DNA from: Tubiluchus corallicola | Taxonomy: Eukaryota > Animalia > Priapulida | DNA length: 64,000 nucleotides | Assembly: GCA_030141605.1 (NCBI GenBank) | Contig: JAQGDQ010000462.1 | Span: 117,640-181,639 of the forward strand | Direction: 5' to 3' | Shown here: positions 1 through 64,000 of the stretch, one piece after another | Position numbering within the stretch: the stretch's first letter is position 1 | Layout: each line of letters starts with the position of its first letter | Position numbers and translations under genes: made by a program | The notes under the pieces: generated by a model | What the model saw: the letters and a program-made list of their open reading frames with translations, nothing else | Told to the model about the DNA's origin: nothing | Database searches by the model: none

Positions 1-323
1 AGTATCAATATAAACTTGGGTGAAATTTCCTGCGATATCTTCTCCACACTTCTTGATACCTTTGTCATTCTTTGGGCAGTTATCAGGACAAAGTTTACCA
101 CTTCTTTCAAGGTGATCTTCTAACTGAATATCTGGCTTTTGATGACCACACATACAACATATTTCACTCCTATTGGTGAAATACGTTACGAAATCTAACT
201 TCGGACAGATCCATGTGCACTTGTTGCCTGAGTGAGTAAAATCTACACGGTAAGGACCAAATGTAACACGGAATATCAATCCAAATTTCTCTAGATTGTA
301 GCATCCAAGGTAGGCATTGTTTC
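1..323 (-). CDS. WSC-domain protein, exon 3 (WSC domain 2; runs off window)
   Basis: Acceptor gtgtttcAG before 323. The stop-free frame NNAYLGCYNLEK...KCTWICPK...CCMCGHQK...LCPDNCPK...KCGED...QVYIDT runs to base 1. It joins exon 2 via G|GA. Not in the ORF track. Confidence 0.85.
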
Positions 324-539
324 CTGAAACACATATGGCTGAATTATCGAATCAATATACAAAAACAATCGAATATCGGTGATACGATATCCAGGAGGGA
401 CATAACATTTTTTTAGTACTGAGCGTTTTTGGTAGTAGTATATGCTACTTCTAATACAAAATAGTAATTAATAGACATGCGAAGTCTGTAGATCGATTTT
501 GTGAAATTTAATCAGTGAACATAATTTAAGCTTGTTTAA

Positions 540-1450
540 CACGGTTTCCCCACATTACAAACTACAGATTAAATTACAGTAATTTTTATGTCAAGTACAA
601 AATGCGTTTCATCTCCAATTTTTCCTTCAATGAAATATCTACATATTCGATTGCTAACAGGTATTTTGGGTTACAATGCAGGCCTTTATCTATATACAAG
701 TTGTGAGAACTGATACACAGTTTAACAAAGTTCGATCTTAGTACATGATTATGTACAAAAGAAGATACTTCTCAGTTTCAAATTGTTGCTTAAATTTTTA
801 AATAGGTTCGTAGTTTATTAGCTTCGCCTGTTTTGCCTGTTACTTTAGTAACACATTCCTTCCAGTATATTTTATAACTTGTCCTTTAAAGCATGTAGAT
901 TTGGTTTGATCGACCCCTTACTGTTCCCAGATATGAGAAAAGTCCAAATGACGTAAAATGTTTCTTGCAAATTGTAACCAACATCCCGTATTTTGGTTTA
1001 GAAGAATTAATTTTCTTTTGTAGGTTTGGTATATCAATGTATTTTGTGGAGAGTTCAGTATTTAAGCCAGTATTTTATTGTCCTAGTTATAACGCCCACG
1101 TATAGAGGGAAGCGACCCAACTCTCCCCTGACCGCATGATTAACCAAAAATTTATTGTTGCCAAGAGCCAACTTACATAACTTTACATTAGGTAATTCTA
1201 TGAGTAAATCATCGTATATATTTTCAGTTGTAATTTCATAATTTTTTTTATATTTTTCTACTATTAAACGAGAAGGGGGACCAACACTCTGAAACATTTA
1301 ATGTGATTGGTTTTATTAACTATCAATTAAGTGTGTTAACAATTTGTAGCTTAAATTATCCCCACAGGATTTTCCTTGAATTTGAAAAAATTACTTCCTT
1401 TGTTGCATAATTCTTTTTTTTTGCTTTGGTAAATGACCTGCTTGCATTAA
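540..1450 (-). mobile_element. Decayed non-LTR retrotransposon ORF2 C-terminus (RTEX-like LINE) in intron 2 of the WSC gene
   Basis: Broken frames give CKLALG..NHAVRGELGRFPL..IKYW, then KLRTYLKFKQQFETEKYL, KLCISSHNL and RIC..DETHF. These are characteristic post-RT LINE motifs, with frameshifts. Confidence 0.75.
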
Positions 1451-2019
1451 GTACTATTGAAATCTACCCCATCTTTAGACATCCCTCTGGCTAGGCGCAT
1501 GCATCTAATTAGTTGCACGTGCCATGGGACAAAAGACCAAGTTAAAAGCAGTTGCAATGCTTTAGTGTAATCTTGTCCAGCAGCAATGCTATTCTGATTA
1601 TCTTAACGTACATAGAAGCACAGACTTATTTTAAGCAGGTTGGTGCGCTGATTATATGCATTTCAAGCATTTTGCGTGTTTGTTGAAAAAACTTTAGAAA
1701 ATGTAAACTGTATAGTGACAGCATATACATATATCAGATATCATATCAGCATACAGGATCATATTTTCTGCATAAGTATCCAATGGATTGCAGCTTCGCG
1801 CACATGCAAAAAATGAACATTATGAAGCGAGAGTTTTAAACATCCTCAAAGATACGAGTTAATTTTTCTTATGAAACTCTTTCTGCTCAGCATTTTAAAG
1901 AAACTGACCTGTAAACGTGAACCAAATGCTTGTGCAATTTCATATTTGAAATAAGAACAGAAACTAGTATAAGAATATAAATAGTTCGTCTTACAGAATG
2001 GATTGTGGTATACACTAAC

Positions 2020-2361
2020 CTCGCCGATATAGGCTGCCATACGAGGCTTCAAATTGCGCTCCACACGGTTCTGGATTAATGAGACTACCATATCTTATAC
2101 ATGTTTGATCACAAAAAGCCTGACTACTCACGGTCTCGGGTGAAAAATTACTACTGTTGCTGCATACGCACAGCATCGGACCTCCAATTAGACTAGCATA
2201 ATAGCCCATGTAAAGGTATCTTGGCCCTGGAAATGTGGTAGCTCTTCCAATGCATAACTGTCTACATTCATAAGTTTGGAAGAAACTGCTGGACTTCTGT
2301 ATTTCAAACAAGCTTGAATTGTAGCAGCCAATTGTGCGATAGCTCTCCCCGATAGTAAGTG
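2020..2361 (-). CDS. WSC-domain protein, exon 2 (WSC domain 1)
   Basis: Acceptor tcttt-attttcAG before 2361 and donor GTTAGT after 2020 give a 342-nt phase 1-1 exon. It translates LTIGESYRTIGCYNSS...ECRQLC...YMGYY...LCVCSN...FCDQTC...PCGAQ...SLYRR, which is the WSC pattern (GCY, Cx3C, CxC, Cx3C, CG, xY). Confidence 0.85.
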
Positions 2362-3295
2362 CTGAAAATAAAGACGGTGAAGTTATTGCACACTATTACT
2401 GGCACCTTCATCATCTTACAATTTCTACTTTTCCTGTAAACTGAGACTTTTTTACCAAACAGTGTTCAAATAGCGGTGCCCGATAGGCATTCGTAATTTT
2501 GACAGTAAAATATTGTGGGAGTTGATATGACGAAGTGTACCTGTACCTTTATTCCTGTTTGTTCCAGTACTGGATTAAGCACCCACTACCTGGTGCTCCA
2601 GCTGTTGCTTTTTCCGCGTTTCACCCCCTGCACGTCTCGTGCCTCAAAGCATACGCAGCGTGTGATACAAAATATGCGACATTATGAATAAAACATTAGG
2701 CCTATTATTATTGTTATTATTACCAAAACATTATTATTCCACTTTATTATAATGATTTCAAAATAAAATTTCAGTTAATAAAAACGAAGGTATCGTGCCT
2801 AAAAAGAGCAAAGCATTCACCATTTATAGTACGATTTCGATTTATTTTTTGCGATCTAAGTGTCTCTGAGCGTTGGTGCCTACAGTTGAATTGAACTGGA
2901 CAATTTGATTTCTTTCCTACAGCTCCGTAGACACCTGCTTATGGGTTAATCAACTCAACTTTAAACCTACTAAACGGTAGATAATTTCTCTCAGCAAGCA
3001 TGGATGTTTTTCAACGAAACAGCCAACTATTTCCAAAGAACAGACTTTTCTGGAGGCCTTTTAGCAGTTTGTACAAGTTTGCAGTGTGCACTTGAGTCGG
3101 TGGCAGAAACAGGTTCCAGAAAAGTACTGCTTAGCCTAAACGTACACATATTAGTAGCATCAGCAGTCACAGTCTGGGATTTTCTTATACATCAAGACTA
3201 TGGCTTTTACTAAATTACAGCAAATACACAAGCGCAAAAAATATTTGAGCACGAAGATTACACCCTCATGCGTAATTGCAAGTTTACGTTAGAAT

Positions 3296-3459
3296 GGTGT
3301 CTAAAGGTCTTGGTAATGCCCGAGCTGGGCACTTGGGGATGAGCTCCCAGTGACCTACAAAGTGGCTCCAAAAGGCTTGTGCAACTCTACCACCTCTGCC
3401 AGACAAACTCCTACGCTCTGCCTCCTCGTGGCGACACTGGTTTTACTAAATGAGCTAGG
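3296..3459 (+). ncRNA. HDV-like self-cleaving ribozyme (predicted)
   Basis: P1 GGTGTC (3296-3301) / GACACT (3433-3438) with G1.U wobble. P2 CCTACGCTCT (3410-3419) / ATGAGCTAGG (3450-3459). P3 GCC (3420-22) / GGC (3430-32). L3 TCCTCGT. P1.1 GG (3439-40). J4/2 CTAA with candidate catalytic C3446. Confidence 0.7.
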
Positions 3460-3660
3460 TGTGAAAGCGAGCTATTGGCGCTATAACCGATAAAAATGCT
3501 TGCGGTATGCCCACACTGTATCTCGACACTAGGCGGAGGAGCTGCACAAGCAGCCAACGGCTAGAGGGCGGAGGAGGTCAAGTGACCCAACGGGATATAT
3601 GGATCTCCATATACCTTGCCCAAGCGTGCGCCCTGGAGAGGCCACTTCAGTGACAGAAAC
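3296..3660 (+). mobile_element. Retrotransposon 5'-UTR-like segment (RTE-type) headed by the ribozyme
   Basis: A GC-richer, hairpin-rich block starts at the predicted cleavage G within AT-rich intron sequence. HDV-like ribozymes are known at the 5' ends of RTE/R2/L1Tc elements. No ORF or TSD seen. Confidence 0.5.
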
Positions 3661-4027
3661 AACGTTTCACAGATTTATTTATACTGTACAAGCCTGGCTC
3701 ACTAGAAAGCAAGCTTTAAAATTGTGATGCCTAGTGATACACAGTTCCAGTAAGCCTTTATTTCTTATCACCGTGACTTTGCTTTTCAATATTTTCATAA
3801 TGCAAAAATAGGAGCACTATAGAGAACAGTGTCCTTTGTCACCAGTTTTAGAGTTTCGATTTTTTATCGTTTGATTTAATACATTTAAAATTTTAAACGT
3901 CTTTTTGCTAAACTGTCCAAATTAAATCTGATCAAAGTTTACAACGGTTAGAAACCAAGTTAAGTTTTTCAGAAAGAAACAGTGATGACATCTATTAATA
4001 ATTATTATAAATAATAGCTAGCCTTAC

Positions 4028-4088
4028 CGTATTTAACGAGGAACATCGATGAAGAGAAAAAAATCAACAAGATCGTAAATTTCTCCAT
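4028..4088 (-). CDS. WSC-domain protein, coding exon 1 (signal peptide)
   Basis: Minus strand from ATG at 4088 reads MEKFTILLIFFSSSMFLVKY plus one G, then donor GTAAGG at 4027. It is 61 nt, phase 1, with a hydrophobic core typical of a signal peptide. It joins exon 2 in frame (G|CA = Ala). Confidence 0.75.
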
Positions 4089-4399
4089 ATCTGCACTGCC
4101 GCTGCATTACTTGCTGATTCAGTCACAAAAACACTGAAAAACTAACTCTTGCGAAATGGAACTTGAGCGCGTCAAAGACGTAAACTGTGGCCATTGTTTC
4201 TGATTAAATATGCGATTGTTCACGTCACCCGCATTGTTTTACGGAGTTCCAGTTAGAATAATGGTTTAACAAGACGTGAAGTAATACAGGCCCATCCTCC
4301 TTTTGCGTAGCACTAAAACACAATAGGCTGCCAAACGAATGACAGATTGAAAACGAAATAAAACTAAAATTGAACAAAGTCGTCCTATGGAGTTCATTG

Positions 4400-5435
4400 A
4401 TCCTTTTCTGTGTTCATTTGTACGTTTGCTTATCTGTCTGTGCGTCTATTTGATTCTGTGTTTGTTTGTGTGTTAGTTTGTCTGTCTGTACGTCTATTTG
4501 ATTCTGTGTTTATTTGTGCGTTTGCTCGTCTGTCTGTACATCAATTTGATTGTGTGTTTATTTGTGCGTTTGCTCGTCTGTCTGTACGTCTATTTGATCC
4601 TGTGTTTATTTGTACGTTTGCTCGTCTGTCTGTACATCTATTTGATTCTGTGTTTATTTGTGCGTTTGCTCGTCTGTCTGTACGTCTATTTGATCCTGTG
4701 TTTATTTGTGCGTTTGCTCGTCTGTCTGTACGTCTATTTGATCCTGTGTTTATTTGTACGTTTGCTCGTCTGTCTGTACATCTATTTGATTCTGTGTTTA
4801 TTTGTACGTTTGCTCGTCTGTCTGTACATCTATTTGATTCTGTGTTTATTTGTACGTTTGCTCGTCTGTCTGTACATCTATTTGATTCTGTGTTTATTTG
4901 TACGTTTGCTCGTCTGCCTGTACATCTATTTGATTCTGTGTTCATTTGTGCGTTTGCTCGTCTGTCTGTACATCTATTTGATTCTGTGTTCATTTGTGCG
5001 TTTGCTCGTCTGTCTGTACATCTATTTGATTCTGTGTTTATTTGTGCGTTTGCTCGTCTGTCTGTACATCTATTTGATTCTGTACTTATTCGTACGTTTG
5101 CTCGTCTGTCTGTACCACTATTTGATTCTGTGTTTATTTGTGCGTTTGCTCGTCTGTCTGTACATCTATTTGATTCTGTGTTCATTTGTGCGTTTGCTTG
5201 TCTGTCTGTACATCTATTTGATTCTGTGTTTATTTGTGCGTTTGCTCGCCTGTCTGTACATCTATTTGATTCTGTGTTTATTTGTGCGTTTGCTCGTCTG
5301 TCTGTACATCTATTTGATTCTGTACTTATTCGTACGTTTGCTAGCCTGTCTGTACATCTATTTGATTCTGTACTTATTCGTACGTTTGCTCGTCTGTCTG
5401 TACATCTATTTGATTCTGTACTTATTCGTTTGCTT
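4400..5435. repeat. 48-bp minisatellite (~21 copies) built of 4-bp TTTG/TCTG-like subunits
   Basis: Unit tttgattctgtgtttatttgtgcgtttgctcgtctgtctgtacatcta, giving 16-aa periodicity in the overlapping ORFs. Confidence 0.95.
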
Positions 5436-7639
5436 GATTTGCTTTGTTTGTTTCTTTCTCACTGTGACGCAGTGTAATAATTAAGTCTAGACGTTAGGAA
5501 ATCAGAGTACTGTGTTCAGGGTTCTCGAGCGTTTCCGTCCCTTTTACATGCTAAATCTACAGGATAATCATTCATTTGTGTAGACTACGTGAATTCGTGT
5601 CACTGGTGGAACACTAATAGCTAATATTTAGATTTAGAACTTAATCAGTAAAACGATGATAGGAAAATTGAATTGGTAACAATTTCAAACAATATCTAAT
5701 TCCCCCAAAATTAACGTTGGCCGGCTATCTTCTGTCTCTCATCAGGCTTTTGGCTCTATCAACCACGCTGTTGAGTCTCCAACCATACCACATCAGCTTT
5801 TCATCTCCAGCAGTCAGCCACGTCCTCGCCAGCAACCATTTGCAAATGGACCACGCTTAAAAACTGCTCTAACAATCCAGCTTTTGAACTCGTACCTGGT
5901 TGCCTCGGGAGTGAACTCTTGCCTGGTTGCTTCAAACTCCCAGTAATAAAGCCAGATATTGTCCTTTTGCAGGGTGACAAACAGAACCTTCAGACAAATA
6001 GACAGACCATTCGTCCATCTTACAAAACACGTAATGTTATACAAGTTTAAATAAACAGTGCAATAAATCAATCAGGTAATTAGATCATTAATTATGCACA
6101 CACAACATCATAGGAAAGATATATCAAAATAGGTGTTGCGACAATGATGGGTGGTATAACCGATCATCACACTCACCTTGATCTCTTTGTTGTTTGTGGT
6201 CTACAGATTTTTTGTTCTGGCTATGATTATAACACTTCCCTAGACCTGTCCTTTTAGTTTCAAATTTTGCAGCTATTGAAACGTTTTTACATGTAAAACA
6301 ACTAACGTAACAAAACTATAGCAAGTGAGCTGCTATAATACTTGAAACAAAATTAATTTTAAAAATCAATCATGAGATCAAAAACCTATCCTAGAGCTAA
6401 CATCCTACATTGTGCTGTCACATAAGAGGTTTTGCAAAACCATTTTGAGCGTATACATTGTGATGGTTTTTGGATTTTGGAAGACATCAGTATCCTAGAT
6501 AAATACAGAACAGAGTAATATTCAGGAAAATAAACAATACAACACTGATGCCCACAACGAAGAAATAGTTAACGAAAAACTATTCAACGTGAAAGCTTTA
6601 GATAGCAGACAAGATTGCCGAAAATGTTCGATTCAGTAACAGAATTAAACAAACAGTCATAAAAGCTAGCAATATGATACTGTAGAAGTTTTGTGTTTTT
6701 AACATTGCTTTAAAGGGGGAATATCATGCAAATCAAGTTAAACGTATTTTATAGTTGCCTTCCCTGTGAACAACTTGCAGAAATTTTTTAGCAGTACGCT
6801 CTCTAATTAATTAGCAATTAACGTTTTTGCAGGAAATGCCATGGAGCTGCGCTTACGCCTCTCACGGTGAAATAATGAGAGTATACACGCAGCGTGTTGT
6901 GATACTGCTCTACACGACTGGGCTAAAAATAAAGCTGTTATTACAACATTTCAGTATTTGATCTTTGGGTTGGATAGGTAGTCAGCTGATAGAAACGATT
7001 GTAATTACACTCGTTCGAATGTTTTCATCAAATTCTGCAAAAGCGATATATTTTACTACCGTCGAAAGTTAGAGGTCCATTATAGTATATTCTAATAGAG
7101 GTAAACAATCATTGCACAAAAGTAGACTGGCCTACATCATATTGTGAAAATTCTTGAGGCATTAATTGAAAACATCGTCAGCAATACAAGTTGCAAAAGT
7201 GTGGGCCTTGGTAACAAAAGTTCTTTTCTTGTAAAACAAGTAAGTAACTTCATTGTGCTAGAAGAATTAATGAATTTGTAAACACAGAGAAACTCATTGA
7301 AGCATAAATATAATACCAGTGTGACAATTTTTAGTGGCAGCTTCATTTTATCAGACTTGATAAAAAAATGTGTGAACCCCATGGACACATAGACTATAAC
7401 ATATTAGCTTATTCGTGACACACAAAATCAAAGATATGGTAATTGAAAAAAAATTGTCTAAAGTTTTAAAAAAAAAATAGTTACGAGGGGCGAACATACA
7501 GAAAAGTTGCCAATCAAGAATTTGTGTTTCGGAGAAACATTTTATTATACACATTACCAACATGGGTAAGACAAGTATGAAGCCTATATAGAAGCAGCTA
7601 GAATTCACTAATGTAGTAATATCGACGGCATGAGGAAGC

Positions 7640-8560
7640 ACACAGAGCCTCACGGTCGGTTCGAGGCTGATTAACGCCATTGTTATGAGAAAATGCAATG
7701 ACGTTCAGTTACAATGAGTTGTGAAACAATGTGCAAACTTGTCGTGCGAATTTCGAGAGATATTCGCTCGTTCTTCACTCGAAAAAACTTAAATAGCAAA
7801 AAACGCGAGGAAAATTATTTAGAATTTCACACTAATGATTTGCCACAAAATACAGTCGCTGGGTGTTTTGGTGACTGTTGGACTGTTCGAAAACGTTCGA
7901 TCGTTGCAAAAACGTCGAGACCCCGTGATATCCTAGCTCAGGGGAGTGCACACTGCGGCCGGCGAAGAGGTTTGTCACCGTAATGAAAGTGCGGCCCACC
8001 CGATCCAACTGAAGTCCGCGCCACTATCACAAGCATAGAGCGGGTAGTTTTTTCCTTTAGATCGGATGGCATTAACCCTTACAAAACCGTTGTCACTTAA
8101 TGTCACTGTCGGACATGACGAAATTTAACGTTGCTCACTTGGAACACAAAAAAGCGAGTAATCGCAGAACACAGCAAACTATCACGGAAGCCGCCATTCA
8201 AACGCTCAAATGTGCAAGAAATGCGAGAAATAATCTGATTGGCTGGTAGGAAGACCAATTTTATTAGAATGATCTTAAATTTTTTGTCTTGATGCGAAAG
8301 AATCTTTTACATCAGTGTGGCGATTTTCAAGCGATTTCGTTTTTTTCTTATAACATCTTGATGAAAACTTCGGTAGCTTTTTGCGCCACTTGAAATAACA
8401 CCGGAGTTTAGTAAAGTTGAAAAAAATCGTGTAACAAAACCTTTGTATACATGTATTCGATTTTTCAGGAGAATTGCATGACTTGCTATACAATTTCGCT
8501 GGCCTATGAAACACGAAGCGCCGGCTATGATACTCGTTAGTTGTCATGAAGTTCGGGTTT
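7640..8560. repeat. Interspersed repeat family copy (relatives at ~13390-13990 and inverted at ~16540-16680), interrupted by a hAT-like fragment
   Basis: Shared strings cgaggctgattaacgccattgttatgaga (7652 and 13401) and ttttcaagcgattt, with the reverse complement aaatcgcttgaaaa near 16650. Confidence 0.7.
7938..8115 (+). mobile_element. Partial hAT-like MITE (same family as 41258-41748)
   Basis: Aligns by eye with 41315-41472 (gcgaagag.tttgtca..taatgaaagtgcg...gcgggtagtttttt...tagatcggatg.catta.cccttacaa). Confidence 0.6.
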
Positions 8561-8779
8561 CACGATTCACCTGCGGCAAGGAAGCCAAGGTGAATTGACT
8601 TACGTATGGTTTGATAAGTAACCTAGTCAAAATATTTTTAGCTGCTGAGCTGACATGAAAGACACAAAATGTTTACTGAGCGTTATGGCAGCAGGAAAAA
8701 TTCTTGTTTTTTGTTTACTGTCGCCCCAAAGCATGGTGTGCATGTTGAGCTAATTTTCAAGTCTGCTGATGCCCGATTA

Positions 8780-10800
8780 GAAGCTGGCAAATATGGAATG
8801 GCGTGTGAAGAGGAAGAGATTGTAGTTACGCCTGGTGGTTTAATGAGTGTTACGCAAACACAGGGTACCGGTCCTGGAGCCTTCCCTAAACCGAGTGTGA
8901 TGAAGAGAATGTTTCCTGACTTGCTTTCTGTAACTGATGGGATATATCAAACACCTGTGGTATAATCCACCTGTCTCTACTACATTACGTTTTCCCGGAA
9001 TTTTTCCTGGCGATATGAAACACTTATTCTTGCCCAAGCTTCCCAATCCTAAAAGTATTACTCTAGAATCTCTTGTCACGGTAGATGCGGAAGTAGCTAA
9101 AATGCTTTTACTGTTGCAGCAAGCGAAACTTGAGGCTGATGTTCAAACTCAAGATTAGAGCTGGAACTCGAAATGTCTACAAACAGGTTGGTACACAGAG
9201 AAGCTGCCACTCCCTTGAGTGTAGGAGCCTCAGTTCTTCTATTGTGTAAGGGACCTAGTTTGCCTGCGTCAATTCAGAGAGTGAAGCTTGGCAAACACGA
9301 TGAGGATGGCAAAGACGATATGCAGGCTTTCCTGGATTAGTTCCAAACTTGTGCAGCTGCAAATGGCATTGCTAAAGCTCACTGTGTGCTTCATTGGGAC
9401 CCGGTTTCAGTGGGCGGGCAGCAGATGCCCTTCACCAAATATAAGTTGAGCAGTTGCAAAACTATCCTGCCCTTTTGAGCTCTGATCTTTAGCTTGAGCA
9501 TTTTAGGAAAACGCCAAATCTGATAATGAATGCAACCGTCAGTCGCATCTGAGAATGGACCGTGTATTGCTAGACTGGCAAATCTCTATTGGGGCAAATA
9601 CAGTGGACAAGGTCCTTAAAGCTTTCATCGTGGAGCAGTTCTTACTCACATGCAAAGAGAACTAACTATGTATTTACTGCAAGAAAGCGTGGGGCCACAC
9701 AGAGCTTTATCAGAAAAAGCTCACCAGTATGTCACCACTCAGTCAGTCAAAATGACTCATAAACTAACCGTTCAGCATCGTAAGACCAGTCCAGTCAAAA
9801 TTCTAACAAAACTAGTACGAGTGCTGGTGTGAGTGGTAGAAATACGAGAGTAGACTGCTATACATGCTGGAAACTGGGGCATAAAACCAACCAATGTCGT
9901 TCACGTGCCACTATTGAAAACAGACGAAAGGGTTTAGAAACCAAGCAAGATGACTTCAAGTCTAACAGGACTGCTCATATGGGTAAAAGAAAATGGCAGC
10001 CTTCAGTTGATAAAATGCTACTTTGCAATTAACGGTAGGCCTGCGCAATGCCAGCGTGATACTGGGGCGGAGGTTAGTTAATTTAACCCTAAATTTGTAC
10101 TTTTAAAGCAAATTCTTAATCAACCATAGCATCGCGTATGATGTATTCATAATCACGCGTGCGATTATTCTTTATCTGACAATGAAGTCACTGCACCTCA
10201 GTTTCAAGGAATATTGACTGTGTGCGCAGCGCCTGACTTGCTCGTGAATTTTCTGCTAGGCAATAATTTTGAGAAAGTTTTGCATTCCTTCCGTGACAAT
10301 TATATGATGTAAACGTTACACGTGATTTTAGGCAATCTGCAGTGCAAGCGTACTGAGCTATCTTAACAGCAACCCGTTTTTGCTATAACTCGTTCAAAGG
10401 CAGCATAACTTGAAAAAGAACATTCGTGGAAAGTGAGAGTGGATTAGTGGTCGGGCACTCATCCCCTGAAACGCATGCGCATTTGTTGAAAGCGAGTATG
10501 AAAGAGCTTAAGCGGGAACAGCTGCAAGATGCGAGTCAACGAAGCCTGTTGAATAACGCTGTCTCAATTAAACAGGTTAAAGAAGCGGGATCAGGTCATA
10601 TCCTTCATGCAGGTGTACTTTATTACCTGTGCAAGGACAAGAAAGAGTTGCTGGTTCTTGCACGTTCTCGTAGGAAGCAAGTCCTAGCTTTAACCCATGA
10701 CAAACCTATGGCTGGCCACTGAGGCATTAACAGCTAGAGTGATGCAAGAATATATATAGCCACGGGTCAAGGGCAGTGTACGTCATTATTGATCATCGAA
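8780..10800 (+). mobile_element. Decayed Ty3/Gypsy LTR retrotransposon internal region (SCAN-type gag, Gmr1-like order)
   Basis: Gag DDMQAFLD*FQTCAAANG (~9315). SCAN-like IVEQFLTHMQRELTMYL (~9627-9680). CCHC knuckle CYTCWKLGHKTNQC (~9857-9898). Protease RDTGAEVS (~10056). Integrase-type ..RRKQVLALTHDKPMAGH*GI (~10670-10730). Stops and frameshifts present; no LTRs identified. Confidence 0.8.
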
Positions 10801-12002
10801 GCGTGTTTGCAAATTTCTAAGGTCCACTGTCCATGAATTACCAACATTAGATTTCTGTTATAGTTACAATTCCCTGAATGGAATTAAAATTTATTGTGTT
10901 AATGCACAGGCTCTGGCAGGGGGCGCGCTGATGCACATGTGTCCACAAATTTTCTTGTGAAATTTTTTTTTATGCTAAATAAATTTCTTTTGCAGTAAAC
11001 CATGAAACACATGAACCTCTTTTTTGTCTGTGCAACCCCCAAGCAAAAAGCTGATTTGCATAGAGAAGTTATGTTTATGTATGTCACTTACATAGTGTCA
11101 ATTCTTTTATCTTTGTATCTTGATGTAATACCAATACAGTCCATGTGTGCGAAATAATAGGAATCTTATTCTTATTCTTTATTGATTTCGGTTGTCTGGA
11201 CACTGTCCATTATTGTCTCAGTTGTCCAGCAGACAGCTTTTAGCTAACTGTAACTGCATTTCTGCATTAATTTGTTTAGTGTCAAGGTTATCTACACAGC
11301 AAAATGTGGATAGCCAAACATAAAACTGATTTGAGACTGTTAAGTTTGCAGCCCACCCATTGTTCATACACAATTAAACTTACGTAATGGGTCACCAGCA
11401 TTGCAGTGTATTACGAAGTTGCTTTTAAGATAAATGACGTGTACAATAAAATTTAATGAATATTACCTAGGTAAATGTAGGTAAAATGTTTTTCTTAAAA
11501 CGTAATTTTTCACGTTTCAGAAAATCTGTGTACGAGAATTTAGATCTCTTTTGTGGCCTCCAAAATGTGCTTAAAAACAGGAAAATATGTTGGTACCCGG
11601 GGCTCTGCTCGTGACCCCACTGGGGGACACTAGCACTTCCCCAGACCCCCTAGCTGAATGTGCGTCAGTTTTCTGAACTCCTAGGCTCATGTGCCTAGGC
11701 AAATTCCATTCAATTTATGCTGCATCACAGAGGTCGTGATATGCATATAGCATATCGCATACTTTCTTATTTATCAAAACTGAATGTAAAAAAATCTATA
11801 TAAATTACATTGTTTTCACCCCAAACCTTTGTTACGCAGAACCCTCTCTGCCCATTGTTTTCTTCCCGTGTCGCGTAGCATGCATGAAAACAATGCGATC
11901 CTACTGTTTGTCAAAAGAATACACTAGGTTTCTAAACGATTTACAGAATTTTGTTTTAAAAGCAAGATGGCACTGCTAGCTGCAATTTGTCTCTCAAATT
12001 TA

Positions 12003-12480
12003 GTTGTTGTTGTTCGTCCTTCATAGTCGAAGAGGACCAAAACTTCATTCTGACATCGTAGGATGGGTATGGAGGTGGCTTATAAGCCCGATTCTTGTCG
12101 AGAACCTCCTCCTGCAATGAGGACATGAGAATGGTGCATCTTGATAGGCATTGCGTTCTCTGACTTTTCGAAGCTGTCTTCTCTCCTGCATAACTTGGAT
12201 GTGCCTGGACTCATAGTTAGTCAGTCCCGATTTGATGAGGGACCGCCAACGTGATCTCTCCTGTGCCACATCTTCTCAAGAGTCGAAATTGATTCTGCAT
12301 TCTTTCGGGCTGGCTTTGAGGGTGTCTTTGTATATTTTCCGTTGCCCTCCAACTGACCGTTTCCCTTCTTTCAGCTCGCAGTACATGAGTCTCTTTGGCA
12401 GTCTGTGATCTTCTTCCATACGTTGTGCTGCCTTAAGCATCGCATGAACACTGATGGATTGTGCTCTCTCCAGAGGCATT
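12003..12480 (-). mobile_element. 5'-truncated RTE (BovB-like) LINE 3' end
   Basis: RLPKRLMYCELKEGKRSVGGQRKIYKDTLK, AQERSRWRSLI and C2H2 finger CPHCRRRFSTRIGLISHLHTH, followed by a short 3'UTR and (AAC)n tail at 12003-12014. Confidence 0.9.
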
Positions 12481-13109
12481 CAAGAATGCAGAGTCCAACA
12501 TAATTTACATCATGACAAACTCACAACTGAAAGGAACTTTGGAATTTGACCTTTCTGCTAATCCGCACCTTAGTATGTTGCAAATCTCAAATAACGGTAT
12601 TCAAGGACTGAAGCCTCCTAAAATTCACAATAGCGTAGCAGCTGAAAACGTGACGATTCACCTAACTGGTAAGTTTTCAAAACTCGTTTAATACAGAAGA
12701 GTATTAATTATCTTACCCAGTGGGAAGACTGATTTAAGCCCGCTCAGCTCACAAGTCCACAGAAGCAGTTCATTACCTCGTCTTTCAGGACATGAGTTGC
12801 ATTAAAACTCAAATCTGCCTAAGCTGGTTTTTCTCCCGCTTCATAAGAAGATAACCTCTATTGTCAATACACAGTTACAACTCTTGCCCTTGACCATCCC
12901 GAGAGACGAGCTAATGAACCCGTTCTTTGGGCGTGTAAAAATATGAACGCTGATTGGACAGTCAGCAGACCTTGACTCAAAATGATTAATATTTTGTTTG
13001 ACGTTAATTGAGATTGCAGGTGGTCAGATTGATCACCATATACAGGTCATTCATTAAAGTCATACAATTACATGCGTGTGTTTGTGATTTAGGCTTCTCT
13101 GTTCTATCT

Positions 13110-13213
13110 CTACACACATGCACATGCACACGCGCGCGCGCCCGCACGCACGCCTGCACGTACACAGACACACACACACACACGCACGCACGCACACACA
13201 CACACACACACAC
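13110..13213. repeat. (CA)n/(CG)n microsatellite
   Basis: Directly visible. Confidence 0.9.
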
Positions 13214-14074
13214 AGTGATGATGCAAATGATAACAGCGGAACTCAGTAGTCGAATTATACAAAAAATAATCATCTCAGCTGATGGTTCAATCAACTTTAA
13301 CTTCTCGCGTAAAAGATGCCAGCAGTTTAATCTGGATTGTTTCGCCACCTACAGGATAGAATTCACTAATCACTCGTCGGTTTTTGCTCACGGTCTGGCT
13401 CGAGGCTGATTAACGCCATTGTTATGAGATTCTAACGATTGTTGTGAGAAAATACAATGGCGTCTGGGGTGCAATTTTGACAACGATGATGATGATGATA
13501 AATATTTATTTGCACAATACGCTACATACACGCAAGGCCTTCGGCCGATAATTCTGCACTGTATCATGATATAATACGTACATTAACATGCAATAAGTTA
13601 CCAGACATGCGCAATTTAGTCGTGTGAATTTCGAGCAACATTTTCGCGGTTTTTGCCTGATAAAATCTTAAATTCGTGAAAAACGCGACAAAAATCGCTC
13701 GAAGTTCTTCAGAGCTTCACACGAATAACTTGTGGCAAAATCCACTCGGTGGGATTATTGGTGACTGTTGTACAGTTTTGGTCATTCATAAGACTCTGGC
13801 TTATGGGAACAAACTTAAAATTTTCGTATTTAAACAAAACAGTGTGGCAGTTTTCAAGCGATTTTGTTTTTTCCTTCAACATCGTGATCAAGACTTGTTT
13901 TGTGCTACTTAAAATAACACGAGAATTTACTAAAGTTGAACAAAATCATGAAAAAACATTATAGCGTCTACATGTAATCGATTTTTCACCAGTCATTCAT
14001 CCAGAAACCAACGTTCTACCTGTCGTTGTGATACTGTTTGTAAACGTACATGATTTTATTATTTTATTTTAAAA

Positions 14075-14500
<426 letters not shown>

Positions 14501-15780
14501 TTACTTTTATTTTTTTATTACAGCCGCCATTTTATCTGTTTTCAATATGGCACCAAGTTTTTCTGGGTACAAAATCACCAGCAGCAAGTACTACTAAATC
14601 AATTCGGACGCGACTGTCGTCGTGATACGCTCAGATGCTCCCTAGTTTATTTATTTATTTATTTATAGTGGATTTGCAAGACAGACTGGGTCTGATAAGG
14701 GTATCTTCGCGGTGTAAGTGCTGAGTGCAAAGTGCTAATAAAAGAATAATGGACATCACAACTAATAATTATCACACTCGTTTTGATAAAATATTTGATT
14801 CAATTGCAATCAGCAGATGGCGATTAAACTTTCTTACAAACATGAACAGTGTGAACACAACGTTTCAATAACAACAGTCTTTATAAAATTACATTGAGAA
14901 AGTAAGTTGGCTGGTTAATCATTCAACAGCAAATTCTATTGTAATGAAAAACCGAAAGATTGATTTAACAAACTGCTGTAATAAACTATGGACAACAAAG
15001 CAAGAGTGGTGACAAGTTTTGGATTTTTCGAATACAGGATTATAATTTTGTAATAATTTTGTATCACGTGTTATAACCTGTTGGACGAGCAGGTCCTCTA
15101 TGAATGCCGTCCTACCTCTGTCATATTTTGCCCTTTTACGCTCTTTATGAAAACAATGAAATTTTCTCTTAGTTTTCAAGATGGCTGCCAATCTATTTTT
15201 TGTGAACGCATACAAAGTTTTTCTGGGAAACTCTAACAATTTTCAGGAAACTCATTTTTGGAGAGAGGTAACTTAAACCACATTTCGATGATCGTGCATA
15301 AACAGTAGCAGCCATTTTGGAAAAAGATTCACATACGTCTTCCATATTCGGCTAAAATTGCCAGGTCGACAATGTAAACGAATTAGCATTTGAAGCTGAT
15401 AGAGAATGAGAAGTGAGCTTGCTTAGATTGAAATTTTGATTTCAGTGATAAAAGCCCATTTACAGTCCGAGAAATAAAAATTTTGGAAAAATAATAATTA
15501 AAACAAGTGGTAATAACATCAATATACAATAAGATTAGTGAAAAAACTGTCAAGCGTCTGTAATATTTTTTATTTGGTATTATTATGGTTTTGAAAGTCG
15601 TATTTGCTATTAAGTTTGTATTTACACAGATTCTACGCATAATAATAGAGAATATTTTTCCTCAACAGCAACACCAGTCACCCCAAGCTCTGTAAATATG
15701 CATGTCTTTAATATTTGAATTGCACAAAATTTAATATTGCACAAAAATTTGTTTGCTTAACATTGTTTTTAATGAGATTC

Positions 15781-15917
15781 GGATTTTTGTGGACACCGAA
15801 GGAAATTATTTGTGGACCAGAGATCATTTGTGTCCACAAGAAATCAGAGCATGTCTACAAAAATCAAGAAAATTTTGTGGACAAATTTCACGAACGTTGT
15901 ACGATATTGGATTTGTG

Positions 15918-15948
<31 letters not shown>

Positions 15949-16381
15949 AATAATCTTTATTTGCCATTAAAATACATTGATAATTACTGATAAAAACTTT
16001 ACAGAGATAATCAATCAGTGTTAGTTAATAAAAACTTACACTGCTGACGAAGCTAAAAGAGTCGATATCATCGATTCTTAGGTGAGGTATCATGCGTAAG
16101 CATTGCTTTATGGAGCATTCAGTCAAGTTCTACTAACTCGGGCATAAATAAACCATCAAAGTCGCTAGGAAGCTTCGGGATCACACCTCGTTCATTGTCG
16201 ATTCCATCATCAGACAATACGCACGCGCAGACTTTATCCTGTTGCAAGCAGCTCATGACATGTGTTGTGGTCAGCTGTAAACTTGTGGACACGTTTTTTT
16301 ACTTGTACACAAAAATCCACAAAGAAGGTGACCTCTGAAAAAAAGGTGTCCACAAATCCGTTTTGGCGTCCACAAAAATCC
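15781..16381. mobile_element. MITE-like element with 14-bp inverted repeats and subterminal GTGGAC/GTCCAC motifs
   Basis: GGATTTTTGTGGAC at 15781 and its exact reverse complement ending at 16381, with several TTGTGGAC/GTCCACAA motifs near both ends. Confidence 0.65.
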
Positions 16382-16664
16382 AGCACCCCGTTTTTTAAAG
16401 AGCAAGTCATTATTCAGAAATCACTTTGGAACTGTGAAAGTGGCGACACTAATGAAAGGTGGGTAGAAAACGAATCTGTTCAGTTTGTATTTACACAGAT
16501 TCTACCTAAAAATAATAGAGAATATTTTTCCTCCATCGATTCATTAAACTCGATTCTGTTCTTCAACTTTAGTAAATTCTGGTGTTATTTTAAGTGGCGC
16601 AAAAAACGTACCAAAGTTTTGATGACGATGTTGAAAGAAAAAGAAACGAAATCGCTTGAAAATT

Positions 16665-17020
16665 GCTACACTGATGTTAAAGACTACACAGATGTTAAAG
16701 ACTACACAGATGTTAAAGACTACACTGATGTTAAAGACTACACAGATGTTAAAGACTACACAGATGTTAAAGACTACACTGATGTTAAAGACTACACTGA
16801 TGTTAAAGACTACACTGATGTTAAAGACTACACTGATGTTAAAGACTACACTGATGTTAAAGACTACACAGATGTTAAAGACTACACAGATGTCAAAGAC
16901 TACACTGATGTTAAAGACTACACAGATGTTAAAGACTACACAGATGTTAAAGACTACACAGATGTTAAAGACTACACAGATGTTAAAGACTACACAGATG
17001 TTAAAGACTACACTGATGTT
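16665..17020. repeat. 18-bp minisatellite (~19 copies)
   Basis: Unit gatgttaaagactacac(a/t). Confidence 0.95.
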
Positions 17021-17264
17021 TAATATAAGTCATAAATGCATACACGTGTGAAAGCCAGTAGTGAATTTCTCAAATAAGCCTTTCCTTTTTAATGAAGCCA
17101 CTACCATTTGCAGCTCCAAATCGGCTTGAAATTTTAGGCTATCAGGCAGACATTTTAGAAAAAATGATTTTGGCAGGCGCATGGGCTGTGATGAAAATGT
17201 TTGCATGTAGTCAGCATGGTGAGCTGCTTTGAATTCATTTTACTTTAAATTTATTTCTTAGTCT

Positions 17265-17930
17265 TGAAGGACGAGAAAAGTGGTACATGAAGTAGGTTTC
17301 AGAAAAATCGTCTTAAAAATTGTATTGCTTTACAGCAATTTTATGCACATATCGTGCTCGCATTGAAAGGGTTTTTTGGTTGTTTCCAATTAAATCTCCC
17401 GCAGTACTGCTTAGACCGTACCATTACATGACGTCACAACGTAAAACAGGAGAAGAAAAGAAAGCCAAAAAAAAGCTTCCTTCCAAATCTATATTACTTA
17501 CATCTCGCTTACTTGCTGAAAAGACTTATGTAACTAGAAATAATAATTTAAAGTGATAACGCCAATTGGTAAAACATCGCTGGCTCACCCTCCAGGGTGC
17601 GCCACTCACTAATAAAAAACGTATATTTAATGTTATTGACAAGATACAGTAATTTAAAATTTTATTTAGTTAGTAACATGTATGCACGAATGCTTTGATT
17701 ATTTCTCCAAACTTCACGCAATGTTATCTAAACTTATTTCAAACGATCTACTATCAAAATGGCTGCGCCCAACGGTCATCGCTGGAGTTTAAATTTAAAG
17801 ATTTTATACAGCGTTACTGCCCAGGCAAGCCTTTTATGCAAAAAGTAATATGTGACTGATATAAAATTTCAAGACGAATTTTTTAAGCTTTATGTAAGTG
17901 GAGAGTTTTCTTGTGCTTCAAAGTTAAATA
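17265..17930 (+). mobile_element. Non-autonomous DNA element copy (inverted copy ~19440-20218; partial copy ~42480-42845)
   Basis: gaaggacgagaaaagtggtacatgaagtaggtttcagaaaaat matches the reverse complement of 20175-20218. ggctcaccctccagggtgcgccactcact matches the reverse complements at ~19730 and ~19875. ttgacaagatacagtaatttaaaatttta is shared with ~42560. Confidence 0.7.
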
Positions 17931-18258
17931 GCGTTACACACTCAACTTGTTATTATAGTAAATTAAGACACTCACGTGTACTATAAAATTACGACAGATA
18001 CTACCAAAATACTTACTTATACAAAAATGCATCCAGACACAAAACGTTAGCACACAAGACAAATAATTTAAAAACAGAATACACAGACGCATGAAACCAA
18101 ATAAAAGTTACATATTTAAAAAGATAAAACATATTGATCATTTAGTGCAAAGCACAGATTGTAGTGATTTTATTATCTATTACAACAAGATTACATGTAC
18201 ATTTACAACAGTAGTAATTTTTAAACATATCAACTTGTGATTTAACAAGCCTGCAATT

Positions 18259-18900
18259 ATGTCAGTTAGAAAACCTTGTCAATCATGTTAGAAAAGTCAA
18301 AATCCTATCAGCCTGCGGGAAAAAGATGATATACAATGCGACCGTTGTGCAAGCTACATCGAGAACTTCAGTATTACCTCTGTAATGTGGAGGAATCTAA
18401 ACAAGTGTATTGACTCATTAACTAAAGAAATAACATGGTTGAGGGCTGGACTAAAGGAACTAAAAGGTAATAATACTGATCTGTCAACAAATATTACAAT
18501 ATTAAATACTGAGATTATACAACTTAAAGATGAAACATTAAACATTAAACCAGCCGAAATCATTGATAAACTTAATGACATAATAAGTACACTGGACAAG
18601 AAAATGAATAATCCCAAGCCAACATATAGAGCAATGGTAGACCTAAGTGCTGGTTCAGCAAACAATACAATTGTTAAGCCAAATCATGTAGCCAGCACAA
18701 AGAATTTATACGAACACAACCGTTCTGCAATAATCGATAACGTTAAAGATCCACACATCGGTAATTTATGTGCCATTATAAAGAAAAAACGCGTGTGAAC
18801 ACTTCCCTGTCGCAAAGTGCGATTTAGCCTTTAGAACTGCGAAAGGCTAGATTCAAATGCAGCTTTGCCATACCGAGACAGCAGATACAATAATAAGCAA
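18259..18900 (+). mobile_element. Decayed LINE ORF1-like fragment (PHD-like Cys pairs plus coiled coil)
   Basis: In frame upstream of ORF 18385: MSVRKPCQSC*...DDIQCDRCASY, then heptad-rich LTKEITWLRAGLKELKGNNTDLSTNITILNTEIIQLK. This resembles CR1/L2-type ORF1 and has an internal stop. Confidence 0.5.
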
Positions 18901-21204
18901 CTGTAAACCCTACTGTCTCTGGACAAACACAAAAGCAAGATATACAATATATCAATTACGATATATAAATAAATAAAAGTAAACAAACATCTGGAAAGGT
19001 GTTAACAACAAGATAACAATTTAGTGATTTTGACAGCGTTTTTGACACTTACATAGATAAATTAAGAATATCGCTTAAAAAATTTCTGCAGATTAAAGGG
19101 TCGGTGTCACGAAATTCCTGGACATTGCTTAAATTTAGATTGTATTTTTCTCTCGCTGCTTTTGCTAAATGGCAAACAGTAACGACGCGTTCTTCATGTT
19201 ACAATGCTTTACTGCACGGGATCCTATATAATGGATCTAGTTATATTTCCTGTAATGACATCAATTTGAGGAAAATTAAATTTGTTCACTTGCGCTACAT
19301 CTTCCCAAAAAGTTGAAGAGGTTACGAAACGCGTTATTGTGAGGCACCTTTAAGTGTAAATGTGTGGTAGTAACATTTTCACATCTTTTTAAAAAGCAGT
19401 GTTTATGGCTCAGATTGTTTTGAGCAATGGTTCAAGACTGGGCCTAGTTTTACTTTAAAGCATAAGAAAGCCCTCCACATACACAAAACTTAAAAAAATC
19501 GTCTTGAAATTTCATACTAGTTACGTACAGCCTTTTTGCAAAAAGAGCTTGCATCGGCAGTAATGCGGTTGAAAACTTGTAAATTTAAGCTTCAGTTGAA
19601 ACAAGTTTATATAATATCGCGTGAAGTTTGAAAAAAATAATGAAAGCATTTGTAGTATACATATTACTTACAGCGCAAAATGTTAAATTGCAGTATCTTG
19701 TCAATATGTTTAAAAAACGTTTTTTTGGTTAGTGAGTGGCACACCCTGCAGGGGGAGCCAGCGTTTATTTTACGAATTGGTGAAAGCATTTGTAGCATAC
19801 ATGTTACTTACATCGCAAAATGTTAAATTGTAGTATCTTGTCAATATGATGAAAAAAACATTTTAAAAACATTAGTGAATGGCGCACCCTGCAGGTGGAG
19901 CCAGCGACAATTTAACAATTTTTGAAAGCATTTTAAATTTTAATTTAAAGTTACATAAGTCTTTCCAGCAGGTAAGCAAAATGCTAAGTAATACAGATTT
20001 GCACGGTAGGTTTTTCGGGACATAATTTAACATTGTCCTTTCTCCCCCTGATTTACATTTGCATAAGTGACGCTATGTAATGGCACCGTCGGAACAGTAT
20101 TGCGGGAGATTTAAAATGAAAACAAACAAAAATTTCTTTTAATGCGAATAAGATATACTCATAAATATGCTGTAATTTTTCTGAAATCTACTTCAGGCAC
20201 ACCTTTTCGTGTCCTTTAATTAATTAAGTACTTGTAATTGCTGCTTGGTAGAACAAAAGCCCACTTCGAAAGAAATGAAAAATGGCGGCATCTTGAAAAA
20301 GTAGAACTGCATTTCAATATATTCGTAAAAAACTGAGTTAAACATCCCAATACAACGCAGTTTCATGGGTAACATTTTTGAAAATATTGATTTAATAGAA
20401 TTTTTGCTGGAGAGGCACTGAACAAAGCTTGGAGGTCATTTTGAAAACAGCTAAAACGGCGGCAATTCAAACTGCTAATACGTATCATGTTTGGCGCTTT
20501 AAATTCAGTCATCGAAATTTCACAGTTTGAGATATTATCTTTGCAAAATTATAGACAATGTGATTACAATGCCAGCCAAATTTCACCTTTCTGTTGCACA
20601 GTTATCAGTTCTATTGCTTACAACAATGTAAAAATCATTATATAGTCGTTATGGAAAGCGCGCTAACTGAGATTTTATTAAAATATTAGTGCAGAGATCT
20701 CTGATTTAAAATTCACTAATCGTACTATTAAAAATGTTAGTCATCCTAATTACTAATTAAACCTTGGAAAATAGTGAGTAGTTTTCATAGGAAGCGGAAA
20801 GACTGAGAGACTTAAAGTGACTAGAAGTAAGACCAAAAGTAACAGAAATCCAAATAATATTTGTGTTTAACAAACTGTTATTAATAAGTGAATTATGGCA
20901 GTTAAATAGAAAAAAAATTATTAAACTTCTGATGATGAAAGTGATTTCTCGACTCTTTACGCACTTACGCGCGCTCACCTCAAGAAAACAAAATTCTTGA
21001 AAATAAATCACTTCGCACAATGGAATTCTAGTAGCACAATATTCACATTCCAACTAGACACATGTTTTTTTGCATAAAAAAGCACTGATAACGTATTTTG
21101 CACAAAAATCAGCTCTTTAATACTGCAGTTAAATGTTAACTCGTAAATTATTTGCGTGGGTTTAGAGATCATCTCATGTAGTGAGAGTCGCTCCCAGTAT
21201 CTGA

Positions 21205-21695
21205 CAGCTAACTCTGATACGCGTGATCGCGACAGCTCTGATGCGCATGGTCGCAATAACTGAAACGCATGATCGAGATAGCTCTAATGCGCATGATCGC
21301 GACAGCTCTGATGCGCATGATCGTAATAACTGATGCGCACGACCGTGATAGCTCTGATGCGCATGATCGTAATAACCGATGCGTTTGATCGCGATAGCTC
21401 TGATGCGCATGATCGTAATAACTGATGCGTTTGATCGCGATAGCTCTGATGCGCATGATCGTAATAACTGATGCGTTTGATCGCGATAGCTCTGATGCGC
21501 ATGATCGTAATAACTGATGCGTTTGATCGCGATAGCTCTAATGCGCATGATCGTAATGACTGATGCGCTTGATCGCAGTAGCTCTAATGCGCATGATCGT
21601 GATACCTCTGATGCGCTTGATCGCAGTAGCTCTAATGCGCATGATCGTGATAGCTCTGATGCGCATGATCGCAATAACTCTGATACGCATGACAA
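21205..21695. repeat. 46-bp (24+22) CpG/palindrome-rich tandem repeat
   Basis: Unit gatcgcgatagctctgatgcgcat + gatcgtaataactgatgcgttt. Confidence 0.92.
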
Positions 21696-22169
21696 CAATA
21701 AATTAATATTTCGACTGAACATGCGCAATGCGCCAAAAACTTGCAGTCTTTAATAAAACGAAAGCAATCTTTGCGTAACTTTTTGTTTGGCAAAAAAACA
21801 TACACCAATTTAAAGAAAAGAACAAATTACTGTTATCACTTAGACTTAGAAAATAATTATCATGTCATAGATAAGCAGATGATGTCCATTTTGATGTCTA
21901 ATAAATTCATGGTCGTGGAAGGTACAAGAATTGTCATCAGGTCTATCAAAACCATGTCTATTTTGTTGTATTACGTGGGTTGTAACAATAGTTTCTTTGT
22001 TAGCTTTTTCTTAACATTTTTAATGCGTGTTCCTGTTTTTCAGTAAAATTTGTTTTTCCAAATGATTATTGCTGACTTATCTACGCTACGTAATAGAAAT
22101 GAAAAAATCATGATTTTTTGTTTACCTAATGATTAATAATAAACAAGAGTATTACCTTTTTGGTACTGT

Positions 22170-22377
22170 TGCTTACATATATATCTGTAGTATCATATAC
22201 ATGGGCATAGAGCTGGAAAGTTCGCCATCTGGTATCTGTTTCTTACACATATATATCTGTAGTATCATATACATGGGCATAGAGCTGGAAAGTTGCGCCA
22301 TCTGGTATCTGTTTCTTACACATATATATCTGTAGTATCATATACATGGGCATAGAGCTGGAAAGTTGCGCCATCTG
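22170..22377. repeat. ~73-bp tandem repeat x3
   Basis: atgggcatagagctggaaagtt recurs at 22201, 22273 and 22346. Confidence 0.92.
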
Positions 22378-23264
22378 TCATTAGAATAGAGATTATTTCT
22401 CATGCGCATTTTTACTAGACCGGTTTTTATTTAAACTTACGCCGATTTTAATTTAAAAAAAGTTGTTTATACTTTTAAATTCGGTAGCAGAATCTTTGCT
22501 TTTGACACACAAGGTATTACACCATAAAATAGAAACTCGACTCTTTTAATTGCGTTTCATTTTTAATTAGACGATTTTGCACAAATTTTGCAGAAAAAAT
22601 AGTGTTAATTCTTGGAATTTTTGCCGACTGGAACGTGCAAATGTCGCTAATTACAGTTTACTATGCTTTTCTATAACCCCCTTTTCTATGGCCATTATTA
22701 TCAGTTAAGTGAGCTCGTTGAAATATAGCATGCTGTTGTGTGGTGCCATCTATCTTTAGAGTTGAGAAACGAAATCTCGTTATTATGTGGCTGGTGTCTG
22801 TGAATTCAAAAAACATAGAAACTGTTTGTAACTGAAATTAATATTATACAGGGCTCAGCTTGTTTATTTTGACTATAGTTTGTTTAAACTTATTTATTTT
22901 AGTATAGTTTGTTTAAGCTTGTTTATTTTAGCATACTTTGTTTTTGTTTATTTTAGCCAAGGTATACGAGGCTCAAGGGACCACGTTAGTTGTGAAACGA
23001 TTTTCGCTCATTACGTACATATTTTAACATTCTTTATTAATCTTGTATTAACAATTTTAGTTATAGTTATAGTTTTATATTATATATATGTTAATACATA
23101 ATGCAGAATTTATTTTGCACCAATTATATTACAAACCGCAAAAGGTAATAAGTAAAGTAGTAACAAATAAAGTAAAGTATATACCAAAAGATGCCGGAGG
23201 TGAAAAGACTAGAATGTCACGTAGTGTACCATGGCAGAACGTGATGATAAGGATGACAGTAATG

Positions 23265-23315
23265 ACGACAACAGCAACAACAACAACAACAGCAACAATA
23301 ATAATAATAATAATA

Positions 23316-23371
<56 letters not shown>

Positions 23372-23412
23372 AATAATAATAATGATAATAATAATAATAA
23401 TAATAATAATAA
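23265..23412. repeat. Compound (AAC)/(AAT)/(GAT) microsatellite
   Basis: Directly visible. Confidence 0.95.
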
Positions 23413-24614
23413 CAGGAACAGCAGCAAGAATGCTTATATAAATTTTATCTTCATTTTACAAATTTGTGTCATAGACGTTTCTTATTTGGGTTTAATTTGA
23501 AATGCATTGCGCTGCTCTCCTAAGACCTAAAAGGGGCCAATGAATTTATAATAGCAGAACAAAAATGACAACGTCATGACACAGGTTATAGCATCTCATT
23601 ATCCCAGCTTCCAAAGCTGAAGAATGAGAAACTTTGACTTTATGCCGCAGGTTTTGCATTTCAGAGGAGCTTAAGATTACAAAGCTTTTTTGTTTACAGA
23701 TCAAACCTTCTCTCTTGAATGCAGACGCTCATTTTCTAAATGACCGCTCAATTTACAAACACGAATAGCTCTTCTCAACAACAAAAGCTTAATCCAAGCC
23801 TAAGCCGATTAATTCCAAGATAATTTGCTTTAATCCTAGAAAACAGACAGCTAGTCAGTTCACCACAAATGATCTAAATGGGTTTTTACAAGAAGAATGG
23901 CATAAATCCTAACAAGCGGGCACCAGTCATTCATCCAGAAATTATCCCTGTAGCAGTCATTATGGGAATGTTTGTAAAAATCTAGGGAAGATAATAAAAG
24001 ATTATTCTCGTATAAATAGCTAAAAATAAATACAAGTAGAAAAACAACAAAAACACATTCATTTTCATAAATGCAGTCAGTAAGATAAAAAGTTAAAGAA
24101 TAAAAAATATTTTTTTCTGTTAATCGGACATTCGTTGCTCCTGTGTGGCGATTATATGAAATCTGAATCTTTAAAAAAGTTTAACAATTTATGTCAGAAT
24201 CATCCCCCAAGAAGTCATAAATTCCTTTACACTTTACTAGATGTTGTTGGTGTTATTACACGGATCATATTAATTTCCTTCAAATGGCATAATTACGTTT
24301 TTACGGGTCACATAGATCGTTGAAATGCCTGTTTTGCGTCCGCAATCACCCAGCAGTTAAGAATGGAGCTTATAGGATTAAGTTAGGAGATTATTATCCA
24401 ACAGGGACTATTATTCTATCCATGTTAGGTATTCAAAGTAGGTTATTTTACATTATGTGATCTTGACTATGTAAATTGCAAAATGCAAACGTATGTCATG
24501 AAGAAAAAGTTGTTTAATCCCACTGACCTGAATAATCGTGTAAAATTAGTGTGAATGAGAGTGTACAGAAAACAGAGAAAGGGACAAGAAAGAGAAAAAC
24601 AAAAAATGTGAAAA

Positions 24615-24890
<276 letters not shown>

Positions 24891-25610
24891 CATTGAGCGT
24901 TGGGTTGGGGTAATGACATTTAAGGATTAAGATCACGATTGTTATCAGTGTTTGGATTCTGTAAGTTGAAGAGACTCTAATCCCTCAAAGCTATTAGCGA
25001 CACAGAGCACTTTTTTTTTCTACCTGGATGATCACTCTGCAAAGCTAATTTTCTAAATGATAGAAATTTGCAAACACTCGGCGTGGGAAAAGCTAATCCG
25101 AGTTTAAAACTGATTTTCTTTGTGATACGTGGCTTTAGTTTCGAAAATAGCCTCCCGACGTTATTACACGAATCCGTTGTTTTCGGAATCTTCTTTAAAG
25201 GAAAGCGACCTGGGAGCAGATAAAATGCGCTCTCGTATTTAGACTTAAAAGAGCAATTTGGGTTTTACTTTTAAAAGAAGATACGTCACCTTCTCCCCGA
25301 ATATATCCTGTATTGAAGCAATAGTAATAATATTTACAAGGAAGTATAAAATATACCGTACAGAATAAAACTTTCACAGTAAAAACCAATTTATTATACA
25401 AACATTGTGTTTTAGCTGTTCTATGTGGTTTTTGAAATGATCAGTAATCAAATCATAAATGCAAACGACAGATCTAAATGTAAAAACATTCGAAGTGACA
25501 AAGTAATATATAAAAAAACCTTGTTATATATATAAACTATGCTACTACAACCATAAATTATAAACGAAACTCTCAATTTTTTATTTTAAAAATCAATTTA
25601 TTAACTTTAA

Positions 25611-26143
25611 AGGAAGACCGGACGATTGTTTAGACTCAATCTCATGTTAATTTACTGTCCAAAATGTATATTTTCTTGCCTATAAAAGTTAATAATTGTT
25701 CCTCATATTTGAATAATTATTTTAGAAAGTTAATTAACGGCAAAAGAACACAGTTCTTGCTCACGTCAGAAACTAACCACAGTTTGTGCAATGGCAAGCA
25801 TCAAGCACATTTGCATAAGTGTTACAATACTGTTTAAACGCATGATGTCACGTAAAATGGGCTTTACATCATATGACGTCAGAAACTAACACTGCAGTTC
25901 GTGATCATGTTATCACGGTACCGCTTCTATTTGTCGGCCACACGCACGCAACAAAAAGGCGCGTACTGCAAATCTTACTAAATTCACTGAACAGCGCGTA
26001 GCTTTGAAAGTTTAACAAAATTTGAGTATCTGAGGTAATTATTATTTAATTTAAGCTTCGATATAAAATAGCTATTGTAGTTTTCAATATTTTAGAGTAT
26101 TCTTTTTTCTGATTTCGTGTTTACACAATCATCCGGTATTCCT
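25611..26143. mobile_element. Kolobok-like MITE (533 bp) with TTAA TSD
   Basis: TTAA (25607-10) | AGGAAGACCGGACGATTGT ... ACAATCATCCGGTATTCCT | TTAA (26144-47). The TIR matches at 17/19. RR termini with a TTAA TSD fit Kolobok rather than piggyBac. Related ends at ~50330, ~51968 and ~55549. Confidence 0.8.
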
Positions 26144-26649
26144 TTAATAAAATGCGTCTTTGATCAATAACACAAATTCATTTTCCGGCATTATTTATAA
26201 GAACGTAGCCGTTTCTAAGTTTGTGTTCACTGATCCGATTAGCCATAATTGTCATGTAGTCTGAACCGTACACTAATTATCAACATCCTTGACAATAGAA
26301 ACTGTATACAGTTTACTGCATATGCAACACGAAACTGTTTAGGAATACCCCTTTTTCCTGAAATGAAATGTAGTAACCATGTTGTTCGTTGTAAGAATTT
26401 GTTATCATGTAGTACTAGCATCTTGATTACAACTATAAGATGCAACACAATTTACATTAGATAAATTTGAAATTTGCTTACGAACGATTCTTTTTTCAGT
26501 ACTTGATTTCATCAAGCCTTCGGTCAGTCACACTGTTTGGTGTAATTAGTCTTCGTGGAAAACTAGTCTCACACAGACTAATTTTAAAGTGCACTTTTTG
26601 TGGCTTTTTCCAGTATGAATTTAGTCTATGTTTCGAAAATAGTCTGTTT

Positions 26650-27043
26650 TAGTGTCTCTGAGAAGCATTTACGACAACTTCAAAAGCCTCAGTTGAATTT
26701 TCATATAAACCACTGATCTTTATTTCTGCAACATTTAAAACAAAAAAAATAGAAAGGCAAAGGTGACTGACATTGGCTAATTTAGTTAGATTGTTAATGA
26801 ATAATGAATCAACGAATAAATAAAAAAAAAAAAAATAATAGAAGTGAACTTATATCGTTGCGGCATATCTAATGAAAAATTTCACTAGCTTGTTAAAGAT
26901 ACATGTTCACTCATACAACAGAACAGTATAAATGATAACTTAACTAGGTCAATGCCTACACTTTAAATTTTCTAGCTAGATGGAGCCACCTTGGCTACAA
27001 AATTAAAATTTTGTAGTGTAAGTCAGGTTCACACTGGCCTTAA
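26650..27043. repeat. Interspersed element end (second copy ~43978-44238) terminating in CC|TTAA
   Basis: Both copies share tagtgtctctgaga...accactgatctttattt...gatggagccacctt...gtcaggttcacactggccttaa. Confidence 0.7.
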
Positions 27044-30000
27044 TAGTCTGTGCTGTGCTGCGCAGCGTAGCTGGAATACATGAAAGAAAGGATTGTGCAA
27101 CATATCTCGCTCAGCAACACCAACCACCATATCACTTTTGCCTGGAAGGCAATGATACGTGTTGACGTGGCACTGGATGTGGACGGCAGGTGGAATACAA
27201 TGCAAATGTACCCGTGTTGCAGGAAATTATACCGAAATACAAAGAAGAGTTCTATGACAAATCGGTTGATGTAGATATTTCCAGCTCCCAGTCTGAGTTC
27301 CCTGAAGAAGATGCTGATTGAAAAGCAAAATATTGTTATTGTCATTTGAATATCATTGAAAATAGACTTCGTTAGCATTCTACGAAATTATTCAGTGTGG
27401 AAAATTAGTGTTACACTAATTAGACTGATTTAGATGGTGCACATTGGAACATTAGTTTCATTATTAGTTTCACACAGACTAATTACACCAAGTCAGCTAG
27501 CTGTTTAAGCCTTTGATACACCTGGCCGTTCAGCGTCCAGTGGTGTTTTTCGGGGGTCTACAAAGAAGTGAATAAATAATTTTTTTTTCAATGTTTTCAT
27601 TGTTTCGTTGCTTATTAGCGTAATAACTTTACCAGCCCACTCAACATGAGCACCGGCCATGTGCTCCTGTTAGTTATCTCATACATTTTCGCGCCTCACT
27701 CTGTCTCTGTTATTCTGTACCTCACTCACTCTGAACACGCACGTGCTTGAAATTCTAGTTTACACATATAGTTTAGCTTGCACCAGACGCATTTGCCCAG
27801 AACAGTGTATGTTTTTACATGAACAAACACGGTTTGTCTGTCTTTTTCAAAATGATGGTCAGTGTTTTTAAAAAGGTAAAATAAAATTTATACTACTAGT
27901 AGTACATGCTGTAGTATTTTTAGTTAAGACCAACAAGATTACATGTACATTTACTAAGAGGCATTTACCTATATAGCCCCGTAATGTGCATGCGTTAAGA
28001 AGCTGGGCAAAAGAAAAAAATCGGTTTATATTGCATTCAAGTCAACCATTTATCTGAGTTGCGTTATGCGTCATTTTTTCTGATTTGATTTTCCATTATT
28101 GATTTTTTATTCTGTAGGTTGCTAACGCAGGTTTAACGCAGGTTGATACGTGCACCGCTAATATCACAAAAACAACTCAAATATTAGTGGCTTTTATAAA
28201 GCATCCGTAATGTGTTATAAGTTATCAGCCTGTGGAATGAAAATTCAATTGAAATTGATTGCAGAAAGAAACGCATTGCCTAGGTCAGATAAATGGTTGG
28301 ATGGAAAACAACATAAACCGATTTTACCTCTTCCGCTGCTTCTTAACGCATGCGCATTCCGTTACTATATAAATGGAACTTGGTGCGATTATTTCGTGAC
28401 AGTATTACTGAAGATGTGCTAATAGCGATGATGGTAGTGATCAATCTTTTATTAAAAATAAAAAAATATTTACAGAGGTGCCTCTATTTGCAGGCGTGTA
28501 GTTAAACTTGATTAATAACTGTTAGCTCAATCAAATAACATGATTACATTCTAACAACATTCTATCTGATTTATCAGTTGTTTAACAAAATACACAAATA
28601 ACATTACCCATCATTACCGCTTCTGCAACTGGTTAAACTTTATTTTAAACATTTTCATAATATACATGATATTTACATTCGATTCGTATTACAATGCTAA
28701 ACATTTTCTATTCATATTTCGGCACGTTGACTTATTTCGTTTTATATAAACTTTTCTAATTAACCGAAACATATATACACAGTTTTATATATTTTTATAT
28801 ACATAAAATAACAGATGTTTCTCGTATTACATGAGTAAAATCCTTAATTATGTTATGTTTCTGTTAGTTTTTGCTATTATATTTGTCAGACTTGTTCCTT
28901 CTAATTGCTCCTTTAATCGTAATGGCTGCCCTGCATTTACAAATGGACATACTATACAAAGGTGGTCTGGGGTTTCAAATTCAGTTCCACATTAACAAAA
29001 CGGGCTCTACATAATTTAACAAATATAACAATTCTTTAAATGTTACCTGGATTGTTATAAAGATTCGGGTGATAGTTTCAACTTCCCTGCCTGCATAATC
29101 TACTTGCAGCTCTATGTCTACAACTCAAGTCTGATAGTTCCACATTTAAAAACTCATTTGAAAATAAACCTAAATTACATAATGTTTTTTCACATATAAG
29201 CGCAACACTGTGACATGACGTTGTTTGTATATATAAGCCTGTTTGCTTGCATCTCATTAAAACTTATTGATCGAACACTATTATCACTATTATCAAATTT
29301 TGATTTTTCGATGAACGTCTGGTATATTTGGCCACATTTTGCATGTTCAGACAAGTTTACAACAGCTTGGAAAAGTTTTTCGCAAAGTGGAGAGTTTATG
29401 AATAGAACAGAATTGAGTTTCATTTACACTTTAGCAACAATGAAATAACAACAAGCAGATGAATAATAAACAGAATTGCTGAAACAACCAGCGTTAACAA
29501 AACACAAGAAAATTAGATGCACAAATTCACAATACCGTTACTTAGTTTAAGCAGGCGCACAGATTAGGACAATAAAAGTGGTGATCATCTAAAATTTTAT
29601 TAAATTACAACCAATTAGCAAAAAGTGCAACACTTGAGTGAACACTTTTGAATCGATTATACAGATAGACCATTTCATTTATTATTGACGATTGAAATTC
29701 CTAGTACATACGTTTCTTTATAAAATGGCATTCTATAATAGAATGACTTTTAAAACATTGAACTCGGTTCACACGATGAGTTTTCAATGACGGTTACTTT
29801 GCAGATGTATTTAGTAATATTTATTAGTGTCGAAAATACATACAGTACGAGAAAAAACAGGATATATATCTACAATCTCAATTTTCAAATATTATAACAC
29901 TATAGGCAAACAAAACAATTACTAATAAAACAAATCTTATTAAATCTTTATGTTAGTTATATTAGTTATTTAAATAAAAAAACATTTGCAGAAGAGGCGT

Positions 30001-33000
30001 TCTCTAACCTCTGTTCATTTTTGAAATATCTCCAAAATGGCTTCTTATGCTTGTATGAAACCCGACTTTGTTTGAGCATGAACTGTGAACGGAAAGCAAA
30101 ATCAATCAGAAAAACCTGAAATGGAATATGGAACAAGAATTTATTATTAAATATTTCGTGAATTAAAAGCGAAAACGCAAACGAATATTTTTAAAAATTG
30201 TTTTAGCATCACACCAAGTAAGATCGATTACTGGCATATTTTCACATGAAGATAATGTAGAAAGGGTGTACTTTCAAAGCATCATCGCTTGTGTTTTTGC
30301 ATGTTAGCTACTGTAGTAGAAGGGAAGGTTTCTCTTCATTTCCATATAAATCTATAAAACTTACGTAAATTCACTCATGGAATTGACAGTCGTGCACTTA
30401 GAACTACAATTTATGCACTCGGTTTTTGTTAAAGCAAAACGAGTCCCAATCTTAAGCTGTAGGTCAAAACAATCTACTCTTTAAAATATTTAAAGAAAGC
30501 ATACCATTTTTTCAAAAATGACTTACGTGAAAGAATTATTACACATAAATACAAATTCGCGTTCACGCCTCTAGTTCTTCACTGCTACATTTCGCTGGTT
30601 AGACAGGCAACTAGCGCCTGCATTTCAGAAAGGGCTGCACAGAAATTGGTGCTGCACATCTCAGTTCAGATGTGTTAATTTGTGACGAAGTACGCACGTT
30701 CGACAGCTCAAGCGTGAGCATAGCGGCAAATTTGAAATATTAATTTTTATCTTAAAACGTGTCTACTTTTAGTAGAACACACTGAATATTTTACGCTAGC
30801 ACTGCATTTCAATTTTCACTTTTGCAAATACGTGCAAAGCGCTCGTAGAATATTTTTGCTGTTGAAAATTATGTTAGTTTGTGATGACATCACTAGCTCA
30901 CCAGTCGCTAATTAAGGTTTTAATCTGTTATTTAATTATCAGAAGCGCTTTTGCAGTATTAATTATGTTAAAATGCATACTGTTACCGTACTTGAGAATG
31001 AGGTAGTAAATGAAAAATCATCCTGTCTTTAAACTTATTCTTCCCAAAGTTGAAAATCAAGAATATCGTACAACGTACTTATGATACCTGCCAACTATTG
31101 ACTTTTCATACTGTCCATGTGCCACGAACTCAGGCTACTCTGCTAGCACATTAAAAGACTGTGCAGGGTCAAGGCCGCTTCACAAGATTATAATAAGTCC
31201 AAAAGAGCTATAATAAATTAGCATTATAATTGGGATTATTAAATAACTTTTCCAAACTTCGGGAAAGGCTGAGTAGCACTTTTACTAGACGAATCTTTTT
31301 GGGAAAGTTTACTCGTTAATAATTTTGCTTGAATATGGAGCCACGTGTGAATATATTTTGGAAACAATTTTGCACAAAACATCATGAAACTTCTAAACTT
31401 CAGAATCACTAATTTTTGCTAAAGTCGCTTTGCAAGTTGCGTCCAAAATTCATTGACTCATGTCAAGAAATGAGTCCTGTGCAATTATCAATCCAAACAC
31501 TGCATCGGTAGTTGCTGCAGTATGCAACACAGGCTTTGAAGGGTGCAAAAGTTTCTCCTTTTGATTTGACTTTAATAAAATGAGGTCCATGTGTTATATG
31601 CCTCTTCGATAATGAGTTCGTTGGGACTACCGTTACAACTTGCCCAAACATGGCGGACATCCGGGTTGTGACGCAAGCAGATCACGTGCTTTCCCGACCT
31701 GCGTTTTGAAGGTGCCTTGAGTTTACCGCCAATATAAGTATTTCTTTGACGAAACGTATATTGGTAAAAACAAAGAAAGGCTCCCAAATAAGGCTGCAAT
31801 GTATTTTTCGTTTTACTTTAATATTTAATCCATTATTATCGAATATTCCTGTAAATCCCAGTGAGGAGCTTCCTAGTGTCGCAATTTGTTTGCTAATGTC
31901 GCTTAATTAATTAATGTAGCAAGCGACAGGGGGCGCTTCTGATTGAAATCTTCCCGCTAAAAATAAAACATCACACAATAATATTCCTTCACATGCTCAT
32001 GTTGTACAAAGCAAACTTCACATGCAAAATTCGCGTTCCGATTACACACTAAATCATGTTACAAAATTCTCCTCTAAAATAATAATCACATTTTTCATAA
32101 CTGAAACGTACACAAACTTCTTCACATTCAAAACAAACAACTGAAAGTGCTGCACTTTCGAACACAGCGCGTTTTCACATCTTATAATCTTGAACTCTTG
32201 AATGACACGCTATGATGGCGTAACAGAGCACACTGCGCATGATCACGGTAATTCCACACAGCGCGTTTTGTCTACTCGCTATGATGGAGTCACAGAACAC
32301 ACTGCACATAATCATGGTTTATGCGGAGTTCTTTTGCGCGAATTTCAGAACGAAAACACACTGCGCATGATCACCGTACTTTTTACACAGCGCGTTTTAC
32401 CTACGTGATATGATCATAGAACAGTTACCGCAAAGAATACAGTTCGCGCAGTTAGTGTCGCCCTATCGGCACAGCAGTACGGACTGTTGTCAGGTTCGCT
32501 TATAGCGCAAGCTGTTCGCGCACAGGTGTGTACTGTAGCAGATCCATTGATGAGACCCACAAACTCAGGCCGGTCGACAGGCGCTCTTAAATTACTTAGC
32601 AGTGAGTTGCAAGGCCTAAATCTGTCTTTGGCGATTTATAGCAGCTGTAATATTTTTCACTATTATTTAAAGCAAGCATAAGTGCATAAGGCACTAAGAA
32701 TAATTAGTAGTTAAAATAAAAAACCATTATATTCATATCTCATGAAAATTAATAGGCTTGTTTACGAAGTTAAGAAAGTTGATCATAAAGAAATCAGTTT
32801 GCAAATACCTGGCTCATGTAGTGTTCTATATCTGTAGAAATATGTTTTCTAAAAGAACTTTCCCATTTAATGTGTCCCATTTTTCCAGAAGAGCAAATAA
32901 TTTTTCCAGAACAAAACTTAATCTAAGTATCTGTTTTGTTAATTCCAAGTAAAGATTGGCCTTTGTTATGAGATGGAGTTGGTAATAAAATCACGTTGAA

Positions 33001-33858
33001 CAAACGGAGATGCACTTGCGACATTACTCCTCTTTTTTATTGTCAGTGAACAAAAAATAACAAAACGAAACATCAGAGCTGTCATCCTAAGCTGCCGACA
33101 TTACTTCCACCTCTGTAACAACCAACTAACTAGGTCAAAATCAAGTTACGTAATTCAGGTGAGAAGTCAACCGGGCGCATAAACTAGAATCGGCAGGCGG
33201 GTAATGTGTAGACGTCACTTATATTTAGCCTATTTTTTTAAGATTCAGTTAGGCTTATCTCTCACCTTTTCTCACCATCCTCCTGGTAGATTTTCATCCG
33301 TCAGCCGGCGAACACTTGATAACGTCTCTCCAGGTGCTTATCTCAAAATAAATGTTCATTAAATACAGTTTGTTTACATGTAAAAATGTACTTGTATAAG
33401 CGTACTAATAAAACACCTGTAGCTAAACCCACAGACAAGGCTTGATAAATAATTTATACTAAGGGCAATCAATTTATACTGTTAAATATATAGGCTCAGC
33501 TTCATAGAATCTCTGTATGTAATAATGCATACATCATACTGTATATGAGTATGTGTGCATGGGTGTATCAAAACGTTACGACGCCCTAGGCTGGCAGTTC
33601 AGTCCTACACATCTCTACTACTGTATTGATTATTTATATATGAAACTGGATGCAATTACGTGTTGTGTGCGTGCGTGCGCATTATTTATATACAAACCTA
33701 AAAAATAATGTGTGTAATTATATGGATTAATTGCAGGGCAGGTAATGGGTGCAATTTTTAATGTGCCAAATCCGCCACATCATATTAGAGTAAAACGACC
33801 AAGAAACAAATGGCAGAACCTTTAACAAAAGGAAGAGAAGAATCTCTCTCTCTCTCTG

Positions 33859-33924
<66 letters not shown>

Positions 33925-34079
33925 TCTCTCACTACATCTCTGTCTCTCTCTCTTCCTTCTCTTTCTCTCTGTTTCTTTCTTTCTCTCTCCCTTCCTCTCT
34001 TTCTCACTAAGACAAGGAGGCAGAGAAAAATCAATAAATCAATAAAAATACATAGTAGCAGCCCATCGAGCAGTCAGCT

Positions 34080-34750
34080 AGCCTCTTTCTCTCTCTGTGT
34101 CCCTCCCTCCCTCTCTCTCTTTCTCTCATGCCCTCCCCCTCTCTCTCTCTCTCTCTCTCTTCCTTCCTCCCTCTCTTTCTCTCTGTTTCTTTGTTTCTCT
34201 CTCCCTTCTTCTCTTTTTCTCTTTAAGACAGGGAAGCAGAGAAAAATCAATAAATCAATAAAAATGCATTAGTTTTTTACATAGCAGGCAGCCCATCACG
34301 CAGTCAGCTAGCCTCTTTCCTCAGGAAGAACAGTAAAATTTAACTTAAAAGAAAACTGAAGAAGTATTTGCAAGTACGTAATTCAAACTTGTTGCTACAA
34401 GTGTTTTCGTTTTCATGAAATGTTTTTAGTTTTTTAAACTAATAATTGATTTGAGATATTCTTGTTCTATTAAAAACGCAAAAGTGATTATTATTATTAA
34501 AACTGCGCGTTTGCTAACACTATTGGTGGACTTAATAAATAAAATTGCAGTCTTTGAGGCTGAAAAGTTTTTAATCATCCGCCGTTTGATGCCACCAGCG
34601 TAGCCGCTTAGCGCAAAAGCAAAACAGAGCACACTGCGCATGATCACGGTTTATGCGGAGTTCTTTTGCGCGAATTTCAGAACGAAAAAATGTCATATAA
34701 AAATGACTATACACATTTCAATCATATTTGTTTTTACCTCATATCCATAG
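34080..34750 (+). repeat. Recent repeat copy, inverted relative to ~50752-51503
   Basis: ORFs 34426..34647(-) and 50856..51146(+) share KNFSASKTAILFIKSTNSVSKRAVLIIIITFAFLIEQEYLKSII, and the CT/GA tracts mirror each other. Confidence 0.88.
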
Positions 34751-34919
34751 TTCTAATTTTTTTATTATCTGTTTTTAATATTCAATAATAATAGATTTAT
34801 TAATCATCAATTTTTCAAGCTTTTGACAAACGTTGATTAACTTTTCCAAAAATTTGTAAAAAAACATGCTGTTATAATAAAGAATAAATGTTAGCTGCTT
34901 AGAGTTTCTTTTTGCACTC

Positions 34920-35030
34920 AACAGATAGCAGCACTATGCTTGTAATGAGAACAGCTTAATAGTCGCGCAATTTTATTTCACATTTACTATACATAAAAGA
35001 TATAATAAGATATATATTAATAAGAATAGC

Positions 35031-35082
<52 letters not shown>

Positions 35083-35096
35083 GTAAAAGTAATAAC

Positions 35097-35140
<44 letters not shown>

Positions 35141-35216
35141 TAATAATAACAATAATAATAACAATAACAATAATAATAATAATAATAATAAGAAGAAGAA
35201 GAAGAAGAAGAAGAAT
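34920..35216. repeat. Microsatellite-bearing element, inverted copy at ~39150-39518
   Basis: acagatagcagcactatgcttgtaatgagaacagcttaatagtcg at 34921 is the exact reverse complement of ~39472-39516, and the (AAT)/(AAG) tracts mirror (TAT)/(CTT). Confidence 0.8.
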
Positions 35217-36064
35217 ATTAAGAGTGAACAGTCTCGCTGATATTCTAACATGAGCACTTTCATTAAAGTTCTTAAAGTTGCTGTATATTTGTTTTCTCAA
35301 CAGTTTTCTCATGTTCCGACGGTCCATTTTTAGAATATTAAGGGTGACTGTGATGATCTTGAGTAATTATCGCTATTGTTGATAGGTGATCTGTGACTTG
35401 AGCGGAATCCATGGGTAAGGAATAAAACACTTAGTCGAAAACACTGGAGGAAAACTTCTGAATTAATAAAATCATAATATCAATTTAATGAACATCTCGA
35501 ATACATTGTAAGGAAAATATTAATAATAGAGATTAAGCTGGTTAAGCTAAAAAAGGAACAACGTAACGTTTTTCACCAGTCCTGTCTTGGCATCACCAAG
35601 CGACGTTTCTCCATCCAGCGTCATCTCTCTGACTCCTCACCAGGGGGCTTCATCGAGAAATGGTGCACCATAGAATGGTTGACCACACTACCTCTTCCCG
35701 CATCCAATTACGTGAACGACGTCTCTAAACATTGACGACTCCTGATGACGTCCTCGCCTCCACTTATATGACGTCAAGCTAGAGTAGCATTCGAACTCCT
35801 GTACTCGTCACGATGTAAGGGTCACCAATTTCGTAATCACAGCATGGAAGCTCCAACGGTGCAATCATCAACATCAGGAAAATACAGGTAATTATCATCA
35901 GCTGCAGATATCAGCAACAACTGGTAAGTATGATCTCTAACTGGTTAAGTATCATAAGTGTCAGGTAAACATCATCAGCAACAGTGTAAGTATCATTGTC
36001 AGCAAGCAGCTATCATCTTTGTCATAACTATTTCGTCACTTCCTTTTCGTACAATTTCTTTTCG

Positions 36065-36857
36065 AGCACACTGTACATGATCACGGCAATTCCACACAGC
36101 ACGTTTTGTCTACACGCTATGATGGCGTCACAGAGCACACTGCGCATGATCACGGTCATTCCACACAGCGCGTTTTGTCTACACGCTGTGTTGGCATCAC
36201 GGTTTATGCGGAATTCTTTTGCGCGAATTTGCGCAAAACTTTGCTATGTAAATAACGGTTTGTGTTTTTGCGCTAGAGATCTGAAATGTTTTAAATTGTT
36301 TACAACTAATGATTTTAATAAACTGAATTTAATTACAATCTGCATAAACTGAAAGCAACTCTGACTGTGAAGTAATGCGCACAAATTTATTTTCTAAAGT
36401 TTATTTCAGAACCAAAAAATGTCATATAAAAGTTAAAAATTACCCTAAAAACTAAGAAATATTACACGCCACGCAGAGTTAAAAGAGCTACGAAAATACG
36501 CAAAAAATAAAAACATTATATGAAATATAAAACACAAAAAATCAGTTAAAAAGCAGCAGTTACTACATCAATAAATGAGGTCATCTTCTAAATATTCTAC
36601 TATAAATATAAAATTGCACATCAGTTTGGATGCATTTATAATTTCCAATAAAATTTGCTGATCCAATCATTTTTGTTGTTAAGCTAAAGGCAGAGTGATG
36701 CTGCTGCACTTAAAAATGTTTTATATCATGTTCTACACATGTTGTACTATTGTTCACTAGAATGACTTGTGCAATTCTTGCTTCTTCAGTGGTTAATATT
36801 TGCAATAAATCTTCACTCTCATCCTTAATAAGATGATGTAGTTGCTATATTATTATA
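36065..36857 (+). repeat. Recent repeat copy, direct duplicate at ~52425-53235; carries ~65-bp internal tandem modules
   Basis: Near-identical gcggaattcttttgcgcgaatttgcgcaaaactttgctatgtaaataac...ataagatgatgtag. The module cacactgcgcatgatcacgg also occurs at ~32230-32400, ~34630 and inverted at ~50860-50945. Confidence 0.88.
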
Positions 36858-38154
36858 GTAGAGAAAGCTTGTGTCTTATCTTGTAGTAAATATAATTGCA
36901 GTATCAATTACTAGCAATGCCTTTAAATTGTAAAACGCTGCAGGAAAAATGGGAATACGAGCCTGTATTGACCTCCAAGAATTTTTTTCGCAGTACATGC
37001 ACTGTAAGATTCTCTGTACACATTTTGTATAATGTTTGTGTTGCGCATGCGCAGGACTTACGAGATACAGTTGCGTAATTAGACTCGCTCTCGGCAGTAG
37101 CTTCCTCCCCAGTCGTTTGATTATGTTGGAAGGTAATTCTAATGAAAGGTAAGAGGATGAGTGATCAACTGCAAATGCGCATATGTCTCCGACTTGATGA
37201 CGTCATGCTCGCTGTGACGTCATCAATGCTTGTTATCCCGTCTAAGACAATTCTCGCAACCGTACTGATGACGTGTGCCGTCATTGCGTTGATGTCATGC
37301 GCATGCGCAACACAAACGTTTATTTGCAATTTTCAGTTACCTTCCTAGTGAGCCATCGTGTGTACGAATCGGTTCACCATGAGGGAAAATATAGTATTGA
37401 ATTGAATACCAAAAAAGCTCAAAATTCACATCGTAATCACAGGAGCTTAAACTTTTGGCCACGACTGTAGTTTCACATTCTGTATCTTATGTTCCTTATC
37501 TTCGGTTGGCTTGTGCTGCATCTGAAAACATGTATTTGTATAAATTTATTGACTTCCAACATACAATACAGTTCCATACGGGGTAAAACACAATATGTAC
37601 ATAGAAGTCCATCCAAATATTAATGATTTCCATGACAATTTACAATTAGCTGTAATTAAACACAGATTAAATTTACAGATTTTTGTTGACTTTTAGATAC
37701 GCATGTGAACTTGCCAGAACGTAGTAGGTCTGTGCTTATTTTATAGAATTCGCTCTATAAGTTAAAAAAAGATTTTTAAGCACCTGGCGGGCAAGTGTTT
37801 ACATTACACGGAACCGGATGACGCCATTTTTCAGAAGTGAGCGCGCCCAAGCGTGAAGTGATCACAATTTTAAATTGATTTACTAATTACACGAGATGCT
37901 TATCACAATTTTATTGCTGAAACTTTCTAACATTTTTTCCAAATATTAAAATAAGCTCAACTTCCCGAGAGACTTGACTTTTGCTTTAAGCCACACGTAC
38001 AATACTGTACCAACTCACTGCTGTTTACATTTGCAGTTAGCACAAGCGCCTTAAACTCAAATGCGTCACATGCCATATTAAAAGAAAGGGCTGTTAAAAT
38101 TGTTGCTATACACAATGATCAAATCGTTTTCTTGATTTTATTATCTAACGAGAA

Positions 38155-38770
38155 AGGTAAAAAGACACAGATAAAAATGGCACAGATAAAATAGCATGAT
38201 TAAAAATAGCACAGGAAAAAATGTCACGGCAAAATTTGACAGGAAAAATGACACATGTGGAAAAGTAGGAATAATGGTACTAAAGACTGGTACAGCGTCG
38301 ACTTCGTTTTCTACTTAGCAAGTTTTGGTAAAAATATATTAAAGCGCGTGTTTTAGCATGTTTTGCCTCACCGTGCAGCTAATTTTTCCTTGTTATCCTA
38401 CAGCTTATGTGCAACATCTCCGAAATCTTTCATGCAAATCTATTAATCAAGTTTTGAGTAATTTTGTTAACAAACAAACAAGCAAACAAACAAACAAATA
38501 GATAAAAAAACAGCAAACAAACAAACAAATAGGTAAAAAACAGCAAACAAACAAATGAACGACCAGACACACGAAGGACGTATAAAATATAACCAATTAT
38601 GCAGAGGTTAAAAATAATTAAATTAATTATTTCAACAATAACAATAACTCTAAATCCTATTTTGCTGTTTGATTTTTCCCCATTTTTTCCATATATGCCC
38701 TTTCGTCTGTGCCATTATTACCGTGCCGTTTTTACCTGTGCCATTTTTGCTTAGTGCTGTTTGTACCATA
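38155..38770. mobile_element. MITE-like element with inverted ~15-bp subterminal repeats; nested (CAAA)n Helentron/DINE-like fragment at ~38430-38612
   Basis: The left arm repeats aaaaatggcacag-like motifs and the right arm repeats ctgtgccattttt-like motifs. The interior has gttttgagtaattttgttaacaaacaaac...aatataacc...gcagaggtta. Confidence 0.55.
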
Positions 38771-39242
38771 CACTTATCGTCTCAAGGTAAGTCATTGCCC
38801 GCAAGACCACCAGGGAAACAAAACTAGAAAAATTCGAAATGTTATTCAGCTAAGCGGATTATCATTATCAGAGTTTTAAATCTTTATTGTCCTTAGAGGA
38901 AAATTATCCGCCGCGTTTTGTGAACAAGGCTTAACGATACCGCGTCTCAAACTTTTAAGTAAAATCCTATAACAAAGAATAAACCTTTTGTATTTGTTTG
39001 TCTTTTCAATTTCAGCGCCTGTTTGTGTTTATTATAGACAGCATTATCTAAATATGAATACCTTGATTTGTGCATAGTTTAACTTTGTTACACAGCATTA
39101 TCATAATTTATTTATAGTATCTTTCGCAAAATTTAAATTTTGCTGCCGCAATTCTTCTTCTTTTTCTTTTTCTTCTTCTTCTTCTTCTTCTTCTTCTTAT
39201 TATTATTATTACTACTACTACTACTACTACTACTACAACGGT

Positions 39243-39283
<41 letters not shown>

Positions 39284-41257
39284 CGCTATTCTTATTAAAT
39301 TTTTTATTATACCTTTTATGTATTTTAAATGTGAAATAAAATTGTGCTATGAAATGAATTTGGATTTTTCCGTGTCTCTGGACGTGCGTTTGTATTTACC
39401 TGGTTGCTGCTTGCAGTGAACTGAACTCAATGATGCACGTCCATCACACATGTGAGTCTGGTAAAATTGCTCGACTATTAAGCTGTTCTCATTACAAGCA
39501 TAGTGCTGCTATCTGTTGGACTCGTTCAATAGCAAGTTTTAACCTACTCTTTTGATTTAATTATCAGATTCCCTGCGGTATTATTATATTTAATTGTGAA
39601 AATCTGGGGCGTACTTCAAATTGGGGTGGATATAAAAACTCCCTTTTTCCTTTAAACTTAAGACACAAAGTTGTAATTTACGTAAAGATTTCAAGAGCGT
39701 AACTTAGTAAGAAACGCAACTCAAGGTTGTTCATTGCCCAGAGATCACATCCTGTATTTTCTGTAACGATTTTTAAAGAGCAGCTTGCTGCCTTTCAAAT
39801 CACCTTGCAAACCAGAACCTGACAATAAAGTAGTTGTTTGTGCACGATGAATGTCCTTCAGATGTTACTCGCCCACACCATAATAATCCAGGTAAAACTT
39901 CCCTCGTCAATTTAAAAAGCTACATTATAATTACATAAAGAGTTGCAATTTAAGTGTTCTTTGTATGTTATGTAAAGCTGTTCAAGGTTGGTCATTGCTC
40001 AGAGCAATTCTAGTCACGCAGGCAAACATTATATTGGAAAAATCTCGCCTCAGTAATTTAAAATGGCTCATTATAATTATCGTTTGTCTCAATCACTATT
40101 ACGTTGTCAACGCGAATTATTGAAAATTATAGCTGTTCTTTGTCTGCAGCTGTAATAGGAGGTATCTATTGCTGCCTGTGGCAGAAGTTTTGAAAAGGAA
40201 ATAACGTAATTACATCATTTAATCAGTTTAATAATAGAAGTTAACATCCTGCTTCCTGTTCAGAGCAGAAAGCGCATCAGAAAATCAGGTTTGAATTGAA
40301 TTAAAATAAAGTAAATTGAATTGGTTGATAATGAGGGTGTAGCGTAGATCGTGTCTCCGTCGATTAGACACGCCAGTTGTTACAAGTTCTGCTTTCTGTT
40401 ATGAGATCTCTATTGTTAACATGGGTATTTTCAAAAAGATAAACTCTAATGAATGCAGACAAGTTCAATGGGTAAAATATTGCCTTTTGTGGGAAGCATC
40501 GTGTAAGCTGAATTAGCCAGGCCCTTGTGGATTGAAATTTTGGCCAGTCACTCGGATGAATATTTTGGAGTAATTGATAATAATTTACGTGCAAACACTA
40601 ACACTGTGCAGGAAAATGCAAAGGGATTATATCGGATGGGGCACAAAAAATGTGCCAAACTTTAAACAGAAATAAGACTAGAAGCAAGTGCCCTTTATTT
40701 CACACTGCAGAGTTACGATCCAAGGCTTTGCTACAGCAAAATCTTAATTAACAATGCTTGCACTAGCTTTGGTAATCTTCTAAAAATTGATTTTAATATT
40801 TGACTAAAACATGACGTCTAAATTTTTCGCCTTCATGCCTGAAATACGTTATACTTAGTAAAGTATTCCTTGACAATGAAGCATTGCCTTTACGTTTTCA
40901 GGAGAAATATCTTTGTCATTTAATATGCACAAATCTATGCGACAACTGTGACATTCAAAACCAGATAAATCTTTTTATATGTGAATAAAAGCATCGAGTA
41001 AAAGTGAGCGAAATCGGTATTTGGACTGACCATTCACCGCACTGCCTCCTCACAAATTTCAATTAGTTTAGATTATTTATTCACTCTGAAAATACAATTG
41101 TACATTTACGTGAATAAGATTAATTACAATTAACGATAATTAGCTAATGTCTACATTAATTTGTCGTTTCGCGTTAATTTACTAAAAGTGTGAAAAACAA
41201 ATATAAATCACATGTCGCAAGCGTAGTGCGCTAAATTTAACGCATGGCGCCCTACAG

Positions 41258-41748
41258 CTGAGGTGTGAAAATTGTGGCCCGCGGGCCACTTGCGGCCAAG
41301 CGAGAAAATTTGTGCGGCCCGCGAAGAGATTTGTCAACCTAATGAAAGTGCGATTAATTGAGTGTAGCCAGCTGAAGTCTGTGCCACGATCCCTAAGATA
41401 GTGCGGGTAGTTTTTTCTACTAGATCGGATGCCATTAGCCCTTACAAGACGGTGGTAGCTTAATATCACTGTACTACACAGACTGTGTGATACACGTTAC
41501 TAATATGCATTGTAATGAAATTACCACTATCTGTCCAGAAAGTAGAAATATATGGTTTGTAATATAAATTTTAATAAGTTCTAAAATAGTTTCTTGAGTG
41601 TAGTAGTATTGATGTACGCAGGTCGGATGCAAAAAAATCGTTATTAGGCCTTTCTGTACTTGATTCATTGATCAAACTGCCTGTGGCTCGCAGGAATTGC
41701 GGGAAAGTTTAATGTGGTCCGGCTAGTCAGATAATTTGCACACCCCAC
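41258..41748 (+). mobile_element. hAT-like MITE
   Basis: Degenerate TIRs gaggtgtgaaaatt / aatttgcacacccc, with the subterminal palindrome GGCCCGCGGGCC typical of hAT (Charlie-type) derivatives. Confidence 0.6.
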
Positions 41749-41802
41749 CACAGTATTAAACCATGACATGACAAGACATGACATATTCGACGCATTAAAT
41801 CA

Positions 41803-42322
41803 CTACCCGTTCTCATTGGTTGCTGGACTTCTTCTTGATGACGTTAAACTAAAATGGCGGAGTTGTTGGACACGGGTTGTGAATGCGTGTAACGTTCTAA
41901 AGTTCTGTACAGCAGTTGCACTGCTACCTCGCATTATGTTTGAGCATAGCTATGCTGCTTGATTTACCTGTCTTCTGATAAACTAAAACATTACGAGTAC
42001 AGTGTACCACAGCAACTAAAATCTTGTATGTATCAAATACATCCAATTAATGGTCTTTCTATGTACGCATGTGTTATGTAAAATCTGTGTAGTATTTATG
42101 ATGTGTTATTATCGATAATTGTGTGTTTGCCATTAAAATCACCCATCATAGTTGAAACTATGTTATGATACTTCAAAGTAAAATTCGTGTTCCATTTTTT
42201 CAGGTTTTGCATTTTCACCAGTTTTCAAAACAGTAACAAAACTTTTAATCTTGTAATCGACAACTCCGCCATTTTAAATTGACGTCAGCGAGGCGAATTC
42301 CCTCAGCCAATCAGAATGCGTA
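41803..42322. mobile_element. MITE-like element with ~65-bp imperfect inverted arms
   Basis: ttctcattggtt...gatgacgttaaactaaaatggcggagttgt pairs with acaactccgccattttaaattgacgtcag...agccaatcagaa. Confidence 0.65.
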
Positions 42323-43687
42323 TGAAAGTACTGCCCCGAGATTCTTGTAGCTACTGTTCTAACGGCGCCATTGAATGACGTAATGTACGAGCAACGTAAA
42401 TGAGGTGAAGAAAAAGAAATATTAAACATTCCGTGCAAAGTTGTGTTACTTAGAATTTCGCTTACCTGTTTGAAACACTGGTGTAACTAGAAATAATAAT
42501 TGAAAATGTTTGTGCCAATTGGTAAAGTATCGCTGACTCACGTATTTTTAAAATCATTGACAAGATACAGTAATTTAAAATTTTACTTAGTTAGTGACGC
42601 GTGCGCTGTGAATGCTCTAATTATTTTTCAATCTTTACACAAAGTTATCTAAACTTGTTTCAAAACGACTTGTCATCAAAATGGCTGCATTTAACGGTGA
42701 TCGCAGGAGTTTAAATTTACATGTTTTGTACATCGTTACTACCGACGCATTTTCTTGATTGCAAAAAAAGTCAGTAGGTAAGTGGTATAAAATTTCAAAA
42801 CGAATTTTTTATTTAACTGGAGGGTTTTCATTTGCTCTAAGACTAACTGTGTGCGTGATCGCAAAATGGCTTGGCTGAACCTAATTAGTTGTCACAGAAA
42901 ATCCAATCTGTTGAGTCAATGACACAAGTTTAGCGAAATTATTTCACATCTATATAGCGGCCTTCAACTATGTGAATAGCAATCTATACAATCTTCGTAA
43001 ACAACTTATGTACCATTTACCTCTTTGCCGTTCTTAGGGCATATGCATTTTTTAATTACCAGTAAGTTCATTACTACTGTATACACTGCGACACGAGATA
43101 TTAATAATGGATTTTAGTAAGATTAATTTTAATGTGGTAAATTATTGTCTTTTAAATGTTAAACTTCAGTCCATCTTAATTAATGTTGTTTAAAGTCGTG
43201 CAATGTAATTTTCTTGAAATTTAAACTTGTGTGTATCTTAGTTAAGGGCGAGTCCAACTATTGATGACGTCACAAACTAACATAATTCTCAACAGCACAT
43301 ATATTCCACGAGCGTGTTGCGCGTGTTTGCGAAAACGAAAATTGAATGTCTTAAACTGCAGATATCAGCACTTCTCTCACATGAGGAATTTACATTCAGA
43401 AAAAAAGCCTTTAGATTCTAAAATTTTATTCTCAGATAACAACTCACTGTTCAGCTCAGGCATATAGGTACAAAACTTCCGATGTTATTGTATAAAAAAC
43501 TCTGACCGAGTTCTTAAAATTATCACCAAAAATTTTTTTCCTTGTGGTAAAATATGATTGAAGTTTAGCAAAGTGGGAGAGCGAAAGTAGGAAAGCTCGC
43601 TACATAAATTGAGGTGCATTGCCTATGTAAAAGAAGTAAGTTTAAAACCGTTTAAGTGACGCACAATGAAAGAAAAAAAGGAGCAAA

Positions 43688-43776
43688 CCGTAATCCGTAA
43701 TCCATAATCCGTAATCCATAATCCGTAATCCGTAATCCGTAATCCATAATCCGTAATCCATAATCCGTAATCCGTA
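43688..43776. repeat. TAATCC(G/A) 7-bp tandem repeat
   Basis: Directly visible. Confidence 0.9.
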
Positions 43777-44257
43777 AGCCACAAGGCGTCTTCCAACTTC
43801 CATAAAGCGCCTGTCGGAATCAGCACTCTGCGTCTTTCTCTGGGTAACTAACAAGGAATTTTGCCACAGTCCGTTTTCTTGGGCGGGAATCACAAAATTG
43901 AATCAGTTTTCCCGATAATTCAGAATGTCGAAAACGCGTCAATCACTGGATCCGGTTACATTATGGTTCGTAACTGTTAGTGTCTCTGAGAGGAATTTAT
44001 AACAAATCTTCAAAAGTCTCAGGTGAATTTCATGTAAACCACTGATCTTTATTTATCCTTGCGGCATACATCTAAATGAAAAATTTCACTAGCTTGTACA
44101 AGACATGTTCTCTCTTTCAACAGAACAGCATAATGACAAACGTAACCAGGTCAGTGCACACACCTTAAACTTTCTCACTAGATGGAGCCACCTTTGCTAC
44201 AAAATTAAAATTTATTGTCAGGTTCACACTGGCCTTAACAGGGAAGGAAAGCTCAAA

Positions 44258-44395
44258 CGAACAAAACGAACAATGTAGCTCAGATCCATTTATGGCAGCA
44301 GGCGAACAAAACGAACAATGTGGCTCAGATCCATTTATGGCAGCAGGCGAACAAAACGAACAATGTGGCTCAGATCCATTTATGGCAGCAGGCGA
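44258..44395. repeat. 45-bp tandem repeat x3
   Basis: Unit cgaacaaaacgaacaatgtggctcagatccatttatggcagcagg. Confidence 0.92.
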
Positions 44396-47289
44396 AGTAA
44401 AGGAGAATTTGCAACTTTATTTCAAACGATCAAAAGAAATAACGAAAAATGTTTTCAACTACACTAGAATTTACGTCTGTCAGTTTATTGTAATAATAGA
44501 TTCAGGTCCATACATTGTATAATTTCTTACGTGTTGTGTACGTCTTTACGTGATATGGCAATCGTAAGTGAGTGTTGCGGATTAAAATGCTTTAGTTTTG
44601 TGCATATGACACAAGCAACTGTAGACATAAAAAATTAGTAGTTAAGATCAAAATAAAGGCAAGCAATGCAATACAGATATAACAATTACACATCCTTATT
44701 AACCACATACCTATTACACAATATTTATGCATATTATGTGATACTAATGGAAAACACCAATGAAAACTTAATTAACACAAAGCCAATTTTAAATTCTTAA
44801 AAAGCATTATTACACTGAGTAGCATTTATGGTATCTTCTATCACTGAACAAACGGTTTCTTCCTCAGATACCATATTTCATTTTTCTCACTTCATTTTTG
44901 TTAGTGAAATTAATGCAATAGTTATTTTTTATATTTAAAGTTAAACAATTGTAGACTATGACCTAAGATAGATCTTGTTGAAAATTCAGCTTGTCTAACA
45001 AAATAATTAACTAATCTATTGCGGCTGGTCACACAAGTTACATAATATTGCACCAAACGCTTCTCAGATTGTTTACTAGGGCAATAAATTTTACTGATGT
45101 ATTGTAAAATGAACCTGTGAGTTTTATTTGGCAGCTTCCATAGTTATTTAACAAGCCATATAACGTTTTAAATAATTAACGAGCTATAGTAACTCCACGA
45201 GACTTGTTGTGATTATCAGCCTTACATGTAAATTTAAGAAATTGGTTTGGAATTGAAATTCTTGCATTCATCTATATTCCCTGAACAACAAAACTGGACG
45301 TTTTAAATTTTGCTGATCTTACAATTTGTAAAAGTCGTGAGAAATGCTCGTTTGTTTTGGAAAACTATGTTTATTTTATTTTAATTTTGATGTTAAAAAT
45401 TGCAGGCACATTTACTAAAACTTTAATTTTTATAATATTTATAAAGCAGAAGCAGCTTGTAAAACTTTTGATTTTAGTTAATCCATGGATATAAAAGGAA
45501 TAATGTTGAATGTTAAAATAAAATTCTTATTGTGTCACTGCTATTATAGGCGCATGAGACTTTCTTCGCCATTAATGTCAGATTCCCTCATCGTAAATAT
45601 ATTTGCTTTTGAGTTTTATTGCCAAATTTTAATTCTTACACTTCCTTGGCATTATTACTGTCACGGCCATGTGATGCATGACCGCTAACTGGCCGATATA
45701 CAGGGCCATTCATCACTATAAGATTTTCAACAGTATAGAAGCCATTGGATACTATGCATTATGTACAAGGTCATTCTATCTAGGTTAATGTTTGCCCACT
45801 TCATTCAGGTACCGAATTTTCTGTTGAACGGATGTCTATCCAGGCCGTTTTTACCTGGTCGACATAGTTGGTACTTTTCTTCTGTTCGTCATATGTTTGA
45901 GACACGTTTTGTCTATGAGTTTTGTTTTGGCCTTAATGGCAAAATTTAGTTGATGTCCTGTGAGAGACAATAGTTAAATGTACAATGTTGCATCGACAAC
46001 CTTTACGTAACACCAGCACGACTCAGGAGTGAAGTAATTGTCTTGTCATACTTCTTCACTTAGAGGAGTTCTTGGACAACTCACCCTGTGAGAGATTCTG
46101 AAACTTCCGGAGCATTGGTGGAGTGTTTACATAGTGGTGGAGTCCGCAGCCTCCTGGTTACGCTATTCGGCGGTAGAGGAGACGCAGAGATACGACTACG
46201 ATTCCAGATTAAACTACTTGTGGCGTGTAAGAACTCATGGATCGGCTACATGGTGGAGCATCCTCCTTATTCCAGTAGAGGATCGTGGATTTGGGACTGT
46301 GAACCGTCTTTGGTGCATCCTGGAAGAGCCGGCCATCGGGAACTACGTTTAAACATGAGTATACTCCTCGCTGCTTGTTAAATCTGGGCCCAGTAGGTAT
46401 TATTTTCTCCTGTATGTACAATTGTTCTTTGCTTTGTTCTTGTTCAATAATATACTGTATGATTTGCACAGCACCCAGGTGTTTAATAGTTCTATTTCAA
46501 AGCTTGTGAAAACATTTTACGATTAACAACTCAATGATTATATTTAGTAAAATAATCGAGTCCTATAGGAGAATTGCCTCAACATGAACCCAAACGCTTC
46601 GTGATGAAATTAGTAGAAATGATTACCCTGACATGTACGTAAATTACGAGCTCTGTTTAGTGTTTCCTGTTTAGTCGTTCACACTCACGGAGAACATGTG
46701 ACCCGAGCTTTAGGTTTGAGACTTTTATGCTAAATTACCCTAGGCCAGTTATAATATATTAGTTTTATCCACACAAATCACCACAATTACAATTAGCAAC
46801 ATGTTATCAAACCTTATTGCTTGGATAATTATTCCCTCTGCGAGTTGCAGAACTAATTATACAAGCAATAAATTCTTGACTGCAAGCACCTATTTGCTTG
46901 TTGTTGCTAATATTTTGTTTAAACAATTCGCTTGTAGTTTACTAGCTGGAAACTAAGGACCAGTGTGCTTACCAGGTTTTAGTAATTATTAGGCCTGCGT
47001 TATTTAGTGTTTACAATGACAAAACTAAACATGCATAATTTGCAGGCTGTACATGTCGACGCTGCTTCCTACCAAACAGATATATATAAGTCACCTCATG
47101 AGAGATGCAATTTTAGCAACTATCCATCAACAAACAAAATGATAAAGTCTGTGGAGATACTTGGAAAATTCTATTCGTAATCTATCCTTGTTCTATTCGT
47201 AAATCATTCATATGCCTAGACTGCGATACGTTTTCAATCCTCATCTAAAATTTTGTTCGCCCAGTAATGGTTGTGGAAACGTAAAATGG

Positions 47290-47500
47290 CATCTAGCTCA
47301 ATTAGAATACATCAGAAAGGTAGAAACAGTCCAAAGACAGGCAACAAAGCTGGTACCAACATTGCATCGTCTAACATATTGTGAACGCATCACCCCGATA
47401 AAAACAAAACGTGGAGATATTTTTAAAACATTTCGAATCTTCAGCAATGATACCAAATTAAATCCTGAACGTTACTTTTGGGTCAACTGTACGACCTGAT
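47290..47500 (+). mobile_element. CR1-like LINE ORF2 3' fragment
   Basis: IRKVETVQRQATKLVPTLHRLTYCERI...KRGDIFKTFRI matches the CR1 motif LExVQRRATK..L.YEERL...RGD.I..FK. Confidence 0.75.
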
Positions 47501-48198
47501 GGCACAAGATCTATAATCCTAGATGCAACAACAAGAGCTGTTTCACCTATTATAAACAAAAGTTTTTTTTGACTATTTTTTGTATTTATTTATGCTGGAA
47601 GAAATAATTATTAGTGAAGCCAAAATTGATTAAATTTCAATTTAGTTACATGGATCATACAACACAATGATTTTGAAATAACAGCAGTTGAAACACCAAA
47701 CGGTTTGATAACTCAAAACACAAGAAAGAATAGAATATTGAACAATTTTTTGGAAGCGTTTTCGTTCCCGTGTTTTAGTTGAAGGAACCTAAAAGACATG
47801 AATACTTGAAAACCGAGTTTATGAAAAGTTCTGGAAATTTGCAAACCAGGCCTGTGCACGATCATTACATTTTTGCTTTTTACTTTCAGAACATTTGGGT
47901 TTTTGAGCCAAACGCTGATTACTGGTAAATCTGGACATTTTTTCATTTATAAATCGTGTTTGGAACTTGGCTATTATTTTTCAGTAAAATGTCATTCAAC
48001 CAATCAATAAGATGTACATGCGCAAGCCTTGACAAGTTTATACTGGACAAGATAAAACCAATAAAATTTCTTCAACTCCGTGATTTACAACAATGTCGTA
48101 CCAAGCGTATCGTACGGCGGAGTACAATATAATTTACTGTTTCAATTTTGAATGCCATTTTCAGGTGTGAATGACTTAATACAAGTATAATTGCTGGA

Positions 48199-49383
48199 AT
48201 GTCGATCGTCGACTGTGATCAATATTCTCTATCAAGTATTTTTGAAATTAATCTGAAAGAGGCTAAACATTTGTTGCTTTGTGCATTTATATTTATTTCG
48301 TGTTATTTAATAATAAGCCATTTCGCTCAACAAAATTCAGTGCAACATTTACAACACAAGCAAATGTTGGATTCAATTCACGTGGCACTGACAGCTTGTG
48401 GTAATGAGACACGTGTTCTGGAGCAATTTTTGGTTGTGGCAAAATCCTCACTCATGATGACAACACCTTTTATTAACTTTCACATTTTTGTTGATAACGA
48501 AAATACAAGAAAATATGCAATCAAAACGCTAAGTGAAATGAAGAAATCAAAATCATTTAGAGCAAACTTTTACCGTCCCTGGTATCCTCCAGTTGAAAAT
48601 TACACCAAGTGGCTGAACCCGGGAAAGAAACGTTGCAATACAGCATGGCTGTTCCTACCAGATGTTTTATCAAACGTGGACAAGATTTTGGCGATTGATT
48701 TAGACGTTATTGTGTTGAAGCCTCTAGAAGTATTGTGGCGCCACTTTGAAAATATGTACGAATCTCAGATGATGGGTCTTGCGTTTGATTTTTCTGGGCC
48801 ACATAATTCTCGTCTGCGTGACCGTTATCATAATCATGGCTATCATCAACAAACAAAGCCAGAATCATTTCTTAGGCCATTTAAGGGTTTAAATTCTGGA
48901 GTAGTTTTACTGGACTTGAACAAAATACGAAAGTCAAATTGGAAAACAGAAATAACACGAATATTTAAAATTACTAGTGAATGCAGACCAGGTAAAAGAA
49001 GTTTTCCAGCCTGTTTGATTCCCCAAAATACTTGCAATGTCTATTTTCACGAGAATCCGGAGAGGCTGTACTTTCTTCCTTGCCACTGGAACTTCTGGTG
49101 GAGGCAGGGTGTCTCTGAAGAAGTGTGTAAGACTGCTCAAATGCATGGAGTAGGAATTTTACACGGAGCTGGTGGCACGTTCTACAAAACAGAAAGAAAA
49201 TGTTCTGCTTTTTTAAATGTATTTAATCTTTTTAAATCTGTGTATTTAAATGAAACAAGAGATTCATTTATTGAAAAGCTGAAGAAATTTCGCAATCAAA
49301 CTTTGTTTCACCTCAAAGATTCTACGCTGCTTAAGTGTACATTTATTGTAGACTCTATTCTGATGTCTCTATATGGCATATAA
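48199..49383 (+). CDS. Glucoside xylosyltransferase-like protein (GT8 family, GXYLT1/2-like), type II membrane, single-exon CDS
   Basis: 394-aa ORF with N-terminal TM (LLLCAFIFISCYLII), IHVALTACG, FHIFVD, LFLPDVL..VDKILAIDLDVI (DxD at 48697-48705), GLNSGVVLLDL, NVYFHENPERLYFLPCHWN and GILHG. Splice acceptor ttttcAG at 48164 and an in-frame TGA at 48172 lie upstream of the ATG. Confidence 0.92.
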   Translation: MSIVDCDQYSLSSIFEINLKEAKHLLLCAFIFISCYLIISHFAQQNSVQHLQHKQMLDSIHVALTACGNETRVLEQFLVVAKSSLMMTTPFINFHIFVDNENTRKYAIKTLSEMKKSKSFRANFYRPWYPPVENYTKWLNPGKKRCNTAWLFLPDVLSNVDKILAIDLDVIVLKPLEVLWRHFENMYESQMMGLAFDFSGPHNSRLRDRYHNHGYHQQTKPESFLRPFKGLNSGVVLLDLNKIRKSNWKTEITRIFKITSECRPGKRSFPACLIPQNTCNVYFHENPERLYFLPCHWNFWWRQGVSEEVCKTAQMHGVGILHGAGGTFYKTERKCSAFLNVFNLFKSVYLNETRDSFIEKLKKFRNQTLFHLKDSTLLKCTFIVDSILMSLYGI

Positions 49384-51446
49384 ACGACTATAGAGGGCCG
49401 TATATCACTATGAGGTATTGTCTTTCTGCAACTAAGATGTCTGTTCATAGTTCATGCATATCTGCATGGGTAACAAAATATCAGCATGTTTTAATGATTT
49501 ACTTAATGATTTTCTAAAATATTACTTGCAAGGTCCCTCCCAAAAATTCCACGAAATTTCTCTTGTGGCACAAATTGCAGATGACTGACAGGCAGGTGCC
49601 AGCTGCTTGAATAACTTTTTTGAACTAGGACAAATGAAACAATGTTAAAAATTTAATAGTCTTTTTTGTGTATGTCAACAAGAATGATTCGTACTCTGGC
49701 TTCAGTTTTTAGCCATAACAACATGTTGATCTCAAATGACTCTGTATGGCCTTGCATGTTCTGTATGTAAAAGCATGTGTTCTGTTTGAAAAAGGGAGAT
49801 TGAAAGTTTTGACTAGACACTTGTGTACAGCTGGGGAAGAAGAACAAATTTATATCTAGTTTTAGCTGTACTAACTTTTTCATAACCAAAGATGCTTGGC
49901 TTAGTGTTGGCTTTGCACGCCTTCCTACAGTTCCTAATGCCTTTGAGAAACAAGAAACTTTGATTTTCTCAGTCGAATTTTACGTGAACCATTAGTATTT
50001 ATTGCTGCAATAATTAAAATTAAAGTGGAAGAGCAAACCGGCTTTCATATAATTTAATGAATTGCCTAAATAAATCAGTGAAATATACACTCCCTATTAA
50101 AGAGTGTAATAACAACTTGCACTAATGTTGAACTGTTTCTTTGTACTGTTGTGCTTGACAGTGAAATCTGAACTTGTCGCTTTTTCACCTGTGGCCTTTG
50201 AAGAGCATAATACTGCCTTCACGTTACTTGGTTACATAGGAATTGCATTTCGTTTTAGTAAGGTCGAAACTTGTAATATCTGGAGAAGTGACCCGCCACA
50301 AATCTAATTAGTGTAAGCTAGGTCTTTTAAAGGAAAATCGGACGATTGTGTAAACATTAGTTTAGAATAAAGAATTTTCTAGAATATTGAAAACTACAAT
50401 AGCTTTTTTTAAATCAAGCTCATTTTAAATAGTGATTACCTCGATAGCCAAATTTTGTTAAACTTTCAAAGGTACGCGAGGCTTAGTAAATCTACTAAAA
50501 GATTTGGCAACGGTTGCTTTTTGTCACAAAAAGTACGCGTGGCGGAGAAATAGAACCAGTACGGTGACAACAATCATCATGAATTGCAGCGTTAGTTTCT
50601 GACGACATACGATGTAGAGCACATTTTCGTGACATCAGGCGTTTAGGCAGGAAGTATAAAGCATGTTCATGACGATCAGTCTTTTGATCGTGTCAACAAA
50701 ACGCCTTCCTGGTTAAATGTTGGCGTATGGATATGAGGTATGGGGTTTTTACCTATGGATATGAGGTAAAAACAAATATGATTGAAATGTGTATAGTCAT
50801 TTTTATATGACATTTTTTTGTTCTGAAATTCGCGCAAAAGAACTCCGAATAAACCATGATTATGCGCAGTGTGCTCTGTGACGCCAACAAAACGTGTAGA
50901 CAAAACGCGCTGTGTGGAATTACCGTGATCATGCGCAGTGTGCCCTGTTTTCGCTTTTGCGGTAAGCTGCTACGCTGGTGGCATCAAACGGCGGATGATA
51001 AAAACTTTTCAGCCTCAAAGACTGCAATTTTATTTATTAAGTCCACCAATAGTGTTAGCAAACGCGCAGTTTTAATAATAATAATCACTTTTGCGTTTTT
51101 AATAGAACAAGAATATCTCAAATCAATTATTGGTTTAAAAAACTAAAAACATTTCATGAAAACGAAAACAATTGTAGCAACAAGTTTCAATTACGTACTT
51201 GCAAAGACTTCTTCAGTTTTCTTGTAGGTAAAATTTTAGTGTATTTCCTGAGGAAAGAGGCTAGCTGACTGCGTGATGGGCTGCTACTATGTAAAAAATA
51301 ATGCATATTTATTGATTTATTAATTTATTGATTTTTCTCTGCTTCCCTGTCTTAGAGAGAAACAGAAGAACGGAGAGAGAATCCAAGAAACAGAGAGAAA
51401 GAGAGGGAGGAAGGAAGAAAGAGAGAGAGACAGAGAGAGAGGGAGG

Positions 51447-51492
<46 letters not shown>

Positions 51493-51689
51493 CAGAGAGA
51501 GAGAAGTTGTTTGACGACAGTTAACTTAGTTTTACTTACTACTTTGGTATATACAATTAGTTGTTATGTTCTTAAGATTTTTGTATATTTTGTTTCTATG
51601 ATTTACTTATATTTTTTACTTATTGAACAAATTTTGCTCTTTTAGCACTAACATTAACATTAATGTGTATTTAAATTAATTTACAGGAG

Positions 51690-52020
51690 TGACTAGACTA
51701 GAGGACCGTATCGTTTGTTCGCCATGCCGTCTCTATAATTATTTATTAAACAAAACGTATAAATGTTAATATCACTAACAAGAAAGAGACAAATAAATAG
51801 AATTGAACTAAATAGAAATTTTTCGTATACAGGCCCTATATCTGCTGGTTTGCTTACAAAGGGAATCAAGAAATGAAAAGACAAATTTTGTGCAGTGTTT
51901 GACTATGCTTTTAGCGTTCTCTGGTTTCAATGGAAGTTTTGCTTTCTACCTGTTGATTTATGTTTAAAGGAAAACAGGACGATTTTTCATACCAAATTTC
52001 AAGTCCTATAAAATTATACA
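51690..52020 (+). repeat. Diverged direct repeat (second copy ~55270-55610)
   Basis: Shared gactagactaga...aattatttattaa...gaaagagacaaat...ggccctat...aaagggaatc...tttatgtttaaaggaa.acagga. Confidence 0.7.
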
Positions 52021-53224
52021 TTTTGATACTGCAAAACTATACGTATTGATACTGAAAAACCGTTTCTGATAAATGAAAAAATAGACTAAAAATAGCAGTT
52101 ATGTAAACTATTCCGTGTGTTGCACTAAAACTGGCAAGTTTTAAGACGGAAATTTATATTTACCGTTTTTGTATATCACATTGAATGTTGTACGATAGCA
52201 CAGCATTTTAATTTTTGCTTTCAACAAAAAACATGTATCACACACGTGGACTATTTTTGCTGTTGAAAATTCTGTTCACTTGTGACATTAGCGCCACTTG
52301 GACTCGTTCAATAGCAAGTTTTAACCTACTCTTTTGATTTAATTATCAGAGACACTGCGGTATTATTATATTTAATTGTGAATTTAATCTGGGGCGTACT
52401 TCAAATTGGGGTGGATACAAAAACTGCGCATGATCGCGGTAATTCCACATAGCACGTTTTTTCTACACGCTATGATGGCGTGTCACAGAGCACACTGCGC
52501 ATGATCGCGGTAATTCCACATAGCACGTTTTTTCTACACGCTTTGATGGCGTCCCAGAGCACACTGCGCATAATCACGGTGTACGCGGAATTCTTTTGCG
52601 CGAATTTGCGCAAAACTTTGCTATGTAAATAACAGTTTGTGTTTTTGCGCTAGAGATCTGAAATGTTTTAAATTGTTTACAACTAATGATTTTAATAAAC
52701 TAAATTTAATTACAATCTGCATAAACTGAATGCAACTCTGACTGTGAAGTAATGCGCATAAATTTATTTATTTATTTTCTAAAGTTTATTTCAGTACGAA
52801 AAAATGTCATATAAAAGTTGAAAATTACCCTAAAAACTAAGAAATATTACACGCCACGCACAGTTAAACGAGCTACGAAAATACGTAAAAACAATAAAAA
52901 CATTATAAGAAATATAAAACACAAAGAATCAGTTAAAAACCAGCAGTTACTACATCAATAAATGAGGTCATCTTCTAAATATTCTACTATATATATGAAA
53001 TTGCACACCAGTTTGGTTGCATTTATAATTTACAATAAAATGTGCTGATCCAATCATTCTTGTTCTTAAACTATAGACAGAGTGATGCTGCAAGTACTTT
53101 ATTGCGTTGTTTTCTACAAATGTTGTTCACTGCAATGAAATGATTTGTGCAATTCTTGTTTGCTCAAGGGTTAATATTTGCAGTAATTCTTCACTCTCAT
53201 CCATAATAAGATGATGTAGCTGCT

Positions 53225-53805
53225 ATATTATTATATTATTATTTTATATTATGTTGTGTTGTGTTGCATTGCGTTGCGTTATGCTATGCTATGCTATATT
53301 ATATTATATTATATTATATTATATTATATTATATTATATTATATTATATTATATTATATTATATTATATTATATTATATTATATTATATTATATTACATT
53401 ACATTACATTACATTACATTACATTACATTACATTACACAACACTACACTACACTACACTACACTACATTACTTTATATTATATTATATTATATTATATT
53501 GTATTATATTATATTATATTATATTATATTATATTATATTATATTATATTATATTATATTATATTATATTATATTATATTATATTATATTATATTATATT
53601 ATATTATATTATATTATATTATATTATATTATATTATATTATATTATATTATATTATATTATATTATATTATATTATATTATATTATATTATATTATACT
53701 ATATTATATTATATTATATTATATTATATTATATTATATTATATTATATTATATTATATTATATTATATTATATTATATTATATATATGTATATATATGT
53801 ATATA
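53225..53805. repeat. (ATATT)n pentanucleotide array with ACATT/ACACT variants
   Basis: Directly visible; explains the ILYYI ORFs. Confidence 0.97.
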
Positions 53806-56800
53806 TCGGACTGAATTCAACTCAGGGGATCGAACTCCAAGATGGCATGGCGGTCTTGATATTGCGCATCATGAAGATCCATTTTGCTATCGTTGTGTAA
53901 CTGATTACTTAACTACAAATGTCAATCTTAATTACAAATGTTAAGCTAATGTCTGTGAACTAATACCATATACCTGTTATACCACGTTATTTAACTCTCA
54001 TAAAATAAAACACAAAAATTACACTGTACGGAGTTTATTACCAGCACTTATAGCAAATATGGGAACAAAATACACGTACAAAAAATAACTAAGTAAGTAA
54101 CGAGCACCTTTGTCAGAAATCCAGGCTGTAGTGACCTCTGTACGCTTTTATACTGGCATTGCTTGTCTGGCTGAATAATTTTAGACTATATATGAACTTG
54201 CAATGCATGTTTATATATAATCTGTAATGGACTATAATGTTTGTTTTTTAAAATAAATAGTAATAATGTTCTCTGCACATGTATTAATGAAGGTTCTATT
54301 GCATTTTTCATTCTCTCACACTATTTCTCTTTCTGTCATAATTTTTTTCCATTTTCTCTTGTCTGCATTTCGCTTATGTTGCTGTTTTCGTTCTGCCAGA
54401 TTGATGGTTCATGTCGATCACACATGTGAGAACCTTAATGAGAAGCTTGGTGCTGCTATCTGTCGAGCGAAAAAAGAAACGCTAAGCAACTATCATTTGC
54501 AGTACCATAAATTCTGTATTATAACAGTGCGTGCACGTTTTATTGTTTTTTTCTATTGTTCCTTAGCTTGACCAATTGATTATTTATAAACTTATTTATT
54601 TATTTATTTGTAGCCTCAATTAAATTTTGCTGTAATTGTTGTTCGCTGTACAATAATTAATAATTTATGCATAAAACTAATTTTAAATAATTATCATTTT
54701 CTTCCTTCTTTTGTTTTACATATTCTCAATTTTGAATAATTTTCCTTTTGTGTGAAAAAATTGTGAAGATATTTTTGCAAGAATTTTTTTTCATTAGATC
54801 TATAAATTACGGATGATTGCAAAATAAGAACTGAATTCACAAAAATGTTGATATAAAAGATTACATAAAATTTACTCGTGTTTGTTCTAGTTTGATTATA
54901 ACTAGTTTGGCAGGTTTGATAATTATAACATGGTTTAAGATGTTCAAAGACAAGTGTGAACAGGTCAGGTCACCTACACGCTCTGCCTGGCAACGTGCCA
55001 GCTACAAATTCGTTAAAGCAAAATCGCACCCAATCTTAAACACTAGGTCAAACCAGTCAACTCTTTAAAATGATTCAAGAGAACATCCTATTTTTAAATA
55101 ATGACTTACGTGAAAGAATTATTACGAAAAACACACTTTTACGTTCGCACCACTAGTTCTTTGCTGTTACCTTCATTTCGCTATTCGTTATTTGTAAAAC
55201 TTTTTGTATTTTATCAATAATTAATACATATTATATACACATTAATACGTATCTCGTTAAATTTATAGTGTTGACTAGACTAGAAGATGGTTTGTCTGTC
55301 ACGCCTTCTATACAATTATTTATTAAGATATAAGCATAATATTAATATTACTAACACGAAAGAGACAAATGAATGAAATAGAATTGAATTGAATTAAACT
55401 GAAACGTGTCGCCTAAGAGGCCCTATGTTTGCTGCTTTGCTTATAAAGGGAATCCAGTAAAGACAGATACAAATTTTATGCTACTTAACCATGTTTTAGT
55501 GTTCTCTAGTTTCAACTGAAGTGTGAATACCTGTTACTTTATGTTTAAAGGAAGACAGGATCATTTTTGAACTACCCCATTTTCAGTCAGATAAAAAGTA
55601 TATATTTTAACATAATTTATACAGTAAAAGTGTTTCTGATAATTAAATAACAATCAAAAGCAAAAACATTCAATGAGCGTGTTGCAGGTGTTTGCGGAAG
55701 CGGAAATTGAAGTACAGTGCTAATGTAAGATATTCAGTGTGTTGTATTAAAACTAGGCAAGCTTTTAGATATCAAATCAAAATTCTCAACTTTGTCTCTG
55801 TGCTCACGCATGAACGTGTGTAGTTCGTCACAAACTAACATATCTGAACTGAGAGGTACATCACCTGTTTTTGCGCAACGCTTTCCGAAATGGCATAATG
55901 CACGTAACAGCAAAGAACTAATAATACTGTCACGTAAGTCTTTTTTGAAAAAATAGTATGTTTTCTTTTAGTAATTTAAAGAGTAAATTGTTTTGACCTA
56001 CAGTTTAAGATTTGGTTCGGTTTTGCTTTAATTGTCTGTTTATTTTAGAACTGCTTTTTACATCAGTAATAAAGACTAGGCGCATTCCTTTAACTAATGA
56101 ACAGTTTTCGCTATAATATTTATATCGCAATAATATAGACACACGCTGAGCAATTATCATTACAAATAAAATTATAACGGAATTTGTAGGCTTGCAAAGA
56201 TCTACATAATGGCATAAAATTTGTTTTTTCGCACATTTTCAAAAATATATTTATAACACCTAAAAAGTTTGCATTGTTGCTTAGTCAGTAGAGAAAATCA
56301 TATTTTAAAGCAAAGCTTCTAAGTGTTATGTCTAAGTGCAGATAGATTTCTCTTTCATGAGATTTGAATTCCAGAAAAAAAAACTTTTAGAGTTTAAAGC
56401 TTTATTCCCAGACAATATCGCACTGTTCAGGGCAGGTATAATTTACTTAGTGACAGAAGAATTTCAGACAAAGCTTCTCTGTACATCAACAAAAACGTTG
56501 ATCCCCTTGACTATGCATCAACAAAGATGTTAATCCCCTTGACTATGCATGACTATCACGCTTAAAGCTGATTATCTCTAGTATAATTGACGTTAATCCT
56601 AAAAGCAGGCGCCTAGCCACTCAGGAACTATACTAAAGTGCTTTTTCCAATACCCTGTTCATCGCAAAGAAGCTAATCCGTGTTTTAAACTGATTATACT
56701 TTGTAAGAAAAATTCCGAAGTCGGAGTCCATTCCGTCCATCAGAAATGATCCCTTTTCAGTGTAACTATGCACCATGTATTAACAGAGAAGTTAGTCAGA

Positions 56801-57534
56801 TTAATCGGTTCTAAAAACTAAACGCCAATGTTAAGAATAAGTGCGTGTATTCAGTCGCTCAGAAATCCCCTGATAAAAATGCATTCACAGTCCATCTATC
56901 AACTTGCATTCTGTAAAACTCCAAAGTTAATTGTTTGATTTGACAAAAACAATCGAAAACAAAGGATTTTCATTGTTAATTTTTAGAATTGTTTGTCACA
57001 AAGTCATAAAGACGAAAGAGCGAGACTCTCTTAAATTTTGCACCAAATTCAAAAACTTAATCTTGATTTTCGGACAAAAAAACGTAACATTTCTTTCTTC
57101 ATTGTTTTACCTGAACAAAACTAACCTTCTTTCATGAGGCGCGACATTTTTGCGTCGATCGAAATTTTTTTAAGTTCAACAGTCGCCAAAAAATTCCCAC
57201 GACTGAGTCTTGTAGCAAATCCTTCACATGAAGATTGAAACTATTTGGCGTGATTTCAGCCACATTATTACGAATTTTGGGTTTTTCTCTCGAAAATGTT
57301 GCCTCATTTTTGCGAATTCTGGGTTTTTCTTCCTCGAGAATGTGGCCACATCTTTGGGAAGTTTAGGTTTTTTTCTCTAATGAATGTCGCCTCATTTTTG
57401 CGAATTTCAAGTTTTTTTCTCAGCGAACTGGTTACCGCTGTAAATCCGACGGCAAATGCATATGGCATGTTTTATGTATAAAATACTTAAAAACTACCAA
57501 AATCCTTTAAATCAACACCTTTTTGTACATTCGC

Positions 57535-57600
57535 ATCAGTATCGAACCCAGTCACAAAGCCACAAGAAACGAATTACAAATACCGTTATACCAAACACAA
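57535..57600 (-). other. tRNA-derived SINE-like head (Pol III A/B boxes)
   Basis: Minus strand A-box TGGTATAACGG (57593-57583) and B-box GGTTCGAT (57548-57541), about 34 nt apart. No full cloverleaf. Confidence 0.4.
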
Positions 57601-58108
57601 GCTGGACAAAATATTTAATAATTCAGGGCGTCTAAAGTGTGGAATTCTTTGTGAACTGAATTAATGAGCAGTAGCGTAGCAATGTTAACTTGTTTAAGAC
57701 CTTGGCGTCACCTAAAAGCTATTATTCTAATTCATTATATTGTGCTTTTTAAATTCCGTATTTTTGAGCTGCTTTGAAATTTTGATATGTTTTCTTTTTG
57801 TTTTTTGGTATTAGCCCGAATATTGTCTGCAAACTGAGCACCAACGTAGAGTTTGTTGTAAATGAACTTTGCTCATTCAAGTTGTCCTGATATTACAACA
57901 CTAACAATGCAGATATAAGAACAATTAATATAATATAGTAATAAGAAAACTAACACAAATAAGCACTTTCCAATCATGTGTATATTTTTTCAGCTTACGT
58001 GCCCTTCCAAATTACATATTGTGTCTTGTAGTCAATCACAAAGATGGCACTGCAAGTTGTTTGATGCTTAGCAAAGAGCTACAGCACTATGGGTGACACA
58101 ATGTAAAC

Positions 58109-58474
58109 TTACGATGTTCCACTCACAGAACGTTTATCTATTTCAATTTGTTCGCATCTTTGCTGATAATATACCTCATCCGAACAACATTTTTTGTACT
58201 TTTCTTCAGCTTCCGCGTACTTCTTTTCGAACCCTGACAGTGGTTTGCCTGGTCCAAGTTGAATTTTATCGGCCCCCGAGCATATAAAGCATTTCTTTTG
58301 ATGTTCCTTCATAGTAGGTGAGCCTTCCTTGCATCGTCCCAGAGCACCATCGGTATGCAGGTACGTCCCAAAGTTATCATCAGTTCTGCCTCTGAGAGAA
58401 ATGCACTCGTTTGAACTATCGGACAGCATAACAAGAACGCAGACTACAAAAAGCAACTTTACAAAAAATGGCAT
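58109..58474 (-). CDS. Small secreted cysteine-rich protein (121 aa if unspliced; may be a first coding exon)
   Basis: Acceptor ttttctttatcatcttacAG abuts the ATG. Signal peptide MPFFVKLLFVVCVLVMLSDSS. Cys at 24, 48, 62, 65, 96, 97 and 107, with KR at 114-115. The ORF is non-repetitive. Consensus donors GTGAGT (58126) and GTAAGT (58112) lie at its end. Confidence 0.7.
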   Translation of the reverse strand: MPFFVKLLFVVCVLVMLSDSSNECISLRGRTDDNFGTYLHTDGALGRCKEGSPTMKEHQKKCFICSGADKIQLGPGKPLSGFEKKYAEAEEKYKKCCSDEVYYQQRCEQIEIDKRSVSGTS

Positions 58475-58824
58475 CTGTAAGATGATAAAGAAAATAATCT
58501 CTGATGTCTAAAAGATTTCCTACAGCTTATGCAAGCCCATAGTTGAAAAGCCCAGGTTGAAAAGATTTCGGCTAAAGATCATATTTACCCTATTTATGTA
58601 GCTGTCTGCCCAGTAAAGTGGATCAGATAAAATAGCCACCCACTTGCGCCTCTGCCGTCCACTGTACTGTCACTTCAACAACACGCAAATACTGCTGTTG
58701 TGTCAGGATCCCAGTTTTCTCTAGTGAAACAATAGGAACGTGTTTCTAGTTGTGACAAGTAACTGTTGCCATGGCGTTTGTTATCCAAAACAGAAGTTTA
58801 GTGATAAACGGAATCATAAAGGTG

Positions 58825-59240
58825 AACAACCAGCGAAGACACAAGAGTTGAGGTAGAAGCACAAAGATGAACAGCTAGCGAAGACACAAGATTTGAGGTA
58901 GAAGCAAAATATGAACAATTAGCGAAGACACAAGACTTGAGGTAGAAGCAAAATATGAACAATTGGCGAAGACACAAGACTTGAGACAGAAGCACAAACA
59001 TGAGAAACTAGAGAAGACACAAGAGTTGAGGTAGAAGCACAAAGATGAACAACTAGCGAAGACACAAGACTTGAGACAGAAGCAAGCACAAACATGAGCA
59101 ACTAGAGAAGACACAAAACTGAGGCAGAAGCACAAAGATGAGCAACTAGAGAAGACACAAAACTGAGGCAGAAGCACAAAGATGAACAACTAGCGAAGAC
59201 ACAAGACTTGAGGCAGGAGCCAAAAATGAACAACTAGCGA
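58825..59240. repeat. 44-45-bp minisatellite (~9 copies)
   Basis: Unit gaagacacaagacttgaggtagaagcacaaagatgaacaactagc. Confidence 0.92.
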
Positions 59241-59514
59241 TCGTGCTAACATTTCATTTGTTGAGGTAGCAGTACCTATACACGAGCCGCCACTGGTCTT
59301 GTAGCAAAGGTTTGGTTTTGCCTGAGGCCCACAATATGGAGTGAGAACCATCCTCCTTGGTGTTCCTACTGCTGGTGCTGGCAGTGGCAATGGTGATGGT
59401 GCAATACTGTTATGATGCTGCTACTGGCAGCGGTACAGTGGCAGTGATGGCGATGATGGTTATCATATTTACACCCTCCACCACGACTAACAGCACCTCT
59501 ACATGGTTTTCAAT

Positions 59515-60020
59515 ACTAACAATAACAACAGCAACAGCTGGAACAGCAAAGCCAACACCAACAGCAACAACAAAACCAAAAACAACAAGAACAGCAACAA
59601 GAACAGCAACAATAATAATAAACACAATAGCAACAGCAACAACCGAAGAAAAGCGGTAATGGCAACAGCAAAAACAGTAATAACACCACCACCAACAACA
59701 AAACAACAAACGTTACAATGACAAAAACATTGATGATAAAGAAGAGGACAACAAATGCAGAAACCAAAAAACTAATTTACACCAAGAATAACAACAACAG
59801 GACTAGCAACAACTGCAGCAGAAGAACAACGATGATGACATCGACATTAATGAAAACGATAATAGCAACAACAAAAAACAGCCACAACAGCAGCGACAAA
59901 AGTAATGATGATGACTATGATGATGACAGCGGTGGTAGATCACAACAAAAGAGCGAGCTATGACAAACAATATACAACAGACAAAACAAACAAACAAAAA
60001 ATAAATAAAAACAAGTGCAA
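59515..60020. repeat. Degenerate (AAC)-rich low-complexity tract
   Basis: Directly visible. Confidence 0.85.
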
Positions 60021-60089
60021 CAACATTAGCCTCTATAACTATTTTGAGTATGCAAAAATATATTTTCAACGTATCGAATTCTCCTAGTA

Positions 60090-61865
60090 CCAGTTTTTCC
60101 CAGTATTAAACTTTTCTAGCAGCAAACTTTCTCTTTACTGAACGTTCATAGCATCAAACTTTCCCAGTACTAAACGTTCTTAGTATTAAACTTTCCCAGT
60201 ATTAAACTTTCCTAGCAGCAAACTTTCTCTTTACTGAACGTTCATAGCATCAAACTTTCCCAGTACTAAACGTTCTTAGTATTAAACTTTCCCAGTACTA
60301 AACGTTCTTAGTATTAAACTTTCCCAGTATTAAACTTTCCTAGCATCAAACTTTCCCTTTATTGAACGTTCATAGCATCAAACTTTCCCTGTACTGAACG
60401 TTCTTAGTATCAAACTTTCCCAGTACTGAACGTTCTTAGTATTAAACTTTCCCAGTACTGAACGTTCTTAGTATTAAACTTTCCCAGTATTAAACTTTCC
60501 TAGCATCAAACTTTCCCTTTATTGAACGTTCATAGCATCAAACTTTCCCTGTACTGAACGTTCTTAGTATCAAACTTTCCCAGTACTGAACGTTCTTAGT
60601 ATTAAACTTTCCCAGTACTGAACGTTCTTAGTATTAAACTTTCCCAGTATTAAACTTTCCTAGCATCAAACTTTCCCTTTATTGAACGTTCATGGCATCA
60701 AACTTTCCCAGTACTGAACGTTCTTAGTATCAAACTTTCACAGTACTGAACGTTCTTAGTATTAAACTTTCCCAGTATTAAACTTTCCTAGCATAAAAAC
60801 TTTCCCTTTATTGAACGTTCATGGCATCAAACTTTCCCAGTACTGAACGTTCTTAGTATCAAACTTTCCCAGTATTAAACTTTCCTAGCAGCAAACTTTC
60901 TCTTTACTGAACGTTCATAGCATCAAACTTTCCCAGTACTGAACGTTCTTAGTATTAAACTTTCCCAGTATTAAACATTCCTAGCATCAAACTTTCCCAG
61001 TACTGAACGTTCCTAGCATCAAACTTTTCCTTTATTGAACGTTCATAGCATCAAACTTTCCCAGTACTGAACGTTCTTAGTATCAAACTTTCCCAGTATT
61101 AAACTTTTCTAGCATCAAACTTTCCCAGTACTGAACGTTCCTAGCATCAAACTTTCCCTTTATTGAACGTTCATAGCATCAAACTTTCCCAGTACTGAAC
61201 GTTCTTAGTATCAAACTTTCCCTTTATTGAACGTTCATAGCATCAAACTTTCCCAGTACTGAACGTTCTTAGTATCAAACTTTCCCAGTATTAAACTTTT
61301 CTAGCATCAAACTTTCCCAGTACTGAACGTTCCTAGCATCAAGCTTTCCCAGTACTGAACGTTCCTAGCATCAAACTTTCCCTTTATTGAATGTTCATAG
61401 CATCAAACTTTCCCAGTACTGAACGTTCTTAGTATCAAACTTTCCCAGTATTAAACTTTTCTAGCATCAAACTTTCCCTTTATTGAACGTTCTTAGTATC
61501 AAACTTTCCCAGTATTAAACTTTCCTAGCATCAAACTTTCCCAGTACTGAACGTTCCTAGCATCAAGCTTTCCCAGTACTGAACGTTCCTAGCATCAAAC
61601 TTTCCCAGTATTAAACTTTCCTAGCATCAAACTTTCCCTTTACTGAACGTTCCTGGGATCAAACTTTCCCAGTACTGAACGTTCTTAGTATCAAACTTTC
61701 CCAGTATTAAACTTTCCTAGCATCAAACTTTCCCAGTGCTGAACGTTCCTAGCATCAAGCTTTCCCAGTACTGAACGTTCCTAGCATCAAACTTTCCCAG
61801 TACTGAACGTTCCTAGCATCAAACTTTCCCTTTACTGAACGTTCCTGGGATCAAACTTGTCCTAA
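60090..61865. repeat. 16-bp-monomer satellite (~110 monomers) with higher-order structure
   Basis: Monomer variants aaactttcccagtact, gaacgttcttagtatc, aaactttcctagcatc, aaactttccctttatt and gaacgttcatagcatc. Confidence 0.95.
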
Positions 61866-63539
61866 AAGATTTTTACCTTGCACCCTCTTTATATGTACCA
61901 AAAAATGTTTAGCAAAACTTTGGAGTACTGCATTTACCAATACCATATTTGCTTTGCAGCAAATTTTTCTGGTAGCAAAATTTCCTAGGATCAAACTTAC
62001 CGACGCTAAATTTACTACTACCATACTTAGCGGGCGTTGCATTTACCCACATAAGACAACACGCTCTATATTAAAACCAGAAACCGGTAGATGGCAGCAC
62101 CAACCTCGTGAAGGGAGACTTTCCCGTGTTACTGCAGAAAATCAAAAGCTCTTGGGATCTGTAGAGGAGAGGAACTCATCGGAGCGAGTTGCTTATAAAG
62201 CATTTAACCCCACATTGGGAACCCCCTGCAATTCCCCTGAGTATTTTTGAGCTGCACCGTGTTGAATTTAAACGCATGAGACCACAGGTGCATTAATTAA
62301 AGATAGAAACCGGTAGATGGCAGCAGCAACCTCGTGGCGGGAGACTTTGCCCGTTTGGTTCAGTGCAGTGCAGACAGAACAACAAATTTATGAAACTGTA
62401 TACAATTAGGAAGTATTGTGAAATGATATAATTAATAATAATAATTCCATTCTGTAATGTTATGAGGCTTTTGAAATCTGTTATAAATTGTGAAAGTCTT
62501 TTGACGCATTATAACAAACTAACAACTTAGTTTACGTTATTAACAGGTTTTTGCACGTGTTTAGAAGCCGCTTTTGTTGCTCAACTCTGATAAAAGAGGA
62601 GGCAAGACAAAGGGAGAGCTAATTAGCCAAACTATGTTCAAATATTGGAAAAGAGACGTCTAGACGCCATCAGGTCTGGCACTTTTGCTTGGTTTCTGTG
62701 CTGCAATGGCTTTCTGTTGTACTTCTTGAATGGATCGTGTAAGACATTTTGTTTTGACAATTAACAATGGTCGCTAAGCGAGGTTGACATTATAATGTGT
62801 GCATTATAACGAGGTTTAACTGTACCTCGTAAAATGTTACAGTACCATTTGGGGTAATAATCAAATTTCTGGAACAACGACTAAAGTATACAGGCTTATA
62901 TTTTTCACAGGTTAATTCACTAATGCAGCCTAAAGTTCCAAGTAACAAACGTTTATTAAAGTAGCGCACGAATTTTGTAACACTCATACTATATCCTTTT
63001 AGGTATTTTTTCTTCATAGAAATTCGTGTCATCAAAGTTTCTTATTTGGGTTTTATTTGAAATGCGTTGCGCTGATTAATAAATTTGCTGACAATTTTTA
63101 ATTCTGCACCCAGCAATTTGTTCGTATAAATTCAGTGATTCAGAAAGCCTAAAAGTCACACAAAATTGACTGATTGGTAATGTTGTAATGCAAAGTAATG
63201 AGCTCTAAACTTGGAAAAGAAAATTTAGGAAAACCTTTACGGCTTTTTGTTCTAATGTGCAAATAAGTTACCAGAAAAAAGACTGCTGTAAATCTTTCAA
63301 TCAAAATTTTACTCATGATTCACAACTTATCTAAAATTTTTCACACATATAAATGTATTAAAACTCAATTGTCTTTTGGGAATTTGAATGGGGCTTGGCA
63401 TATTGCTAAGTAACTTTTTGTCATTAAATGAGCAAAATTTGCGAATTCATAAGTCAAAAGCCAAGCGTGAATCACAGAATATTGCTTTAATTTGCCCACT
63501 TTACATTAGGGCAGCTAAATAACTGCTGTGACGCATCAC

Positions 63540-64000
63540 ACCCCTTGTGTTACCTGTTGCCCTTGTGTTACCTGTTGCCCCTTGCGTTACCTGTTGCCCC
63601 TTGCGTTACCTGTTACCCCTTGTGTTACCTGTTGCCCCTTGCGTTACCTGTTACCCCTTGTGTTACCTGTTGCCCCTTGCGTTACCTGTTACCCCTTGTG
63701 TTACCTGTTGCCCCTTGTGTTACCTGTTGCCCCTTGTGTTACCTGTTGCCCTTGTGTTACCTGTTGCCCCTTGTGTTACCTGTTGCCCTTGTGTTACCTG
63801 TTGCCCTTGTGTTACCTGTTGCCCTTGTGTTACCTGTTGCCCTTGCGTTACCTGTTACCCCTTGTGTTACCTGTTTCCCCTTGTCTTACCTGTTGCCCTT
63901 GTGTTACCTGTTGCCCTTGTGTTACCTGTTTCCCCTTGTCTTACCTGTTGCCCTTGCGTTACCTGTTACCCCTTGTCTTACCTGTTGCCCCTTGTCTTAC
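63540..64000. repeat. 18-19-bp minisatellite (runs off window)
   Basis: Unit ccc(c)ttgtgttacctgttg. Confidence 0.95.

What the first reader, a model, noticed from the sequence alone, without database searches (positions are those of the whole stretch)
3296..3459. P4-less HDV-like ribozyme with long J1/2 inside intron 1 of the WSC gene
Seen: every element of the HDV nested double pseudoknot appears in the right order. P1 is GGTGTC/GACACT (6 bp, G1.U wobble, U at -1). J1/2 is ~108 nt and has its own hairpin (GGCACTTGGGGA 3328-39 / TCCCAGTGACC 3345-55). P2 is CCTACGCTCT/ATGAGCTAGG with two bulges. GCC-TCCTCGT-GGC closely matches the HDV genomic P3/L3 (GCC-UCCUCGCU-GGC). GG is positioned for P1.1, and only TTTTA precedes CTAA, so P4 is absent. 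The predicted cleavage G coincides with the AT-to-GC compositional boundary. Known: HDV-like ribozymes process the 5' ends of RTE/R2-type retrotransposon RNAs. Inference: this is the 5' head of an RTE-like or non-autonomous retroelement with an unusually minimal core. It is antisense to the host gene, so it would not cut the WSC pre-mRNA but could define the 5' end of an antisense RNA.
Basis: partly seen in the sequence, partly recalled or inferred. Interest (0 to 1): 0.78.

Follow-up and report, generated by a model that had tools for sequence, protein, structure and literature searches.

The report
Ribozyme-headed jumping-gene fragment in intron
A roughly 370-base repeat inserted backwards in an intron of an animal gene begins with a stripped-down hepatitis-delta-type RNA fold that is predicted to cut itself and likely set the start of a retrotransposon's RNA; this build is already known from moths, abalone and phages, so the copy is likely an ordinary passenger.

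Summary
All claimed helices sit at the stated coordinates, and a descriptor found no full match in 600 shuffled windows. The best Rfam hit is the HDV-like drz-agam-1, below its cut-off. A model of phage minimal ribozymes finds only this site (partly circular).

Laid sequencing contigs show a repeat. Depth steps up at 3294-3296; other copies start 1-2 bases before the predicted cut G3296, one with a different flank; a homologous site without the insert exists (likely a paralog). The head has roughly 6-30 copies; the body 3498-3652 is shared with a family about 1000-fold deeper. A short stretch resembles a published RTE 5' UTR. No ORF, 3' tail or secure target-site duplication was found, so RTE origin is likely, not shown.

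The core is not unusual: silkmoth R2 ribozymes pair a long J1/2 with no P4, and an abalone ribozyme has 5 nt in place of P4. The element is antisense to a WSC-like gene; nothing supports an antisense RNA. Cleavage and covariation are untested. The scan noted similar elements in other genomes. New member of a known kind; low interest.

The parts
3296..3301 (+). P1 5' strand; G3296 is the predicted first base after cleavage
   Evidence: Sequence; contigs of other copies begin at 3294-3295
3302..3409 (+). J1/2, 108 nt, predicted closed multi-helix (P1.2-like) domain with about 5-nt linkers at each side
   Evidence: ViennaRNA: -27.8 kcal/mol as in the window, -33.9 with the two letters that all laid contigs show
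3410..3419 (+). P2 5' strand
   Evidence: aligned to drz-agam-1 P2
3420..3432 (+). P3 / L3 (GCC-TCCTCGT-GGC); C3424 and C3425 predicted to form P1.1
   Evidence: L3 identical to drz-agam-1 consensus
3433..3440 (+). P1 3' strand (3433-3438) and GG of P1.1 (3439-3440)
3441..3449 (+). 5-nt linker in place of P4, then J4/2 CTAA with predicted catalytic C3446
   Evidence: same position in phage minimal ribozymes
3450..3459 (+). P2 3' strand, one base bulged after the first pair
3460..3497 (+). Spacer; many contigs of the high-copy family carry other sequence before 3498
   Evidence: Loose ends before 3498 in three runs
3498..3652 (+). Body shared with a very high-copy repeat family; that family has extra sequence between about 3593 and 3601 and another continuation after 3652
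   Evidence: Depth about 2,800-3,700 times the flank in bin 3539-3619 (summed over overlapping contigs) and loose ends
3605..3627 (+). Stretch resembling the 5' UTR of RTE-11_AMi (19 of 24 columns, aligned by eye)
   Evidence: Supplement of PMC5786205
3653..3668 (+). Uncertain 3' end of the insert (3661-3668); no poly-A or microsatellite tail; ACGTT at 3662-3666 repeats 3286-3290
2362..4027 (-). Host intron: first coding intron of a predicted secreted WSC-like gene
   Evidence: GT/AG and in-phase join; Atlas

Best explanation
This is a young, multi-copy insertion of about 370 bases whose first 164 bases are predicted to fold into a P4-less HDV-like ribozyme, and it is likely a tail-less 5' fragment of an RTE-type non-LTR retrotransposon or of its non-autonomous derivative. 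Shown: the fold's elements, the copy-number step at the predicted cut site, other copies with other flanks, a homologous empty site, antisense orientation. Inferred from the family: the parent is transcribed by read-through from host promoters; P1, P2, P3 and P1.1 form the nested double pseudoknot while the structured J1/2 holds P1 and P2 together; C3446 acts as general acid with a Mg2+ ion and cuts between U3295 and G3296; the released RNA is reverse-transcribed by an RTE protein, so full-length copies start at G3296. This copy lacks a 3' tail and ORF, lies on the strand that the host pre-mRNA does not carry, and is likely an inert passenger.
For: Fold beyond chance. Best Rfam match of 4227 families is the HDV-like drz-agam-1: 24.4 bits, E 0.094 in 4 kb and 0.01 in 431 nt, with the same bulge after the first P2 pair. 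Model from 10 phage loci: 33 bits, E 3.4e-6, next best of 14 matches 13.5 bits. Depth of single contigs over the core against the flank: 144/24.9, 3619/394, 59.6/9.5 (one sample) and 536/18.2 (second sample). Five listed contigs from other copies start at 3294 or 3295; one 561-nt contig has a different upstream flank whose last 30 letters hold partial repeats of the element's first bases. Joints 3284->3693 (X4, 27 letters between that resemble 3661-3692) and 3231->3693 (X2) show a homologous site without the insert. Resemblance to an RTE 5' UTR at 3605-3627, extending into the high-copy family's loose end before 3601. RTE is among the clades with 5' HDV-like ribozymes and makes non-autonomous derivatives (PMC5786205; PMC6765202). 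A paired J1/2 domain activates such ribozymes and 6-bp P1 is normal (PMC4908430).
Against: No cleavage data. The Rfam score is 12.6 bits under the gathering cut-off and nothing in the window reaches a cut-off. No compensatory change was seen: common differences between copies fall only in J1/2 (4 listed, 1 more read from a loose end; chance of all five missing the core is about 0.12), and one diverged contig has G3415A and C3418T in P2 with no listed compensation. The nested minimum-energy fold pairs 3298-3302 with 3401-3405 in place of P1 (probability 0.95 for the window's letters; pseudoknots are not modelled). The RTE resemblance is short, by eye, and was found by searching for words from this stretch. 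No RT ORF, no 3' tail; the 5-nt direct repeat is not beyond chance (37% for two random 25-mers) and a contig break at 3639 suggests other loci share sequence to about 3668 (my inference). Copies seem to share U at -1, which a cut before G3296 does not explain. A 5-nt linker is the short extreme: 1 of 23 phage loci with a 6-bp P1. The tool warns that contig depth is no copy number.
Confidence: 0.7

Rival explanations
1. The ribozyme is real but heads another kind of element (Ingi/Vingi, R4, LOA, another LINE clade, or a DNA-level repeat), and the RTE likeness is coincidence or a captured UTR piece.
For: Six LINE clades carry 5' ribozymes and RTE-like UTR pieces also occur in an Ingi and an R4 element (PMC5786205). 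No ORF or tail was seen. An unchecked scan note reports HDV-like motifs in a tandem array elsewhere in this genome.
Against: The only sequence likeness found is to RTE UTRs and the best Rfam family is drz-agam-1; 5'-aligned copies with varied flanks fit reverse transcription.
Confidence: 0.15
2. The ~370-base unit is itself a complete, still-mobile non-autonomous element with a 5-base target-site duplication, not a truncated relic.
For: ACGTT flanks both ends; copies are mostly 95-100% alike; depth over the core differs between the two samples, about 6-9 against about 29 times the flank.
Against: No tail for target-primed reverse transcription; the repeat is not beyond chance; other loci seem to share sequence past the repeat, to about 3668; the 3' ends of other copies were not seen.
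Confidence: 0.1
3. This copy has been adopted by the host and cuts an antisense transcript that regulates the WSC-like gene.
For: The core is intact and both samples carry the filled junction contig.
Against: The core is as intact in the other copies, as youth alone predicts; the homologous site lacks it; the window's copy has two private changes that weaken J1/2 by about 6 kcal/mol.
Confidence: 0.03
4. The pattern is a chance likeness in a GC-richer repeat.
For: Below Rfam cut-off; competing fold predicted.
Against: 0 of 600 window shuffles and 0 of 30,000 local shuffles; P1 start coincides with an independently found repeat boundary.
Confidence: 0.02

Closest known systems
Silkmoth R2 ribozymes (Bombyx mori, Samia cynthia and three more; PMC3774820, passages and one section read)
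   Same: Long J1/2 and no P4 at the 5' end of a non-LTR element; catalytic C after a short linker; C-to-U abolished cleavage there.
   Different: R2 is 28S-site-specific and takes its P1 5' strand from rDNA; J1/2 is 216-498 nt. Here the site is an intron, P1 is the element's own and J1/2 is 108 nt.
Abalone (Haliotis discus) HDV-like ribozyme with 5 nt in place of P4 (Webb and Luptak 2011; known here only through PMC3774820)
   Same: Invertebrate genomic ribozyme with a 5-nt replacement of P4.
   Different: Its sequence, J1/2 and element context could not be seen.
drz-agam-1 (Rfam RF01787) and the RTE-associated HDV-like ribozymes (Ruminski et al. 2011; not held, known through PMC5786205 and PMC6765202)
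   Same: Same L3, CUAA, bulge after the first P2 pair; ribozyme at the 5' end of a dispersed repeat.
   Different: The Rfam model has a short J1/2 and about 31 more positions in the P4 region; score 24.4 against cut-off 37.
drz-Agam-2-1 (PMC4908430, abstract and Results read)
   Same: Large paired J1/2 domain with short linkers and an extended P2.
   Different: Its activity is measured; it was not among the Rfam matches here.
Minimal HDV-like and theta ribozymes of phages (PMC10879173, passages read)
   Same: P4-less core with 6-bp P1, G.U first pair (21 of 23), U at -1 (19 of 23), GG, 5-7 nt, CUAA.
   Different: J1/2 is a few bases; they follow tRNAs in phage genomes. No tRNA in this window.
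Bipartite non-autonomous RTE elements (RTE-N, Bov-A; PMC5786205, three of five parts and supplement passages read)
   Same: Short, ORF-less repeat keeping the 5' end of a likely RTE parent.
   Different: No RTE 3' part or microsatellite tail is seen in this copy.

Membership tests
HDV-like ribozymes | P1 of 6-7 bp starting at G with G.U or G-C first pair | tested here: met
   6 bp, G3296.U3438; 6-7 bp is typical
HDV-like ribozymes | P2, 3-bp P3, 7-8 nt L3 in nested order | tested here: met
HDV-like ribozymes | P1.1 (L3 CC with GG after P1') | tested here: met
   C3424/C3425 and G3439/G3440 present; pairing inferred
HDV-like ribozymes | Catalytic C in J4/2 followed by conserved A | tested here: met
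   C3446 in CTAA; role from PMC13635239
HDV-like ribozymes | Score at a curated Rfam family's gathering threshold | tested here: not met
   drz-agam-1 24.4 of 37 bits; the model lacks a long J1/2 and has P4
HDV-like ribozymes | Covariation of P1/P2/P3 among copies | tested here: inconclusive
   Core unchanged in the common copies; one diverged contig has two uncompensated P2 changes
HDV-like ribozymes | Mg2+-dependent self-cleavage lost on C-to-U | not testable with these tools
   Bench test
RTE-clade retrotransposon or derivative | Dispersed copies whose 5' end is the ribozyme cut site | tested here: met
   Other copies start at 3294-3295; one has a different flank
RTE-clade retrotransposon or derivative | 5' UTR similarity to known RTEs | tested here: inconclusive
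   19 of 24 columns by eye to RTE-11_AMi; no repeat library to score against
RTE-clade retrotransposon or derivative | APE + RT ORF in a full-length relative | not testable with these tools
   No genome held; none in this copy
RTE-clade retrotransposon or derivative | 3' UTR piece with short tandem or poly-A tail | tested here: not met
   None at 3653-3670
RTE-clade retrotransposon or derivative | Target-site duplication | tested here: inconclusive
   5-nt repeat only, not beyond chance
Theta ribozymes | Directly downstream of a tRNA in a phage genome | tested here: not met
   No tRNA; spliced animal-type gene context
R2 ribozymes | Insertion in 28S rDNA | tested here: not met
   No rRNA match in the window
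tRNA-derived SINE | tRNA-like head with A and B boxes | tested here: not met
   No tRNA; no A or B box pattern inside the element

The most novel reading that the evidence does not exclude
A currently spreading, tail-less mini-element made only of a minimal ribozyme and a piece of RTE 5' UTR, living beside a thousand-fold more abundant sister family that shares the body but has swapped the head; its J1/2 holds two GUCU words that compete for one AGAC, a possible folding switch that gates cleavage. This would be a natural test of whether ribozyme heads limit or aid retroposon amplification.
Probability: 0.1. Interest if true: 0.5.

Novelty: new member of a known kind. Interest (0 to 1): 0.25.

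Why it matters
It adds one young, intact example of a retroelement-type ribozyme with the P4-less, long-J1/2 build in an invertebrate, with genomic evidence that the element starts at the predicted cut. Standard Rfam thresholds miss it, so such heads are under-annotated. It does not change what is known about HDV-like ribozymes, and no effect on the host gene is indicated.

Tried and rejected
No whole genome is held, so copies could not be collected or aligned. No second copy in the window by blastn. Metagenome scan with the 21-base core gave 3 hits, all in GC-rich (62-70%) contigs with no flanking likeness: rejected as chance. Body patterns found nothing in genome contigs or viral contigs, as expected for animal DNA. 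No RNA holder listed and nothing laid from the one guessed RNA run: no evidence either way on expression. Scan look-up by sequence: nothing. Host exon: no Pfam, PDB or homolog hit; the homolog search with the GT8 ORF did not place the organism. A short-J1/2 reading, with P1 at 3398 as the drz-agam-1 alignment suggests, is rejected: the only P1 partner within 400 nt upstream is 3295/3296. A 7-bp P1 starting at U3295 (U.G pair, one G left for P1.1) is not excluded but fits less well with the phage set, where G starts P1 and U sits at -1 (by my search rule G was required). Reading the empty site as an insertion polymorphism is not favoured: two near-identical joints over the exon (depths 157 and 193) add up to the diverged contig's depth (349), close to the filled contig's (394), which points to a paralog with two alleles. 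A first alignment of 16 phage loci was out of register and dropped. The promoter/terminator scan is bacterial and uninformative here. Ruminski 2011 and Webb and Luptak 2011 are not held.

Full report
Observation. All 18 proposed pairs are standard or G.U pairs. A descriptor of the HDV fold that allows J1/2 up to 300 nt and 3-60 nt in the P4 region hits only this site on both strands; 600 dinucleotide shuffles of the window gave 0 full and 2 core-only hits, and 30,000 shuffles of 3296-3661 gave none. I wrote the descriptor after seeing the site, so this bounds chance only roughly. Rfam's best match is the HDV-like drz-agam-1 at 3398-3459, 24.4 bits against a cut-off of 37 (E 0.094 in 4 kb, 0.01 in 431 nt); nothing in the window reaches a cut-off. 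GC rises from 0.385 to 0.515 across 3296.

Comparison set. A scan of viral contigs with the gapped core pattern gave 95 loci. Of 65 distinct viral matches, 26 had a G-initiated 6-bp P1 partner, 20 a 7-bp one and 19 none by my strict rule (the printed count of 27 includes the window). Among 23 with intact P3 and a nearby 6-bp P1, the first pair was G.U in 21, the -1 base U in 19, and the linker 5 nt in 1, 6 in 9, 7 in 13 (the pattern allowed only 3-7). A model built from 10 loci of equal spacing (P2 covaries in them) scores the window's core at 33 bits, E 3.4e-6, next best 13.5 bits of 14 matches. This is partly circular, because the loci were fished with 17 letters of this core. It does show that the window's core has the build of natural minimal ribozymes, with a linker at the short end.

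It is a repeat that starts at the cut site. No genome is held, so I laid contigs of public runs (three runs of one sample, one of a second). Depth is flat up to 3287 and steps up at 3294-3296. Single contigs over the core are 5.8, 9.2, 6.3 and 29 times as deep as the flank contig; the tool warns that this is no true copy number. Five listed contigs from other copies begin at 3294 or 3295, and one 561-nt contig has a different upstream flank whose last 30 letters contain partial repeats of the element's first bases (15 records not shown), as would arise where a reverse transcriptase runs off an RNA end (inference). A P1-compatible hexamer would fall within 2 nt of a given boundary about 0.05% of the time. 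Two joints skip the element (3284->3693 with 27 letters resembling 3661-3692; 3231->3693), so a homologous empty site exists; depths suggest a paralog rather than an allele. Against a clean picture: copies appear to share U at -1; the flanking ACGTT repeat is only 5 nt and not beyond chance; a contig break at 3639 suggests that other loci share sequence to about 3668; there is no tail.

Variation. Common differences among copies lie at 3321, 3329, 3334, 3372 (listed) and 3316 (read from a loose end), all in J1/2; none in the 56 core bases, which chance allows (about 0.12). One shallow, diverged contig has C3404G, G3415A and C3418T among 6 differences, with no listed compensation. So covariation was not obtained. 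At 3321 and 3372 all laid contigs differ from the window; their letters stabilise J1/2 from -27.8 to -33.9 kcal/mol and close it with a helix that leaves about 5 unpaired bases on each side. [quoted passage not shown] In pseudoknot-free folding the P1 5' strand prefers 3401-3405 (probability 0.95 in the window, 0.37-0.58 in the variants); enforcing P1 and P3 costs 3-6 kcal/mol, before adding P2 (-10 as a duplex). The active fold is therefore plausible but not proven, and the window's copy may be slower than its sisters.

What the body is. From about 3498 to 3652 the summed depth is some 2,800-3,700 times the flank; loose ends show that this abundant family has other sequence before 3498, extra sequence between about 3593 and 3601, and another continuation after 3652 (217 loose ends not shown). 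In the supplement of PMC5786205, the RTE-11_AMi 5' UTR matches 3605-3627 at 19 of 24 columns by eye, and the likeness runs on into the loose end before 3601. I found this by searching with words from the stretch, so it is a lead. The same paper says that RTE is one of six LINE clades with 5' ribozymes, that RTE makes ORF-less derivatives keeping the 5' end, and proposes that SINEs take only internal UTR pieces because a ribozyme would cut off their head. No ORF, tRNA or Pol III box is in the element.

Host gene. On the minus strand a signal-peptide-like exon (4088-4028) splices by GT-AG, in phase, to a cysteine-patterned exon starting at 2361. The Atlas puts it nearest WSC clusters (0.92, recognition 2214 below the 2300 mark); Pfam, PDB and homolog searches were blank. 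The ribozyme is on the plus strand, the minus strand has no descriptor hit, so the pre-mRNA would not be cut. No RNA holder was listed, which says nothing on expression.

Mechanism. Shown: sequence elements, repeat boundary, empty site, orientation. From family knowledge: C75-equivalent general acid and a divalent ion (PMC13635239, passages); release of promoterless retroelement RNA from host co-transcripts (PMC6765202, passages). Inferred: the parent was cut between U3295 and G3296 and copied by an RTE protein; this copy lost, or never received, the 3' part and is a passenger.

Novelty. The Bombyx mori R2 ribozyme has an exceptionally long J1/2 and no P4; P4 is absent in five silkmoths and C-to-U abolished cleavage in Samia; an abalone ribozyme has 5 nt instead of P4; R2 P1 is typically 6 or 7 bp and P2 mismatches are common (PMC3774820, passages and section 16). 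Minimal P4-less ribozymes are abundant in phages (PMC10879173, passages). Ruminski 2011 and Webb and Luptak 2011 could not be read, and their figures and supplements may hold RTE examples of exactly this build. My six answered paper searches did not show this particular element. Unchecked scan notes describe ribozyme-headed RTE or Vingi mini-elements, some P4-less, in other genomes, and an HDV-like tandem array on another piece of this genome; two of them pointed me to PMC5786205 and PMC4908430; I do not count them as support.

Verdict. Real feature, works like an HDV-like retroelement ribozyme (about 0.85 that the family's common sequence cleaves), likely RTE-derived (overall 0.7), new member of a known kind, interest 0.25.

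Noticed in passing
window 4406-5426: 48-bp tandem array, 21.3 copies, 93% matches, starting about 320 bases upstream of the host gene's predicted ATG; three long open frames cross it.
   Followed up: no
window 2000-2560: Laid contigs show a second, strongly diverged version of the WSC-like exon region (45 differences and 8 gaps in 357 letters, depth like a single-copy locus): likely a paralog.
   Followed up: partly
window 3498-3652: A repeat family about a thousand-fold deeper than the flank shares this body but has other sequence before 3498, between about 3593 and 3601, and after 3652. Its head is unknown.
   Followed up: partly
window 48175-49383 (+): 402-aa uninterrupted frame with Glyco_transf_8, E 7e-10: a single-exon glycosyltransferase or retrocopy.
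   Followed up: partly
window 58109-58507 (-): 132-aa frame with a signal-peptide-like start and several cysteines; no Pfam match.
   Followed up: no
window about 1050-1200 (-), 8650-10720 (+), 18292-18798 (+): Frames that look, from recall only, like decayed LINE, LTR-integrase and coiled-coil ORF1 pieces; no significant Pfam match for the three tested.
   Followed up: no
L018, L023, L026, L027, L048, L056, L073: Minimal HDV-like motifs occur on viral contigs whose names carry the giant-virus label GVMAG, several per contig, some after tRNA-like ends. Could be phage contamination of those bins; not checked.
   Followed up: no
L019, L065, L066: One viral contig carries three different minimal HDV-like motifs within about 3 kb.
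   Followed up: no
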